A stretch of 64,000 bases of DNA from an uncultured Methanoregulaceae archaeon (GTDB lineage: Archaea; Halobacteriota; Methanomicrobia; Methanomicrobiales; Methanospirillaceae). The translations under genes were made by a program, and so were the position numbers. Under the pieces are notes generated by a model. That model worked only from the letters and a program-made list of their open reading frames with translations. It had not been told where the DNA came from and ran no database searches. The stretch covers positions 2,176,001 to 2,240,000 of the forward strand of contig OY969564.1 of the NCBI GenBank assembly GCA_963701095.1, written 5' to 3'. This document shows, in pieces, positions 1-64,000 of the stretch (positions within the stretch are counted from its first letter, which is position 1; each line of letters begins with the position of its first letter).

Positions 1-2
1 CC

Positions 3-3249
<3,247 letters not shown>

Positions 3250-3290
3250 AGACCAAACCAAAAATCAACCAACTTTCAGGAGAATTGTAG

Positions 3291-3584
3291 ATGGATTTTA
3301 ATGCTTCATTGAGAAGAGCAATAAAGACCGGAAATGTCATTCTCGGTCAGAACAACACGGAAAAATGCATAAAAGAGGGCAAAGCCCAGATGGTCGTCGT
3401 CGCGGCGAATTGCCCGGAGAACTTTAAAAACCAGCTTGGCGGGTATGAAAACCTCTTTATCCATACATTTGAGGGGTCCAGTGTAGCACTCGGTAAAGCA
3501 TGCGGTAAACCTTTCATGGTAAGCACGCTTGCTATTGTCAGTCCTGGCGAGTCAGATATTCTCTCTCTAAAGAGGACGGCATGA
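3291..3584 (+). CDS. rpl30e: 50S ribosomal protein L30e
   Basis: L7Ae-family sequence (LGKACGKPF, PGESDIL); conserved position after rpoA2. Confidence 0.96.
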   Translation: MDFNASLRRAIKTGNVILGQNNTEKCIKEGKAQMVVVAANCPENFKNQLGGYENLFIHTFEGSSVALGKACGKPFMVSTLAIVSPGESDILSLKRTA

Positions 3585-3585
3585 T

Positions 3586-4053
3586 ATGGTCGAAGTCAAA
3601 CTGACCGAAGACTGTATGCGCCTGATCTCCCAGTTTGAGTCGCTGACCGGTGCGGGAAGCCGTGACTGTGTCATCGATGAACGCAATGGAAGACTTATAT
3701 TTGTCGTCAACCCCGGCGATATGGGGCTTGCGATCGGCAAAAAAGGAGTATCTATTAAAAAGGCGTCCGAAGTGATGGGAAAAAAGATCGAGGTTGTAGA
3801 ATATAATAGCAACCCGGACCAGTTCTTAAAAAACTGTTTTTTGCCCGCACAGGTAACGAGTATTGTGTTTACCGGCGAAACCGGGGCACAAGCAGCCACG
3901 GTCGAAGTCCGTGATGAGGACCGGGGCATCGCAATTGGTAAAGATGGCAAAAATATTTTCAAAGCAAAGAAACTGGCCTTACGACAGCACAACATTGTAG
4001 ATGTGCAGATTCTCCAAAAACCTGACGGCATTGAAGCCGTAACTCCCCAGTAA
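3586..4053 (+). CDS. nusA: archaeal NusA (KH domains)
   Basis: Two KH-type loops (AIGKKG, AIGKDG); conserved synteny after rpl30e. Confidence 0.95.
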   Translation: MVEVKLTEDCMRLISQFESLTGAGSRDCVIDERNGRLIFVVNPGDMGLAIGKKGVSIKKASEVMGKKIEVVEYNSNPDQFLKNCFLPAQVTSIVFTGETGAQAATVEVRDEDRGIAIGKDGKNIFKAKKLALRQHNIVDVQILQKPDGIEAVTPQ

Positions 4054-4057
4054 CACT

Positions 4058-4083
4058 CTTTTTTCGGTTAGCCTATAGTTTTT
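4058..4083 (+). terminator. oligo(T) intrinsic terminator candidate after nusA
   Basis: T-runs immediately after the stop codon, typical of archaeal terminators. Confidence 0.45.
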
Positions 4084-4163
4084 CTCCCACCTATGTTTTA
4101 TCATCAGCAAGTGGTGCTGACATATCTGACTTTTTTCCTGTATGTGAGAAAACAAAAAGATAA

Positions 4164-4238
4164 CGGGCTTGGGGGGATTTGAACCCCCGACATCCGGGTT
4201 AGAAGCCCGGCGCTATGTCCAAGCTAAGCCACAAGCCC
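4164..4238 (-). tRNA. tRNA-Arg(TCT), no intron, CCA not encoded
   Basis: Minus strand reads GGGCTTG...CCGGG-CT-TCT-AA-CCCGG...GGGGGTTCAAATCCCCC-CAAGCCC-G; acceptor, anticodon and T stems all pair. Confidence 0.97.
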
Positions 4239-4391
4239 TCGTGGTGGCTATAAGGTTCGTGTTCCGGGCTAATTAATCTGCGTCATGCGGATGAGTAGGT
4301 TCCTGATTAATCTGGAAATGTAACGGGGATGCACTGTTTTTGATTTATACTCTGATTTAACTGTAAAATAACGGATGAATTTTTTTGGGAT

Positions 4392-4790
4392 TCAACCAGC
4401 ATGATAACATGCAGCTTTAATTACTTCGACATACGTTGGTGAACAGAGCCTTTCATGGAATACTTCGCGTACTACAGATGAGAAACAATATTTAACCTGA
4501 ACTCTTGCAGACATCCTCTCCCGTTCTTCATAATATACACCTCTAGAGTATTCTACGATCCGTTTCATAGAGATAGATGACGAGAGAAGATCAACACAAA
4601 TGCCATTATCCCCGGGGCTTACGTCTTCAACATCGGTTGAGGTCATGAATATCTGTGCATCGGGCCCTGATTCGATACTGGCAATAGTCACTATATTCTG
4701 GGTGCTCTGGAGCTCAATAGTGCGGGGCCTTCCTTCCCGGAGATCTCGGATCACTTCTGGCGATATACCGGTTAATGCGGCGCATTTCAT
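4392..4790 (-). CDS. DUF473-like archaeal protein
   Basis: N-terminal ALTGIS...RTIEL pattern; next to the PAC2 gene. Confidence 0.75.
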   Translation of the reverse strand: MKCAALTGISPEVIRDLREGRPRTIELQSTQNIVTIASIESGPDAQIFMTSTDVEDVSPGDNGICVDLLSSSISMKRIVEYSRGVYYEERERMSARVQVKYCFSSVVREVFHERLCSPTYVEVIKAACYHAG

Positions 4791-4796
4791 TTGAGG

Positions 4797-5525
4797 TCAC
4801 CCGTACATCGGAAGATCTTTTTTCGGCGTCGTGTCGGCAGACTGCTGGACTTCCTCGGAGATCTTGTGCATACTTTGTTCGATTTCGTCAGCCTGTTCCA
4901 GAAGCGGTTTTACATCGAGACCAAGGTTGTACATCTTGTTGAGCACTTCAATCGTTGCAGCTGATGAACGTGGATCCGGTGCATTTATCGTTTCTCCAAG
5001 AAGACCAAAACCCGGGATGCCCCGGATCTTACAGCCAGTGAGGATACTCGAAGCTACGCCAGAGATACTCCCTATGGGAAGCACGAGAGTATGATCCTGA
5101 ATCCTCTGGAGCGCTTCTGTAGTAGTTGCAACACCGAACACGCGTTTCTCGGATTCATTGGTTACAATTCCGGCAATAGTGAGCACTTCCTTTGGCTTAA
5201 AAGGAGCGAGCCAGTCAAGAATGCCGGTTGAGATCTCGTAACAAATCATCGGATGTATAGGAATGTCTGCGACAATAGCAGTAATATCGTTTTTCATGTA
5301 GAGCCGGACAGGATCATTTATCACACCTTTGTTCATCATGGCAAGCGGGGGGAAGTACCGGGAGGTCATGGTGCCTACCTGCTCGAACTCGAGCTGGTCG
5401 ACCATATACTGGAGAGCAATTGTACCAACAAGTCCGCTCCCGGGAAACCCCATCAAAATCGCGGCGCCTTCGCTTGGCGGGGGTTTTGAAAAAATCATGA
5501 GGTCCTGCGAAGAATCTGTCGTCAT
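4797..5525 (-). CDS. PAC2-family proteasome assembly chaperone
   Basis: GFPGSGLVG and PDPRSS motifs; C-terminal MYG (HbYX) motif. Confidence 0.9.
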   Translation of the reverse strand: MTTDSSQDLMIFSKPPPSEGAAILMGFPGSGLVGTIALQYMVDQLEFEQVGTMTSRYFPPLAMMNKGVINDPVRLYMKNDITAIVADIPIHPMICYEISTGILDWLAPFKPKEVLTIAGIVTNESEKRVFGVATTTEALQRIQDHTLVLPIGSISGVASSILTGCKIRGIPGFGLLGETINAPDPRSSAATIEVLNKMYNLGLDVKPLLEQADEIEQSMHKISEEVQQSADTTPKKDLPMYG

Positions 5526-5559
5526 TAAGTTAACATATACGCACTACCTAAAAAAGAGT

Positions 5560-5877
5560 ATGCAGGAGTACCCTATTAAACGAGGTTTGACAAAAGATCT
5601 CGAACAAAGAATTGTTACTGAACTTCGAACCTGTTTCGGGGTTGAGCCGGAAAAGAACGGGAATTCATACCGCATCAGCTATGGAGCATTGAAACGGCTG
5701 GAAGCGATTGCCGGTACAAGCGGAAAGACCCTTCGCGTGATCACCGAGTCAGATATAACCGCACCCGATGAGGTTATCATTGACACGAATAAAAGATTCA
5801 GAAAATTTCTTGACGGAACTACCGGATTCTCGACAAAAGAACGTGTGAAACGGGCAAAAAGCGTAGAAGGAGAATAA
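5560..5877 (+). CDS. DUF5611-like conserved archaeal protein
   Basis: MQEYPIKRG start and FLDGTTGFSTKERVK end; true start is the ATG at 5560 inside ORF 5329..5877. Confidence 0.75.
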   Translation: MQEYPIKRGLTKDLEQRIVTELRTCFGVEPEKNGNSYRISYGALKRLEAIAGTSGKTLRVITESDITAPDEVIIDTNKRFRKFLDGTTGFSTKERVKRAKSVEGE

Positions 5878-5934
5878 TTTTCATTCGTATTTTCTCTTTA
5901 ATACCCGCGCGGCCAGAAATTTCGAATAAAAAGA

Positions 5935-8724
5935 TTATTCGATCACAATAGCCGGCTTGAATGGGAGGGCTGTCGCCCCCTTTGTGAATCCGCTTGTTTC
6001 AGCATCGGCAATGTGAACAGGAATACCAAACTCATGTTCAAGAAACGCCTGGGCCGCTTCAAAAACTGCACGTTCATTCACCGATTCCTTTGCAAGCGGT
6101 GCAACGACGTGCGGAGGAAGGCGGTGGATGAGGGTGGTGCACTGCTTTGCAGCGTCGGTCGCTTCCCGGCCCCGTTTCTTCATTTCTTCGTTTTTCATTA
6201 TTTCTTTAAGAACCGAGTTTCGATCGTTTGAACTGGCGATTTTTTTAAAGATATCATGTTTCCATTCGGGCGCAAGTACTATAGTAATCGATTTTGGTGT
6301 GAGCTGGATAAGCTTCTTGATCGATTCTATGTCCTCAACCGTCCGTGCGAGAAGTTCCTCGGCGAGTTCGATATGAGTATTTACGAGGTTTTCATCAGCT
6401 ACTGGCCACTCTGCAAATGATATAAGATCATTATTGCCCAGTTGCTGCCAGAGATGTTCAGCAGTAAAGGGAATAAACGGTGCAAGAAGCCTGGTCCATA
6501 CCATGCAGAGTGTAGTTAACTCCCTGCTGCCGCAACAGCCTTCGGGTAGCCGACGCCGGTACCATTTCAGATCTGTCTCAATGCCAAACGAGGCCTCCTG
6601 GAGTGCCTGACGTGTCTGGAAGTTATCAAGGGCCGCAGTCATTCTTACGATATGTTCCTGAAGCCGGCTGATCAGCCAGCGATCGATATCCTGCGGTTCT
6701 CCGGCAGCGTCCCGAATTTCCATGATGGTTGCGTAAAATCGCTCGATCTGCTTTTTAGTGGAAAGGACCAGTTCGTTCCTCCAATCGAAATCCTGCCAGG
6801 GTTCTGCGCTCCCAGTCAAAAACATTCTGACAGTGTCAGCCCCAAATTCGCTGACTGCATCCTCAAGTAAGAAAACGTTGCCTTTGGAAGAGGACATTTT
6901 GGCCCCATTTAAGAGTCCCATGCCGAAAACGACCATGCCTTTGGGAAGCTTGTCCTTTTCGAAGATGGTTACATGGTGGAAGATCTGGAATGTAAGATGG
7001 TTCGAGATAAGGTCTTTTGCTGAGAAGCGGAAATCATACGGGTACCAGTAGAGGAACTCTTCTCTCATTGCGTCGAGTTTCTTTTTTTCGGGAAGATCGG
7101 GAGATTTCCTGCCAAGGAAGATATAATCGAAGACTTCAGGAGTTAGAAGTTTTGGATCGATATCCCGTATTCTATGGGCGATTGTATAATAGGCCATGTA
7201 GATCGTCGAATCAGAAAGTGGCTCGATCAGCTGGGTCTGGTCCCAGGGGAAACGGGTGCCAAGACCGACACGGCGCGTACAAGCCCAGTCTTTGAGCCAC
7301 CCGATTGTCCGTTCGAATTCTGCACGAACTTCAGGGGGGACAAGTGCCATATCGTTTAAATGTTCTCGTGTCTGTTGTTTCCATGCGGGATCGCTATACT
7401 TGAGGAACCACTGGTCGTGAAGAATCTTAACTTTTACCTTGTTTCCGCACCGACAGATCACAGGCCGGGTATCAAACTCGTACATAACGACCGAATTGTA
7501 TTTTTCACACATTTCCTGCGCCACTTCTTCCCGTGCAACCCTGACCGGCTGTCCCCCATACTTATCGAAGAGTTTTCCCTTCGAAAATTCGGCGGAATAA
7601 ATCTCCTGGGTGAGTGCGTCCATCCGGCTGTCCATCTGGTGCCGGATACCTGCCCGTTCAACGGCGTCTTGGGCGGGGATACTCCCATACCCCTCTACTT
7701 TTATCAAAGGAATCGGCTTGATTTGTGTATATTTTCCCTGTTGCTGCAGGTCGCGAAGCGCAATATAATCAAATGGTGCATGGGCAGGCACACTCATGAC
7801 CATACCTGTCGCCATATCCGGGTCAACAAAATCGGCGGGGAGAATAGGGATAGTACCGCAAAGTGGATGTGATACAGTCTTGTCGATGAGATTTTTCCCC
7901 TCCATCTCTTCTTTTACTTCGACTTTATGATCCTGCAAGACGAGTTTCTCTGCTGCTTCTTTTGAAACAATCCAGTTTTTACCGTCAATGAGTGCCCTAA
8001 CATAGGTCACGTTCGGATTAGCCCAAAGGTTAGTAACACCATGAATAGTTTCAGGCCGGAGGGTAGCGGTGGGGATAAATGCATCTCCATAATTGAACAT
8101 GACCAGCGTGAACTTGATCACTTCGGCTTTGTCCCCTTCGAGAAGATCGTGATCGCCTACAGGGTTTTCATCGACTGTACAATAACGGACCGGATGGGCA
8201 CCTTTAATAACGTGGCCTGCTTCATACAGGTGCTTCCACTGCCATTCGACGAATTTACTATAGGTCGGGTCTACCGTGATGAACCGTCGGCGCCAGTCAA
8301 TCGAGAGACCACATGAGGTCATCACACGTTGGTATTCGGCTGCAAAATGCTTGACAATTGTCAATGGCTCGGTAAATTCTGCGAGGACATTCTGCGGAAC
8401 TTTATAGAGATCTCGGTACAAATGGATTGTCTTTGGATCATTCCTCGCGATCCTCTTTGAGATTCCGACGACTGGTGCACCGGTAACATGGAAGGCCATT
8501 GGGAAAAGAACCTGTCTTCCCCTCATCCTCCAAAATCGAGCAATAACGTCCGGGACAATGTATGTGCGGCCATGGCCAACGTGCATAGCGCCACTTGGGT
8601 ACGGAAATGCGACGGTCAGGTAAAATTTTTCGCGGTCTGAAGGGTTGGACTCAAAAGCCCGATCCCACCGCTCATGTGCTTCTTTTTCAAACGTTCCCAA
8701 ATCAAATTCACTCAAACCATTCAC
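5935..8724 (-). CDS. leuS: leucine--tRNA ligase
   Basis: [12 protein letters not shown] (HIGH), [15 protein letters not shown] editing domain, KMSSS, C-terminal PFKPAIVIE. Confidence 0.97.
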
Positions 8725-8772
8725 CTTCTTGTCTCACGATGAAAACTGGTGCTTAATAAACTCCTAATGTGG

Positions 8773-10746
8773 TTATACCGGCCTCAGCTTGATGATCTCA
8801 TTATTCTGGTAGCGCCGGATCATTTCCTGCGCGATACTTGAATTCTTGGCAAGGCTGATCTCGCCGTTGTCGTTGACGGTTGCGGTAAAGAGGTACTCTT
8901 TGCCGGCAAAAACATCAACAATCTTACCGCACTGATCCGGGGCAATTATCATAAGTTGTTTTTTGTCGGTCTGGATTTTAATTCCGCCGCCAAGGGAGAT
9001 TTCACCTTCAGGTTTTGTAACGGGTTGGGAATGCTGGCGTTCAAGATCTGATTTGGGTTTGATGTCGATTCCGATCCCTATTTTGTTGACAATAGCCGAG
9101 ACGTTCTTGCCCCCTTTGCCTATGGCTGCCGGTACATCCTTATCATCGATATAAACTACTGCTTTTGTATCGCTGATCATCTCGACATCAACCGAGCCAT
9201 CGGTATATCTTCCGATCTCCCGCTGTATTTCCTTCTCGTTTAGCTTCCAGCCCGGATGATCCTCTGCAGGCGACCGGGGCGTGGCATCGGGAATAGCGGC
9301 AAGAGAACTACTGGGTTTGCTGGTCGGAAGAACCGGCTGACCGATATTCTGGATCGATAGTGATTTTTGAGGTGTTGTTACCGATATTTCGGGACCCTTG
9401 GAGAGAACTGGCATGACAATAGTCTGACCGTCATACCTGAACACGTCGAGTACAAGGCTGCCCGACTCGAAATCTGTTACGGTGGTTACAGGCCGGATGT
9501 GCATTTCGTTACCCATACCTTCGGGCACCTTAATTGTGAATCCAACATCATAGATCTTTGTAACTACACCTTTTTCTAAAAACACAATGGTGTTAATTAT
9601 CTGCGCAAGGACGGAGAAGTCCTCGCGATCGGAAAATCGCTGTAGTGCATCCTGGACACTGTTAGCGTGAATGACGCCAACCATTCCAAGTCCCGCAAGA
9701 CGCATATCAGCAAAAACCGTGAAATCTTCATTTTTCCGTAATTCATCGAATACCACAAAGTCCGGGCGAACCAGCAGGAGAACGTCTGCAGTGTTTGACA
9801 TGCTGCCATCAAGCGTAGTGTACTGCGTAATCTGGTCTGGGACTTGAAGTTCACGGGGGGCCTCCATGGTTTTAACAACGTATCCGCTTTCAGAGAGGTA
9901 TGTCGCGATACCTTGAGCGAGTGTAGTTTTTCCTGCACCGGGTGATCCAGCGATAATAAGGCCTCTCCGGTCTGATACAATCCGTTTCTTGATAATGTCT
10001 GCTTTTGCATAATGGTCAAGTGTTACATCAACTATAGGGCGTACGGCAGTAATTTCCATGCCATCTGAAAAAGGCCGGCGGGCGATTGCTATACGAAGTG
10101 AACCTATCTGGACGACGGTAATTCCTCGCTTTTCGATCTCGATGAATCCGTCGGGATCTCGTTTTGCCCGTTCGAGAATCTCCTGAGCGAGGTTGCGGAG
10201 TTCGTATTCGCTGACCGGTTGATCACGGATTTTTACAAGCTTCATATCGTTGATTGTTCCCTTTTTAGCAACCGGACTGACGCGCTCCTTGAGGTATACC
10301 GCAATAGTGTGCTCGTCAAAGAACTGGTCAATACCAAGAGGGACAAAATCAGTGACCTGAGGTTTGAGGTAAATAACGTCAAGACCTTTCGCTCGCGCGA
10401 CTTCAGCCTGAACATTATCACTGGTGATAAAACGCGCAGCATTTTCGATTGCTATACTCCGTATCATCGCATCGATCTCGCCGCCACTCGCAAGTTTCAC
10501 TTGTTCAAGCGTAGGGCGGATACCGGAGAATTTTAATTCGATGGTTTTCTCCTCGGCCATCTTGCATAATGACTGGAGCTCATTGAGGCCAGAGAACCCG
10601 ATCTCGCGCCCATTATTTGCCTGGGCTTCGAGTTCTGCAATCACTGCCTCGGGGACGATTATTGTTGCTCCTTTGTATTCACCGGCTTTTATCATCGATG
10701 TTATACGTCCGTCGATGAGGACGCTTGTATCTGGTACCAGTATCAT
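8773..10746 (-). CDS. PINc/VapC-family ATPase with KH domain (PINA type)
   Basis: N-terminal PIN (VPDTSVLIDG), Walker A GSPGAGKTT, Walker B VVFDE, KH loop AIGKGG; GGAGG RBS before ATG 10746. Confidence 0.9.
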   Translation of the reverse strand: MILVPDTSVLIDGRITSMIKAGEYKGATIIVPEAVIAELEAQANNGREIGFSGLNELQSLCKMAEEKTIELKFSGIRPTLEQVKLASGGEIDAMIRSIAIENAARFITSDNVQAEVARAKGLDVIYLKPQVTDFVPLGIDQFFDEHTIAVYLKERVSPVAKKGTINDMKLVKIRDQPVSEYELRNLAQEILERAKRDPDGFIEIEKRGITVVQIGSLRIAIARRPFSDGMEITAVRPIVDVTLDHYAKADIIKKRIVSDRRGLIIAGSPGAGKTTLAQGIATYLSESGYVVKTMEAPRELQVPDQITQYTTLDGSMSNTADVLLLVRPDFVVFDELRKNEDFTVFADMRLAGLGMVGVIHANSVQDALQRFSDREDFSVLAQIINTIVFLEKGVVTKIYDVGFTIKVPEGMGNEMHIRPVTTVTDFESGSLVLDVFRYDGQTIVMPVLSKGPEISVTTPQKSLSIQNIGQPVLPTSKPSSSLAAIPDATPRSPAEDHPGWKLNEKEIQREIGRYTDGSVDVEMISDTKAVVYIDDKDVPAAIGKGGKNVSAIVNKIGIGIDIKPKSDLERQHSQPVTKPEGEISLGGGIKIQTDKKQLMIIAPDQCGKIVDVFAGKEYLFTATVNDNGEISLAKNSSIAQEMIRRYQNNEIIKLRPV

Positions 10747-11028
10747 AAAATATTCCTCCTTCATTATAGTATGGCTTTATATACTATTTGTTCAACGAAT
10801 GGGTACGTTGATGGTACTGATATGAGGCGTTGGGGTTTATAAGCGGTTCGGGGGGGAAAGGAAAATCTGTTTTCAAGATCGATCGCACACGACGTCCGAT
10901 TCATTGTTGAACTCAAGTCAGATAGCAGATTAAATAAGAAAATTCAATAAGTTTGACCGTCAGAGCATTATATTCCTTAAAGATATACCTTCCGAACGTA
11001 ACAATTATATGAAAAATGGAGGAGATTT

Positions 11029-11658
11029 ACGACAGTAAAACGGTGCCCTCGCTGCAAGACAGATAATCCGGGGATCTATGACCATTGTTTAAACTGCGGG
11101 ACTCCTCTACCTGAAATCACGAAGCCACAATGGATGCATAGGGTTCTCCTTCCGGCATTTGTGATTGTACTTGTCGTTATAGTGGCTATGGTCATTTTAG
11201 TCCCTGCTCTTCTATATTCTGTGACGAGTGGCGGGATCATTTCTACAGCTATCCATAGTACTCCCCTGTCTCAGAACCAGCTTCCTCAATTCGAGATCAA
11301 CCAGCCTGCCCGGGTTGGCGACATTCAGGTAACAATAACGGGAGATCACATCGGTCTTGAACAATTCACCGGTGACAGGTTTTACACTGTAACGGTATCA
11401 GTACAAAATTTTAATTCAGAACAAACTTACCTACTTTCTGCGACAGATTTTGTTCTTACAGATTCCGGCGGAAATTATTATAGTCCTCTTGGAATACAAT
11501 CAAAAACCTCGTATGATGCTCTTCCCGGCCAGACCGGAACTGTAGATTTGGTTTATATCATCCCACAAGGTACTAACCATCTGCGATTGTTGTATGCCTT
11601 CCCTCCTGACACAGCGGCTCCTGGTGAAGAGCGGTCTGAGGTTGCCTTTATCCTGTAA
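11029..11658 (+). CDS. zinc-ribbon + transmembrane + DUF4352-like Ig-fold protein; start codon uncertain
   Basis: In-frame CPRC...CLNC upstream of ATG 11134, then a hydrophobic helix and DFVLTDSGGNYY / LPGQTGTVDLVY. Confidence 0.65.
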   Translation, partial: TTVKRCPRCKTDNPGIYDHCLNCGTPLPEITKPQWMHRVLLPAFVIVLVVIVAMVILVPALLYSVTSGGIISTAIHSTPLSQNQLPQFEINQPARVGDIQVTITGDHIGLEQFTGDRFYTVTVSVQNFNSEQTYLLSATDFVLTDSGGNYYSPLGIQSKTSYDALPGQTGTVDLVYIIPQGTNHLRLLYAFPPDTAAPGEERSEVAFIL

Positions 11659-11765
11659 TACAATGTTCATGAGAATAGGGCTGGGCATCAATATAGGGCA
11701 CATACAATAAAATAAACTGATAAAATAACCATGAATCTTTTATATCCTGTAACAAACCTTATTCC

Positions 11766-12149
11766 ATGCATCTTCGATCTGGTCGTGGAGCACTTATCAT
11801 CGGTGTTCTCTTCCTTATAGTTGCGCTCATTTTTATTGCGGGTTGCACTAACAAATCCACACCCCCTCCGCCACCGACAATGGTCTATACTCCTCAAACA
11901 ACTATCCTCATGGGAAGTGCAAGTGTTAACCCCCAGATCCTTGTTATCAGCAAAGGCGTAACGATCACGTGGCTTAATCAGGATTTGGGATTTCATATCA
12001 TTACATCAGATTCTGGGGATCCTGACTCTTTTACTTCTCCGCCTCTCGCAACTAATCAGGAATTCCAATTCACGTTTACCATTCCGGGAACATATGAATA
12101 CCATTACACGGACGATTCAGCAGTAAAAGGAACAATTATAGTGCATTAA
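11766..12149 (+). CDS. cupredoxin-fold (plastocyanin/amicyanin-like) lipoprotein
   Basis: Lipobox IAGC, FTFTIPGTYEYH..KGTIIV strand pattern; C-terminal Cu ligands missing. Confidence 0.75.
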   Translation: MHLRSGRGALIIGVLFLIVALIFIAGCTNKSTPPPPPTMVYTPQTTILMGSASVNPQILVISKGVTITWLNQDLGFHIITSDSGDPDSFTSPPLATNQEFQFTFTIPGTYEYHYTDDSAVKGTIIVH

Positions 12150-12255
12150 TCTTACAAACCAACAAAAAAGATTTTCTTCCGGTTCTTTCCGAAGATAATC
12201 TTCATCGCGAAAGGTGTAACCAATTGGGGGATCCGAAGATCAATTCTAAAAAAAA

Positions 12256-12906
12256 TTACTTGATTTCGATTCTTTCGCCTGTTTCCATATAATGAACATT
12301 CTCCGACATTTTACAGGCATGATCGGCGCAGCGCTCCAGGTATCGGGCTATAATAATATAGTAGGTAGCCAGCGTGATGTTCTTTGGATTCTCCATCATG
12401 AATGTTATAGCTTCGCGGAAGATTGAGTGACGTAGTGTATCAATCGCATCATCTCGTGCCGAAAATCCCTCGAGTTTTTTCAGGTTCTCTGTCTCATAAG
12501 CGTTGATAGCGTCTTCAACCATCGCGATAACATATTCCGACATCAGTGGAATACTCATCATGTTTGCAATATGAGGCTTTCCTGAAATTTCTTTAATTAT
12601 TTTTGCTGTAGATTTGCCATATCTCCCAATCCGTTCTGATGCGGAAATCATTTTGAGAGAGCAGACAATAATTCTCATATCTTTTGCCACTGGCTGGTTC
12701 AATGCTATAAGCTGGTAACAATTCTCTTCAAGAGCAACCGTCATTTCCCTGAGTTGATCTTTTCTGTTTATTACCGTTGCTGCGAGGGTGGAATCCTGAT
12801 TACTGAAAGCTTCCTGAGAATCCTTTAGCATAGATAATGCAAATTGGGACATTCCCGTGACATCTTTTTTAAGATCTTTAAGTTCAGTATGAAATTTATC
12901 AGTCAT
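12256..12906 (-). CDS. phoU: phosphate signalling protein PhoU
   Basis: QPVAKDMR, ERIGRY and YLERCADHA repeats; last gene of the pst operon. Confidence 0.95.
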   Translation of the reverse strand: MTDKFHTELKDLKKDVTGMSQFALSMLKDSQEAFSNQDSTLAATVINRKDQLREMTVALEENCYQLIALNQPVAKDMRIIVCSLKMISASERIGRYGKSTAKIIKEISGKPHIANMMSIPLMSEYVIAMVEDAINAYETENLKKLEGFSARDDAIDTLRHSIFREAITFMMENPKNITLATYYIIIARYLERCADHACKMSENVHYMETGERIEIK

Positions 12907-12915
12907 TCTCCCTCC

Positions 12916-13677
12916 TTAACCGAACCGTCCGGTAATATAATTCTCGGTTAAATCTTCTTTCGGGTGCTCGAAAATATTAGTCGTTTTGTCATACTCGATC
13001 AGCTTTCCCAGGTACATGAATCCGGTGAAATCGCTGACACGGGCTGCCTGTTGCATGTTATGCGTGACAATAATGACCGTATAGTCTTCTTTGAGCATTT
13101 CGATGAGGTTCTCAATCTTAGCCGTGGCGATTGGATCAAGTGCCGAACAGGGTTCGTCCATAAGAATCACTTCGGGACCCACTGCTAAGGTACGGGCTAT
13201 GCAAAGCCTCTGCTGCTGACCACCGGAAAGCCCAAGAGCTGAATCGTTAAGTCTGTCCCGGACTTCTTCCCAGAGAGCTGCATGACGTAGACTCTTTTCG
13301 ACAATTGCATCAAGGTTCGCACGATCATTTATTCCGTGAACCCGGGGGCCGTATGCAACGTTTTCGTATATTGATTTGGGGAAGGGATTAGGCCGCTGGA
13401 AAACCATGCCGACCCTTTTTCTTAACGCTACTACGTCCATGCCATCACCGAGCATATTCTCGTGGTCAAGGAGGAGCTCACCGGTCATCCTGACTTTGCT
13501 GATAAGATCATTCATTCGGTTGAAGCATCGCAGAAGCGTGGATTTCCCACACCCTGACGGTCCGATGAGTGCGGTAGTCTTCTTCTTTTCTATCTCCATG
13601 GTTATATCCTGGAGTGCATGTTTCTCGTTATACCAGAGGTTCAGGTTTTTTGTGGAAATGACGTTTGAATCGGACAT
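12916..13677 (-). CDS. pstB: phosphate ABC transporter ATPase
   Basis: [35 protein letters not shown]. Confidence 0.97.
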
Positions 13678-13680
13678 AAG

Positions 13681-15642
13681 TTATCCTCGTGCCTGTTTTG
13701 CATAGTGATTCCGGATCAGAATAGCGATAGCGTAAAAAGCTACGACCATTATCAGGAGGACAAGGGCTGTACCGTACTTGTTGGTCGATGAGCCCGGTAC
13801 GTTGGTCGACAGGATGAAGAGATGGTAGGGCAACGCCATCACGGGCTGGAAAAGCGATGTAGGTAAGAACCGGGTAGAGAATACGACTGCCACGAACATG
13901 ATCGGTGCAGTTTCTCCAGCAGCCCTCCCAATCGAGAGGATTGCACCGGTAACGATTCCTGGGACCGCAGGTGGAAGTACCACTTTGCGGATAGTCTGCC
14001 ACTGCGTCGCACCAAGTGCCAGGCTCCCTTCGCGGAGAGACTGAGGGACGTTTTTAAGTGCCTCTTCCGTGGTACGAATCACGGTAGGCAGAACCATCAA
14101 GGCAAGTGTAATCATGCCGGCAAGGAGGCTTACACCGATGTTTAGAAATATCACGAGGAATGCAAAGCCGAAGAGACCAAATACGATCGAAGGTGTCCCA
14201 TTGAGAAGGTCGACACCGGTCCGGATCAGTTTTGTAATCCGCCCTTCCCGGGTGTATTCGACCAGATAGATAGCCGCCCCGACACCCAGGGGGAGGGCAA
14301 TAGCAATCGCTCCTCCCACCAGGTATAGTGTCCCGACAATCGCCGGGAATATCCCGCCACTCCTGCCCAGATCAGTGGGTGGTTGGGTCAGGAATTGCCA
14401 TGACATTGCTGGTAACCCGTTTATAATAATGTAACCCAGAATTATTGCCAAAATGGCCAAAACAGCTATCGCAGCTGCAATAACACAGGCAAATGCTACC
14501 TTCTCTATATGGTGTCTTGATACCTGATTCCTGCCGTAGTGCCAAGCCGCTGCCGCAAAAATGATGATGAGCGCTACCTCCCAGAGTCCGATAACGAGGA
14601 AAAGAAGCGCGAAGAGCGCCAGGATGATTATTCGTGACCCGGAGTGGAGTTTATCCTTGATTAAATCAAGAGTGGGTGATTGAATCAGGGGTTTTTTCGC
14701 TCTGCTTCCCATCCTGCCTTCCTTAATGTACGACAGAATGGCAACTGCGCTCATGTTGATAATGAGCGTAATGATAAGAAGTACTAAGGCCACACCAAAC
14801 AATGCATGGTAGTGCGTACTCCCGATCTCAACATCTCCCATCTCAATACCAAGGGTGCCGGTTAATGTTCGGACAGAAGAAAGCACATTCCAGATCGGGT
14901 TCGGGATGATGGCAGTATTCCCGGTTACCATCAGAACGGCCATGGTCTCGCCAATTGCTCTTCCAATACCAAGGATTATTGCCGCTGCAATCCCGGAAAG
15001 GGCAGCCGGAACAATAACACGAATTATCGTCTGCCATCTGGTTGCCCCTGTCGCAAGAGATCCTTCCTTGTATTCTCGAGGAACTGAACTGATGGCATCT
15101 TCGGAAACGCTAATGATCGTGGGAAGGGCCATAACCCCAAGGATAATCGACCCGGCAAGCCATGTCTGCCCGCTCGGGACGTTAAATGAGATACGGATGA
15201 AATTGCTTAGGACGATCAAGCCAAAGAAACCATAGACGACAGAAGGGATACCGGCAAGAAGCTCAGTTGCCGGCTTAAAAACGCTTTTTACCCGGGGTGA
15301 TGCAAGTTCAGAAATATAAATAGCACAGCCGATAGAAAGCGGAACAGCAAAAACCATGGCACCGAGAGTAACAAGAAGCGTACCTACGATGAGCGCGGAT
15401 ATCCCATACAACGGTACAACTTGGGCTGGTGCCCATGTAGGACCGAAGAGGAAATTAACCAAACCCACAGTTTCAAAGATTGAATAACCGTCCCGTAATA
15501 AGAAGAGCAGAATAAATGCAACAACGATGACTGCGAAAAATGCTGTGAAGAAAAATACAGATCTAATGACCTTTTCCCTGATGCGGGAAACCGTCGCGGT
15601 ACTTCCCGGGCTCTTTTGAGTATTGAATTCTGACAGGGTAAT
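13681..15642 (-). CDS. pstCA: fused PstC-PstA phosphate ABC permease; start probably upstream of the called GTG at 15468
   Basis: Two permease halves (LLAGIPSVVYG...RAIGET; LNGTPSIVFG...RAAGETAP). The frame stays open through a first TM helix to about 15678. Confidence 0.88.
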   Translation of the reverse strand: MTLSEFNTQKSPGSTATVSRIREKVIRSVFFFTAFFAVIVVAFILLFLLRDGYSIFETVGLVNFLFGPTWAPAQVVPLYGISALIVGTLLVTLGAMVFAVPLSIGCAIYISELASPRVKSVFKPATELLAGIPSVVYGFFGLIVLSNFIRISFNVPSGQTWLAGSIILGVMALPTIISVSEDAISSVPREYKEGSLATGATRWQTIIRVIVPAALSGIAAAIILGIGRAIGETMAVLMVTGNTAIIPNPIWNVLSSVRTLTGTLGIEMGDVEIGSTHYHALFGVALVLLIITLIINMSAVAILSYIKEGRMGSRAKKPLIQSPTLDLIKDKLHSGSRIIILALFALLFLVIGLWEVALIIIFAAAAWHYGRNQVSRHHIEKVAFACVIAAAIAVLAILAIILGYIIINGLPAMSWQFLTQPPTDLGRSGGIFPAIVGTLYLVGGAIAIALPLGVGAAIYLVEYTREGRITKLIRTGVDLLNGTPSIVFGLFGFAFLVIFLNIGVSLLAGMITLALMVLPTVIRTTEEALKNVPQSLREGSLALGATQWQTIRKVVLPPAVPGIVTGAILSIGRAAGETAPIMFVAVVFSTRFLPTSLFQPVMALPYHLFILSTNVPGSSTNKYGTALVLLIMVVAFYAIAILIRNHYAKQARG

Positions 15643-15700
15643 GATGCGTCGCCTCTTTTGGGGATAAAAAAAGTAAGTTTACAGATAATTCCCTGCCACT

Positions 15701-16624
15701 TCAGCTGTTCAGGGCAACATACCCCTGGGCCACGACAATCTGCTGGCCGGCCGGGCTGAGAAGGAAATTGATGTAATCAGCAGCAAGGCCGGTGGGTTGG
15801 CCGTTGGTGATCATGTAGAGGTCACGGTGGATGGGATAGGTCTTGTCCTTGACTGTTGCAACACTCGGGGCAATCAATGTGCCGTTTACATTAATCGGGA
15901 GTGCCTTCACTGTGTTATCGAGGTAACCAATGGAAATGTAGCCGATTGCATTGGGTGTCTGGGCGACTTCCTGGAGGACTGCACCGTTTGAGTTATCCTC
16001 ATGCATGGACATGGAATCGTTTGTGCTCTTCATCACGAACTGATCAAAGTAGGTACGGGTACCGGAGGAACTGTCACGACCAACGAGAACGATCTGATTG
16101 TTTGAGTTTGCAACTCCTGCCCCGGCTACGGATGACCACGAGGTGATGCTCCCGTTGTAGATCGCCTTGACCTGGTCAAGGGTTATCGACGGGATCGAGT
16201 TTTTGGGGTTGACAATGATTGCAATACCATCGTGGGCAATTGTGATGATGTTCATGTTGCTGTCCTGCGCCAGCTGGGCGGGGGAGACAACAGCCGAACT
16301 CATGCCGATATCCACTTTATTATTAATAATAGCCTGGATACCTACACCTGATCCTCCGCCGGAAACCTGAATGTTTGCATTAGGGTGTGTCGCTGAGAAA
16401 TTGTCTGCAACAGCCTGTGCGATAGGGAGAACTGTGGTCGAACCGGTCAGGGTCAGAGTTTCGCTCTGGGTTGTTGCTGCTGGTGCACTGCCAGCTGGTG
16501 TGGTTGCTGTAGCAGTAGAGGTTGTTGCACTGTTACTGGTGCAACCAGCAACAAGAATCGTTACAATAAGCAATGCCGCAAGGCATGCAGTCAGGAATAC
16601 GTACGAACTCCGTTGGGATTTCAT
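15701..16624 (-). CDS. pstS: phosphate ABC transporter substrate-binding lipoprotein
   Basis: Lipobox VAGC, GSTTVLP, GGGSGVG, GRDSSSGT, YPIHR. Confidence 0.95.
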   Translation of the reverse strand: MKSQRSSYVFLTACLAALLIVTILVAGCTSNSATTSTATATTPAGSAPAATTQSETLTLTGSTTVLPIAQAVADNFSATHPNANIQVSGGGSGVGIQAIINNKVDIGMSSAVVSPAQLAQDSNMNIITIAHDGIAIIVNPKNSIPSITLDQVKAIYNGSITSWSSVAGAGVANSNNQIVLVGRDSSSGTRTYFDQFVMKSTNDSMSMHEDNSNGAVLQEVAQTPNAIGYISIGYLDNTVKALPINVNGTLIAPSVATVKDKTYPIHRDLYMITNGQPTGLAADYINFLLSPAGQQIVVAQGYVALNS

Positions 16625-16721
16625 GATGTTCGATCATGAATTTATTACCGAGTTCATATACAGTTTTTCGACATAAAATATGTTGATATATATTCAAAAA
16701 AGTCACTAATAGAGATTAGTG
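16620..16721 (-). promoter_or_regulatory. pstS promoter region with three inverted repeats
   Basis: TTCATGAT-n5-ATCATGAA, ACATA-n3-TATGT, CACTAAT-n4-ATTAGTG, plus a TATA-like ATATATAT. Confidence 0.45.
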
Positions 16722-16821
16722 TATTCATCATATTGCTCTATTCCTTTTGAAAAATCAGGGTGGAGATATGTTATGCTTTTTTTGATTTGCCTAAAAAACT
16801 ATCAATTATTCGTAGTTATTT

Positions 16822-17769
16822 TCAGTCATTTTTTATTTGGCAGCTACAGGATGGATCACATTTATCGGACCCTTGCTCACAGGGTTCGATATGAATGGTC
16901 ACTTTTGCCCTTGGGTATTCAATGAGCAGATCTGATTCGAGATGATCGGCAAGATCATGGGAACGGGTAACTGAGATCTCTCCAGGTACAACTAGATGGA
17001 ACTCGATAAAAATATCCGGGCCTGATCGACGTGTACGAAAACCATGAAAACCGGCGTACTCGCTGGAATGCATGCAGATGATCTCTTTTATCCTCTCTTC
17101 ATCCTTTAAAGGGATGGAATGGTCGATGAGATCGGCAAATGATCGTTGCAGCATATTCGTGGCAGCACGCAGTATAACGATGCTGATACCGATTGCAATG
17201 ATAGGGTCGAGAATAGTAAGACCAGTAATATGAATCAGGATAAGTCCGGCGAAAACGCCAAACGATGTATAAATATCTGTCCTCAGGTGCAGTGCATCAC
17301 TCTCGAGAGCAATAGATCCTGTCTCTTTTGCCACTTTCATAAGACGTGATGAAACATACCAATTCGCAATCACTGAGATGCCCATCACTGCAATACCAAA
17401 AGAGAGCAATCCGGAGGGAAATTCCTGCTCGTGTCCCAACTTTATCAGTGCTTCGGCAATAATAATCAGAGCCGCACCAAATATGAGCAATGCCTCGATG
17501 AGACCGGATATATCCTCAAACTTTCCGTGCCCGAACGAATGACTTGCGTCAGGTGGCTCAGCGGATTTTTTAACTGAAAAAAAAGAGATGAGAGAGGCTA
17601 AAAGGTCAATGGATGTGTGGATAGCCTCAGAAATAATACTCACTGATCCAATCGCAAAACCGACACCGAATTTTAGGATTACAAGACAGGTGTTGGAAAT
17701 AATCGATAGTCGTGCAGTCTGCACCTTTTTTTGATCAGAGGTTTCTGCATGTCTGATGGATTGAGTCAT
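16822..17769 (-). CDS. cation diffusion facilitator (FieF-like) transporter
   Basis: SEAIHTSID, HSFGHGKFE, HLRTD and IHIEP motifs. Confidence 0.93.
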   Translation of the reverse strand: MTQSIRHAETSDQKKVQTARLSIISNTCLVILKFGVGFAIGSVSIISEAIHTSIDLLASLISFFSVKKSAEPPDASHSFGHGKFEDISGLIEALLIFGAALIIIAEALIKLGHEQEFPSGLLSFGIAVMGISVIANWYVSSRLMKVAKETGSIALESDALHLRTDIYTSFGVFAGLILIHITGLTILDPIIAIGISIVILRAATNMLQRSFADLIDHSIPLKDEERIKEIICMHSSEYAGFHGFRTRRSGPDIFIEFHLVVPGEISVTRSHDLADHLESDLLIEYPRAKVTIHIEPCEQGSDKCDPSCSCQIKND

Positions 17770-17832
17770 AGAGATTTTCTCTGAGGGTCCAAGAAATGGG
17801 GACTTAATGTGAAAACAACCTTCACTGGCTTT

Positions 17833-18213
17833 TTAATGTTTGTTTATTCCATAGACTTTTTCCGGGTCAAAAATTTTTTCCCCAATAATTGTGCCATCAA
17901 GAGTCCGGAAAAAGCAGCTACGGTATCCGGTATGGCAGGCAGCTCCAGTCTGCTCAACGTCGTAGATAAGGCAATCCTCGTCACAATCGACAAGAATCCT
18001 CTCCACCTTCTGGAAATGTCCGCTTTCTTCCCCCTTCTTCCAGATCTTTTTACGGCTCCGGCTATAATAATGGGCAAAACCGGTATCTATCGTGAGTTTG
18101 ACTGCCTCTTCATTTGCATAAGCCATCATAAGGACTTCGAGGGTTTTTCTATCCCGAACAATTACCGGGATTAGTCCACCATCGAGGAATTTCAGAGAGA
18201 GCAAATTACGCAC
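17833..18213 (-). CDS. hisI: phosphoribosyl-AMP cyclohydrolase
   Basis: [30 protein letters not shown]. Confidence 0.96.
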
Positions 18214-19399
18214 CTCCGGTAAATAATTTTATGATTGAGAAAAGGAAATCCCCAAAAACAATTGCTGAAATAAACCCGGCGGTAATTGGAAGAATGAACG
18301 GAACAGCATAGGAAATCCACACGTTCCCTGCTTTTTTGTAGATTTCCAGTTCTTTTTGAAATTCTTCAGGATGTTCCCGGAGATCTTTTGTATAAACACG
18401 ACCTTCATCGGAACGCATCCTGCGCAAAGAATCCCAAAATCCAATGAATTTCCGTTCGACATTGGTACCTCTCTCAACAAAGTCTTCCATAACAAATCCC
18501 CATGAATCCTGAATTTTCCCTCCATTGACCGGGAAGCCAAAGAACATATACTGGAGAGGGGCGCGGTTCTTTTTTATAATATTTATGAAAAAAATGCCAA
18601 CCGGTGCTACAAGATTGAGGATGAGAGCGTTGATTAACACAGAAAACGAGAGAAATCCCAGAGGTGGCGTGTTTAAAAGTGGTGCAAACGGAAATGTCGG
18701 AATACAGAAGGTAATAAAGATGAGTGCCCACGCGTCAGCACCCCCGAAAAGACGCATCTGTCCAAATATATAGAATACGCCACAAAAAACTGCAGCAAGG
18801 GCAATGTAGATACCGGGATCCGCCCAAGTCCCATCCCCAATCATATAGAACGATGCAATGACGAGGATAATGATTACAAGAATGAAATACCAGCGGCTCA
18901 GTACTTCTTCGACATTTGAATCCCGCTTAACTTCTTTTCTTACTTGTTTTGCCTTGAGTTTGCGCTCGGGTTGTCTTTTGTATTCTCTGTATGAGACATA
19001 CCCTATCAGGCCGACAAGCATCACATACCAGGGAATAAGCTGTGTGTCAGGAAATTTTCCTGTAGATATTGCTGGAATTATGAACCAGGAGAGCGCTGGA
19101 AGAACAAGGACACCTGCTAGGTACGGAAGCCGGAACGGTGTTCCAGGTTCATGGTTGTCCAGGTAGTCCGCGTACAGGAAACTGGATACCAGTGCGAGAT
19201 AGCCAACGATCAGGCTGATGTTTGCGGTTTGCTGGTAGAAGAGGACGATAGTTGCGGAAATCCCGACGATGAGCATGGGGTACCATGTTCTGAAAGGAAC
19301 ACGCCGGTCCTTAATATCCAGATACGATGCGTAGATTAGGGTAACAAGGACGGCAACGGCCGAGACCACCATCGGATAAAATATCATATGTAGATCCAC
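18206..19399 (-). CDS. A24-family class III signal (prepilin/prearchaellin) peptidase, FlaK/PibD-like
   Basis: Catalytic Asp motifs [10 protein letters not shown] and FGGAD; C-terminal [16 protein letters not shown]. Confidence 0.88.
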
Positions 19400-19643
19400 C
19401 GTTAGATCTTCTACAACTTATGCGTGACGATGACAATTTTTACCGGCATTCTTTTGTGGGGTCTGGAAGTCTTATCTGTAAAAGAAACCAATTAATAATT
19501 ACCAGTGACTCGTTTTCTGCGTGAAAACACCCTTGCAAATATATAATACACCCGTTGTGAATATATGATTGAAGACAATTCAGAATAATTTTGGGGGGAA
19601 TTCCCATATTTCTGCCCCGGATTGTGTCAAAGAGGATAATTGT

Positions 19644-20255
19644 ATGGATCTGCAGGAAATACTCGAAAATATCCTGAAAGGATCAAAATATCTGGGCACA
19701 TATTCCTTGGCCGAAATGCTTACATTAGCTGCCACCCGGCGCATGAGTGCACTGGCAGTAGCAAAAGAAGGAAATTGTCAATATTACCTTGCACTTCTTA
19801 ATGGTGAACCTGAAGGGGCGCTTTATGTTGATAACGAAGGATCGCTTTTTGGTGATAATGCAGTCATCCATATTCGCGAAGGCAGACAGTATGTCCTCTG
19901 TGATGTAAAACCTGAGATTATCGATGCACTAGTCATGGGGTGCCGGATTTTTGAAAAGGGACATCTCCGGAAAAATATTACCTATTCTGTACCGGAAATT
20001 GGGAAAAAAAGTAAGGGGCTTGGGGTTGTCACTCTTACAGCTCGCCGTGATAAAGTGCCACAAAACGGCGTGCGAGTATCCATTAGGAAAGATGGCAAGA
20101 TAGTAGGAAGTGACGTAACTACGGGAAAAGGGGAGGTTAGCTTCCGGGTAATGTATGGGGACTACACCTGCCTTGTCCAAGACAGAAAACAGGTTGTGAC
20201 GCATTTTACCATTTCATTTGATGAATCTCATGTCAACCATTTTCTCGATCTTTAA
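19644..20255 (+). CDS. DUF2226/PATAN-like N-domain plus a beta-sandwich (carboxypeptidase-regulatory-like) C-domain
   Basis: NGEPEGALY...LFGDNA pattern; C-terminal VTTGKGEVSF..YGDY. Confidence 0.5.
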   Translation: MDLQEILENILKGSKYLGTYSLAEMLTLAATRRMSALAVAKEGNCQYYLALLNGEPEGALYVDNEGSLFGDNAVIHIREGRQYVLCDVKPEIIDALVMGCRIFEKGHLRKNITYSVPEIGKKSKGLGVVTLTARRDKVPQNGVRVSIRKDGKIVGSDVTTGKGEVSFRVMYGDYTCLVQDRKQVVTHFTISFDESHVNHFLDL

Positions 20256-20347
20256 TGCTTAAAAAAACGCGTATTTTATATTTAGAGTCGTATTTCGTTT
20301 CACGAACGGGATGAAATCATTTAATTATTTTCTGACCGAGTAATTTT

Positions 20348-21457
20348 ATGAAGATTGAAAAGGAAGATTTTGTCGCGTTGATCAAGGGAGAAAAAGATAT
20401 AAAATCCTATATTGAGCTTGATACTTTCGCAGGAACCTACTCTGTTTTTGGTGTGAGGACAGCGAGTAACCCCAATTATCTCATCAAGGCAATCTATGAG
20501 ATGAATGAGGCCCATTTGAACAGGAAGCTTGCAGTAAAAGCTGTACGCAAATTATTTCGCTCGGTCGGTCTTGGCTCTGTTGGCCTTTTTAATCTGTTAA
20601 AAAAATTCGATATGGACCTTTCTCCTGCAGAATTCCTTCTCCTGGTCTTCAAACTCCAACATCAACAGGGTTGGGGTGCACCTTTCGAACTTATCGAACA
20701 GAGTGAGAAAAGAATTGTTTTACGCACAAAACACACCTTCGAATCGGAGATTCTTAAAGACTGGAAAATGCCCGTCTGCGGTGTCCATATGGGTTGGATT
20801 GAAGGTGTGCTTATGGCTGTGACCGGCAAGACCTGGTACTGCCTTGAAAGAAGATGTGTGGCAAACGGTGACAATTGTTGTGAATTTGTGGCGGATCAGG
20901 TAGAACCCAGCTGGAAATTCAAAGCCCAGGCAGTAGTAAAAGGTGATTCTGCAATTACCGAATTCATCGAACACAAACCCGTGAAGGGGACAATCAAGTT
21001 GATCGATGATCCAGTAGTTATAATGCCAAGATTTGTTTTTTCATCCATGATGAATTCGCTAAAAAAGACTATGGGAGAGTTGCCAGCAGGAGGTGTGAAC
21101 TATAGGGCGTATATGGATATGGGTAAAGAAAATATTGAACACTACAAAAAAATGGGTATCACTGAGCCTAAAACACTCTCCGATATGGCTTTCACCTTTT
21201 ATTCCCAGATGGGCTGGTTCCGCCTTGTTAAAGATGAATGGAACGAAGGAAAGAAGGAAAAGACAATTACCCTCGATAATACGGTGGAATCCGAGGCATT
21301 TGGGAATACAGGAAAGAACGTCTGCTATTGTACTGCAGGTCTTCTTGCCGGGATAATAGAGGGGTCTTTTGGTATCAAGGTTCAGGCCCGTGAAATTAAA
21401 TGCCATTCGAAAGGAGACGAGTTTTGTGTCTTTACAATAACCAATAAGGCTGAGTAA
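20348..21457 (+). CDS. tandem V4R-domain protein
   Basis: Two GWG/GWF...C...G...E..C...G...C.F units (PVCGVHMGWIEG..ERRCVANGDNCCEF; VCYCTAGLLAG..EIKCHSKGDEFCVF). Confidence 0.85.
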   Translation: MKIEKEDFVALIKGEKDIKSYIELDTFAGTYSVFGVRTASNPNYLIKAIYEMNEAHLNRKLAVKAVRKLFRSVGLGSVGLFNLLKKFDMDLSPAEFLLLVFKLQHQQGWGAPFELIEQSEKRIVLRTKHTFESEILKDWKMPVCGVHMGWIEGVLMAVTGKTWYCLERRCVANGDNCCEFVADQVEPSWKFKAQAVVKGDSAITEFIEHKPVKGTIKLIDDPVVIMPRFVFSSMMNSLKKTMGELPAGGVNYRAYMDMGKENIEHYKKMGITEPKTLSDMAFTFYSQMGWFRLVKDEWNEGKKEKTITLDNTVESEAFGNTGKNVCYCTAGLLAGIIEGSFGIKVQAREIKCHSKGDEFCVFTITNKAE

Positions 21458-21632
21458 AAATTTGGAGAGTTAAATCACTCCAGACCTCCATATTTTGTTA
21501 AAATTCTTCACAGTTTCCCTTGTGATTACGCATGTCTCCTCCTCAAAAGTTTAAATTTTCATGACTTTTTTTAAATTATGAAATCTATATTTAAATACTC
21601 TTGTCTCGTAAAGATAACCGGAAACATACCCA

Positions 21633-22433
21633 GTGAATGCTATGGTTTCGCCCATCCAGATTCTGATCGTGGAAGATGATGAGATAATCTCCAACCTCAT
21701 TGGAGTTATTCTTGAAAAAAAAGGGTATGCAGTTGCCGGCAAAGTTGCTACCGGCGAAGAGGGAATTATGAAGGCGGCAGAATGCATGCCGGATCTTGTT
21801 CTTATGGATATAAATCTTGCAGGCACATTTGATGGTATTACCGCAGCACAATACATTTATTCCATTTTTCGCATCCCGGTGATCTTTCTAACCGGTCAGT
21901 GCGATGATGCTACGCTTAACCGGGCAAAAGCATCTGAACCATACGGGTTCCTTCTTAAGCCTTTCACTTCAAATGAGATTGTGTCTAATATTGAAATCGC
22001 CTTATATAATCACAATATACGAAAAAGATATTTCGATAAAGCCTCGATCTGGGATATGAAAAAGATCATGGCTGCGCTCGAGTCCGTGATCATAATTGAT
22101 ATCAAAGGCCGAATCATTTTTCTTAACCCCTATTCATGCAGGTTGCTGGATGTTATGGAGAAGGATGCGCTGGCGAAACCTCTGAGAAAAGTCCTTATCC
22201 TTGTAAACAAGCAGACTGGCGAACGGATAAATGATCCCGCGCTTGACGTGCTTAAAGATAAGATTGTCGTAAGTTATGATCTTAATACAGTTCTCGTTTC
22301 CCTTTCAAACAAAAAACGTTTGGTGGCAGTCACAGCACGCCCGGTAAAAGATGACAAAAACGAAATGATAGGTGTATCAGTCCAGATTCGTGAAAAGACA
22401 CTTACTGAAATTAAAATGTCAGAAAAGATCTGA
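21633..22433 (+). CDS. response regulator, REC-PAS
   Basis: IVEDD, DLVLMD, FLT, KPF; C-terminal PAS (IIIDIKGRIIFLNP). Confidence 0.9.
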   Translation: MNAMVSPIQILIVEDDEIISNLIGVILEKKGYAVAGKVATGEEGIMKAAECMPDLVLMDINLAGTFDGITAAQYIYSIFRIPVIFLTGQCDDATLNRAKASEPYGFLLKPFTSNEIVSNIEIALYNHNIRKRYFDKASIWDMKKIMAALESVIIIDIKGRIIFLNPYSCRLLDVMEKDALAKPLRKVLILVNKQTGERINDPALDVLKDKIVVSYDLNTVLVSLSNKKRLVAVTARPVKDDKNEMIGVSVQIREKTLTEIKMSEKI

Positions 22434-22462
22434 ACCGGATTTCAAACGAATCAAAAGCGTGA

Positions 22463-23263
22463 TTATTTTATATCAGATTTCTTTTTGAAAAGAGCCTTTG
22501 AGAACCTTTCGATAAAGCCGTCTCTTTGCACTTTGGCCGGAATCTCCTCCGTATATGCCACTCCTATGAGTTGTGAAGCAATCCGTTGAATCGCTTTTGA
22601 CGCAGGTGAGTCCGGATAGGAGACAACGATCGGTGATCGCGCCGCCGCAGCCCTCCGTACATTGGAATCCTCAGGAATAATTCCGAGCACTTTCACTCCA
22701 AGAACTTTTTCCATTTTCTTTGAAATGACATCACTTTTATCCTGGTCAACACGGTTAATAATTGAACCAAGGACGTGTCCTCCGACAACCTCTGTAAGGA
22801 TTTTTGTCTTAAGGGCGTCTACAATTGAGGATAGTTCGGGGTTAACTACGAGAATTACTTCATCGGCTACAGCAAGAGGAACTACACCATCTTTGCTTAT
22901 GCCGGCTGGAGCATCAATCAAGAGAAACTCGCATCTTTTTACAATTTCGGAAAGAACGTCCCGGATCTTATCTGGATCTGCTTGCTGGAAACCCTGAAGC
23001 GAGATACCGCTTGGTATCACTTTAAGCCCCGCAGGACCCTGGTAGATTCCTTCATCGATATTGTTCTTCCCGGCAAGGATTTCATGAAGGGTGACCGGAG
23101 CGTCCTGAAGACCCAGTATCAGTCCGACGTTTGCCATGCCGATATCGGCATCCATGAGGTAGGTCTCTTTCCCCAATTTTGCAAGCATCGTTCCCAGATT
23201 AACTGAAACGGTTGTTTTACCTGTGCCACCCTTCCCGGATGCAATCGTATATACTTTAACCAT
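22463..23263 (-). CDS. minD: MinD-family ATPase
   Basis: Deviant Walker A ASGKGGTGKT, DADIGMAN, DAPAG; C-terminal amphipathic GFIERFSKALF. Confidence 0.92.
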   Translation of the reverse strand: MVKVYTIASGKGGTGKTTVSVNLGTMLAKLGKETYLMDADIGMANVGLILGLQDAPVTLHEILAGKNNIDEGIYQGPAGLKVIPSGISLQGFQQADPDKIRDVLSEIVKRCEFLLIDAPAGISKDGVVPLAVADEVILVVNPELSSIVDALKTKILTEVVGGHVLGSIINRVDQDKSDVISKKMEKVLGVKVLGIIPEDSNVRRAAAARSPIVVSYPDSPASKAIQRIASQLIGVAYTEEIPAKVQRDGFIERFSKALFKKKSDIK

Positions 23264-23347
23264 TAAGCACCTGTTGTTATCCCGATAATTATCCTTGCAC
23301 AAATATGTGTATGATGAAATATTTTATCTAATGTGTTTCATATCGTT

Positions 23348-23917
23348 TTATATCCACCAGTTTAAAATATCTTTTGTCTCGCACACAAAATCCCGATCTG
23401 GCTCCTGAGCAAGCAGATCTTTCGTTTTTGCAATTCCAACTAATAAAGATCCCTTATGCTCTATACTGAACAGTATAATACCCGGGGGCCAAGGCCGCAT
23501 GTTCTCGGCATACATTTCCGCATATCTGGCGACTGCATCGGTAGAAGGTTTTTTTTGGGAAGAAGCCAGCAACAGACCATCGGAAGTGGCAAGAGTGATC
23601 TCTTCGAGGGCATATTTTGCAGCAAGAGTTTCAAGACTCTCTGAGAGATTGGTCTTTCCTTCAAGGCAGTCCATCTCTTTTATTTTGGATGTAGGACCGA
23701 AAGTCAAATCCGACTCGGAGGAATTACTTTCAATATATGCCGGGATCTTTCGTACACGAAAGGGTATTTTCGAGGGATCCAAATTTATATCACTCGGAAA
23801 TTCTTTAGTTCGCTGACGATTTTTTATTATCAAAATTAAGATCGCAGCACAGACGAGGATAGCAACAACTATTCCAACGAATAAGATGACGTTGTCAATA
23901 CCAAACATACCAGACAT
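23348..23917 (-). CDS. membrane-anchored protein with a degenerate Roadblock-like C-domain
   Basis: N-terminal TM helix; ITLATSDGLLLASS resembles the Roadblock hairpin. Confidence 0.55.
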   Translation of the reverse strand: MSGMFGIDNVILFVGIVVAILVCAAILILIIKNRQRTKEFPSDINLDPSKIPFRVRKIPAYIESNSSESDLTFGPTSKIKEMDCLEGKTNLSESLETLAAKYALEEITLATSDGLLLASSQKKPSTDAVARYAEMYAENMRPWPPGIILFSIEHKGSLLVGIAKTKDLLAQEPDRDFVCETKDILNWWI

Positions 23918-23932
23918 ACGGTTACCCTTAGA

Positions 23933-24644
23933 TCAATCTTTATCCATCAGATGATCGAGATGGAGATGTTTAACCATCGTTTTGCAATCGTCCCTGATTT
24001 TATCTTTTACCTGATCAAGGTTCATTGAGTCCAGTATGTCAAGATCATTGTCGAAATCAGTTTTTTCAGTGTTTTTTTCAGGTATTTCCGGTTCTTTAGG
24101 GCCCGGTTGTCTTTCCAATCGTATTGCAGGAGGTGGTCCAGTGACAGGATTTTGCGGCCCCGCAAGGCGCCGGGGAATCTTTTCCGATGAATGCGCAACT
24201 AATGTTGCCACTTCTTCATGTGGTGGTGAAAGGTTTTTTTCATGGATGATATCGGTTTTTTTTATGAGGTACTCGTTGAGCTGGAACTACCGTGTGAGGT
24301 GTTGATTTTCGTGGGGCCGGACGGTTATAGGTGGCTTTTGCGATTCGTTCGGCCTTGTTGAATTCCAGAGATAACTGAATTTGTTGTTCATCCAAGGTTG
24401 AAAGTGCAGCGTCGACCGTCTCTCCAGCGAGAGAATCGAGGAGATCTTCAAATGCTGCATCACCTTTGAAAGAATTGCATTCCGCGAGAATACATTTCCC
24501 CGATTTCAGTACGAGAGTGCAGATACTATCCCGCTTTGAAATGCTGCAGATCCCGGAAAAATGCCCTCGTTCAAGCTCAACGAGAAGGTTATGAGTTTCC
24601 CTGTTCTTTTGGATCTCGCGGAATGTCCCGCGGGGAAGTTGCAT
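23933..24644 (-). CDS. DUF2226/PATAN-like protein, apparently frameshifted at the T8 run 24256-24263
   Basis: MQLPRG...FSGICSI...LVLKSGKCILAE...GDAA. Removing one base joins ORFs 24240..24710 and 23933..24211. Confidence 0.65.
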
Positions 24645-24710
24645 GATCTCTTTAATGATCGCATTCAAGTATATAGTTTCTTTTTCCTGTTCATGAAAAT
24701 TTTTCTTCAC

Positions 24711-24905
24711 TCGTAGTGGAAAAAAGATTTTTGTATACTATTTTTAATTTATAAAATACCTATAAATATAATTTGTTTTTCAGATCAAGGTTTAAATGAA
24801 TTTTTTTTGTTTTTCAAGGAATATTGGTTCTATATTCCTTGGATAAATAAACCCAACCTATTAATATGAAAAAAACAAGAGTAACATTTATTAAATGGTG
24901 AAAAG
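24711..24905. promoter_or_regulatory. AT-rich divergent promoter between the minD-side and pilus-side operons
   Basis: Very AT-rich, several TTTATA/TATAAA boxes, flanked by divergent genes. Confidence 0.6.
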
Positions 24906-25253
24906 ATGCTCAAACCATTATTAGAGGAGTTCCTGAGGGTTGAAGGAGTATCTGCTGCAGTTGTGGTGGGAAGAGATGGGTTTGTGATTGAAAGCGCGGT
25001 TTCGGGGAAGCTGGATGTGGAGGCTCTTGGTGCAATGGCATCAACCGGTCTGGGGACTTCTGAAGCGATGGGGAATACCCTTGGAAAAGGAGAACTCTCC
25101 CAGATGCTTGTTGAACTTGAAAAAGGACCTATTATTCTCGCACCTCTTTCCGCAGATGAACTAATTGCCCTGGTTGCAGATTCAACAGCAAATATCGGCA
25201 GGATCCGGTACGAATTAAAGAAAAATAAGGAACGTATCGTCGCAGCTCTCTAG
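24906..25253 (+). CDS. Roadblock/LC7 (MglB-like) protein
   Basis: GVSAAVVVGRDGFVIES...ANIGRIRYE. Confidence 0.92.
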   Translation: MLKPLLEEFLRVEGVSAAVVVGRDGFVIESAVSGKLDVEALGAMASTGLGTSEAMGNTLGKGELSQMLVELEKGPIILAPLSADELIALVADSTANIGRIRYELKKNKERIVAAL

Positions 25254-25278
25254 ACCTATCATTTATCTGGCTATTTTT

Positions 25279-26025
25279 ATGAAACTGCCGGCAGGAAGAC
25301 AAGGGGGTGTCGTTATCGATCCAAAGAAAGAAGATGTGATCCAGCATCTCAAGGCTTTTAGAGGAGTAATCAACATTAACACAAGCCGGGGAAAGGGCTT
25401 TATTCTTATACGCAATGGTGAATTGATCGCAGCATTTTTCGATGATAAAGAAGGCGTATATCGGGCAGACGCTGCCGTTCGATATATCATGGATTATCCT
25501 GGCGATGATGCCGACAACCAACACCAGCAACATTTTGTTATGAGATCTTATAGTGAAGAAGAATACGCAGAATCACTGAAAAAATGTACACGGGAGGGAC
25601 TCGTGATTGAGATCATTCCCGTTGATAAAAGTGCCACTCCTCTTCAACCTAAAAGCACGGATATGGCCATAAGTCACATGTCCCCCCGTGTTGACGAATC
25701 CATCCTTAAAAAACTTATGTGCCAGCCGGGAGTAATTGCGGTTTCTGCATTCTATGAAGGATTTCCGGTCCTGTCTTTAGGAGAAGCGGATTTTGAGCAT
25801 GTAGCGGCTCGGGCAGAAGATTTTCTGAGGACAGGTACTAAAATAGCTCAGGATATGAACCTTGGGCAGCCTGGCCAATTGATACTCGAAACTGAAGAAA
25901 ACAAATTTATCATAGTTCCCTGGGGAGATCTTTTTCTTTGTATTATTACCCGTGCGGATGCACAGCTGGGTCTCATGCGGGTTCTGATCCGTAGCATCCA
26001 GAGTGTTGTGGAGAGTGAAACCTGA
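25279..26025 (+). CDS. DUF2226-like N-domain fused to a Roadblock/LC7 C-domain
   Basis: MKLPAG...FRGVINI...GFILIRNGELIAAF; C-half PGVIAVSAFYEGFPV...AQLGLMR. Confidence 0.72.
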   Translation: MKLPAGRQGGVVIDPKKEDVIQHLKAFRGVININTSRGKGFILIRNGELIAAFFDDKEGVYRADAAVRYIMDYPGDDADNQHQQHFVMRSYSEEEYAESLKKCTREGLVIEIIPVDKSATPLQPKSTDMAISHMSPRVDESILKKLMCQPGVIAVSAFYEGFPVLSLGEADFEHVAARAEDFLRTGTKIAQDMNLGQPGQLILETEENKFIIVPWGDLFLCIITRADAQLGLMRVLIRSIQSVVESET

Positions 26026-26154
26026 CCAGACGAATGTTATTTTCTGGGGAAGGTTTTTCCTGCATCACGTTCAGAGAATACATATAGTCTGAGAAAAAAA
26101 GAACTTTTATATAAATGCTAGGGATTGCGAATATCGCATAGGAGGAGATTTAAC

Positions 26155-28712
26155 TTGAAATCACAGGATGAAGAGGAGCACGATGACATAAACACCCTTC
26201 TTAAAAAAATCAAGGGCATTCAGGCGCCGGGGAATGAATCTACAGGGTCTGTTATAGCCCCACCTCCTGAAAAAAAGCCCGGGGAAGGGGAATCAGATAT
26301 GAGTGATGCCGGTGATTTTTCAGCCCTTATAAAAAAGCTCAGGCTCTCCAATACTCCAACAACTACTGAGACCGAACAGGAAACAACCCTACCTGGAGAT
26401 GCACTTTTTAATCCTGATAAAAAATCCGATCTAGGGGAATCTGATCAGGGAAGGTCCGGCGATTTTTCAGCAATTATCCGCAAACTTGGTATAGAAAACA
26501 CCCAAACCAAAAGTGCTGAACCCGAAGTCATAACATCACCTGTGAAATCTACAATCCCTGATAGGGGGCAGGACGATTTGGATGACTTGCTTGAAGATGT
26601 TTCCGTGGCGAAACAAGTACCTGAATCTCCTGATATGGGCGCCGGTAACGTACGCGCGGTACAGGTAAAAGCCATGGAACCACCGGCAACACCTTCTTTG
26701 GTTATTCCACCTCCTGAAAAAAAATCTGCGCCGGACGCGACAGAATCTGTCCCTGAACCAGCAGTGGAAATAATTGAAGAAGACCCTCGTGAAAGTAAGA
26801 CCTCAAAATTTTTCAAGAAAAAGAAGACAGTAAAAAGTGAAAGTGAAGAGGGAAAGGCAGCGGATTCAGTAATAAGCGATGCAGATGAACGAATAATATC
26901 CGCGGACCAGATCTCCGAGTATTCCGGACTGATCCTCCCCAAGGGCGCGACATTCCAGATTGACGAGATCAATCTTCATGGGAGAATGACGGCATTTGAA
27001 AGTACCGGGACCGGTACCCTGCCTCCTGAACTCGCTAATGTTTGGAAAAGGGAGTTTTCAAGTGCCGGGTTTAAAGATCTGGAATCTGAACTGAATCTGG
27101 AAAAGGAAAAAATTGATAAATCTGCAACAAAGAAATCCGGGTTTGCTTCTCTTTTCGGTGCTATACGACAGACCTCCGTTGATTATGATCCCAAATCACA
27201 CGGTCCTTTGGTGGATCTTTCTTTTGAAATAAAGCCCGGCATCGAAGAAATGGAGATGTATCCGGTCAACGAACCTTATGCTTATGTCAGGGTTATCTAT
27301 GACCACTCGACTCATGAATACACATACCAGGTAATAGAACCCGTCCTTACTGAACCAGAAAAAGATCTCTTGAAAGAACTAAAAGAGCGTCTCTTTGAAA
27401 CACTTGACATTAATACTAAAGATATATCCAAAGAGGAAGCCCGGCGCCGCTCAGGAGTGCAGTGGACGATATTCTCTCTGACTATGGGATAAAACTTAGT
27501 CCGGTACAACGTGAGAAGATCTTATATAACATGCATAAGGATTTTCTCGGGGATGGACTGATCGACGCGATCATGCATGACAAATATATCGAAGATATCT
27601 CATGTGATGGAGTTAACACACCCCTCTTTGCCTTCCACGCCAGCTACGAATCGATGAAGACAACGCTGATGTATCACAACGCTGAAGAACTTGATTCGTT
27701 TGTCACAAAACTCGCCCAGCGTGCAGGCAAGTACATTTCAATTGCAGAACCGATTCTTGATGCCACCATGTCCGATGGTTCCCGTATCCAGATGACACTT
27801 GGCCAGGAAGTAACAGCACATGGTTCCACATTTACCATACGTAAATTCAAGGATGAGCCGATTACACCAACGGATCTTATTGAGTGGCATACGTTTGCCC
27901 CGCTTTCTGTGGCATATATATGGCTTGCTGTCGAGAATGGCAAATCTGCTATTTTCGCCGGGGGGACTGCTTCCGGAAAAACTACATCATTAAACGCGAT
28001 TTCGCTTTTTATTCCGCCGATGGCGAAAATCGTTAGTCTCGAAGATACACGTGAAGTGAAACTTCCTCATCCAAATTGGATTCCCAGTATTACAAGAGAT
28101 TCCTTCGATACGGCAGGACGTGGGGAAATCAATATGTATGAACTCCTGCGCGCAGCAATGCGGCAACGGCCTGAGTATATCATTGTCGGAGAAGTTCGTG
28201 GGAAAGAATGCCAGACACTCTTCCAGGCAATGAGTACTGGCCACGTAACTTATTCCACAATCCACGCGGACTCGGTATCGAGTGTTGTCCACCGTATCGA
28301 GAATCCTCCCATGGATGTTCCGCGAAACATGCTTTCCGCTCTCGATATTGTGTGTATTCAGGTGCAGGCAAGAATGGGTGGAAAACGGATCCGCCGCAAT
28401 AAACAGATTGTTGAAATTCTCGATATCGATCCACGAACAAACGAACTCATCACAAACGAGGTTTTCAGATGGCGATCAGCTACCGATGAGATTACGTATT
28501 CAGGCAAGTCCTACATCCTTGAAGATATCATGGAAGCCCGGGGCTGGAACGAGAACCGTATGCGGGAAGAACTCAAGCGGCGGCAGGAAGTGCTTGAATG
28601 GATGCGAATCAAAAAGATCCGGCATTATAAGGATGTCGCGAAGATTCTTATCTCGTACTATCGTGAACCTGAAGTGGTTATTGAACGCGTGAGGAAGGAT
28701 CTGTATGAATAG
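26155..28712 (+). CDS. type II/IV secretion ATPase (ArlI/FlaI-PilB/TadA-like) with a long acidic N-terminal extension; apparent 1-nt deletion at about 27445
   Basis: YPVNEPYAY, IEDISCDG, TIRKF, Walker A GGTASGKTT, LEDTRE, RQRPEYIIVGEVRG, TGH; RBS GGAGG before TTG 26155. Confidence 0.9.
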
Positions 28713-29628
28713 CTTTGAGCGATTTTGTTTTAATCTTCTCGGAATGCGTATGAAGGCCCACCGTGAGCAGTACGCCCAGCTTCGTAATGACCTCATATCT
28801 GCACGGATCAAAACCCCCTTTGAGGTCTATATCTCCACGGCGATTGTCAGCGCTATCATCGTGGGGCTCGTGGCAGCGGTCGGATTGGGTCTTCTTACCT
28901 GGGTCCTCAAAATTCCCAATCTCATAAAATACAAAGGTGAGGTTCCGGCTACGGTACTCTTTCTCTCCCAGTACGGTCTTATTATTGGTACCGTTTTTGC
29001 GGTTGTATTCTCTTTATTGATTTTTGGCGGAATTACATACGCCATTTTTAGTGTTTATCCTTCGGTTGAGGCCGGGAACAGGCGCCGGAATATTGACGCG
29101 ACGTTACCCTATGCGATCAATTACATAACATCAATGTCGACTGCCGGAATTACTCCCGCAGAGATCTTCCGATTACTTGGAGACAGCCCGATATATGGTG
29201 AAAGCTCAGTAGAGGCCCGTTATATCGCAAGGGAGATTGACATATTCGGTCGGGATCTTATTGATGCACTCAGGATAGTATCATCAAGCACTCCCTCAGT
29301 CCGGATGAAGGAATTTTTGCAGGGTGCAATGGCCAGCATATCGAGCGGGGGAAACCTTACAGATTATTTCCGGACAAAGGCCAACCAGTACGCACTGGAA
29401 AATCGCCAGAGCCAGAAATTGTTTCTCGATACGCTTGCACTTATTTCTGAGTCCTATGTAACGGCAATGGTAGCAGGAACGCTCTTTTTGATCATCCTCC
29501 AGTCCATCATGTCAGTCCTTGGTGGAGATTCAAAACCAATATTCCTCTATGTTGTCATTTACCTGATGATCCCCTTTGGGACGATAATGTTCATTATTAT
29601 GATTAGTTCCATGACCCCGGAGACCTGA
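28705..29628 (+). CDS. type II secretion F / TadC (PilC/ArlJ-like) membrane platform protein 1
   Basis: IDATLPYAINY, FGRDLIDAL, SGGNLTDY; overlaps the ATPase stop codon. Confidence 0.9.
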   Translation: MNSFERFCFNLLGMRMKAHREQYAQLRNDLISARIKTPFEVYISTAIVSAIIVGLVAAVGLGLLTWVLKIPNLIKYKGEVPATVLFLSQYGLIIGTVFAVVFSLLIFGGITYAIFSVYPSVEAGNRRRNIDATLPYAINYITSMSTAGITPAEIFRLLGDSPIYGESSVEARYIAREIDIFGRDLIDALRIVSSSTPSVRMKEFLQGAMASISSGGNLTDYFRTKANQYALENRQSQKLFLDTLALISESYVTAMVAGTLFLIILQSIMSVLGGDSKPIFLYVVIYLMIPFGTIMFIIMISSMTPET

Positions 29629-29629
29629 C

Positions 29630-30676
29630 ATGGCTTTCAACGACAGAATCACCGGTATACTCGGAAAACAAAAGGACACAACCGCAAAACCCGCGGCACT
29701 TACACGAACAGAGCTTGATTCGGTGGAAAAGGAACTTAATGAGATTACCGAAAAACTAGCATCTGAACGTAAAAACCGGGAAGGGATAGGGCTGTTTTTC
29801 AAGCACCCTCTTCAGGTTCTTTTGGCGAAACCGGAAAATATCCTTATAGTGTGCCTCCCCCTTTCACTCATCGTTTTTTTTGGCGGATTTATCTCCATGG
29901 TAAAGATATATGGTATTTCCGTTCTCTTCACATCGACAGTTGTCGACGATTTTGCAGTACTTGCAATCCTGATATCGATAATACCCGTATCAATTCTCGA
30001 TCTCAGGCAACAGTCACGGATAAATAATATTGAGGTTGCACTTCCCAACTTCTTCCGCGACCTTGCAGGTATGAATGATTCCGGTATGACTCTTCCCAAT
30101 GCTGTTCACCTGGTTGCAGGTGCAGAATATGGCGCCCTGACCCCTCATATAAGAAAACTGGACAATGAGATGTCATGGGGGGTCGGTTTTGTTGAGGGTA
30201 TGTACCGGTTTGGACAGAACCTTGGTACACCACTTGCCGACCGTAGCGTTGATCTTATCGCAAAGGCAAGCAAAGCCGGCGGTGATATCAGCGAAGTACT
30301 CCGTGCAGCGGCAAACGATACCTTTGAAGTGGTCAATCTTGCACAGGAACGCCGGAACAATATGCTGATCTACGTGATAATCGTCATCGTCTCATGGGCG
30401 GTCTTCATGTTTGTTATCGCGGTCCTCGTAAGTTCTTTCCTAAGCACTATGGCAACGGCGGGTACAGCTGCACAAGCAACACATGCGAGCAGCAAATTTA
30501 TGGGAAGAATCGATCTACCTGCGTATAAACGTCTGTTTACGCATGCGGCTATGATCCAGGGTTTTTTCTCCGGTCTTTGTGCGGGCCAGATGGGTGAAGG
30601 ACGGGTCATTGCGGGTCTCAAATATGCAGCGATTATGCTGATTATTTCGTGGGTAGTTTTCCGTTTCTTCATCTAA
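29630..30676 (+). CDS. type II secretion F / TadC membrane platform protein 2
   Basis: LPNFFRDLAG..SGMTL, AGGDISEVL, GQMGEG. Confidence 0.9.
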   Translation: MAFNDRITGILGKQKDTTAKPAALTRTELDSVEKELNEITEKLASERKNREGIGLFFKHPLQVLLAKPENILIVCLPLSLIVFFGGFISMVKIYGISVLFTSTVVDDFAVLAILISIIPVSILDLRQQSRINNIEVALPNFFRDLAGMNDSGMTLPNAVHLVAGAEYGALTPHIRKLDNEMSWGVGFVEGMYRFGQNLGTPLADRSVDLIAKASKAGGDISEVLRAAANDTFEVVNLAQERRNNMLIYVIIVIVSWAVFMFVIAVLVSSFLSTMATAGTAAQATHASSKFMGRIDLPAYKRLFTHAAMIQGFFSGLCAGQMGEGRVIAGLKYAAIMLIISWVVFRFFI

Positions 30677-30809
30677 TCTTTTTCCAACAGATGCAATCAT
30701 TTTGCGTTTATGAAAAAAGAGGGATTTTTTATATTTTTTATCAAGCCACTCTTTTAGCCGGAACAGTAAAGTTAGGGAAAAAACGAAAAAAACAGGAATA
30801 AAAAAAGGA

Positions 30810-31115
30810 TCAGGAAATGTTTTCCGTGCTATATCCTTTCAGGGAAAGAAGCTCTTTTACACGGTCGCGGTGATTACCCTGAAGTTCTATTGAATTTCCT
30901 TTTACGGTTCCGCCGCACGCAAGTTTTCCTTTCATGAATTTTGAAAGATCCTCAAGGTCAATGTCTGTTGGATCGAGGCCTTCGATTACCGTGACCTCTT
31001 TTCCATACCGGCGTTTGTTGACTTTAACATTGATCCTCTGCTGTTCCTTTGCTACTTCCTCACAGATACATAGTTCCTTAGGAAGTCCACACGTCGGGCA
31101 AATGCCACCAATCAT
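30810..31115 (-). CDS. sui1: translation initiation factor aIF1 / SUI1 homolog
   Basis: [34 protein letters not shown]. Confidence 0.95.
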
Positions 31116-31236
31116 TACAGCTATTTTTCAGTTCTGGTTATTTATTACTTGGCATTGCCGGAACTAAATTCGCCCTTTTTATTGCCATTTTTCTCACACG
31201 CATCCGTTTTATGTTGTGCCATTCAAATGATTGTGT

Positions 31237-32679
31237 ATGCCGCTCATGGTCGTGGGGACATCTTCTCATGTGGGAAAAAGCACAACGGTGGCAGCGATCT
31301 GCCGGTGTCTGGTGCAACGCGGAATCAGTGTCGCGCCGTTCAAGTCCCAGAACATGAGTCTGAACTCGTTTGTTACTTCAGATGGTGGTGAAATAGGGAT
31401 AGCCCAGGCAATGCAATCCTGGGCCGCCAAGCTCTCTCCCTCAACAGACATGAACCCGGTGTTGCTCAAACCAAAAGGTGACTGTATATCGCAGGTAGTG
31501 CTTTTTGGTCGCCCTTATAAGGATGTTCCCATTGCGGAATATTATGCAGAAACACCGTATCTCCTTTCAGAGGCAGTTCTGGCTTTTGAACGTCTCCGGA
31601 AAGAGTATGGTGAGGTTGTAGTTGAGGGAGCCGGAGGTGCGGCAGAGGTCAACTTGTATGATCGCGATATTGCAAATACTCTGCTAGCAGAGAAATTGAA
31701 AATTCCCCTTATTCTTGTAGCGGATATCGAACGCGGTGGTGTTTTTGCACAGATATATGGAACAATAAAACTGTTGCCAGAACACATTCGGCCGCTGGTA
31801 CGGGGCATCATTATCAATAAATTCCGGGGTGATCCCCTCATTTTTGCATCCGGAATTCAGATCATCGAAGATCTCACGGGGATTCCTGTGCTTGGTATTA
31901 TGCCCTATTTCCACATTCCTCTGCCAAGCGAGGATTCCCTCTCGATTGCCGACAAAGTTCACCGGAATCTGCCCATCCGAATAGCAGTAATCCATTTTCC
32001 TCACGTCTCTAATTTTACCGATTTCGAACTGCTCGAGCAGTATGCATCAGTCGAATATGTGCCCTGCGACGGATCACTTGAAAGTTATGATTGTATCATT
32101 CTTCCTGGTACCAAGAACACTATAGACGATCTTGATGCGCTAAGGAAGGCTGGTATGGATCATAAATTATCGGCTGCACGCCAAAAGGGTGTCCCTGTTA
32201 TCGGTATCTGCGGGGGGTACCAGATGCTTGGAAAAACCCTTGTTGATGAAGGCTTTGAGTCTGCCGCCGGCATTTATCCTGGTCTTGGCCTGCTTGACTG
32301 TATAACACGGTTTGCATCCTATACCAAGAACACGACACAGGTGCGGCGCCGGGCAGCCTTGATATCTCCGATCCTGTCATCGATAGGAGAAGTTACCGGC
32401 TACGAGATCCATATGGGAGTGACAGAACCCGGTTCTGACCGAGAGGCGTTCTCCGGTGATGGCAGGGTAAGCCCTGACGGTCTGGTGTTTGGAACCTATA
32501 TGCACGGATTGTTCCTCAATCCTACCGCTGCAAATGCCCTGCTTACGTACCTGTATGGTAAAAAAGGTCTTCCCTATACACCGATTCCCGTCGAAAGTGC
32601 AGATCCTTACGATCAGCTTGCGTGTTTATTTGAGGAACATGTCGATGTTGATGCGATCGTTGCCATGCTCAATGCATGA
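31237..32679 (+). CDS. cobQ: cobyric acid synthase
   Basis: GTSSHVGKS, PFKSQNMSLNS, SNFTDF, GICGGYQML, GTYMHG. Confidence 0.96.
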   Translation: MPLMVVGTSSHVGKSTTVAAICRCLVQRGISVAPFKSQNMSLNSFVTSDGGEIGIAQAMQSWAAKLSPSTDMNPVLLKPKGDCISQVVLFGRPYKDVPIAEYYAETPYLLSEAVLAFERLRKEYGEVVVEGAGGAAEVNLYDRDIANTLLAEKLKIPLILVADIERGGVFAQIYGTIKLLPEHIRPLVRGIIINKFRGDPLIFASGIQIIEDLTGIPVLGIMPYFHIPLPSEDSLSIADKVHRNLPIRIAVIHFPHVSNFTDFELLEQYASVEYVPCDGSLESYDCIILPGTKNTIDDLDALRKAGMDHKLSAARQKGVPVIGICGGYQMLGKTLVDEGFESAAGIYPGLGLLDCITRFASYTKNTTQVRRRAALISPILSSIGEVTGYEIHMGVTEPGSDREAFSGDGRVSPDGLVFGTYMHGLFLNPTAANALLTYLYGKKGLPYTPIPVESADPYDQLACLFEEHVDVDAIVAMLNA

Positions 32680-32711
32680 CTACGAAATGGTTTAATGGGA
32701 TACTCCCCTTA

Positions 32712-32978
32712 TTAACCGATTATGTCGGCAATGTTATGGAACCCCTCACTTTGCCGGTCCGCGCACCTGACTGCCTGGACCGCAGAGAGATCTACTTCAC
32801 CGGTTACCTGGCACTTGGCACAATAGGCAAGCGACGGGGATTTTACGTACTGGCCATTAATCTTGAAATCCCGGCAGTGGATACAGAACCGGCAATGGTC
32901 AACCGGCTCTTTTTTGTTAGGAAGGCATTGCACCACATTATCAATGGCATTAAGTTCACGGTATGTATCAGATCCCAA
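32712..32978 (-). CDS. small Cys-rich hypothetical protein
   Basis: HCRFCIHC and YCAKC; GGAG RBS upstream. Confidence 0.7.
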   Translation of the reverse strand: MGSDTYRELNAIDNVVQCLPNKKEPVDHCRFCIHCRDFKINGQYVKSPSLAYCAKCQVTGEVDLSAVQAVRCADRQSEGFHNIADIIG

Positions 32979-33047
32979 GTCAGCAGCTCCTTTATCAGAA
33001 TTTCTCGGACACTATACTTAAAACAATTCAAAGCCAAAGTTTGAACC

Positions 33048-34226
33048 ATGAAGGTCTGTATCATGTGTGGGGGCGAGGGTACCCGCTTGCGCCCTCTCAC
33101 ATTCGAACGTCCAAAACCGTGTATCCCGATTGTCAACCGGCCCTCTGTCCAGCACCTGGTCTCGCACCTTTCCAATCTGGGATTTCGCGAAGTAGTGATG
33201 ACTCTTGGGTATATGGGAAAGGATATAGAAATGGCGCTTGGAGATGGGTCCTTATTTGGCGTTGATATTACCTATGTCCATGAAAAGACAAAGCTTGGCA
33301 CTGCAGGTAGTGTCAGGAATGCCAAAAAATATCTTGATGGGCAGGATTTTCTTATAGTCGGCGGGGATCATGTAACGGACCTTAATGTTCTTGAATTCTT
33401 CCGGGTCCATCAGAAAGAAAAAGCCATCGCCACTATCGGTCTAATTTCTATCGATGACCCCGGGGAATATGGTATTGCAGAGATTGACGTTAATTATGAA
33501 ATAAAACGGTTCAAAGAGAAGCCTGCTCCTGGTGAGATATTCTCCAATCTTGCAAGCACCGGGATGTATGTCTGTAGTCCGGAGATCTTCGATCATATCC
33601 CGGCAGGGAAAAAGTTTGACTTTGCCCGGGATCTTTTCCCCCATCTTATGGAAACCGGTCGGTCTCTCAAAGGCTGGCTTGCACGTGGGAACTGGAGTGA
33701 TGTAGGCAGCCCGCACTCGCTCCGTCAGGCAGAGCGGTGGAAACTTCAGGACATTGCTATTACCGATATAATCGGGGATCTTTCCATGCATGGCGCCAGG
33801 GTGCAGGGACCGGTACATCTGGGAGACTCGATTACGCTGGGAAAGAATACCAGTGTTATCGGACCGGTGGCAATTGGATCGGGAACTACTATAGGGAATA
33901 ATGTGCTTATCGGTCCTTATACCAGTATAGGTGACCGGTGCATTATTCGGAACAACGCGAAGATCTTCTCATCCTCGCTCTACAACCGGGTGAGTATTGG
34001 AGCAAACACCACTATTTCGGGAAGTATTATTGACAATGATACTCACATTGGTGAAGGGTGCAGCATAGAAAACGATACCGTGATTGGCCCCCGGGTAGTC
34101 CTGCGTGATAACGTTGTTGTGCATTCCAAGACCCGCATCTGGCCAGAAGTCGTTGTTAACGATGGCATGATAATTAAAGAACATATTCTTAACGATAAAT
34201 TCGATCTGAGGTGCGAAGGTTCCTGA
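33048..34226 (+). CDS. NDP-sugar pyrophosphorylase (mannose-1-P guanylyltransferase-like) with hexapeptide repeats
   Basis: GGEGTRLRPLT..PKP, LGTAG, EKP, left-handed beta-helix C-terminus. Confidence 0.92.
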   Translation: MKVCIMCGGEGTRLRPLTFERPKPCIPIVNRPSVQHLVSHLSNLGFREVVMTLGYMGKDIEMALGDGSLFGVDITYVHEKTKLGTAGSVRNAKKYLDGQDFLIVGGDHVTDLNVLEFFRVHQKEKAIATIGLISIDDPGEYGIAEIDVNYEIKRFKEKPAPGEIFSNLASTGMYVCSPEIFDHIPAGKKFDFARDLFPHLMETGRSLKGWLARGNWSDVGSPHSLRQAERWKLQDIAITDIIGDLSMHGARVQGPVHLGDSITLGKNTSVIGPVAIGSGTTIGNNVLIGPYTSIGDRCIIRNNAKIFSSSLYNRVSIGANTTISGSIIDNDTHIGEGCSIENDTVIGPRVVLRDNVVVHSKTRIWPEVVVNDGMIIKEHILNDKFDLRCEGS

Positions 34227-34245
34227 ATAAAATAATCAATCTTTA

Positions 34246-35028
34246 TTACCGTTTTACGAGACGGTGCGTTATTGCCACGAGCGGGTGACGGGCATAATCC
34301 AGCACCTGTACATCATCAAGTGTTTTTAAGTTCATCGTGTTAGCAGTCCGTTCCATTCCAAGTTCGATATCATCGTTAATTTCAATAATATAAGCATCAA
34401 GGGCCGTGATGCCAAGCCTCTTTGCAGCAATCGCACGATGGTGGCCATCCACCAAAATCGTCCGGCCCGGTCGGCGAACTACAATAATTGGTTCCGCAAG
34501 TCCTTTTTTGATTTCATAGATCCGGCCTTCCAGTTCGTCTTCGTAAATCTTGGATTGTGTCGGGAGCAGGTCCCTGATGGGAACAATCCCCCGGTTGAGT
34601 GTGGGATCAACGCCGTAAAGTTTTTTGAGCGTTGTTATGAAATTGAAGACTTTCTCAGGGGAAACGTGTTCGATTTGTGAACGGATCACATCTGAATTCG
34701 AAATGATCCCGAGCAGATGATTCTTCTCGTCTACAACAGGAAGTTTCTGGATACCGCTACGAAAAATTACTCTGGCGGCATCAGTGATATCCATCTCGGG
34801 ATCCGCTACGATAAGTTCTCCGGACATGGTCTGTTCTATTGTTTCATTCGGTTTTACAAAAAGCAGGTCACGGGCAGCAATATACCCGACAACTTTATCG
34901 CCGTCAAGAACCGGGAAGCCGTCATGTTTGGTCTGCTGGATCTTTTCAATTACCGATTGGACAGTCCCATGCAGATCCACACTGATGACATCATAGGTCA
35001 TATAGTCCTTGACCTTTTTTTTATCCAT
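34246..35028 (-). CDS. CBS-pair + ParB/Srx-like domain protein
   Basis: Two CBS repeats (GFPVLD, LPVVD); PTQ...PIIV...LVDGHHR. Confidence 0.88.
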   Translation of the reverse strand: MDKKKVKDYMTYDVISVDLHGTVQSVIEKIQQTKHDGFPVLDGDKVVGYIAARDLLFVKPNETIEQTMSGELIVADPEMDITDAARVIFRSGIQKLPVVDEKNHLLGIISNSDVIRSQIEHVSPEKVFNFITTLKKLYGVDPTLNRGIVPIRDLLPTQSKIYEDELEGRIYEIKKGLAEPIIVVRRPGRTILVDGHHRAIAAKRLGITALDAYIIEINDDIELGMERTANTMNLKTLDDVQVLDYARHPLVAITHRLVKR

Positions 35029-35198
35029 CTGTATATTTTCCGGCTCCCGTGACTTTAAATGAATCGATACAGGAAGAGAATTCGGATGAAATTATAATGG
35101 GTGAGGGGGGTGGAATTTCACGCTATAAGAAAAGATGTACCTCGTATCAGAATAGTTTATGACCGTTCAACAGTGAATGATTAAAGAGGATCATTGGA

Positions 35199-35889
35199 AT
35201 GGGAACAAAAAAACAAGCAGAAAAATCAAAAAAGCTGTGGATAAAAGTACCTTGCGGTACTTGCCGGGATTGTATTCGTTTTTCTCATGGTATTCTCTGC
35301 TGTGGGCTCAAGCTGGATTACATCTCTTGCCTCGATCAAACCCGGCGACGTGGTAGTATTAGACTATACACTCAAAGATGCTCAGGGTAATCCTATTGTG
35401 ACCTCAAACCAGCAGCTTTACACACAGCTCACAAGTCAGGGGTCTAATATTATGTTTTCAAAGCCTCTCACGATCACAGCAAATCAGTCTCTTGTTACTA
35501 ATTTATCTCCGGTGCAGGTCTATTCACAATCAGCAGGTTGGACAAACCAACTCGCTTTATTAAAAAGCGAGTACGACACAATCAGTTCGGGGATTATAGG
35601 TCTCAAAGTAAACGGTCGTAAAACAATCTCCCTCCCCTCAGCAGAATCGGAGTTCGTATCGTCACAACAGCTGGCATTGAGCAACCTGAGTGTTTCATCA
35701 ATTCAGGTTGGTGATCTGATGCCCCTTGGTGTCTCCGATACCCCGATGGCGTCGGCAAACCAATCCAGTTCCACACAATACTTCAGGATTGCAGAAGTGG
35801 TAAACAAAACGAAGGATGGCATCACCCTTGATTTCTCTTACCCTAGTGTCGATATAACAGTAACATCGATCAATCAGGCATCGAGCTGA
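35199..35889 (+). CDS. membrane-anchored degenerate FKBP-fold protein; apparent extra A at 35243-35246
   Basis: Joined N-terminus MGTKK..WIKYLAVLAGIVFVFLMVFS; IKPGDVVVLDYTLKD, GIIGLKVNG, ITLDF. Confidence 0.6.
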
Positions 35890-36121
35890 TACACTCTTTA
35901 GAAAACAATTTTAACAATTTTTCAAATCTTCCATGAATGTGATAAACTTATTTCGTCTTTTCCAGAATTTTCCGTCTCCCTGTTCGATACATTAGTGGCC
36001 GGATCCCTATATGGATTGTTTGACCCCCACAAAGGCATCACATTTTTCAAAAAAAAGATCGTTCAAAAAAGAATTTCAATTCGGGATCGAATTGCATCAT
36101 AAGAACTATTCGAAAAAAAAC

Positions 36122-36697
36122 TTACGATCTGAACCCGTAGATACGCTTGATACGGTGAGCGATCGTTTTCCAACCCTCTTTTCGCATCAGGGGGCCGTCG
36201 CGCAGCTTAATATGGGACAGGGTGAAGCGTTTCCCATCGACTACGTATTTTTCGCCTACAACAAATTCGTCCTCTCCTTCACATTCAGTATAAAGAGGAA
36301 TCGTCTTTCTGCCGTCATGCACTGAGATTTTTACAACAACCCTGTCGATGGTCCGGGTCCACAGTGTTGTAATATCTTTTGCCTTTGCCCGTGGCAGCCG
36401 TCTCCCCCCACATTCAATTGCAGTAACCTCTACACCATAGGCTTCATCCCCGCATTCTGCTACCAGATGATCCTCAAGGAAACACTCGTCATCCGGGTCG
36501 AATTCTATGGAACCATTTAATGAGGTCCCTTCCCGGGAAATGATGGTCTTTATCACAAGCATTTCAGGTTCCTTTTCCCATGGAATCCGGTGGTGGAGAC
36601 CGCATGTTGTGCACCGGACGAGGCGATCGCGGGATTCAGAGAGAACTTCATGTTCGGTCTCTTCCCGGCAGTCGGGACATAAAACGGTGATAAACAT
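36122..36697 (-). CDS. HVO_0476-like zinc finger protein
   Basis: CPDC..HEVL...VRCTTCG; AKDITTLWTR. Confidence 0.82.
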   Translation of the reverse strand: MFITVLCPDCREETEHEVLSESRDRLVRCTTCGLHHRIPWEKEPEMLVIKTIISREGTSLNGSIEFDPDDECFLEDHLVAECGDEAYGVEVTAIECGGRRLPRAKAKDITTLWTRTIDRVVVKISVHDGRKTIPLYTECEGEDEFVVGEKYVVDGKRFTLSHIKLRDGPLMRKEGWKTIAHRIKRIYGFRS

Positions 36698-36731
36698 TAA
36701 AATATGAATGGCGACCCTCACATGATAAAGC

Positions 36732-37169
36732 ATGAAGGCGCAGGAGATTATCCGGTGCCGGGGCCATCCGTTCGTCCTCGGTACCCATCCGACAACATTT
36801 GAGGTGACCTGCGAAGAGCAGCTCAGCCAAAATGGCAACTGCATTATTGGTATAGCCGCAGACAAAGGTTGCGCCGGACTCTCCCCGGAATTCAGGGCCC
36901 TCCTTTCCAACGACGACGCAGTGCTCGTGACCTGGCTTTGCTCCGGCGACATTACAGCCGAAATCCGATCGCAGGGTTCGGCTCATTTAACTCTCGATCA
37001 CCCGACTGATATTGTCTGGCGGCGCAGTACGTTTACCTGTGGAAGAACCATCGGCATCTGCTCTGATCAGGTCGCTACGTCGCTGTCCAGGGAGCTGATC
37101 ACCAGACTCAAGGGTGGTGCCGAAATGACCGTTACCCTTACCGTCACTCGTCCCGGCTCAGGGTCGTAA
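36732..37169 (+). CDS. DUF371-family protein
   Basis: GHP.V..THPTTFEVT...GNCIIGI.ADK. Confidence 0.88.
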   Translation: MKAQEIIRCRGHPFVLGTHPTTFEVTCEEQLSQNGNCIIGIAADKGCAGLSPEFRALLSNDDAVLVTWLCSGDITAEIRSQGSAHLTLDHPTDIVWRRSTFTCGRTIGICSDQVATSLSRELITRLKGGAEMTVTLTVTRPGSGS

Positions 37170-37329
37170 TCTTTTCTTCAGCGTCAGCAAGCAAGGATTC
37201 GCATTGTTTCACGAGTTCTGCACCCCGTTCGTATAATTTCATGCTTTCATCCAGGCTTGTGCCGCCGTCTTCAATTTTTGCAATAATCTGTCGTAATTGC
37301 TCGATCTTTTCTTCGTAGGTTTCAGTCAT
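37144..37329 (-). CDS. xseB: exodeoxyribonuclease VII small subunit
   Basis: YEEKIEQL...SLDESMKLYERG...C..LL..AE. Confidence 0.92.
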   Translation of the reverse strand: MTETYEEKIEQLRQIIAKIEDGGTSLDESMKLYERGAELVKQCESLLADAEEKITTLSRDE

Positions 37330-38578
37330 GATCTACACGCTCCGTAACAACCCTGCTGCACCCATCATAAAAATGCAGGTCCAGACGGTCGTCTTTTTTG
37401 AGACTATTCACCGTTTTCACCACGATACCGTCTTTTTCTGCAACACAATATCCCCGGGCAAGAACAGCGCGAGGGCTTCTTCCTTCAAGTGAAGTTTTTA
37501 TTTCCGCAAGCGTAAGATGATCGCGTTCGATCCTGGTTACGAACGCTCGTTCGAGTCTGTCAGAGAGATCTGCAGTGGCCTGTCTCTTCTCACTAATTCT
37601 CCGGGAGAACCGTTGCGGGCGGAAACGATCCCGCAGATCCGTAACCTCCTCCCGTGCGCGTGTAATGCGGGCAAGCAGAGTTGTCCTTAGTTGGCACTGG
37701 AGATCAACAACCACAATCCGGAGATCTTTCCTGTCCGGTACTACCAATTCGGCTGCGGCTGAAGGCGTTGGAGCTCGAACATCGGCGGCGAGATCTGCAA
37801 GGGTTATATCAACTTCGTGGCCTATTGCTGATACAACCGGCACAGGACAAGCGACAATCGCCCGAACGACATCAGGATGGTTAAAAGGGAAGAGATCCTC
37901 AAAACTTCCTCCGCCCCTGGCAACGATTACGACATCGACGTATTTTGCGACGCGAGCCAGAGCGAGAGTGATCCCGGCGTGCGCGTCTTCACCCTGAACT
38001 GCGGTAGGGGATATAATGATCTCCACAGGGAAACGACGGGCAATTACTGTACGGATATCGTGGATGACGGCACCGGTCTCAGACGTGACCACACCTACCC
38101 GGGAAGGAAACTGAGGAAGAAGACGCTTCCGGTCTGTTGCAAAACATCCCTCGCTTGCCAGTTCTTTTCTCCATCTCTCGACTAAAAGGAATTTTTCCCC
38201 GGCGCCACCCCGGGTCATCTTTTTTACCTGCAACTGGTAGGATCCCTGTGGTGGATATACCCGGACTGAACCGGTGACAACCACCTCCAAACCGTCTTCC
38301 GGGCTGAACGAAAGACGGTCCGTGTCCGCTCGCCACATAACACACCTGATGACCGAAGGCATATTTTCATTCCCTTTCTCTGAAAGAGAGAAGTATAGGT
38401 GACCACGGCTGTGGCGTTTATAGTTGGTGATCTCTCCCTGGACCCTTATATCCTGTAATTGTCGATTATCGAGGAGACATTCAATGATGCCACTGAGCTC
38501 TCGTACTGTGAGTGGTTTGTCGGGGGTTTCCGCCGGTTCCTGCGTGTCCGATGACTCGGATTGGTAAAACCAGTCCAT
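37322..38578 (-). CDS. xseA: exodeoxyribonuclease VII large subunit
   Basis: GHLYFSL, ARGGGSFEDL, SAIGHEVD, RAPTPSAAAE. Confidence 0.96.
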   Translation of the reverse strand: MDWFYQSESSDTQEPAETPDKPLTVRELSGIIECLLDNRQLQDIRVQGEITNYKRHSRGHLYFSLSEKGNENMPSVIRCVMWRADTDRLSFSPEDGLEVVVTGSVRVYPPQGSYQLQVKKMTRGGAGEKFLLVERWRKELASEGCFATDRKRLLPQFPSRVGVVTSETGAVIHDIRTVIARRFPVEIIISPTAVQGEDAHAGITLALARVAKYVDVVIVARGGGSFEDLFPFNHPDVVRAIVACPVPVVSAIGHEVDITLADLAADVRAPTPSAAAELVVPDRKDLRIVVVDLQCQLRTTLLARITRAREEVTDLRDRFRPQRFSRRISEKRQATADLSDRLERAFVTRIERDHLTLAEIKTSLEGRSPRAVLARGYCVAEKDGIVVKTVNSLKKDDRLDLHFYDGCSRVVTERVDHD

Positions 38579-38621
38579 CAGGATTTATTATACACAAAGC
38601 GCTTATTTAATTAGTATTATC

Positions 38622-39449
38622 ATGACCGCTTACGGCGTTTCAAGCATGTTCTTCCATGATTATACCTCAGGGAAGATATTCTCGTTTGTCGCACAAACCG
38701 GTCTTGATGGGCTTGAATTCTGGCTTGAAACCCCCCACTTCTGGCTTCGTGATCTCCCGGTCAACGAATTAATTGGATGTCGGCAGGAATATCCGGAGAT
38801 TACCACCTTTTCTGTGCATGCACCAGTCTTGGATCTCAATCCATGTTCTATCAACCCGGATATCGCAGAAATTTCCGTCGTCTCAACGGTCCGGGCACTT
38901 ACCATGGCAAAGGCCCTGGGAGTTAGTGTCTTCACAGTACATCCCGGCAGGAGGACGGCGAAACGGCCTCCGGGGGATGCAGATCTCGCCCGGTTTGATC
39001 ATTATATATCTGCACTCCGGGATGCCGCCCTCAAGGACCCTTTAACTGTCGCGATTGAAAATATGGAACCAGCCGTTAATTCTCTTATCTGTACTCCTGA
39101 GCGGATGAGGGAAGTTCTTGATGCCGAACCGTGGCTCAGATTCACGCTTGATACATCCCACGCACTTATAGCGTCAGAGGAAATAGTAATGGAATACATC
39201 GATCTTTGTTCTGACCGGCTCGCCAACGTGCACATCAGCAGAGCAGAAAATTGCCGGATGCACCTCCCGCTTGACCAGAGCCCCGTTATTGCCCGGATCC
39301 TGGGGGCGCTCTGTGATCACCATTATCAGGGCGCCCTCATGCTTGAGATCGATGATCTCAACTTCAAAAAACCATTGTCTGCCGGGGAAAAATGTGCAGT
39401 CCTTGCAAGAGATCTTGCATTTATGAAGGACTGTATGGAGCAGGAATGA
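38622..39449 (+). CDS. sugar phosphate isomerase/epimerase (AP endonuclease 2 TIM-barrel) family protein
   Basis: VHAP, VHPG, IENM, LDTSH, VHIS, MLE metal motifs. Confidence 0.85.
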   Translation: MTAYGVSSMFFHDYTSGKIFSFVAQTGLDGLEFWLETPHFWLRDLPVNELIGCRQEYPEITTFSVHAPVLDLNPCSINPDIAEISVVSTVRALTMAKALGVSVFTVHPGRRTAKRPPGDADLARFDHYISALRDAALKDPLTVAIENMEPAVNSLICTPERMREVLDAEPWLRFTLDTSHALIASEEIVMEYIDLCSDRLANVHISRAENCRMHLPLDQSPVIARILGALCDHHYQGALMLEIDDLNFKKPLSAGEKCAVLARDLAFMKDCMEQE

Positions 39450-39558
39450 TTACAAAACCGTCGTCCGTTGGTTTTATTAAATCATGTTCCCCATACTTGC
39501 TGTAGATAACGACTATGAACCAAAGATACTGTCGTGCTCTTGCACGGCGTGAAAGAAG

Positions 39559-40836
39559 ATGATAGAGGATTTTTTTTATCTTCTGCTCTTTATCATCTGC
39601 ATCCTGCTCTCCGCTTTTTTCTCCAGTTCGGAGGTCGCTCTCATCTCGATTACCAAGGCGAGGGTTCGAACACTGGTTAACGATAAGAAGCCAGGATCTC
39701 TCGCACTTGCCACCTTAAAAGAAAAGCCGGATCATTTCCTGATTACCATCCTTATAGGAAATACTATCGTCAATATAGCGGCTGCAGCCATCGCCACCGC
39801 GATTGCAATCAACCTTTTTGGCGGCATTGGGGTAGGGATCGCTACGGTCTTTGTGGTTGTAATTCTGCTGGTGTTTGGAGAGATCGGTCCAAAGATTTAC
39901 GCAACCCGTACCCCGGATAATTACCCCCGGGCAGTCGCACCTGTCATACTTTTCCTCTCGCGCCTTCTCTCTCCTGTTATCTGGATCGTAGAGCGGGTGA
40001 GCCCCTCTCTTGGTGTTGGTAAAGATTCCGGAGAGCCTGCCATTACTGAACAAGAGATCAGAGAATGGATCGACGTGGGAAAGGAAGAAGGGACTATCGA
40101 ACAGGATGAAAAAGAGATGTTATATTCTGTCCTTGAGTTCGGGGATAAGACCGCGAGAGAGATCATGACCCCCCGCGTTGATGTTACCCTGATGCAAGAT
40201 ACCATGGCAATTAACGAAGTCATCCGGATCTTCAATGAAACAGGCTTTTCCAGAATCCCGGTTTACAACGGGCAGATTGATAATATTACCGGGGTTCTTA
40301 ATGTAAAAGATGTCTTCTCTGCAATGGTTTCCAAAAGGAAGGACATCTCGATAAAAGAGATAATGTATGACCCGACCTTTGTACCGGAAACAAAGAAAAT
40401 TGACGATCTCTTAAAGGAACTTCAGGTACACCGGGTCCAGATTGCTATTGTAATCGATGAATACAGCAGTTTTGTTGGGATAGTAACCGTTGAGGACATA
40501 CTAGAAGAGCTTGTTGGTGATATCAGGGACGAGTACGACCGGGAAGAACCCGATGTCCAGAAAATTGCAGACGGCGTCTTTGTACTTGATGCCCAGATGT
40601 GGGTTGATAATATCAACGACGAGCTGGGCCTTGGGCTTCCCATAGACGAGTCTTACGAGACTGTTGGCGGCCTTTTGATTGACAGGCTCGGGCACATACC
40701 TCAGCATCCGGGAGAAAAAGTTGAGATCGAGAGAGGAAGGATAACTCTTGTTGTCATGCAAATGCATGGCCGACGCATCGTAAAAGTCAAGTGTGTCGTC
40801 CGACCGGAGATCCAGGATGGGGGCGACGTCCGATAA
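39559..40836 (+). CDS. CNNM/CorC (hemolysin-family) CBS membrane protein
   Basis: FFSSSEVAL, FGEIGPK, FSRIPVY, EDILEELVG. Confidence 0.93.
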   Translation: MIEDFFYLLLFIICILLSAFFSSSEVALISITKARVRTLVNDKKPGSLALATLKEKPDHFLITILIGNTIVNIAAAAIATAIAINLFGGIGVGIATVFVVVILLVFGEIGPKIYATRTPDNYPRAVAPVILFLSRLLSPVIWIVERVSPSLGVGKDSGEPAITEQEIREWIDVGKEEGTIEQDEKEMLYSVLEFGDKTAREIMTPRVDVTLMQDTMAINEVIRIFNETGFSRIPVYNGQIDNITGVLNVKDVFSAMVSKRKDISIKEIMYDPTFVPETKKIDDLLKELQVHRVQIAIVIDEYSSFVGIVTVEDILEELVGDIRDEYDREEPDVQKIADGVFVLDAQMWVDNINDELGLGLPIDESYETVGGLLIDRLGHIPQHPGEKVEIERGRITLVVMQMHGRRIVKVKCVVRPEIQDGGDVR

Positions 40837-40846
40837 CCGAGGAAGT

Positions 40847-41452
40847 ATGGAAAAGCGGATCGTAGTAGTTGCTTCCGGAAGGGGTTCGAACTTTCAGGCC
40901 GTTATCAATGCCCTGAAGAGAGGGACAATACCAGCGATCTGCGTGGCACTTATCACTGATAATTCAAAAGCCTATGTGATCGAGCGGGCAAAATCTGAGT
41001 GCATCCCGGTTATTTTGGTTGATTACGCAACATTCTCCTCCCGGGAACTCTACGAACAGGCCCTTCTTACCGCACTTAAAAAAACCCAGCCAGATCTCGT
41101 TGTCCTTGCCGGTTATATGAGGATTATGGGTAGAGGCGTCGTGAAGGAATTTTCAGGAAGGATGATGAATATCCATCCGGCGCTTCTCCCCAGTTTTGCC
41201 GGTCTCCATGCCCAGCGCCAGGCTCTTCTGCATGCGGTAAAAGTTACCGGGTGCACGGTGCATTTCGTCGATGATAGTCTGGATGGGGGGCCGATTATCC
41301 TCCAGCGCTGCGTACGGGTGATGGACGAAGACGACGAGGACACCCTCGCCGAACGTATCCTCATCCAGGAGCATATTGCCCTCCCTGAAGCAATCAGGCT
41401 TTTCTGCGAGGATCGTCTGACCATCGAAGGCAGGAAAGTCCGGACACGGTGA
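40847..41452 (+). CDS. purN: phosphoribosylglycinamide formyltransferase
   Basis: SGRGSNFQA, LAGYMRI, NIHPALLPSF, GCTVHFV..DGGPII. Confidence 0.96.
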   Translation: MEKRIVVVASGRGSNFQAVINALKRGTIPAICVALITDNSKAYVIERAKSECIPVILVDYATFSSRELYEQALLTALKKTQPDLVVLAGYMRIMGRGVVKEFSGRMMNIHPALLPSFAGLHAQRQALLHAVKVTGCTVHFVDDSLDGGPIILQRCVRVMDEDDEDTLAERILIQEHIALPEAIRLFCEDRLTIEGRKVRTR

Positions 41453-41543
41453 TTGACTTTTCTGAAAGGGAAATATTGTCCGGGCACCCGCTTTTTTATA
41501 TCCCGGCCGCTGATAGTATGACACCTGCAAGGTAGCCACGAAC

Positions 41544-41858
41544 ATGAAAGACAGGAAACGCACCGCCTCCTTAAAACCATTGGCACGGGAGCGGATTGCC
41601 GTGCTTTTTTCTGAAGCGGAAAAGATATACAATAAGCATCCCGAATATAGTGACCGCTATGTTGCTCTCGCCCGGAAGATTTCCATGCGTGAGCGTGTCA
41701 GGATCGACCGGGAATACCGTCATCGTTTCTGCCATCACTGCTACCGGTACCTCATGCCGGGAATGAATATGCGTGTGCGAATACACCCGGGATGGGTTGC
41801 GGTAACCTGTCTCGATTGCAAAAAGACGACCCGGTACAGGATGGAGGTATCCCCGTGA
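41544..41858 (+). CDS. rnp4: RNase P protein component 4 (Rpp21)
   Basis: ARERI, RYVALA, CHHC...C..C zinc ribbon. Confidence 0.92.
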   Translation: MKDRKRTASLKPLARERIAVLFSEAEKIYNKHPEYSDRYVALARKISMRERVRIDREYRHRFCHHCYRYLMPGMNMRVRIHPGWVAVTCLDCKKTTRYRMEVSP

Positions 41859-42106
41859 CCACAAAAACTGATCCCGCGATGCAGGACCTCAAACCAACGG
41901 TCTGGATTGGAAAACAGGGCTGCACCGAAGCGGCTGTCGAAGAGATCGTAGCCCAGCTCAAAAAACGCAAGACCATAAAGATAAAGTGGCTTCAGAATAC
42001 GGATGTAGATCCTGATGCGGTGGCGGCTGCGGCCCATGCTGCTCTCGTCGAAGTCAGAGGAAGGACAATGGTTCTTACCGAATCGGCAAAAAAGGGAAAA
42101 AAATAA
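41855..42106 (+). CDS. YhbY/CRM RNA-binding protein
   Basis: PTVWIGKQG, VRGRTMVL; GTG start after GGAGG. Confidence 0.9.
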   Translation: MTTKTDPAMQDLKPTVWIGKQGCTEAAVEEIVAQLKKRKTIKIKWLQNTDVDPDAVAAAAHAALVEVRGRTMVLTESAKKGKK

Positions 42107-42204
42107 GTCCTTTTACCGGTATCCGGTATCTCGAAATATATAAAAACCTCGCTTACCAATAAGATAAGACTGTTATTTAATTTTAAAAACAGTGAGGAAT
42201 CTAC

Positions 42205-42825
42205 ATGACGACCGTATATGATGTCCCGGCCGACGATCTTATCAGAAAGGTTGCCGAGGAGCTCAGGAAGCGGCAGGAGATCAAGCCGCCAGCATGGGCT
42301 GCCTTTGCAAAAACCGGGGTGCACAAGGAGATGCCCCCGGAAGACCCCGACTGGTGGTTCACCCGGGCAGCAGCAGTGCTGAGACGCGTCTACGTCGACG
42401 GCCCCCTGGGCGTCGAAAGGATGCGGAGTTTCTATGGAGGGAGTAAGAACCGCGGCTCAAGACCGAATGCTTTCCGGAAGGGCAGCGGTTCTATTCTCAG
42501 AAAAGCCCTCCAGCAGCTTGAAGCGGCGGGTTTTATCATTCATGACAAGACTGGCCGCAAAGTGTCCCCTGCTGGCATGGCATTTCTGGACAGTATGGCA
42601 AAAGACGTCCTTGCCAACCCTCCGGCACCGATCCCAAAACGGGTAAAACCGGTAGCCGAAGAGCCAAAGAAGGCAGAGACCAAGAAGACCAAAGGGGCAA
42701 AGGCCGAGAAGTCCGATGATGCAAAAGGCGATAAAAAGCCCGCTGCAAAGAAGGGCGAAGGCAAGAAAGCTGAAAAGCCCGAAGGTCATAAAGAAAAAGC
42801 TGAAGGCAAAAAGCCTGAAGCGTAA
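42205..42825 (+). CDS. rps19e: 30S ribosomal protein S19e with a Lys/Glu-rich tail
   Basis: MTTVYDVPAD, KTGVHKEMPP..PDWW, GSILRKALQQLE. Confidence 0.97.
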   Translation: MTTVYDVPADDLIRKVAEELRKRQEIKPPAWAAFAKTGVHKEMPPEDPDWWFTRAAAVLRRVYVDGPLGVERMRSFYGGSKNRGSRPNAFRKGSGSILRKALQQLEAAGFIIHDKTGRKVSPAGMAFLDSMAKDVLANPPAPIPKRVKPVAEEPKKAETKKTKGAKAEKSDDAKGDKKPAAKKGEGKKAEKPEGHKEKAEGKKPEA

Positions 42826-42839
42826 GTTGGTGACAATCC

Positions 42840-43178
42840 ATGGGAGACGATGAGCTGAGTGAAATCCGCAAAAGGAGGATGGCGCAACTCCAGCAACAGG
42901 CCGGCGACCAGCAGGCTATGCAGGAAGAAGCTGAACGCCAGCAGCGTCTCAAGTCCCAGATGCAGATGGTGCTTATGCAGATTCTCGAGCCCGATGCCCG
43001 TGAACGCCTGAACACCATCAAACTCACAAAACCGGACTTCGCAGCTGCCGTGGAACAACAGCTGGTGATGCTTGCCCAAAGCGGGCGCATCCAGCAGAAA
43101 ATCACCGATGCACAGTTAAAAGATCTGCTCCGGCAGCTTGCGCCGGCAAAACGGGATTACTCAATCACCAGAAAGTGA
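42840..43178 (+). CDS. PDCD5/TFAR19-like DNA-binding protein
   Basis: ELSEIRKRRMAQLQ, ARERL..IKLTKP. Confidence 0.93.
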   Translation: MGDDELSEIRKRRMAQLQQQAGDQQAMQEEAERQQRLKSQMQMVLMQILEPDARERLNTIKLTKPDFAAAVEQQLVMLAQSGRIQQKITDAQLKDLLRQLAPAKRDYSITRK

Positions 43179-43780
43179 TGAAAGCAGGAGTGCTGTATAG
43201 CGGCGGGAAGGATAGTTCCCTTGCAGCGATAATGCTGGGTACGTATTACGAGGTTGAACTCAACACGTTTGTGTTCGACCCCGCCCGCTTAATTCCGACA
43301 ATAGAACTTGCCGCGCAGGTGCTGGGGTTCCCTTTGAGAAAACGGGTATTTCCCGAAGGAATGGCAGAAGAGATGGCAGATATGGTAATTTCATGCAGGT
43401 ATCCCAACGATGCAATCAACCGCATCCATAAAACTGCCATTGAGACCCTTGCCGGGGAGTATGAAGTCGTTGGCGATGGCACCAGGTTTGATGACCGGGT
43501 GCCAATGCTCTCCAGGGCAGAAGTGCAGAGTATCTGTGGCCGGTCTGGTAGCACGTACGTGCGTCCTCTTCTTGGCTACATGCGGTCCGAAGTCGACCGG
43601 CTGGTTGATCGGTTCCTCCTTGTGGAATACGGGGAGACCGGAGTAATCCAGAACGGCGATTACGAATCTGAGATCAGGGCGGCGATCCGTACCCGCGGAG
43701 CTGATCCCACCTCCCTGTTCCCCTCGCACCATGAGCAGTCGCTTGTGGTAGGAAGAAAAGAAGCAACAACAACAAGGTGA
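43178..43780 (+). CDS. PP-loop (adenine nucleotide alpha hydrolase) superfamily protein
   Basis: [26 protein letters not shown]; conserved synteny. Confidence 0.85.
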
Positions 43781-43785
43781 AGAAC

Positions 43786-43938
43786 ATGAGCAAGCTCAGT
43801 AAAGGAAGGAAGATCCGTCTGGCAAAGGCATGTGACCAGAACCGGCGTGTGCCTCAGTGGGTCATGATAAGGACGAAAAGGGCCGTCGTTTCCCACCCGA
43901 AAAGACGCAACTGGCGCAGAAGCACGTTAAAGGTGTAA
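43786..43938 (+). CDS. rpl39e: 50S ribosomal protein L39e (below the ORF-track length cutoff)
   Basis: Manual translation: [50 protein letters not shown]. Confidence 0.97.
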
Positions 43939-43942
43939 GATC

Positions 43943-44209
43943 ATGGCAGAACAGATGCAGGAACATGTCTATATTATCCCCCTCAGGGATGCGCGCAGGA
44001 TGCCCCGGTGGAAACGGGCTAATGGTGCGATTAAGGATATTCGCAAGTACCTTGCCAAGCATATGAAAACCGACAACGTCAAGCTTGACAAGACCATCAA
44101 TGAGAAGGTATGGAGCCGGGGAAGTGAAAAGCCGCCCTCAAAGATCCGTATCCGTGCCATGAAAATGGAAGACGGACAGGTCCAGGCGGAATTAGCCCCG
44201 GAATCGTAA
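43943..44209 (+). CDS. rpl31e: 50S ribosomal protein L31e
   Basis: [18 protein letters not shown]. Confidence 0.96.
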
Positions 44210-44213
44210 ATCT

Positions 44214-44876
44214 ATGGAACGTACAACTACATTTGACGGGGATCCAAATATCGGGGTTTTTGCCCGGGTAACCGGCGATATTGCTGTGATACCCCCGGAA
44301 GCACCGGAAGAGTTCCGGGCTGCACTCAGAGAAGCGCTCGGCGTCGAGCTGGTAATTACGACGATTCAGGGCAGCTCAATTATAGGTTCACTTGTCGCCG
44401 GGAATAGCCGGGGCCTCGTTGTTTCCGGCCTTGCAACTCAGGAAGAGCTCGCAGTGCTTGGGGAGTACCGTAAGGTCATGTCCCTGTCAGAAACTATGAA
44501 CGCGGCAGGTAACGTGATTATGGCAAACGATTCATTTGCTGCAGTTCATCCGGATCTTCCCGTTGACATCGCGTCAAAGATCGGAGAGTTTCTGGAAGTT
44601 GAAGTGATCCATATAACTCTCGGCGGTATCCGGACAGTCGGTATGGCCGGTGTAGCATCTAACAAGGGTGTAATTGTGCACCCTCGTGCGACGGCTCAGG
44701 AGATAGCACGACTCGAAGCGGTGGCAAAAGTTCCGGTTGGTACCGGCACGATTAATATGGGCAGCGGTCTTGTCGGCACCGGGGTTCTCGTAAACGATAC
44801 GGGATACTTAGCCGGTAATGCGACAAGCGGGTTTGAACTGGGAAGGATCGAGGACGTATTCGGATTTATGGAGTGA
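44214..44876 (+). CDS. eif6: translation initiation factor 6 (aIF6)
   Basis: [27 protein letters not shown]. Confidence 0.96.
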
Positions 44877-44881
44877 GTATT

Positions 44882-45076
44882 ATGGCAGAGGAGCAGAAAT
44901 TTGAAGTGAAAGGAACCTTTCTGATGGGTGAAGACTGGATGCCCTACACGAAAGTTGTTGATGCACCAAATGAAAAACAGGCCGAGGAACGCACCTTTGC
45001 GGTTATCGGCAGCAAACATAACTTAAAGAGACGTTATATAAAAATTTCCGGTGTTTCTCCGGTAAAAACGAAGTAA
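44882..45076 (+). CDS. rpl18a: 50S ribosomal protein L18Ae (LX/eL20)
   Basis: FEVKG, IGSKHNLKR; synteny after aIF6. Confidence 0.93.
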   Translation: MAEEQKFEVKGTFLMGEDWMPYTKVVDAPNEKQAEERTFAVIGSKHNLKRRYIKISGVSPVKTK

Positions 45077-45385
45077 CTTTTTTTTTAAACCGACGGGGGT
45101 GATCCGAAAGATTCGGGAACCCTATTCAGCATTTCCGGATCTATTACATACGTATTCCCAAATTTTGTTTCAAGAGAAGAAACTCGTATGGAGAAAACGT
45201 TTTGACGTCATGATAATGAGGTGATTAGGTAACTCTCCACAATAAACAATTTTCATATGTTTGATATTTGACGAATGAATTCAACGTTTAATTAGACATT
45301 TTGTAACACGTCTATCACCGAAAATCGAGACAGACTATGACCATAAATAGGGAATAAAACAAAGTTACCAAAGAGGAGAAAATGG

Positions 45386-47200
45386 ATGATTGAACGGGCA
45401 AAAATCCTCATCATAGAAGATGAGTCCATTGTTGCAGAGGACTTAAAAGAAGTTCTGGAAAAAAAAGGATACGTTGTTCCGGGAACATTGTCTTCTGGCG
45501 AGGAGGCCCTTGAAGTCGTCGGTACCTGCCATCCCGATTTGATCCTGATGGATATCAGCCTCAGTGGCAGACTCGATGGTATCGAGACCGCAAAAAGAAT
45601 CCATGAAAAATACAATATTCCGATTATTTATCTCACCAGTTATTCATCAGAAGGATATATTGAAAGCGCCAAGCAGACTGATCCCTATGGATATATTGTA
45701 AAACCCTTCGATCCTCCCTCCATTTCAACGACTATTGAGATTGCACTTCACAAATATGCAATTGACACCAGAAACAAGATCAGCCTTGACACATACCGGT
45801 TTATTGCAGAGTATACGTCAAGCTGGGAGATGTGGCTGGATGCTTCCGGGAACCCGTTGTATGTCTCGCCTTCGTGCGAACGTATTACGGGGTACAAACC
45901 GGCCGAAATTATTACACATCCCCGTTTGCTGCAGGATATGGTTTTTTCAGAAGATCGCCAGATCTATGCGGATCATGTTGGGTGTGCAGTTGGTTCTCAG
46001 AACCATAGTGATACGGTTAATTTCCGGATTGTGACAAGGAGCGGAGATGTCCGGTGGATAGGTCATTCCTGCATACAAATCAGGGACAAGCAGGGTTCAG
46101 TTATCGGTAAAAGGATCAGCAACGCCGATATCACGTCAGAACAGGAACAGATCCACGATTTTGCCCTTGCCTTCCAGGAAAGCAATGAACGGTTTCTCTT
46201 ATTAACGGAGACTATGGCAGATACAATAATTTTCGTTTACGACGAAGCACATGGTCTTGAATATATTAACCGCAAGGGGGCGTCTCTCTTAGGAAAAAGT
46301 CCGGATGAGCTGCTCACGAAAAAGATACCGGATCTTTTTGAACCAAAAATCGCAAAAAACGCCGAAAATATCCTTGAAAATTTCTTTGCGACAGGAAAAC
46401 CCTCCTTTGTAGAACACTCGTATATGAGGCGCCCTGGTGATGAATTGTTCTTTGAAACCTGGCTCTTTTCCCTTGACCAGAAAAGTAAAAAAACCAGGAA
46501 GGTCTGGGGGCTCATGCATGATATTTCTGGTAAAAAGAGGGCAGAGAGGAATCTTCTGGAATCTCTCAAAGAAAAAGATGTCATGCTCAAGGAGATTCAT
46601 CACCGGGTAAAAAACAATCTCCAGCAGGTTGCAAGTCTGCTCTATCTCCAGGAAATCCGAGGAAACAATACGGATATTGTTAGTGCTTTGCACGAAAGCC
46701 GTGACCGGATTTTTTCCATGGCCCTTGTCCATGAGATTTTAATAGCATCAGAAAACCTTTCACAGATAAATCTCGCGACGTATCTTTCCAGTCTTGTCCA
46801 GCATATCGAGGGATCATACGGTATTTTGGCCGACAAGGTCAAGGTAACCATGAACGTTGACCCGGCCATTGCCCTAACTCTTGATGAGTGCATTCCCTGC
46901 GGACTTATTATCAACGAACTGGTTTCGAATTCCATGAAGCATGCCTTCCTCCCGGAGGTAAAGGGAGAAATATTCATTCGCGTGTCCAGCACCGAACAGA
47001 CGTGTACCCTTATCATTGGCGATAACGGGCGCGGTCTTCCTTCATCAGCGGATGTGGCGCGTGCCGGATCCCTGGGACTCCAGCTTGTTAACCGTTTGGT
47101 ACACCAGTTAAACGGATCGATAAGTGTAGCGGGGGAGCACGGGACGGTCTATACTATTACATTTCCCATGAATCTGCCCGGACGTGGCGAATATTTGTAA
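45386..47200 (+). CDS. REC-PAS-PAS-HisKA_2-HATPase sensor kinase
   Basis: IIEDE/DLILMD REC; EIHHRVKNNLQ; NELVSNSMKHAF; DNGRG, SLGL. Confidence 0.93.
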   Translation: MIERAKILIIEDESIVAEDLKEVLEKKGYVVPGTLSSGEEALEVVGTCHPDLILMDISLSGRLDGIETAKRIHEKYNIPIIYLTSYSSEGYIESAKQTDPYGYIVKPFDPPSISTTIEIALHKYAIDTRNKISLDTYRFIAEYTSSWEMWLDASGNPLYVSPSCERITGYKPAEIITHPRLLQDMVFSEDRQIYADHVGCAVGSQNHSDTVNFRIVTRSGDVRWIGHSCIQIRDKQGSVIGKRISNADITSEQEQIHDFALAFQESNERFLLLTETMADTIIFVYDEAHGLEYINRKGASLLGKSPDELLTKKIPDLFEPKIAKNAENILENFFATGKPSFVEHSYMRRPGDELFFETWLFSLDQKSKKTRKVWGLMHDISGKKRAERNLLESLKEKDVMLKEIHHRVKNNLQQVASLLYLQEIRGNNTDIVSALHESRDRIFSMALVHEILIASENLSQINLATYLSSLVQHIEGSYGILADKVKVTMNVDPAIALTLDECIPCGLIINELVSNSMKHAFLPEVKGEIFIRVSSTEQTCTLIIGDNGRGLPSSADVARAGSLGLQLVNRLVHQLNGSISVAGEHGTVYTITFPMNLPGRGEYL

Positions 47201-47232
47201 AACTCTTTTTTTTGGATGAACCAAGGTATTAT

Positions 47233-48721
47233 TCAGATCATCCCCGGCCCGATTTCACCCGATTCATCCTTGTAATCTGGGTTGATTTCCTGATGAATCA
47301 CCAGTGTCAGGATGAGAATAATAATACCCAGGATAAATGAGCCCAGAAATGCAAGATCGAACCCTGCGGTTAATACCTGGACCTTCAGACTGGCCGGCGA
47401 TTGCATCGTTACGTTATGATTCGTCGCAATCGTCAGGATCCCCCACAAAAAGATCATATTGAAAAGGGCAATTCCTAGGGTAAGAGGGGCAAACCGTTCG
47501 AGGCTGGTGAGACTTGAGATCATGCCCTGCTTTGTCTTCGCTACGGCCTCCATCACCATATTCGATGCCGGTGTTATCACAAATCCCAGGCCAAAACCGA
47601 TGAGCGCTAAGTCTGACGACAACATACAAAACCGGGGTTTCGGGCCTGAGCTGCATCACTAGGAAATACCCTGCGGAAAGGCAGATCCCGGCCAGGATAC
47701 ACAATCGCTTCGGCCCGACCCGGTTATAGAAAATCCCGGAAAGGATGCCGGCGGCCATCATAGCAAAGGAGAGTGAAGTCATAATGAGTCCGGCGGTCGA
47801 GGTATCGAATAAGCGGACATACTTGAGATAGAATGGCAGGAGATAGTTGATGCCTGCGAAACTGAAAAAAACGAGCGAGAGCAGGAGGTTTAAGAAAAGA
47901 AAATTCTTGTTCTTAAAAAGTCTGAGATCAAGGAGTGGATCATTTGTCCGGAGCTCATGAACGACAAACCAGCCCAGGGTTACCAGTACGAGGAGGGTAA
48001 GACCTAGAATGATAGGCGAAGTCCACCCCATGGTATCGCCCTCAGAGACCACAAAAAGAAGGGATGCGAGCCCGGTAAATACGAGAATGGCACCTGCCCG
48101 GTCAAATCCGTCAAGGGTTCCTTTACTGATCGATGCAGGAATCACCTTCGCTCCGAGTACGACAGCGACTATTCCTACAGGTACGTTAATAAAAAATATC
48201 CAGTGCCATGAGAGGTACTGGGTCAGAAATCCACCGATGGTCGGTCCGAGTGCCGTCCCGAGAGCGGCGAGGGTCATTACGATTCCCATCGCACTGCCTT
48301 TCTTTTCCATGGGGATGAACGCGGTAACCATTGCGGGAGCAATTGCAGTCATCATTGCACCACCGACTGCCTGTACCATGCGTGAGCCAACCAGTACATT
48401 AAGCGAATTAAACATGTCGGGGAGTGTCCCACAGGCAAATGAACCGAGGGTAAAGATAATAAAACCGGAAAGAAACACCCGCTTGAAACCAATAATATCG
48501 GAAATCTTGCCAAACACAAGCACGCAGCCGGCCATAACGAGGAGATAAGCTGTGGCCACCCAGCTGACTGTCGTCGAAGAGACATTGAATGCCTGCGATA
48601 TTGTCGGGAGAGCGATGTTTACGATGGTGCCATCAAGCCCCGCCATAAACGTGGCAAGCGAAATGGATACAACAAGAAGGAGGAAACCGGTGTTGTCGGT
48701 GCTTTTTTCAACATCACTCAT
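47233..48721 (-). CDS. DHA2-type MFS transporter; apparent 1-nt insertion at about 47612
   Basis: LDGTIVNIALP, GPTIGG, WIFFINVP; removing one base gives VVSLALIGFGLG. Confidence 0.88.
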
Positions 48722-48785
48722 AGCAAGATGTTACTTACCCAAATGTGAAGAGAATTGCGGTTTGGATCTAAAAAAAGAGTATTTT

Positions 48786-50213
48786 TCAGTTTGCCGGTGG
48801 CGAAACTTTCCACGAGGCTTTCCTGTACTTTAAAAATACCAGTGGGGGAACCGCGAGGAGGAATGTACCCACAAGAACGGACACAACGTACACCGGACCA
48901 TTGGAGAAGAACGACGGGGGCATCAGTCCAACAATAAAGGTGAAAATGACACCGAATGCGCCAAGTCCCCCTACGATCCAGATACCGACCATACCCCCGG
49001 GGATCTTGAACGGCCGGGGGGTATCCGGCTGGCTGTACCGAAGCTGAATAAGCGCTGCAAAGACGAGCAGGTAGACAATGGCAAGGAGTTCTGTGGTAAT
49101 TGCCGACAGGAGCCAGTACGCCGCGTTTACGGAAGGGAGGAACACGTAGAGCAGCGAGATAATCGAACCGATAACTGCCTGCATGATGAGGATTGCCACC
49201 GGTGCACCGTGTTTGTTTGTTTTATTGAAGATCGGTGGCATATTCCCGTCATCTGCAACAACACCAAGACCTTTTGCCGGCCCAATAAGCCATGCTGCCA
49301 AAAGGACGATGCCACCGACGGTTATAAGAAGAGCCATAGGAGTGACAAGACCCGGCATACCAAAGGAGACAAAGAAGAACTGGATCGCCTGCATGACACC
49401 GGATGCAAGGTTAAGCTTGCTCGCCGGGATCACAAAAGCGATCGCAAGGGTGGCAAATACCGTGCATAAAAAGATGATAATAGCGGAAAGTGCCATGGCC
49501 CGTGGATAATCTCTCTGGGGATTTTTGGTTTCAAGGGCATGGAACCCGGCCATCTCCATGCCGGAAAAGAGCAGGACGATGGTTGCAAAGAACGGTAAGG
49601 TTGAAAGCGTGATGTTCGGGACTATTGCCCCCAGGGAAAAGGGAGGCAGCACCGTTGTCGATCCACCTGCGATCCATATCATGCCAAGGGCAATGATGAG
49701 CACAGCCGGGACAATCCCGCCGAGGACAACCCCCACATTGGAAAACTTGTTAGTGAGCTCGGGATCTGAAAGGGCAATAATGGTTGTTCCCCAGAACGCG
49801 GCCATCATTACCGTAAACATATACATCGGGTTATTAGCGAGCGTTGGCGTGAGTGCGAAAGCAAGAGTCGAGGCTATGAACGCGAGAACAGTCGGGAACC
49901 AGACCAGGTTGTTCGACCACTCACAGAAGATCGCGGTAAATCCGCCTTTGTCTCCAAAGGCCCGTTTCACCCAGGCATAGATACCTCCGCCTTCCGGCCA
50001 ACCGGTAGCAAGTTCAGCCCCGGCAAGCGAAATAGGGATAAGAAAAAGGATCGTGCCGATGATGTACCATCCGATACTTGACCAGCCATATTCTGCCATT
50101 GAAGGAAAATTCCTGATACTTAATACGGCAGCGACGTTGATCATGGCAAGGGTAAAGACCCCTAATATCTTTTTCTTTGGGAGCCCTGTCGATAATTCCT
50201 TATTTTCACTCAT
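48786..50213 (-). CDS. APC-family amino acid permease (GadC-like antiporter)
   Basis: AELATGWPEGGIYAWV, GMEM, NPQRDYP, RPFKIPGG; start overlaps the decarboxylase stop. Confidence 0.9.
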   Translation of the reverse strand: MSENKELSTGLPKKKILGVFTLAMINVAAVLSIRNFPSMAEYGWSSIGWYIIGTILFLIPISLAGAELATGWPEGGGIYAWVKRAFGDKGGFTAIFCEWSNNLVWFPTVLAFIASTLAFALTPTLANNPMYMFTVMMAAFWGTTIIALSDPELTNKFSNVGVVLGGIVPAVLIIALGMIWIAGGSTTVLPPFSLGAIVPNITLSTLPFFATIVLLFSGMEMAGFHALETKNPQRDYPRAMALSAIIIFLCTVFATLAIAFVIPASKLNLASGVMQAIQFFFVSFGMPGLVTPMALLITVGGIVLLAAWLIGPAKGLGVVADDGNMPPIFNKTNKHGAPVAILIMQAVIGSIISLLYVFLPSVNAAYWLLSAITTELLAIVYLLVFAALIQLRYSQPDTPRPFKIPGGMVGIWIVGGLGAFGVIFTFIVGLMPPSFFSNGPVYVVSVLVGTFLLAVPPLVFLKYRKASWKVSPPAN

Positions 50214-52555
50214 GGGTGTTTCACCTTTTTACTTTCCGCTTCCTTAAGACAATACATCATGTACTTCCCGTTGACGTTCTCGATGCCATGGATATCGTGC
50301 GAAAATCCCGGGAACGTGTTATCGAAATTCTGGAGGACTATCAGGGTACTGAAGGACAGGACCAGAAAGTTTCCCGGTTTTCTCTCCGGGTGCGAGCAGA
50401 GGTATCCCTGGCGGGTAGGGGACGATACCGGTCGCCACGATCCTACCTCCAGATTGTTCGACAGGAATATATTCGACCTTGTTTTTCACCAGCTTTGCGA
50501 AAGTATCTGCATACGTCCGTGCCGGTTCCGGCAGGGTCGCATATGCCTCTCCGAGCAGCTCGCACATCCTGTTCTCTTTTTTGAATTCGTGCATTTCCCT
50601 AACGAGGTCCTGGAGCGTTTTTCCTGCATACCGGTCGGGGCATCCGGTTGTAAGATCGGGAAAAATCTCTTCAAGAGGGGCATTTTCTGTGTACAATCGT
50701 TTGAACTCGAAAAGCTCGGTTACAAGCGTTCCCCATTTCCCCTTGGTAATGCCCATAGAGAATAAAAACAGGATGGAATAGTCCCCGGACTTCTCATTCA
50801 CAATTCCCCTGGTATCCAGGAATTTTACCACGATTGCCGCCGGGATACCCCAGTCAGCGAGCGAACCGTCGTCGTTAACCCCTGGCATAAGTACGGTGAC
50901 CTTGATGGGGTCAAGCATGCAGTAATTGTCAGGCAAACCGGAAAACCCGTGCCATTTTTCTCCCGGATGAAGGACCCAGGCCGAAGGCGTTTCCCGGAGC
51001 AGATCGATCGGTGCATCCTGGAAGAGGATCTTCTTTTTCGTTTTGGGGTCAGTGACCGTCTCCGGCTGCCACATGCCAAACCACCAGTCTTTGGACTTTC
51101 CTTTTCCCTGGCCTTCGATCTCACACTTAACCCGTGCCATTGTTCGCCTGAACCGGATTGCTTCCTCGATTGAATCGGTCGTCAGCACTCTTCCCGGTGC
51201 TCCATCCATCATTTTTGTAGAGATATCAAGAGACGCGATTATTGTGTAGAGCGGAGACGTGGAACTATGCATCATAAAGCCCTCGTTGAACCGGGAATGT
51301 TCTATGGGGATGCGGCCGTTCCTGACATGCACCATTGATGCCTGGGAGAGAGCGGCGAGCAGCTTATGGGTTGATTGTGTGGCAAATACCGTAGGCCCTT
51401 TTTCATCTTTAGCGCCGTCCCGCATCGCGAACCGGTCCCGGTACAGCGGGTTGAACCGTGCATACGCATACCAGGCTTCATCGAAATGAATACTGTCGAC
51501 GCTTTTTCCAAGGAGCGTTTCGACGTCTTTTGCGTGGTAACAGAGACCATCGTAGGTTGAGTTTGTGATGATCACATGCACGGGCTTTGTCTCCTCTAAT
51601 CCCTTCGTGAGGGGGCAGGCTGCAGTTTTTGCCCTGATTGCTGTCGGTGTCATCTCTGATGGCGGAATGGGGCCAATGATACCGTACCGGTTTCTTGTCG
51701 GCATAAGATAGACTGCCACCGAATGAGTCATCGTTAGTGCATGTTCGCTCGATTTGTGGCAGTTCCGGTCAACGAGCACGATATCGTCTTTTGTCACACT
51801 GCCAAAGAATACTATTTTGTTTGCCGTCGACGTACCGTTTGTTACAAAATAGGTCTGGTCTGCACCAAAAACTTTGGCTGCATACCGCTCAGCCTCGCCT
51901 ACCGGCCCTGAGTGGTCGAGCAACGATCCGACTCCCCAACCGAGATAGAGAGATCGGAACGGAAAAGTTGTTCCCCGAAAAAGGAATGGAACACTCGCCC
52001 GGCCGGTGATTTTAAGAATGCTATTCCTCCCGCGTGCCCCGGAGTATGCCAGGAATATTCAAAATCCTTTGAGAACTTTACCAGCTCGCCGAAAAACGGT
52101 GGAAGAAGATGTTCGCGGTACCGGCGTGCTGCCGCACTGATCCTTCCTGCGATAAATTCTGGTGTATCTTCCATCACCCAGATGTATTCATTGATCTCCT
52201 TGACCATCTCCATGGTGAGTTCAACGGGAGCTGCATTCGTTGGCTCACCCATGAGGAAAATGGGGATCTTTTCATTGATCTCACGAATTTGCTGGATGAG
52301 CCGTTGCGTATCTTTATGCCGTTTGGCAGAACAGCCGCCGACATTCCAGTTGACCAGGATACAGTCAACCCAGGAGAGTCCGGAATAAGCCGCCCGTGCA
52401 TCTTCCGGGGATGCTACACTGGCTATCTGGATACCATCCTTTCGGATTTCTTCCATTATACGGGAAATAGCTCTTCCCTGCGGGGTGTCTGTAGCATGCA
52501 TATCATCGACAATAGCGACACGCATCTGTTCTTTTTGGTTGAGATTTTCTGTCAT
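50210..52555 (-). CDS. Orn/Lys/Arg decarboxylase (fold-type I PLP, with wing domain); apparent indels at about 51931 and 50345
   Basis: WHTPGH, VTNGTSTAN, DRNCHKS, HFDEAW, PLP lysine STHK, PYPPGIP; repaired C-terminus FPGFSHDIHG. Confidence 0.9.
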
Positions 52556-52889
52556 AGATAACTCCGGGGTGATGGATTATACCGGCTTCCCTTTCACCAA
52601 ACCGGATCGTCCACCAAGAAAGGTCTGAATATAACGGCTCTATTTACGTCAGTTAATTAACCTTCCCATTTTTACATCGCAATTTTGCCTGATCTCTTAA
52701 AGAAATGTCAATGTTTTGGTTTTCCTATTCTATACACATGTACAAGAAAAGAGGAGTATTCTATGAATTCTGAAATGAACGGCAACAACGGTTTTTGAAT
52801 ATACTCTATAATGATGTATTTATGATCCCTGCGGACAAACATATCAGAAAGATCCTGTTACCCGCATAGATGTTAAGGAGGCAATAATC

Positions 52890-53375
52890 TTGGCACAAGC
52901 ACTACCTATGGACCAGCGCGAAATTGAAACGCTCCAGTACTACCTGAAAGAATATGGACAGCAGGCCGAAGTATTTGCCGGCCAGCTCGAACTTATGGAG
53001 AACGGGCGCATGGAGGCCCTTGCCGCAATTGAGGCACTTAATGCACTTGTCGCGTCAGATGATGGTACTGTACTCCTTCAGATAGGAGGCGGGGCCAGCC
53101 TGAGAGCAAAGGTTCTCAACCCGGAAAAAGTGCTCCTCAATATCGGATCTGAAGTTATTGTTGAGAAGACAAACCCGGATGCAGTGGAGTATCTCAAAGA
53201 CCGGATCACCGAAATGGAAGCCTCCCAAAAGAAAGTAGCCGAGGCTTTGGAAAAACTTCGTGCCCAGATGAACGAGATAGCAAAACGGCTCGAACAGGGA
53301 TACCGTCAGGCATCAGTACCGGAGAGCCCGGCCGCCCACCGCCATGCTCACGAAGATAATGATGAAGAAGAGTGA
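52890..53375 (+). CDS. pfdA: prefoldin subunit alpha
   Basis: LLQIGGG..KVLLNIGSEV.VEK coiled-coil/beta-hairpin; synteny. Confidence 0.93.
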   Translation: MAQALPMDQREIETLQYYLKEYGQQAEVFAGQLELMENGRMEALAAIEALNALVASDDGTVLLQIGGGASLRAKVLNPEKVLLNIGSEVIVEKTNPDAVEYLKDRITEMEASQKKVAEALEKLRAQMNEIAKRLEQGYRQASVPESPAAHRHAHEDNDEEE

Positions 53376-53392
53376 GCGGGGAACTATCAGAC

Positions 53393-54430
53393 ATGTTTTC
53401 GGGTCTCAGGGATCGGCTGCAGGCAGCACGAAACAAGCTCAGTGAAAGTATCGGAGCCGTAGCAGAAGCAGCCCAACCGAAACCAACCGTGGATCCCGTA
53501 AAAACCAGTGATGCTGAACCAGTAATGGCTAAGAACCCGACACTGGCTGATAAAGTCCGGGTCCTCTTTATCGAACGGGAGCTGGTCGTCTCAGAAAAGG
53601 ACGTTTCCGGGGCTCTTGGCGATCTGGAGATGACATTGCTTGAAAGTGACGTCGCCCTTCCTGTTGCAGACGCTCTTGTTAAAGACATCCGCACAGGCCT
53701 TGTGGGAAAACACCGGAAGATTGGGGAATCTGTCGATGCACTTGTCGTTAAAGCCCTCAAATCCTCCCTTTTAAAGGTACTCGGCTCCGGGTTTGATCTG
53801 CCCGCGTATATCAAAACTCACGAGCGACCGGTCAAAATCCTCTTTACTGGCGTGAACGGAACCGGTAAAACCACAACCGTCGCAAAGATCGGAGCATATC
53901 TCAAGAAGCAGGGATTCTCCGTAGTGATCGGTGCCGGAGACACTTACCGGGCCGGGGCAATCGAACAGATCAGCGTGCATGCAGAACGTCTGGGTATAAA
54001 AATTATCGAGCACCAGACCGGTGCTGACCCATCTGCCGTGCTGTATGATACCGTGCAGTATGCACTGGCTCACAAAATTGATGTGGTGCTTGCGGATACT
54101 GCCGGCCGGTTCCATACCAAGGCAAACCTGATGAGCCAGCTCGAAAAGATCCGGCGTGTGATGAAGCCAGATCTTATTATTTACGTCGACGAAGCAGTAG
54201 CCGGGAACGACGCGGTAGTCCGGGCTGCAGAATTCGACCGAACTGTCGGGGCAGATGCAATTGTCCTTACCAAAGCAGATATGGATTCCCGGGGAGGGGC
54301 GGCGATCTCGATTGCCCACACCATCGGAAAACCTTTGCTTTTCCTGGGCACCGGGCAGTCGTATGAAGATATAGTCCCCTTCGAACCCGGTGCTATGGTT
54401 GAAGAACTTCTGGGAGGTGGTCCCTTATGA
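53393..54430 (+). CDS. ftsY: SRP receptor FtsY
   Basis: GVNGTGKTT, DTYRAGA, DTAGR, TKAD. Confidence 0.96.
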   Translation: MFSGLRDRLQAARNKLSESIGAVAEAAQPKPTVDPVKTSDAEPVMAKNPTLADKVRVLFIERELVVSEKDVSGALGDLEMTLLESDVALPVADALVKDIRTGLVGKHRKIGESVDALVVKALKSSLLKVLGSGFDLPAYIKTHERPVKILFTGVNGTGKTTTVAKIGAYLKKQGFSVVIGAGDTYRAGAIEQISVHAERLGIKIIEHQTGADPSAVLYDTVQYALAHKIDVVLADTAGRFHTKANLMSQLEKIRRVMKPDLIIYVDEAVAGNDAVVRAAEFDRTVGADAIVLTKADMDSRGGAAISIAHTIGKPLLFLGTGQSYEDIVPFEPGAMVEELLGGGPL

Positions 54431-55752
54431 TGGACACCTTATCGGCCTCACTTAAGGATGCCCTCAAAAAACTTGCCGGGAAAGCTGTTGTAGACCGGGC
54501 AGCCGTTGATGAACTGGTAAAAAACCTCCAGCGGGCGCTTCTCTCTGCCGATGTAAATGTTAAACTTGTGATGGATCTTTCAAAAGCTATTCGCACCCGG
54601 TCGCTTGACGAGGAACTGCCAAAAAACACTAATGTACGGGAACATGTCCTCCGCATCGTATACCAGGAACTGGTAAGGCTTGTCTTTGCTACAGCAGATC
54701 TAAAACTTGAGCCGCAGGTTATTTTGATGGCCGGCCTGCAGGGGAGCGGCAAGACCACAACGACGGCAAAGATTGCCCGCTACTTCCAGAAAAAGGGCAT
54801 GAAAGTCGGGGTGATCTGTGCCGATACATTCCGGCCTGGCGCATATGACCAGCTCTCTACCCTTTGTGCCAAGATCAATGTCCCCTGTTTTGGCAATCCC
54901 ACAACCACAGATGCACGGAAAATCGTACGTGAGGGCCTTGTAGCGATAAAAGATTTGGAAGTAATCATAGTCGATACACAGGGACGGCATGCACTTGAAC
55001 CCGATTTAATCCAGGAGATCATCGATCTTAACGTTATCACAAAAGCCAGCCACCGCTGGCTTGTAATTGATGCAGCTCTTGGTCAGCAGGCAAGCGAGCA
55101 GGCACGCCGGTTCCATGAAGCAATAGGCATCGACGGCGTGATCATAACCAAAATGGACGGCACTGCGAAAGGTGGCGGTGCGATGTCAGCCGTCGCCGAG
55201 ACAAAAAGCGGGATCGTCTTTATCGGTGCCGGGGAGACCATTGAAGACCTTGAACGATTTGATGCAAACGGATTTATCTCCCGGCTCCTTGGTATGGGTG
55301 ACTTACAGGCATTGGCGGAAAAAGTCCAGGAAGCCCAGGCAGCGACCGAGATAGACATGGACGCGATGATGAAAGGGCACTTCACCCTCCGTGACATGTA
55401 TAAACAGCTCGAAGCCCTCAATAAAATGGGCCCTCTCAAGCAGATCATGAACATGCTCCCTATGGGTAATATGCAGCTTCCCGAGGGTGTCTATGATGTT
55501 ACCAGCACCAAGATGGTGCGGTACCGGATTCTCATGGATTCGATGACACCCCAGGAGCTCGATGATCCCAGCATTATTTCCAGTTCGCGGATGCAGCGGA
55601 TTGCACGAGGTGCCGGGGGCACTCCCGAAGAAGTAAGAGAGCTTATAAAATATTATAAGATGATGCACAAAACCCTTAAAGGGCTCCGGGGAGCTGCTGG
55701 CGGGAAATTCAATATGCAGCGACTGATGAAGCGTTTCTCCGGAATGCAATGA
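54427..55752 (+). CDS. srp54: signal recognition particle protein Srp54
   Basis: GLQGSGKTT, DTQGR, TKMDGTAKGGG, M-domain RIARG. Confidence 0.97.
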   Translation: MMDTLSASLKDALKKLAGKAVVDRAAVDELVKNLQRALLSADVNVKLVMDLSKAIRTRSLDEELPKNTNVREHVLRIVYQELVRLVFATADLKLEPQVILMAGLQGSGKTTTTAKIARYFQKKGMKVGVICADTFRPGAYDQLSTLCAKINVPCFGNPTTTDARKIVREGLVAIKDLEVIIVDTQGRHALEPDLIQEIIDLNVITKASHRWLVIDAALGQQASEQARRFHEAIGIDGVIITKMDGTAKGGGAMSAVAETKSGIVFIGAGETIEDLERFDANGFISRLLGMGDLQALAEKVQEAQAATEIDMDAMMKGHFTLRDMYKQLEALNKMGPLKQIMNMLPMGNMQLPEGVYDVTSTKMVRYRILMDSMTPQELDDPSIISSSRMQRIARGAGGTPEEVRELIKYYKMMHKTLKGLRGAAGGKFNMQRLMKRFSGMQ

Positions 55753-56324
55753 CCTCGTTTGCCATAATAGGACACCTTGCCCTTACCGATGGGGATTTTT
55801 CCTTAAACGATCTCCCCGGGGCAGGGCGCATGGATGTACTTTGCCGGTGTGTGAATGCCTCGTTCTTTCTCTCCCACGACCTTCGCCGGGATGTAGACTG
55901 TTATCTGGTTCTTCTTGGGAAGTCCAAAGCGCCAAGGACCCTGTTGTTCCGGGGAAACGAGATGCGTTCACTCTCACCGGATGAACGAAGTGCCGGGGCA
56001 CTCATAAAAAAAGGGTTGTCCATTCCCTGTGGGAGCGAATTTCGGGAAGCAGCACCCGGAGTCTATGTGAGAAACACCGGTCTCGACCGCCTTTTTGCGG
56101 AGCATACGTTTGCAGTGCTTGATGAAAACGGCACTGATATACGGACAGTAACGACAATGCCGGACGCATTCCTACTCTCTGACCACCAGAATTTTTCAGA
56201 TGATGAGGAATCTCTCATAAAAAATGCTTCACAGTATTCGGTGGGCCCGGTATGCCTGCACGCCGATCACACTATTACCGTTATCTCAAATGAAATCGAC
56301 CGGAGGAAAAACGGATGGAAATAA
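55749..56324 (+). CDS. trmY: tRNA (pseudouridine54-N1)-methyltransferase
   Basis: GRMDVLCRC, LSHDLRRD, PDERS, LSDH, LHADH. Confidence 0.93.
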   Translation: MTSFAIIGHLALTDGDFSLNDLPGAGRMDVLCRCVNASFFLSHDLRRDVDCYLVLLGKSKAPRTLLFRGNEMRSLSPDERSAGALIKKGLSIPCGSEFREAAPGVYVRNTGLDRLFAEHTFAVLDENGTDIRTVTTMPDAFLLSDHQNFSDDEESLIKNASQYSVGPVCLHADHTITVISNEIDRRKNGWK

Positions 56325-57544
56325 ACGAACAGGTTGAAAAGATCCTCGCTTATGGGGATTGCTGTGATCACTGCCTCGGCCGGTTTTTCGGGAAGCGGTC
56401 CCATGGTCTCGGCAATGATGAACGGGGAAAGGGGCTCCGGGTTGCCCATGCTCTTGCGGCAAACCAACCCTATATTCCTATATCCACCTGTTGGATCTGC
56501 GGAAACTTCTTCGAAGATATAACCGGATGGGCGCATAAGGTCTCCCGAGCACTGGAATGTTACGAATACGCGACGTTCCTTGTAGGGTGCAGGGTGCCCC
56601 CGCTTATTGCTGAGAACGAAGAGATGGTCTGGAGCGACCTTTCCCTGAGCGATCCTGAGCCCTTTAAGTCTGAAGTTAACAGGGAAGTGGGAAAGGCGGT
56701 TTCTGCGATCACGGGAAAGGTTGTGGATTTCAAAAAACCTGATGTTATTGTTCTTCTCGATCCATCTACCGATACTGTGGAAGTCCAGATAAATTCCCTT
56801 TTCTTTTATGGCAGGTACCAGAAATTCGAGCGCGGTATACCGCAGACCCACTGGAACTGCCGGACCTGTAAGGGGGCAGGTTGCGAAAAGTGCAATTATA
56901 CCGGCAAGCAGTATCTGGATTCCGTGGAAGAACTTATCGGCAGGCCTGCAATAGAGGCATTTGACGCCGATGATGCTGTCCTTCACGGGGCAGGCAGGGA
57001 AGATATCGATGCACGTATGATCGGTACTGGCCGGCCTTTCATTCTTGAAATAGTTGCCCCGAAAAAACGTTCAGTTGATCTGAAATCTCTTGAAGCAGAG
57101 ATAAACCGAACCGCAGATGGCCGGGTAGCGGTTACCCTTTCACACTGGAGCAACCGGTCTGATGTGGAAACCCTTAAATCAAGTAAAGCGCATAAAAAAT
57201 ACAGGATCCTGGTCGAGGTCGATGGGCAGGTACCGGCAGAAATGCTGGCAAATGCCCTGAATACCTTAAAGGGCGTCACAATACAGCAGCGCACGCCCGA
57301 ACGGGTCGCCCACCGGAGAGCAGACAAAATCCGGGAGCGTAAAGTCCTCGATATTGAGTGTGTAGGGGAACAGGATGGACAGTTTATCCTAGAAATCCTT
57401 GGCGAAGCCGGCCTCTACATCAAGGAACTCATATCAGGAGATAAGGGAAGGACCACCCCGAGTCTTGCCGAGATCCTGCAGCAAGCGGCGCACGTCACCA
57501 GCCTTGATGTCGTGCATGTTGAAGGACCAAAGGAGGGAGATTAA
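56315..57544 (+). CDS. pus10: tRNA pseudouridine 54/55 synthase Pus10
   Basis: RGIPQT, HGAGREDIDARM, GLYIKELISGD.GRT.PS. Confidence 0.96.
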   Translation: MEINEQVEKILAYGDCCDHCLGRFFGKRSHGLGNDERGKGLRVAHALAANQPYIPISTCWICGNFFEDITGWAHKVSRALECYEYATFLVGCRVPPLIAENEEMVWSDLSLSDPEPFKSEVNREVGKAVSAITGKVVDFKKPDVIVLLDPSTDTVEVQINSLFFYGRYQKFERGIPQTHWNCRTCKGAGCEKCNYTGKQYLDSVEELIGRPAIEAFDADDAVLHGAGREDIDARMIGTGRPFILEIVAPKKRSVDLKSLEAEINRTADGRVAVTLSHWSNRSDVETLKSSKAHKKYRILVEVDGQVPAEMLANALNTLKGVTIQQRTPERVAHRRADKIRERKVLDIECVGEQDGQFILEILGEAGLYIKELISGDKGRTTPSLAEILQQAAHVTSLDVVHVEGPKEGD

Positions 57545-57546
57545 CA

Positions 57547-57837
57547 ATGGCACACCACAATGGACCAAGAAAGAAAACACGGTATAAATTCAAGAAAGAT
57601 TTGAGACAACGCGGGCTGCCGCCGGTTACCTCCGTCATCCAGCAGTTCGAGATTGGCGCGAAAGTTCACATCGTCGTGAATCCAAGCATCCAGAAAGGTA
57701 TGCCGCACCGCCGTTTCCACGGGCTTACGGGCACGGTTCTCGGCAAACGCGGGCGGGCATGGATGCTCTCCATTAAAGACGGCAATGCGGAAAAGACGGT
57801 CATTGCACGACCGCAACATCTAAAAGCACAAAAGTAA
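57547..57837 (+). CDS. rpl21e: 50S ribosomal protein L21e
   Basis: KGMPHRRFHG.TG, RPQHLK. Confidence 0.97.
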   Translation: MAHHNGPRKKTRYKFKKDLRQRGLPPVTSVIQQFEIGAKVHIVVNPSIQKGMPHRRFHGLTGTVLGKRGRAWMLSIKDGNAEKTVIARPQHLKAQK

Positions 57838-57858
57838 ACTCATTGACAGGTGATTGGC

Positions 57859-58209
57859 ATGAAAGTGAAGGGTATTATTAGCGAAGAAAAGGTTACGCTC
57901 CCTGAACTCCGCTCAACTCTTATGGGCGTGGAATCAGAGAGAATCGCTGCCGAAAAGGAGTTGTCCTATGAATTCAGGCGCAGTATGGATCATGCCAACC
58001 ATCTTGCCAAGACCACACCTGATAAATCCAAAGAACTCGTGGATAAACTCCTGAAACTCGAGAAAATGAAGCCGGAAATCGCATACCGGATAGCAAATAT
58101 CATGCCCAAGAGCCGGGATGAAGTACGGGCGATTTTTGCAAAAGAGCGCTTCACCCTTTCTCCCGAAGAGATTGATTCTATCATCGATCTGGTCATGGCT
58201 CACTTCTGA
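57859..58209 (+). CDS. rpo4: RNA polymerase subunit F (Rpo4)
   Basis: LSYE, IANIMP..DEVRAIFAKE; synteny after rpl21e. Confidence 0.92.
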   Translation: MKVKGIISEEKVTLPELRSTLMGVESERIAAEKELSYEFRRSMDHANHLAKTTPDKSKELVDKLLKLEKMKPEIAYRIANIMPKSRDEVRAIFAKERFTLSPEEIDSIIDLVMAHF

Positions 58210-58219
58210 GGTGCAGATC

Positions 58220-58783
58220 ATGAAGATCGAGAAAAAAGAGGTCAACGCGATTATACTGGATGTGCTCATGAAAGGGCACGCTGAGGATCCCCGGCCACAG
58301 TTCAAACGTGAACCTTTAGTTCAGGCGATGGGTGTTGAGCAGTTCAAACTCCTCGAAATGATCCCCAAATCCGGCGTTGTCATCAACCTTCACGATAAAG
58401 TATACATCGGGGATTCCGAGCGAGACAAAATCGAACGGGTCAAGCGCCGGATAAGCTACGAGGAGCTGACCCAGACTGCCCGGGGAGAACTGCCTTTTAT
58501 GATTGAACAGGTCGTAAAAGAGCGGGAGCAGGACTTTGTCACGTTCTTTAACAAGGCTATATCAATCACCCCCAAACTCCACATGCTTCATCTACTGCCT
58601 GGCATAGGGAAGAAACTGATGTGGGAGGTGCTTGAAGCCCGGAACAAGAAACCCTTTGAAAGTTTCGCTGACATTTCTGCCCGGATCAAATCGATACCGC
58701 ACCCGGAGAAAATGATCCAGGCAAGAATCCTTGAAGAGCTTCAGGATAAGGAAGTAAAATATCACCTCTTCACGACAAAATGA
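58220..58783 (+). CDS. DUF655 predicted RNA-binding protein
   Basis: FKLLE, LHLLPGIGKK (HhH), KPFESF. Confidence 0.92.
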   Translation: MKIEKKEVNAIILDVLMKGHAEDPRPQFKREPLVQAMGVEQFKLLEMIPKSGVVINLHDKVYIGDSERDKIERVKRRISYEELTQTARGELPFMIEQVVKEREQDFVTFFNKAISITPKLHMLHLLPGIGKKLMWEVLEARNKKPFESFADISARIKSIPHPEKMIQARILEELQDKEVKYHLFTTK

Positions 58784-59544
58784 AAGCCTATCACGATCAG
58801 CACTTCCTTATCGATAAGAATGCCGTCAACCGGATTGCGGATCTTGTCGATGTTAAAGGTAAGGAGGTCCTGGAGGTTGGGCCGGGAAACGGAGCCCTGA
58901 CCCGGGCTCTCATCGAACGCAGCGCCATTGTCCATGCAATAGAGCTCGATGGACAACTGTGCGAAGGGCTCGCCGAGACTTTTGCGAAAGAAATAGAAGA
59001 CGGGGCACTCACGGTTACGCACGGCGATGCTACCCGGTGCGATCTTCCCCCTTTTGAGATAGTAGTATCCAACCTCCCCTACTCAGTCTCTTCGAAAATA
59101 ACCTTTCGTCTTCTCGATGCCGGGTTTACCGTCGGCGTCCTGATGTACCAGGAGGAGTTTGCCCGGCGGATGGCTGCCCCGGCTGGTACAAAGGAATGCG
59201 GACGGCTCTCGATAATGGTCCAGACGTATGCAACCGTGCAGCAGTGCTTTACGCTTCCCCCCAGCTGTTTCTCACCAAAGCCACAGGTGCATTCGATGGT
59301 TGTGAAGATTACCCCCCGGCCGCCCATTTTTGGTGTAAACGACAAGAAAAAGTATGCGGACGTAGTACGTGCACTTTTCACCCACCGGAGAAAGACAGTA
59401 AAAAACGGTCTGAAAGGATCGTCAGGGATCCTGAACCGGGACTGGGCGGAGATGGCTATTGCTGCGCTTCCTGAAGAGATCCTCAAAAGCCTGCCGGAAG
59501 AATTATACCTCGAAGATTTCTCAACGATAGCGAATCTCGAGTAG
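58780..59544 (+). CDS. rsmA: 16S rRNA dimethyladenosine transferase
   Basis: QHFLID, LEVGPG.G.LT, NLPYSVSS, F.PKP.V.S. Confidence 0.96.
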   Translation: MKAYHDQHFLIDKNAVNRIADLVDVKGKEVLEVGPGNGALTRALIERSAIVHAIELDGQLCEGLAETFAKEIEDGALTVTHGDATRCDLPPFEIVVSNLPYSVSSKITFRLLDAGFTVGVLMYQEEFARRMAAPAGTKECGRLSIMVQTYATVQQCFTLPPSCFSPKPQVHSMVVKITPRPPIFGVNDKKKYADVVRALFTHRRKTVKNGLKGSSGILNRDWAEMAIAALPEEILKSLPEELYLEDFSTIANLE

Positions 59545-59923
59545 TACGAGTCTGTAAAGTCTGCATGCGGCAATATATTTTCCTCATTAAAGGCTTAATA
59601 TAACCCCCCGCAAACTTGACAGAGCTATAAAAAATATGACTTAAATACTAAGGGTTGATCGGGTACTCTCGCATAGCACAGGTGAGGATCTCATTTTCGA
59701 TACGCGTATCGAATCAACCGCAAGAGGCGGCCGGGCTGTATTGCGTAAATATTTTCCCTGAGTGTCCGGATTCGCAAAATGACGTATTTACTTACAGATC
59801 TTGCTACAAGAAAGGAAGTATTTAGCAAGCCTGACGCGATGATAGCTCATTCTTATTGGTATAAACGATATTTTATATCGTGATAATTTTGAAAAATAGT
59901 ACCGCGGGAGGAGGGTAACTGAA

Positions 59924-60676
59924 GTGGATCTCGCATTATTTTTCCAGGAGCAGGGCGTCGATGTTTTCTCGGAAGTCAGTATCGATACCCTCTCAGATAA
60001 AGACCGGTCATTCGTAGTGCAATTTTTTCCGGGCGCCCGTTTCGTGATCGTTTTCGGGAAGGAAGTTCCGGCGACGATATACCTTATGATGCCCAAGGAG
60101 AAAACACAGGGGATGCTCCGGATTGCTGAGGAACTTAATAAAACTGCTGTCAGGCTTGCTGCCTGCATGGAATCTGAACATATTCCGGCCCTGCCGGTAC
60201 CGTTGTACCTGCCTATCAGAGTGACTGATGGGAGCGTGCAGGGAGTTGTGCGGTTAAAACAGGTGGCAGCAGCCGGCGGCCTCGGATCACTTGGCAGGAG
60301 TACCGTTCTCCTCTCGCCGAAGTTCGGCCCGAGGCTGATGCTGAGTGGTGTCGTAACCGGGCACACTGCCTGCGAATCCGGTCAAGCACAAGGGAGTGCC
60401 CAGAGAGAAGATGTCCCAGCCTGCGTAGAATGCGGACAGTGCGTCAGTATGTGCCCGGAAGGAGCATTGGGGCCGGCAGGTTGCGACGCTTTCAGGTGCC
60501 GGATCGTTCATGCCTGGATTCCATCCGTTTTGGTTCCGGCCACAAAATGGATGTTGGCACGGAGGATATTTTTGAAATGCATGGCCCCATTTGCGCCCTG
60601 GATCGCACGGACAGCCACGATCCGTTGTAGTCTCTGTGTCACAAAATGCCCGAAATTTCTAGAGATAACTGGATAG
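59924..60676 (+). CDS. QueG/reductive-dehalogenase-like 4Fe-4S protein
   Basis: KQVAAAGGLG.LG, PKFGPRL, CVECGQCVSMCP, CSLCVTKCP. Confidence 0.8.
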   Translation: MDLALFFQEQGVDVFSEVSIDTLSDKDRSFVVQFFPGARFVIVFGKEVPATIYLMMPKEKTQGMLRIAEELNKTAVRLAACMESEHIPALPVPLYLPIRVTDGSVQGVVRLKQVAAAGGLGSLGRSTVLLSPKFGPRLMLSGVVTGHTACESGQAQGSAQREDVPACVECGQCVSMCPEGALGPAGCDAFRCRIVHAWIPSVLVPATKWMLARRIFLKCMAPFAPWIARTATIRCSLCVTKCPKFLEITG

Positions 60677-61076
60677 GAAATAAGATTTACCCTCTTTTGT
60701 ATGAAAAAGAATCGCACGTTTCCTAATTGACGTGAGGATTTAACCCTTCACCTCCCCTACCCGGTACCAAAACCAAATACGGTTTTGTCAAGTCTTCGGT
60801 AGTTTGTAATTTTTCTTCGCCATATTAAAAGTTTGAACTGCCGATAACATGACAGAACCCGACCATATTAAGGCATATAGCCAGTCCCTCTACAAGGGCA
60901 AGGAGGACATTCAAAATATGTAAGTTATACTTCATGTGCGTCATGCTATCTTCCCATAACAGTATACATCCTGAGAAAAGGCAGAGATTACACAAGAGGA
61001 CTGAAACCTCCTCTTTTCCCTCTATAAATCTCTAACAGGTTTTTGACAAATAATCAAAAAAGGCATACAGAACCTC

Positions 61077-62774
61077 TTATTCAATCTTAAGTTTCTCAGG
61101 GAGGAACGATTGCATCAGCTGTTCTATGTGGCCATAGGTCTTCTTGTGATCAACATAGATCCTGAAGGAGCCACCATTCCCTACTGTGATATGCAGGTGC
61201 CCGGAGAGCAGAACCGGTTTTTTCAGATCAATTTTCGTTATCTGGTATTTCTCGGCTTCAAAGATCTTCAGTTTCTCGAGATCTTCGATAGATTTCTGGC
61301 GTATATCCACGGTCGACCCAAAGAGTTCTTCAACCATGAACGTCCTGAACTGGACCCCCTGGCCGGTCTCGACATCAAGAGCGGGGTCGCGGATAACAAT
61401 GAGCCGCTTATTGGTGACATACACGCCGTACCCCCCGGATGATGAACCAATGGCCCCGGCTATGGCACCACCAAGTCCTTCTCCGGAAATTTTGAGCGAA
61501 AGACTCGATATACCCCCAATGTACTCTTCCTTTTCGGGGCCACCCTGCGGGGGTTCGCCAATAGTAACTGCTTCGATGGCTGCGATAAGCGTGCCGTTTG
61601 CATCGAAAACGGGGGAGCCCTTACCCCATAACAACAGCGGTTTCCCCTTAATAATGACATGTTCCATGTCACCGATATAGGCATCCCCGACTTTCTTGAC
61701 CCCGGCACCCGACGTCTTTGACGGCCGGATAATATGATCGATAAGCATCGGGACCGCTTTTCCATAAAAGGGGACGGCATATGCACCGTCTCCTTTGCCA
61801 ATCATCGCTGAGTGAGGAATGCCCGTCAGCTCCTCGAGCCCGCGGTTCCAGGCAATAATAATACCATTCCTGTCAACGGCAAAGACAGGCGTGTCGACGG
61901 ACTGGATGTTCTCCACAAGACCGCTCCACTGGACTTTTTCTGATGCAGGTGCCGGTGGCGTTACCGGAACCTGTGCACCTTCTGTCACAGGTTCCGGGCG
62001 GCCGATACGGACCAATCCTTCGGTGCTCCTGCCGGAGATCTGATATTCCGTGACCACACTACCGGTAAAAAGCCCGTGGTACTTCAATTGTAAAAGAGCA
62101 GATTTTCCATCAGGTCCCGCCATATGATGTTCTATAAGGACATCGGGCTGTGCAGCGGAAAGCTTCTGCAGGCCGAGGAGGACGCCCTTCTGCTCGTTCT
62201 CCGGGATAAAAGAAAAGAAATTACTTACCGGCATATCGGCAGGAGATAATCCAAAGAAACTGAGACCTGCTTCGTTTGCGAAACGAAACATGCCCTCAGG
62301 ATCAACACGACAGATGATATCATGTACGTTCTCAACAATCGACTGATAGTACCGGTTCTGTTCCGGCACGACACTTTCGGTACTCCGCTGAGAGACGGTA
62401 TTTCGTATAAAATCGACAAGCTTGACAAAGCCCTCGGCCGGGTTTACGCCTTTCTGGAAATAATAGTCAGCGCCGGCATTTACCGAATCGATAGCAATGC
62501 TCGCAAGCCGTTTAGCAGTCATCATCACAAAAGGAGTCTTGTAGCCACGTCTACGGATCTCCCGAAGCAGTGTAAGGCCATCCATTTCCGGCATGGAATA
62601 GTCCGCAACGATGACATCAAAATGAGTGGATTCGATACGCCGCAACGCCTCTTTTGCGCTGGAGACTGAAACGATGGAAAACTCATCCTCTCGTCCAAGT
62701 CTTTGCGAAAAGGCGTCAAGGAAGAGCGGCTCGTCATCGACACATAAGATGGATATCGTATCGGCTTTTTGCAT
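61077..62774 (-). CDS. REC-PAS-PAS protein with an unknown (PH-like?) C-terminal domain
   Basis: VDDE, DYSMPEMDG; PAS motifs; no HisKA or HATPase motifs. Confidence 0.82.
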   Translation of the reverse strand: MQKADTISILCVDDEPLFLDAFSQRLGREDEFSIVSVSSAKEALRRIESTHFDVIVADYSMPEMDGLTLLREIRRRGYKTPFVMMTAKRLASIAIDSVNAGADYYFQKGVNPAEGFVKLVDFIRNTVSQRSTESVVPEQNRYYQSIVENVHDIICRVDPEGMFRFANEAGLSFFGLSPADMPVSNFFSFIPENEQKGVLLGLQKLSAAQPDVLIEHHMAGPDGKSALLQLKYHGLFTGSVVTEYQISGRSTEGLVRIGRPEPVTEGAQVPVTPPAPASEKVQWSGLVENIQSVDTPVFAVDRNGIIIAWNRGLEELTGIPHSAMIGKGDGAYAVPFYGKAVPMLIDHIIRPSKTSGAGVKKVGDAYIGDMEHVIIKGKPLLLWGKGSPVFDANGTLIAAIEAVTIGEPPQGGPEKEEYIGGISSLSLKISGEGLGGAIAGAIGSSSGGYGVYVTNKRLIVIRDPALDVETGQGVQFRTFMVEELFGSTVDIRQKSIEDLEKLKIFEAEKYQITKIDLKKPVLLSGHLHITVGNGGSFRIYVDHKKTYGHIEQLMQSFLPEKLKIE

Positions 62775-62979
62775 CCGGTTTCCCTCAAAGTTCGATGTAA
62801 TTTCTATTTCGAGAGGTAAAATAGATTGTGAATTATATGGGGGCTTTTCAGGTTCTTTGCGTTTACCGCATCCAAAGAATTTGTCTCAATCTTATCTTGC
62901 ATAATGCCTATTTTGAACAAAAGCAACTTTGACAACAAGGAAATGGCTGTTGTTTTTGTGAAATGGGAAAAAAGGGAAT

Positions 62980-63303
62980 TTACAGGTCGATGAACACTTC
63001 TCCTTTTTCAAGAGTGACGTGGAACGAAGGTTCAGAGTTCTTCGCCGGGCCATGTACTGCTTCACCGGTTTTGATACTGAACTTGGATCCATGACAGGGA
63101 CACCGCACGATTTCACCTTCGAGTTTCCCTCCTGATAACCTGCACCCGTTATGGGTGCATACGTTACCGATGGCAAAAAATTGGTCACCAACTTTTGCAA
63201 TGAGAATCTGTTTGTCGTCGATTGTTACACCATGAAGCGGTGCATTTGCCAGATCGCTCACTTTGCCGATTGACTTTTTCACTGTCTTTTGCATAGGACT
63301 CAC
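62980..63303 (-). CDS. Rieske [2Fe-2S] ferredoxin
   Basis: CTH and CPCHGSKF motifs; start GTG 63303 or ATG 63294. Confidence 0.92.
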   Translation of the reverse strand: MSPMQKTVKKSIGKVSDLANAPLHGVTIDDKQILIAKVGDQFFAIGNVCTHNGCRLSGGKLEGEIVRCPCHGSKFSIKTGEAVHGPAKNSEPSFHVTLEKGEVFIDL

Positions 63304-63545
63304 GTTTCCTTTGCGATTAACGTGCACATCCTGCAATAAAATATATAAAAGTATTTTTACTGCTCTTTTTTGTGTCTGACGAAATGTATGCAGGTGAGTA
63401 TGTCAAGGGTATGGATAGCGGTGCTAGTTCCGGGAGGGAGAATTTGTCACCGGAGTGAGAAAGGATACATCAGGATAAAAAGTATACTATCACACACGTT
63501 TGTCCCTATCGCATGCTTCATTATTCCAGATGCCCATTTCGTTGT

Positions 63546-64000
63546 ATGAATACCCGGTTAGTGATCACTGTACTCATAGCCGCTCTTGCAGTGATCGTTA
63601 TTCTGGCCTTGGTTTTTTTCGGCCCTTTTCAGGGAATGGCACAAAATGCCAAACCGACATCCATTGCTGAAGTACGTTCATTCCAGGGACAGGATCTTTC
63701 GTCTATCAATGATTTTCGGGAGAATGCGATCAATGGCGTTCAGCATGTCAATATCTCCACATACCAGCTGACTGTTACAGGCCTGACCAACCGGACCGTT
63801 ACCTATTCCTATAACCAGGTCCTCACACAATTCCCGCATTATTCCAAGGTTGAGACCCTCCACTGCGTGGAAGGCTGGGATGTTACTATCCTGTGGCAGG
63901 GAGTCCGCGTGCGGGATCTTCTTAATGATGCTGGCATCGATCCCCGGGCAAATACGGTCGTCTTCACCGGTTCTGACGGTTATACAACTTCGTTTCCGCT
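63546..64000 (+). CDS. membrane-anchored molybdopterin-dependent oxidoreductase (sulfite oxidase/MsrP family), 3'-truncated by the window
   Basis: Manual translation: N-terminal TM, LTVTGL, LHCVEGW, WQGVRVRDLL, DGYTTS. Confidence 0.88.
   Translation, partial: MNTRLVITVLIAALAVIVILALVFFGPFQGMAQNAKPTSIAEVRSFQGQDLSSINDFRENAINGVQHVNISTYQLTVTGLTNRTVTYSYNQVLTQFPHYSKVETLHCVEGWDVTILWQGVRVRDLLNDAGIDPRANTVVFTGSDGYTTSFP

Follow-up and report, generated by a model that had tools for sequence, protein, structure and literature searches.

A clade 2 type IV pilus assembly locus with a candidate MinD-centered accessory module in the Methanoregulaceae

In the methanogen analyzed here, genes for the motor of a predicted pilus are paired with genes for MinD and for switch-like Roadblock and PATAN-like proteins. 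An accessory MinD-centered module probably regulates the clade 2 type IV pilus (T4P) in the Methanoregulaceae lineage. We tentatively read the whole locus, with slightly less than even confidence, as a clade 2 pilus core joined by an older accessory MinD-centered module that lacks a small GTPase and would govern the site, timing or number of pili assembled. The analysis establishes which genes are present, their folds and remote homologies, their synteny and the fact that they are intact in the population. The locus was already catalogued as a gene list in 2016: Table S4 of Makarova, Koonin and Albers (PMC4858521) gives the same 13-gene order for Methanoregula boonei, whose ATPases are listed as Clade_2, and the paper notes FleN/MinD (arCOG00589) and Roadblock (arCOG02603) in T4P loci, but it offers no model for the Roadblock or the uncharacterized genes. 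As an earlier note on this DNA had said of functional characterization, our literature search found no functional study of the layout.

The pilus assembly core

The window is the whole stretch of DNA analyzed (64 kb; 2176001-2240000 of the contig), and feature positions are counted from its first base. The whole ORF set reported earlier was found again at the same coordinates. At one end lies a prepilin (class III signal) peptidase of the A24 type with an archaeal C-terminal domain (18206-19399, minus strand; Pfam Arc_PepC_II, E 8.3e-23; Peptidase_A24, E 3.3e-6), and at the other a FlaI/PilB3-like pilus assembly ATPase of euryarchaeal clade 2 (26125-28712, plus strand; T2SSE, E 3.1e-32) followed by two half-size TadC genes. 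The ORFs and the Pfam/TIGR calls agree with the earlier description of these genes as enclosing eight signaling or scaffold genes, a count that holds if s92 and P156 are taken as one. The ATPase scores 401.9 bits against the FlaI model (cut-off 550), its PilB3_N and PilB3_C matches fall just below their Pfam cut-offs, its N-terminus carries a disordered extension of about 300 residues, and it is 78-80% identical between families. TadC1 (28705-29628, plus strand; T2SSF, E 1.2e-14) and TadC2 (29630-30676, plus strand; T2SSF, E 5.9e-17) have one T2SSF domain each and cover positions 27-249 and 279-542, respectively, of the 555 positions of ArlJ/FlaJ, as the two halves of a split FlaJ/TadC-type membrane platform.

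Next to the peptidase gene, which is transcribed divergently from it in every family seen, is P228 (19644-20255, plus strand), which pairs a PATAN-like N-domain with a beta-sandwich of the transthyretin/CnaB type and is assigned to no Pfam family. Its ORF opens at 19569, with the conserved start MDLQE at 19644. In Makarova et al. (2016), arCOG09604 is named a “surface protein” and arCOG09603 “uncharacterized,” whereas our analysis links both to the PATAN/DUF2226 superfamily; neither a signal peptide nor a membrane helix was found in P228. It lies immediately upstream of the ATPase gene in all 10 ATPase-holding loci outside Methanoregulaceae, and is probably a small cytoplasmic protein belonging to the pilus core.

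The earlier note had seen no pilin gene in the window, and we found none in these 64 kb either: the 12 Pilin_N matches above cut-off in the genome all lie outside 2176001-2240000. The core is predicted to assemble a type IV pilus of euryarchaeal clade 2 (PilB3-like), the pilins being encoded elsewhere in the genome. The Epd pili of Methanococcus maripaludis have the EppA peptidase, the EpdJ/EpdK split platform and the EpdL ATPase, with the major pilin encoded elsewhere; no Roadblock/PATAN module is known to us from that system. The present locus resembles it in having a dedicated A24 peptidase, an ATPase, two half-size TadC-like genes and no major pilin gene nearby. Makarova et al. (2016; PMC4858521), however, place the Epd system in a different ATPase clade, clade 1. 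Pilins encoded in trans are normal for the clade 2 ATPase class according to the same source, and the PilB3/PilC3-type clade 2 loci of Haloferax volcanii share with the window the ATPase class, the two tadC-like genes and the pilins in trans.

Two genes are broken in the window. The ATPase is split into ORFs 26125-27492 and 27462-28712 by a one-base indel at 27448, and P156+s92 (23933-24644, minus strand) into ORFs 23933-24211 and 24240-24710, neither with a Pfam family, by a one-base indel at 24268. In relatives each is a single ORF (773-1124 aa for the ATPase; 201-264 aa for P156+s92, with the two window ORFs tiling its length). Contigs assembled from short reads of three sibling runs of the same study have one base fewer at 24268 and an extra G behind 27448, so that both breaks are missing from them at full depth and the genes are intact in the population. 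Both splits are indels of the assembly. The two frameshifts might by themselves have suggested decay, with the ATPase and one PATAN-like gene being pseudogenes in the organism, but the intact readings in three other samples largely refute this and leave it hardly credible. The one-contig genome is also only 86% complete, a score to be expected because the assembly carries indel errors.

The MinD, Roadblock and PATAN-like proteins

In our reading, the older accessory module comprises Robl115, PRobl248, P156, TM189 and MinD. The layout contains two divergent AT-rich putative promoter regions. The one between the MinD-side and the Roadblock/ATPase-side operons is AT-rich as described earlier (GC 0.356 in 24500-24999, against about 0.45 in the surroundings) and holds several TATA-like runs by inspection of the sequence, but its span is 24645-24905 rather than the earlier 24711-24905, the left edge being set by the conserved P156+s92 start MQLPRG at 24644.

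The minD call is confirmed at 315.1 bits against the archaeal MinD model TIGR01969 (22463-23302, minus strand; cut-off 201.75). The deviant Walker A motif, SGKGGTGKTT, is present in 17/17 orthologs, as is the motif GFI[DE]R..LF of an amphipathic basic C-terminal tail. MinD/ParA-family proteins place machines in bacteria, as FlhG/FleN do and as TadZ/CpaE do for Tad pili. Compared with TadZ, the MinD of the window (about 265 residues) lacks a receiver-like N-domain. In archaea, an oscillating MinD positions the motility machinery (10.1101/2020.04.03.021790), and the locus resembles such placement systems (Haloferax MinD4, acting on the archaellum and chemosensory arrays) in the deviant Walker A, the membrane tail and a two-part TadB/TadC-like platform beside a secretion ATPase. 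It differs from other MinD/ParA systems in its partners, which are of the Roadblock and PATAN-like kinds rather than MinE, FlhF or CheY-like domains; a role in placement is putative here.

Both Roadblock calls of the earlier note hold: Robl115 (24906-25253, plus strand) is a single-domain Roadblock/LC7 protein (Robl_LC7, E 1.7e-16), and PRobl248 (25279-26025, plus strand) has Robl_LC7 in its C-terminal half (E 2.2e-5) behind an N-domain of the PATAN/DUF2226 superfamily. In Myxococcus xanthus, type IVa pili are steered by MglA/MglB(/MglC), whereas this locus has no MglA-type GTPase, its only NTPases being MinD and the pilus ATPase, and Robl115 reaches only 26.8 bits against the MglB equivalog model (cut-off 200). 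A Pfam Ras search found no Ras-like small GTPase in the locus or in the genome; the genome's sole Ras match, 160 kb away, is in a frame of 415 aa. The Roadblock proteins of the window fit the “orphan MglB” concept of PMC4316618, a paper of 2014 that counted none as characterized.

The DUF2226/PATAN-like calls hold at the superfamily level only, because a profile reaches proteins of both families while Pfam calls neither on the window proteins. DUF2226 had no Pfam match, whether on these proteins (E up to 10) or in the rest of the genome, and DUF4388 reached at best E 0.04-0.1, short of the Pfam threshold; these misses count against our reading. A profile of the PRobl248 N-domain found 157 representatives at E<=1e-3 among 1.84 billion, and of 50 weaker matches scanned, 28 carried DUF4388 and 19 DUF2226. 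It aligned to the N-domain of P156 with an hhalign probability of 92% (E 5.5e-7) and to that of P228 with a probability of 80%. In P156+s92, a linker rich in proline connects the PATAN-like N-domain to a conserved C-terminal helix. TM189 (23348-23917, minus strand) is a single-pass membrane protein with one N-terminal hydrophobic helix and no Pfam family; about 100 residues of its cytoplasmic C-domain are conserved in an alignment of orthologs. The label TM-Roadblock-like given to it earlier, like the name “Roadblock/LC7 family” for its family (arCOG03412) in Table S4 of Makarova et al. (2016), found no support in our tests for a Roadblock fold.

The proposed mechanism is as follows. ATP-bound MinD dimers would be held on the membrane by the C-terminal tail; MinD would have the Roadblock pair, the PATAN-like proteins and TM189 as its regulators and adaptors; and the PATAN-like domains may contact the pilus motor (ATPase and/or TadC), so that the output would be the place, time or number of pili assembled. 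For all of these contacts, and for the effect on pili, we argue by analogy with PATAN binding to PilB1 and PilC, placement of motility machinery by MinD and regulation of NTPases by Roadblock proteins. As with the cyanobacterial PATAN-REC proteins PixE and PixG, a PATAN-superfamily domain occurs beside a type IV pilus ATPase; there, PATAN is the output that binds PilB1, and the PATAN domain of Synechocystis PixE binds both PilB1 and PilC (10.1101/2021.06.11.447907). Here, in contrast, the domain is very divergent and its binding putative; its fusion partner is a Roadblock domain, beta-sandwich or helix instead of a receiver, with REC-PAS as a separate gene.

Signal input in Methanoregulaceae may come from the REC-PAS protein (21633-22433, plus strand; Response_reg, E 5.1e-20; PAS_9, E 4.3e-7) and the two-V4R protein, a sensor or regulator (20348-21457, plus strand; V4R, E 1.4e-22, in two stretches) with a partial MsvR-like match. 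The corresponding loci in other families have neither; V4R was found in 45/48 Methanoregulaceae loci and REC-PAS in 21/48 at the 80-bit threshold.

Linkage of pilus and module genes across families

Synteny was counted over 48 species-level Methanoregulaceae loci with full flanks, and is near-perfect (47-48/48), as the earlier proposal of a dedicated module would have it within this family. TadC1, TadC2, MinD, P156 and Robl115 are each present in all 48, the ATPase and the peptidase in 47, P228 in 46, and TM189 in 35 at the threshold used. In two further families (f2 and f3), pilus and module genes are still clustered in 6/6 loci, but the order is reshuffled to Robl115-PRobl248-P156-MinD-P228-ATPase, running on to TadC1-TadC2; in Methanoregulaceae, by comparison, the MinD arm is inverted and P228 lies on the far side.

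Because all genomes with the linkage come from these three related families, a single ancestral juxtaposition could explain it, which also weighs against our own reading. Taken further, the clustering would be inherited gene order with no functional tie, the T4P core working independently of the MinD/Roadblock genes; core and module are each found alone in other lineages. We consider this very improbable, since the linkage outlived at least one large rearrangement and persists in 47-48 of the 48 Methanoregulaceae loci, and since the PATAN-like domain shared by P228 and the module proteins links core and module independently of position.

Outside these families the two parts separate. In two other families (f4 and f5, 6 loci) the module lies about 1 Mb or more from the ATPase ortholog or on a separate contig, and in a family of a second order (f14, 4 loci) it occurs without pilus genes, the best ATPase match being 57% identical and more than 1 Mb off; the ATPase ortholog is thus within the module locus in only 6 of the 16 loci outside Methanoregulaceae. 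Conversely, family f6 has the ATPase ortholog in 3/3 (78-79% identity) with 0/5 matches to the PRobl248/Roadblock profile, so the pilus core functions there in the module's absence. These distributions count against our reading in part, and with the module so far from the ATPase the word “dedicated” is unsupported; together with the synteny in the three families, they indicate an accessory module.

The hydrogenase neighbor

Outside Methanoregulaceae, the more constant neighbor of the module is a Mvh/Vhu-type [NiFe]-hydrogenase gene rather than the pilus genes, another point against our reading. It lies directly upstream of Robl115 in 16/16 loci, with BLAST match ends no more than 60 nt apart in 14 of them and ORF calls overlapping by 7 nt in f14, and the order hydrogenase-Robl115-PRobl248-P156-...-MinD is kept in two orders. 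At the Methanoregulaceae loci it is absent (0/87); the window holds no hydrogenase gene, and the best match in its genome is only 25% identical. We found no mention of this neighborhood in the available portion of Makarova et al. (2016).

Together with the module's occurrence without pilus genes in f4, f5 and f14, this neighbor would fit a general MinD-based cell organizer whose cargo could be Mvh-Hdr complexes, the archaellum, chemosensory arrays or several of these, the pilus being a neighbor or one client; in Haloferax, the reported targets of MinD proteins are the archaellum, chemosensory arrays, cell shape and CetZ1. We regard this as rather unlikely, as Methanoregulaceae lost the hydrogenase yet kept the module interleaved with pilus genes, the pilus core owns a PATAN-like protein homologous to those of the module, and the pilus machine is the only cargo encoded in the window locus.

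Alternatively, the Mvh-type hydrogenase might report H2 supply, which Roadblock/PATAN/MinD would translate into pilus assembly, perhaps to attach the cell to partners that produce H2, with V4R and REC-PAS having replaced this input in Methanoregulaceae. The gene order conserved over two orders, its continuation into P228-ATPase-TadC1-TadC2 in f2 and f3, and the occurrence of V4R and REC-PAS exactly in the family without the hydrogenase are in its favor. We nevertheless find it improbable: the window encodes no hydrogenase, and in three Methanomicrobiales genomes checked the linked copy is the only Mvh-type one (next match 31-34% identical, partial) and therefore probably an ordinary metabolic enzyme. 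In the f14 genomes, in contrast, another locus holds a second paralog of the Mvh type (47-48% identity), so that there the linked copy would be free for another role.

Gene content and integrity of the locus

The locus begins with a gene for an A24 prepilin peptidase carrying the archaeal C-terminal domain (18206-19399, -; Peptidase_A24 and Arc_PepC_II), followed by genes for P228, which was assigned no family in profile scans (19569-20255, +), a protein with two V4R domains (20348-21457, +; profile scan), and a receiver-PAS protein (REC-PAS; 21633-22433, +; profile scan). On the opposite strand are genes encoding an archaeal MinD (22463-23302, -; TIGR01969, 315.1 bits vs. a cut-off of 201.75), the single-pass membrane protein TM189 (23348-23917, -), and two proteins without a family, s92 (23933-24211, -) and P156 (24240-24710, -). 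These are followed by genes for the Roadblock protein Robl115 (24906-25253, +; Robl_LC7, E 1.7e-16), the 248-residue PRobl248, whose C-terminal half is a Roadblock domain (25279-26025, +), a FlaI/T2SSE ATPase in two overlapping ORFs (26125-27492 and 27462-28712, +; T2SSE, E 3.1e-32), and two T2SSF proteins, TadC1 (28705-29628, +) and TadC2 (29630-30676, +), which match the first and second half of ArlJ/FlaJ respectively. We reproduced exactly all ORF positions given by an earlier note on this DNA, together with the AT-rich region that it described between P156 and Robl115 (GC 0.356), and its observation of the locus is confirmed as a whole, with corrections to the gene models and domain labels.

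Housekeeping genes border the locus, with hisI, pst genes, and a cation efflux gene at one end and SUI1 and cobQ at the other. A further gene in the window (8773-10764, -) encodes a 663-residue protein that combines a PIN domain at the N-terminus with a P-loop domain of T2SSE-like type; genes sharing its N-terminal sequence adjoin peptidase/hisI genes in other families (e.g., L020:3174-5123, L036:14383-16344), and it is unlikely to be a pilus gene.

Reading frames in the window shift near 27450 in the ATPase gene and between 24211 and 24240 in P156/s92. In relatives, a single ORF of 773-1124 residues encodes the ATPase, and another of 201-264 residues covers P156 and s92 together. Three sibling samples of the same study (X2-X4) have Logan contigs that follow the stretch closely and depart from it by indels at two places only, each at full depth: a base is absent at 24268, and a G is inserted behind 27448. 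These places are the two frameshift sites, 24268 splitting P156/s92 and 27448 splitting the ATPase. Contigs of a sample from another study (X5) cover parts of the stretch that include neither site. We take both splits to be indels of the assembly or a rare variant and not decay, and count the ATPase as intact, given that the 27448 frameshift is absent from the contigs of the three sibling runs and that the gene is a single ORF in relatives. Because the genome, a single contig, nevertheless scores only 86% complete, further genes of the same assembly may carry similar breaks.

The gene list itself is not new. The Methanoregula boonei locus is listed gene by gene with arCOG names in Table S4 of Makarova et al. 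(2016; PMC4858521), whose entries for Methanoculleus, Methanoplanus, and Methanocella match the split layouts described below, and whose text describes the regulation of T4P assembly as little known, gives one sentence to arCOG02603 Roadblock proteins in T4P loci, and several to FleN/MinD. Our literature search, with subscription journals outside its scope, returned no functional study of the module (i.e., the Roadblock, PATAN-like, and MinD genes) and nothing on DUF2226; by title, only Makarova et al. (2016) was relevant to Roadblock, MinD, and archaeal motility together, and all work on PATAN and PilB was bacterial among the matches listed. The locus is catalogued in print but, as far as this search shows, unstudied.

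The type IV pilus core

The pilus genes comprise the components of an archaeal T4P of the clade 2/PilB3 type, namely an A24 peptidase, a FlaI/VirB11-type ATPase, and a TadC/FlaJ-type platform. The ATPase scored 401.9 bits against the curated FlaI model, under the equivalog cut-off of 550, and its matches to Pfam PilB3_N and PilB3_C fell slightly under their cut-offs. Methanoregula ATPases of this kind are placed in euryarchaeal Clade 2 in Table S2 of Makarova et al. (2016), who also reported that two tadC-like genes are often found in clade-2 loci, and that PilB3-type loci occur without pilins, which are supplied in trans. As these loci encode no pilins, the lack of one in the window, already remarked upon in the earlier note, is ordinary. 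A genome-wide scan with Pilin_N gave 12 matches over the cut-off, all outside the window, with clusters at 182, 235, 1800-1814, 2131, and 2427 kb, whereas the Pfam Class_IIIsignal model gave none in the genome. About six T2SSE ATPase loci are present in the genome.

The ATPase core is 78-80% identical between families of the order, and is preceded by an N-terminal arm of approximately 300 residues that is variable and disordered. In the arm (26125-27100 in the window), a short basic amphipathic motif (e.g., LLKKI or ALIKKL) is present one to three times. Of 15 orthologs, 14 have the motif, always outside the core, and its 19 copies compare with 0.7 expected in shuffles, a post hoc comparison as the pattern was picked after viewing the sequences. 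Docking of MinD, or of a different module protein, is a possible role.

PATAN-like, Roadblock, and MinD proteins of the module

Profile comparison relates the N-terminal domains of P156 and PRobl248 to one another (probability 92%, E 5.5e-7). The N-domain of P228 is probably related to that of PRobl248 as well (probability 80%, E 1.4e-5); a direct profile-profile comparison of P228 with P156 was not significant. AlphaFold2 models of P228 and PRobl248 (mean pLDDT ~80) both predict an alpha/beta N-domain, with the elements in an identical order, and a second domain after it. The earlier note had called genes of this locus DUF2226/PATAN-like. Pfam DUF2226 (PF09987) matched none of six window proteins (E up to 10) and nothing genome-wide (E up to 1), and DUF4388/PatA_N matched PRobl248 (E 0.037) and P156 (E 0.096) with 13-14.5 bits, below the cut-off of 25. 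A profile of the PRobl248 N-domain, built from 17 sequences, retrieved just 157 proteins at E<=1e-3 from 1.84 billion representatives. Domain scans of the matches, with fragments and four very long proteins omitted, identified Robl_LC7 in 25 and DUF2226 in 2 of 73 stronger matches, and DUF4388 in 28 (best E 2.4e-9), DUF2226 in 19 (best E 1.8e-93), and Robl_LC7 in 7 of 50 weaker ones. Atlas scores for the N-domain were 0.83 toward DUF4388 and 0.86 toward DUF2226. At the profile level, we regard the N-domain as homologous to both PATAN and DUF2226, so that the label holds for the superfamily but not for membership of either Pfam family. Structure searches with whole-protein models (Foldseek/VIA-align) returned lists filled by the Roadblock domain or a beta-sandwich, and N-domain profile searches of PDB sequences gave no match under E 0.1. 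On the PATAN-like reading, P228, which has been filed as a surface component, would probably be a cytoplasmic partner of the motor.

P156 (24630-24644, -) and PRobl248 (25279-25296, +) both open with M-x-L-P-x-G. The ATPase arm holds an invariant LILPKGATF block (near residue 219 of the L013 ATPase), which we considered as a PATAN-like piece and rejected, since hhalign paired only the four residues LPxG at a probability of 0.3%. The PATAN-like N-domain is tandemly duplicated in the 325-residue P228 orthologs of two Methanoregulaceae relatives (L017:14356-15333, L018:5101-6075). The PRobl248 ortholog of an f2 relative (L023:9911-11797) has 628 residues, and a search of that genome placed distinct N-domain and Roadblock matches inside a single 629-residue frame. 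Several genomes of families f3 and f5 (G038, G146, G174, G026, G031, G036, and G221) contain at another site a further full-length paralog of the PATAN-like-Roadblock protein, which is more divergent, and in the one neighborhood inspected (L029) none of the set's other genes accompany it.

The MglB-like partner has the Roadblock/LC7 fold. TM189, called Roadblock-like in the earlier note, is a candidate Roadblock protein for which our comparisons did not show the relationship: it has no Pfam match, hhalign against both Roadblock alignments (9, then 56 sequences) gave probabilities below 2%, a PDB profile search gave a dynein roadblock chain at E 1, and the Atlas score was 0.79-0.81. Its family in Table S4 of Makarova et al. 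(2016), arCOG03412, is named 'Roadblock/LC7 family protein'. According to Wuichet and Sogaard-Andersen (2014; PMC4316618), who cited PATAN-MglB neighborhoods, orphan MglB proteins were all uncharacterized at that time.

The MinD orthologs (261-285 residues, with the CbiA/ParA match covering 16-245) share a deviant Walker A motif, SGKGGTGKTT, and a C-terminal basic amphipathic tail, GFI[DE]R..LF, a candidate for ATP-dependent membrane binding, each conserved in 17/17. Unlike TadZ/CpaE of bacterial Tad pili, in which a receiver-like N-terminal domain precedes the MinD/ParA domain, the MinD of this locus has no such domain, and it scored 34.2 bits against the CpaE_hom model (cut-off 154). MglA/MglB polarity modules include a cognate MglA-type GTPase, whereas here the Roadblock partner stands without one: the locus encodes no MglA-type small GTPase, and a genome-wide scan with one model (Pfam Ras) gave a single match over the cut-off, lying at 2038 kb within a 415-aa frame. 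We also considered the Dip divisome-positioning system (PMC13228585) as a relative and rejected it, as its GTPase, DUF2073 protein, and Zn-ribbon protein are all unrelated. The locus belongs with known kinds of system, namely type IV filament machines aided by MinD and polarity modules of the Roadblock/PATAN type.

Gene neighborhoods and candidate roles of the module

Our search for related loci found 80, all in Methanoregulaceae or unclassified Methanomicrobiales MAGs, and we counted the 48 that extend at least 8.5 kb upstream and at least 6 kb downstream of PRobl248. MinD, P156, Robl115, TadC1, and TadC2 are each present in all 48, the ATPase in 47 (it is fragmented in the remaining one), the peptidase in 47, P228 in 46, and V4R in 45, while the counts for TM189 (35/48) and REC-PAS (21/48) depend on a single-sequence bit threshold. 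As these genomes are kin, the counts show stability and not independent events.

Outside this family the arrangement differs. Six loci of families f2 and f3 run from the peptidase to hydrogenase genes, Robl115, PRobl248, P156, MinD, P228, ATPase, TadC1, and TadC2, and lack V4R and REC-PAS. Families f4 and f5 have the genes at two separate places: in four loci the peptidase gene diverges from P228-ATPase-TadC1-TadC2, and a distant site holds P156-TM189-MinD-ferredoxin-187-aa protein-hydrogenase small and large subunit-Robl115-PRobl248. The complete string was found in four of six loci around PRobl248 (L025, L026, L028, and L030); L024 and L031, each a 20-kb stretch, gave no match to MinD, P156, or TM189. 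In a 201-genome sample of the phylum, full-length PRobl248 occurs in 28/30 genomes of f1-f5 (f1 being Methanoregulaceae), in 0/5 of f6, and, outside the order, only in f14, a second order, where all ten genomes have it. The f14 string starts with ferredoxin, a 184-aa protein, and the two hydrogenase subunits (small, then large), continues with Robl115, PRobl248, a P156-like protein of greater length, and an unrelated one of 237-295 aa, and closes with MinD and a small membrane protein; these loci have no pilus ATPase nearby, the best match (57% identical) being more than 1 Mb off. Family f6 retains the ATPase ortholog (3/3), and P228 is immediately upstream of the ATPase in 10/10 ATPase-holding loci outside Methanoregulaceae.

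Two stable units emerge from these layouts: unit (a), consisting of the peptidase, P228, the ATPase, and the two TadC genes, and unit (b), in which Robl115, PRobl248, and P156 are joined by MinD and a membrane or other small protein. Unit (b) predates its linkage to unit (a). The linkage is kept in f1-f3, the units lie apart in f4/f5 and f14, and f6 has the ATPase without PRobl248.

We consider it quite possible, if somewhat short of probable, that unit (b) regulates the pilus machine, with every contact between them a predicted one. A functional tie is supported by the survival of the linkage through rearrangement in f1-f3, by the PATAN-like domain common to both units, and by the binding of PATAN domains elsewhere to PilB1 and PilC (10.1101/2021.06.11.447907). 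A complex prediction for P228 and residues 200-812 of an ATPase ortholog (L013:7369-9807) scored 0.00 in both runs and is uninformative either way. The lineages in which each unit stands alone argue against a dedicated tie. The interpretation in the earlier note, a dedicated module that places or switches a type IV filament, is partly supported.

Outside Methanoregulaceae, the most constant neighbor of unit (b) is a [NiFe]-hydrogenase. Its large-subunit gene adjoins Robl115 in 16/16 loci, within 60 nt in 14 and with ORF calls overlapping by 7 nt in f14, while the ATPase ortholog lies inside the locus in only 6 of the 16. The operon consists of ferredoxin, an unnamed ~185-aa protein, and the small and large subunits, and ends at the start of Robl115 (L019-L031, L119-L122; e.g., L025:6087-9571, L121:6028-9466). 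The enzyme is of the F420-non-reducing Mvh/Vhu type, with VhuA at 409 bits and VhuG at 250 bits, both below their cut-offs; it is the sole Mvh-type copy in three Methanomicrobiales genomes checked, and two f14 genomes have a second. This constancy, together with the occurrence of unit (b) without a nearby pilus ATPase in f4/f5 and f14, would suit a general or hydrogenase-related MinD organizer, which we regard as less likely than regulation of the pilus machine. Among Methanoregulaceae the hydrogenase is present in 0/87 loci and the ATPase in 83/87, and the genome of the window has no ortholog of the linked hydrogenase (best match 25% identical). The retention of MinD there disfavors a tie in which MinD is the ATPase-type HypB of the hydrogenase, as do the profile scores, since the archaeal MinD model was passed and Mrp/ApbC-type models gave 36-60 bits.

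The steady hydrogenase neighbor suggests that hydrogen metabolism and surface filaments may be connected in syntrophic methanogens. A hydrogen-to-pilus switch appears improbable to us, and we offer its fuller form as a long shot: an ancient GTPase-less switch, made up of the Roadblock pair, PATAN-like adaptors, and MinD, would couple sensory input to T4P assembly in hydrogen-dependent methanogens. The input in most lineages would be the Mvh-type hydrogenase encoded just ahead, so that pili would track H2 supply; in Methanoregulaceae, which lost the hydrogenase, the V4R and REC-PAS sensors would have been substituted for it, and the entire switch incorporated into the pilus locus.

To our knowledge, almost nothing is known of how archaea control the site and timing of pilus formation. 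The locus offers a concrete, conserved candidate for such control, in which a MinD ATPase is combined with Roadblock and PATAN-like partners without a small GTPase. The mechanism is wholly inferred, and the host lineage is experimentally difficult. Regulation of the pilus machine by unit (b), if true, would be a third way to steer a type IV filament, beside MglA/MglB and PatA-type regulators, and would give 'orphan' MglB-like proteins their first function. Two more single Roadblock genes are present in the genome, at 2169818-2170066, ~6 kb before the start of the window, and at 2301526-2301786, ~60 kb past its end.
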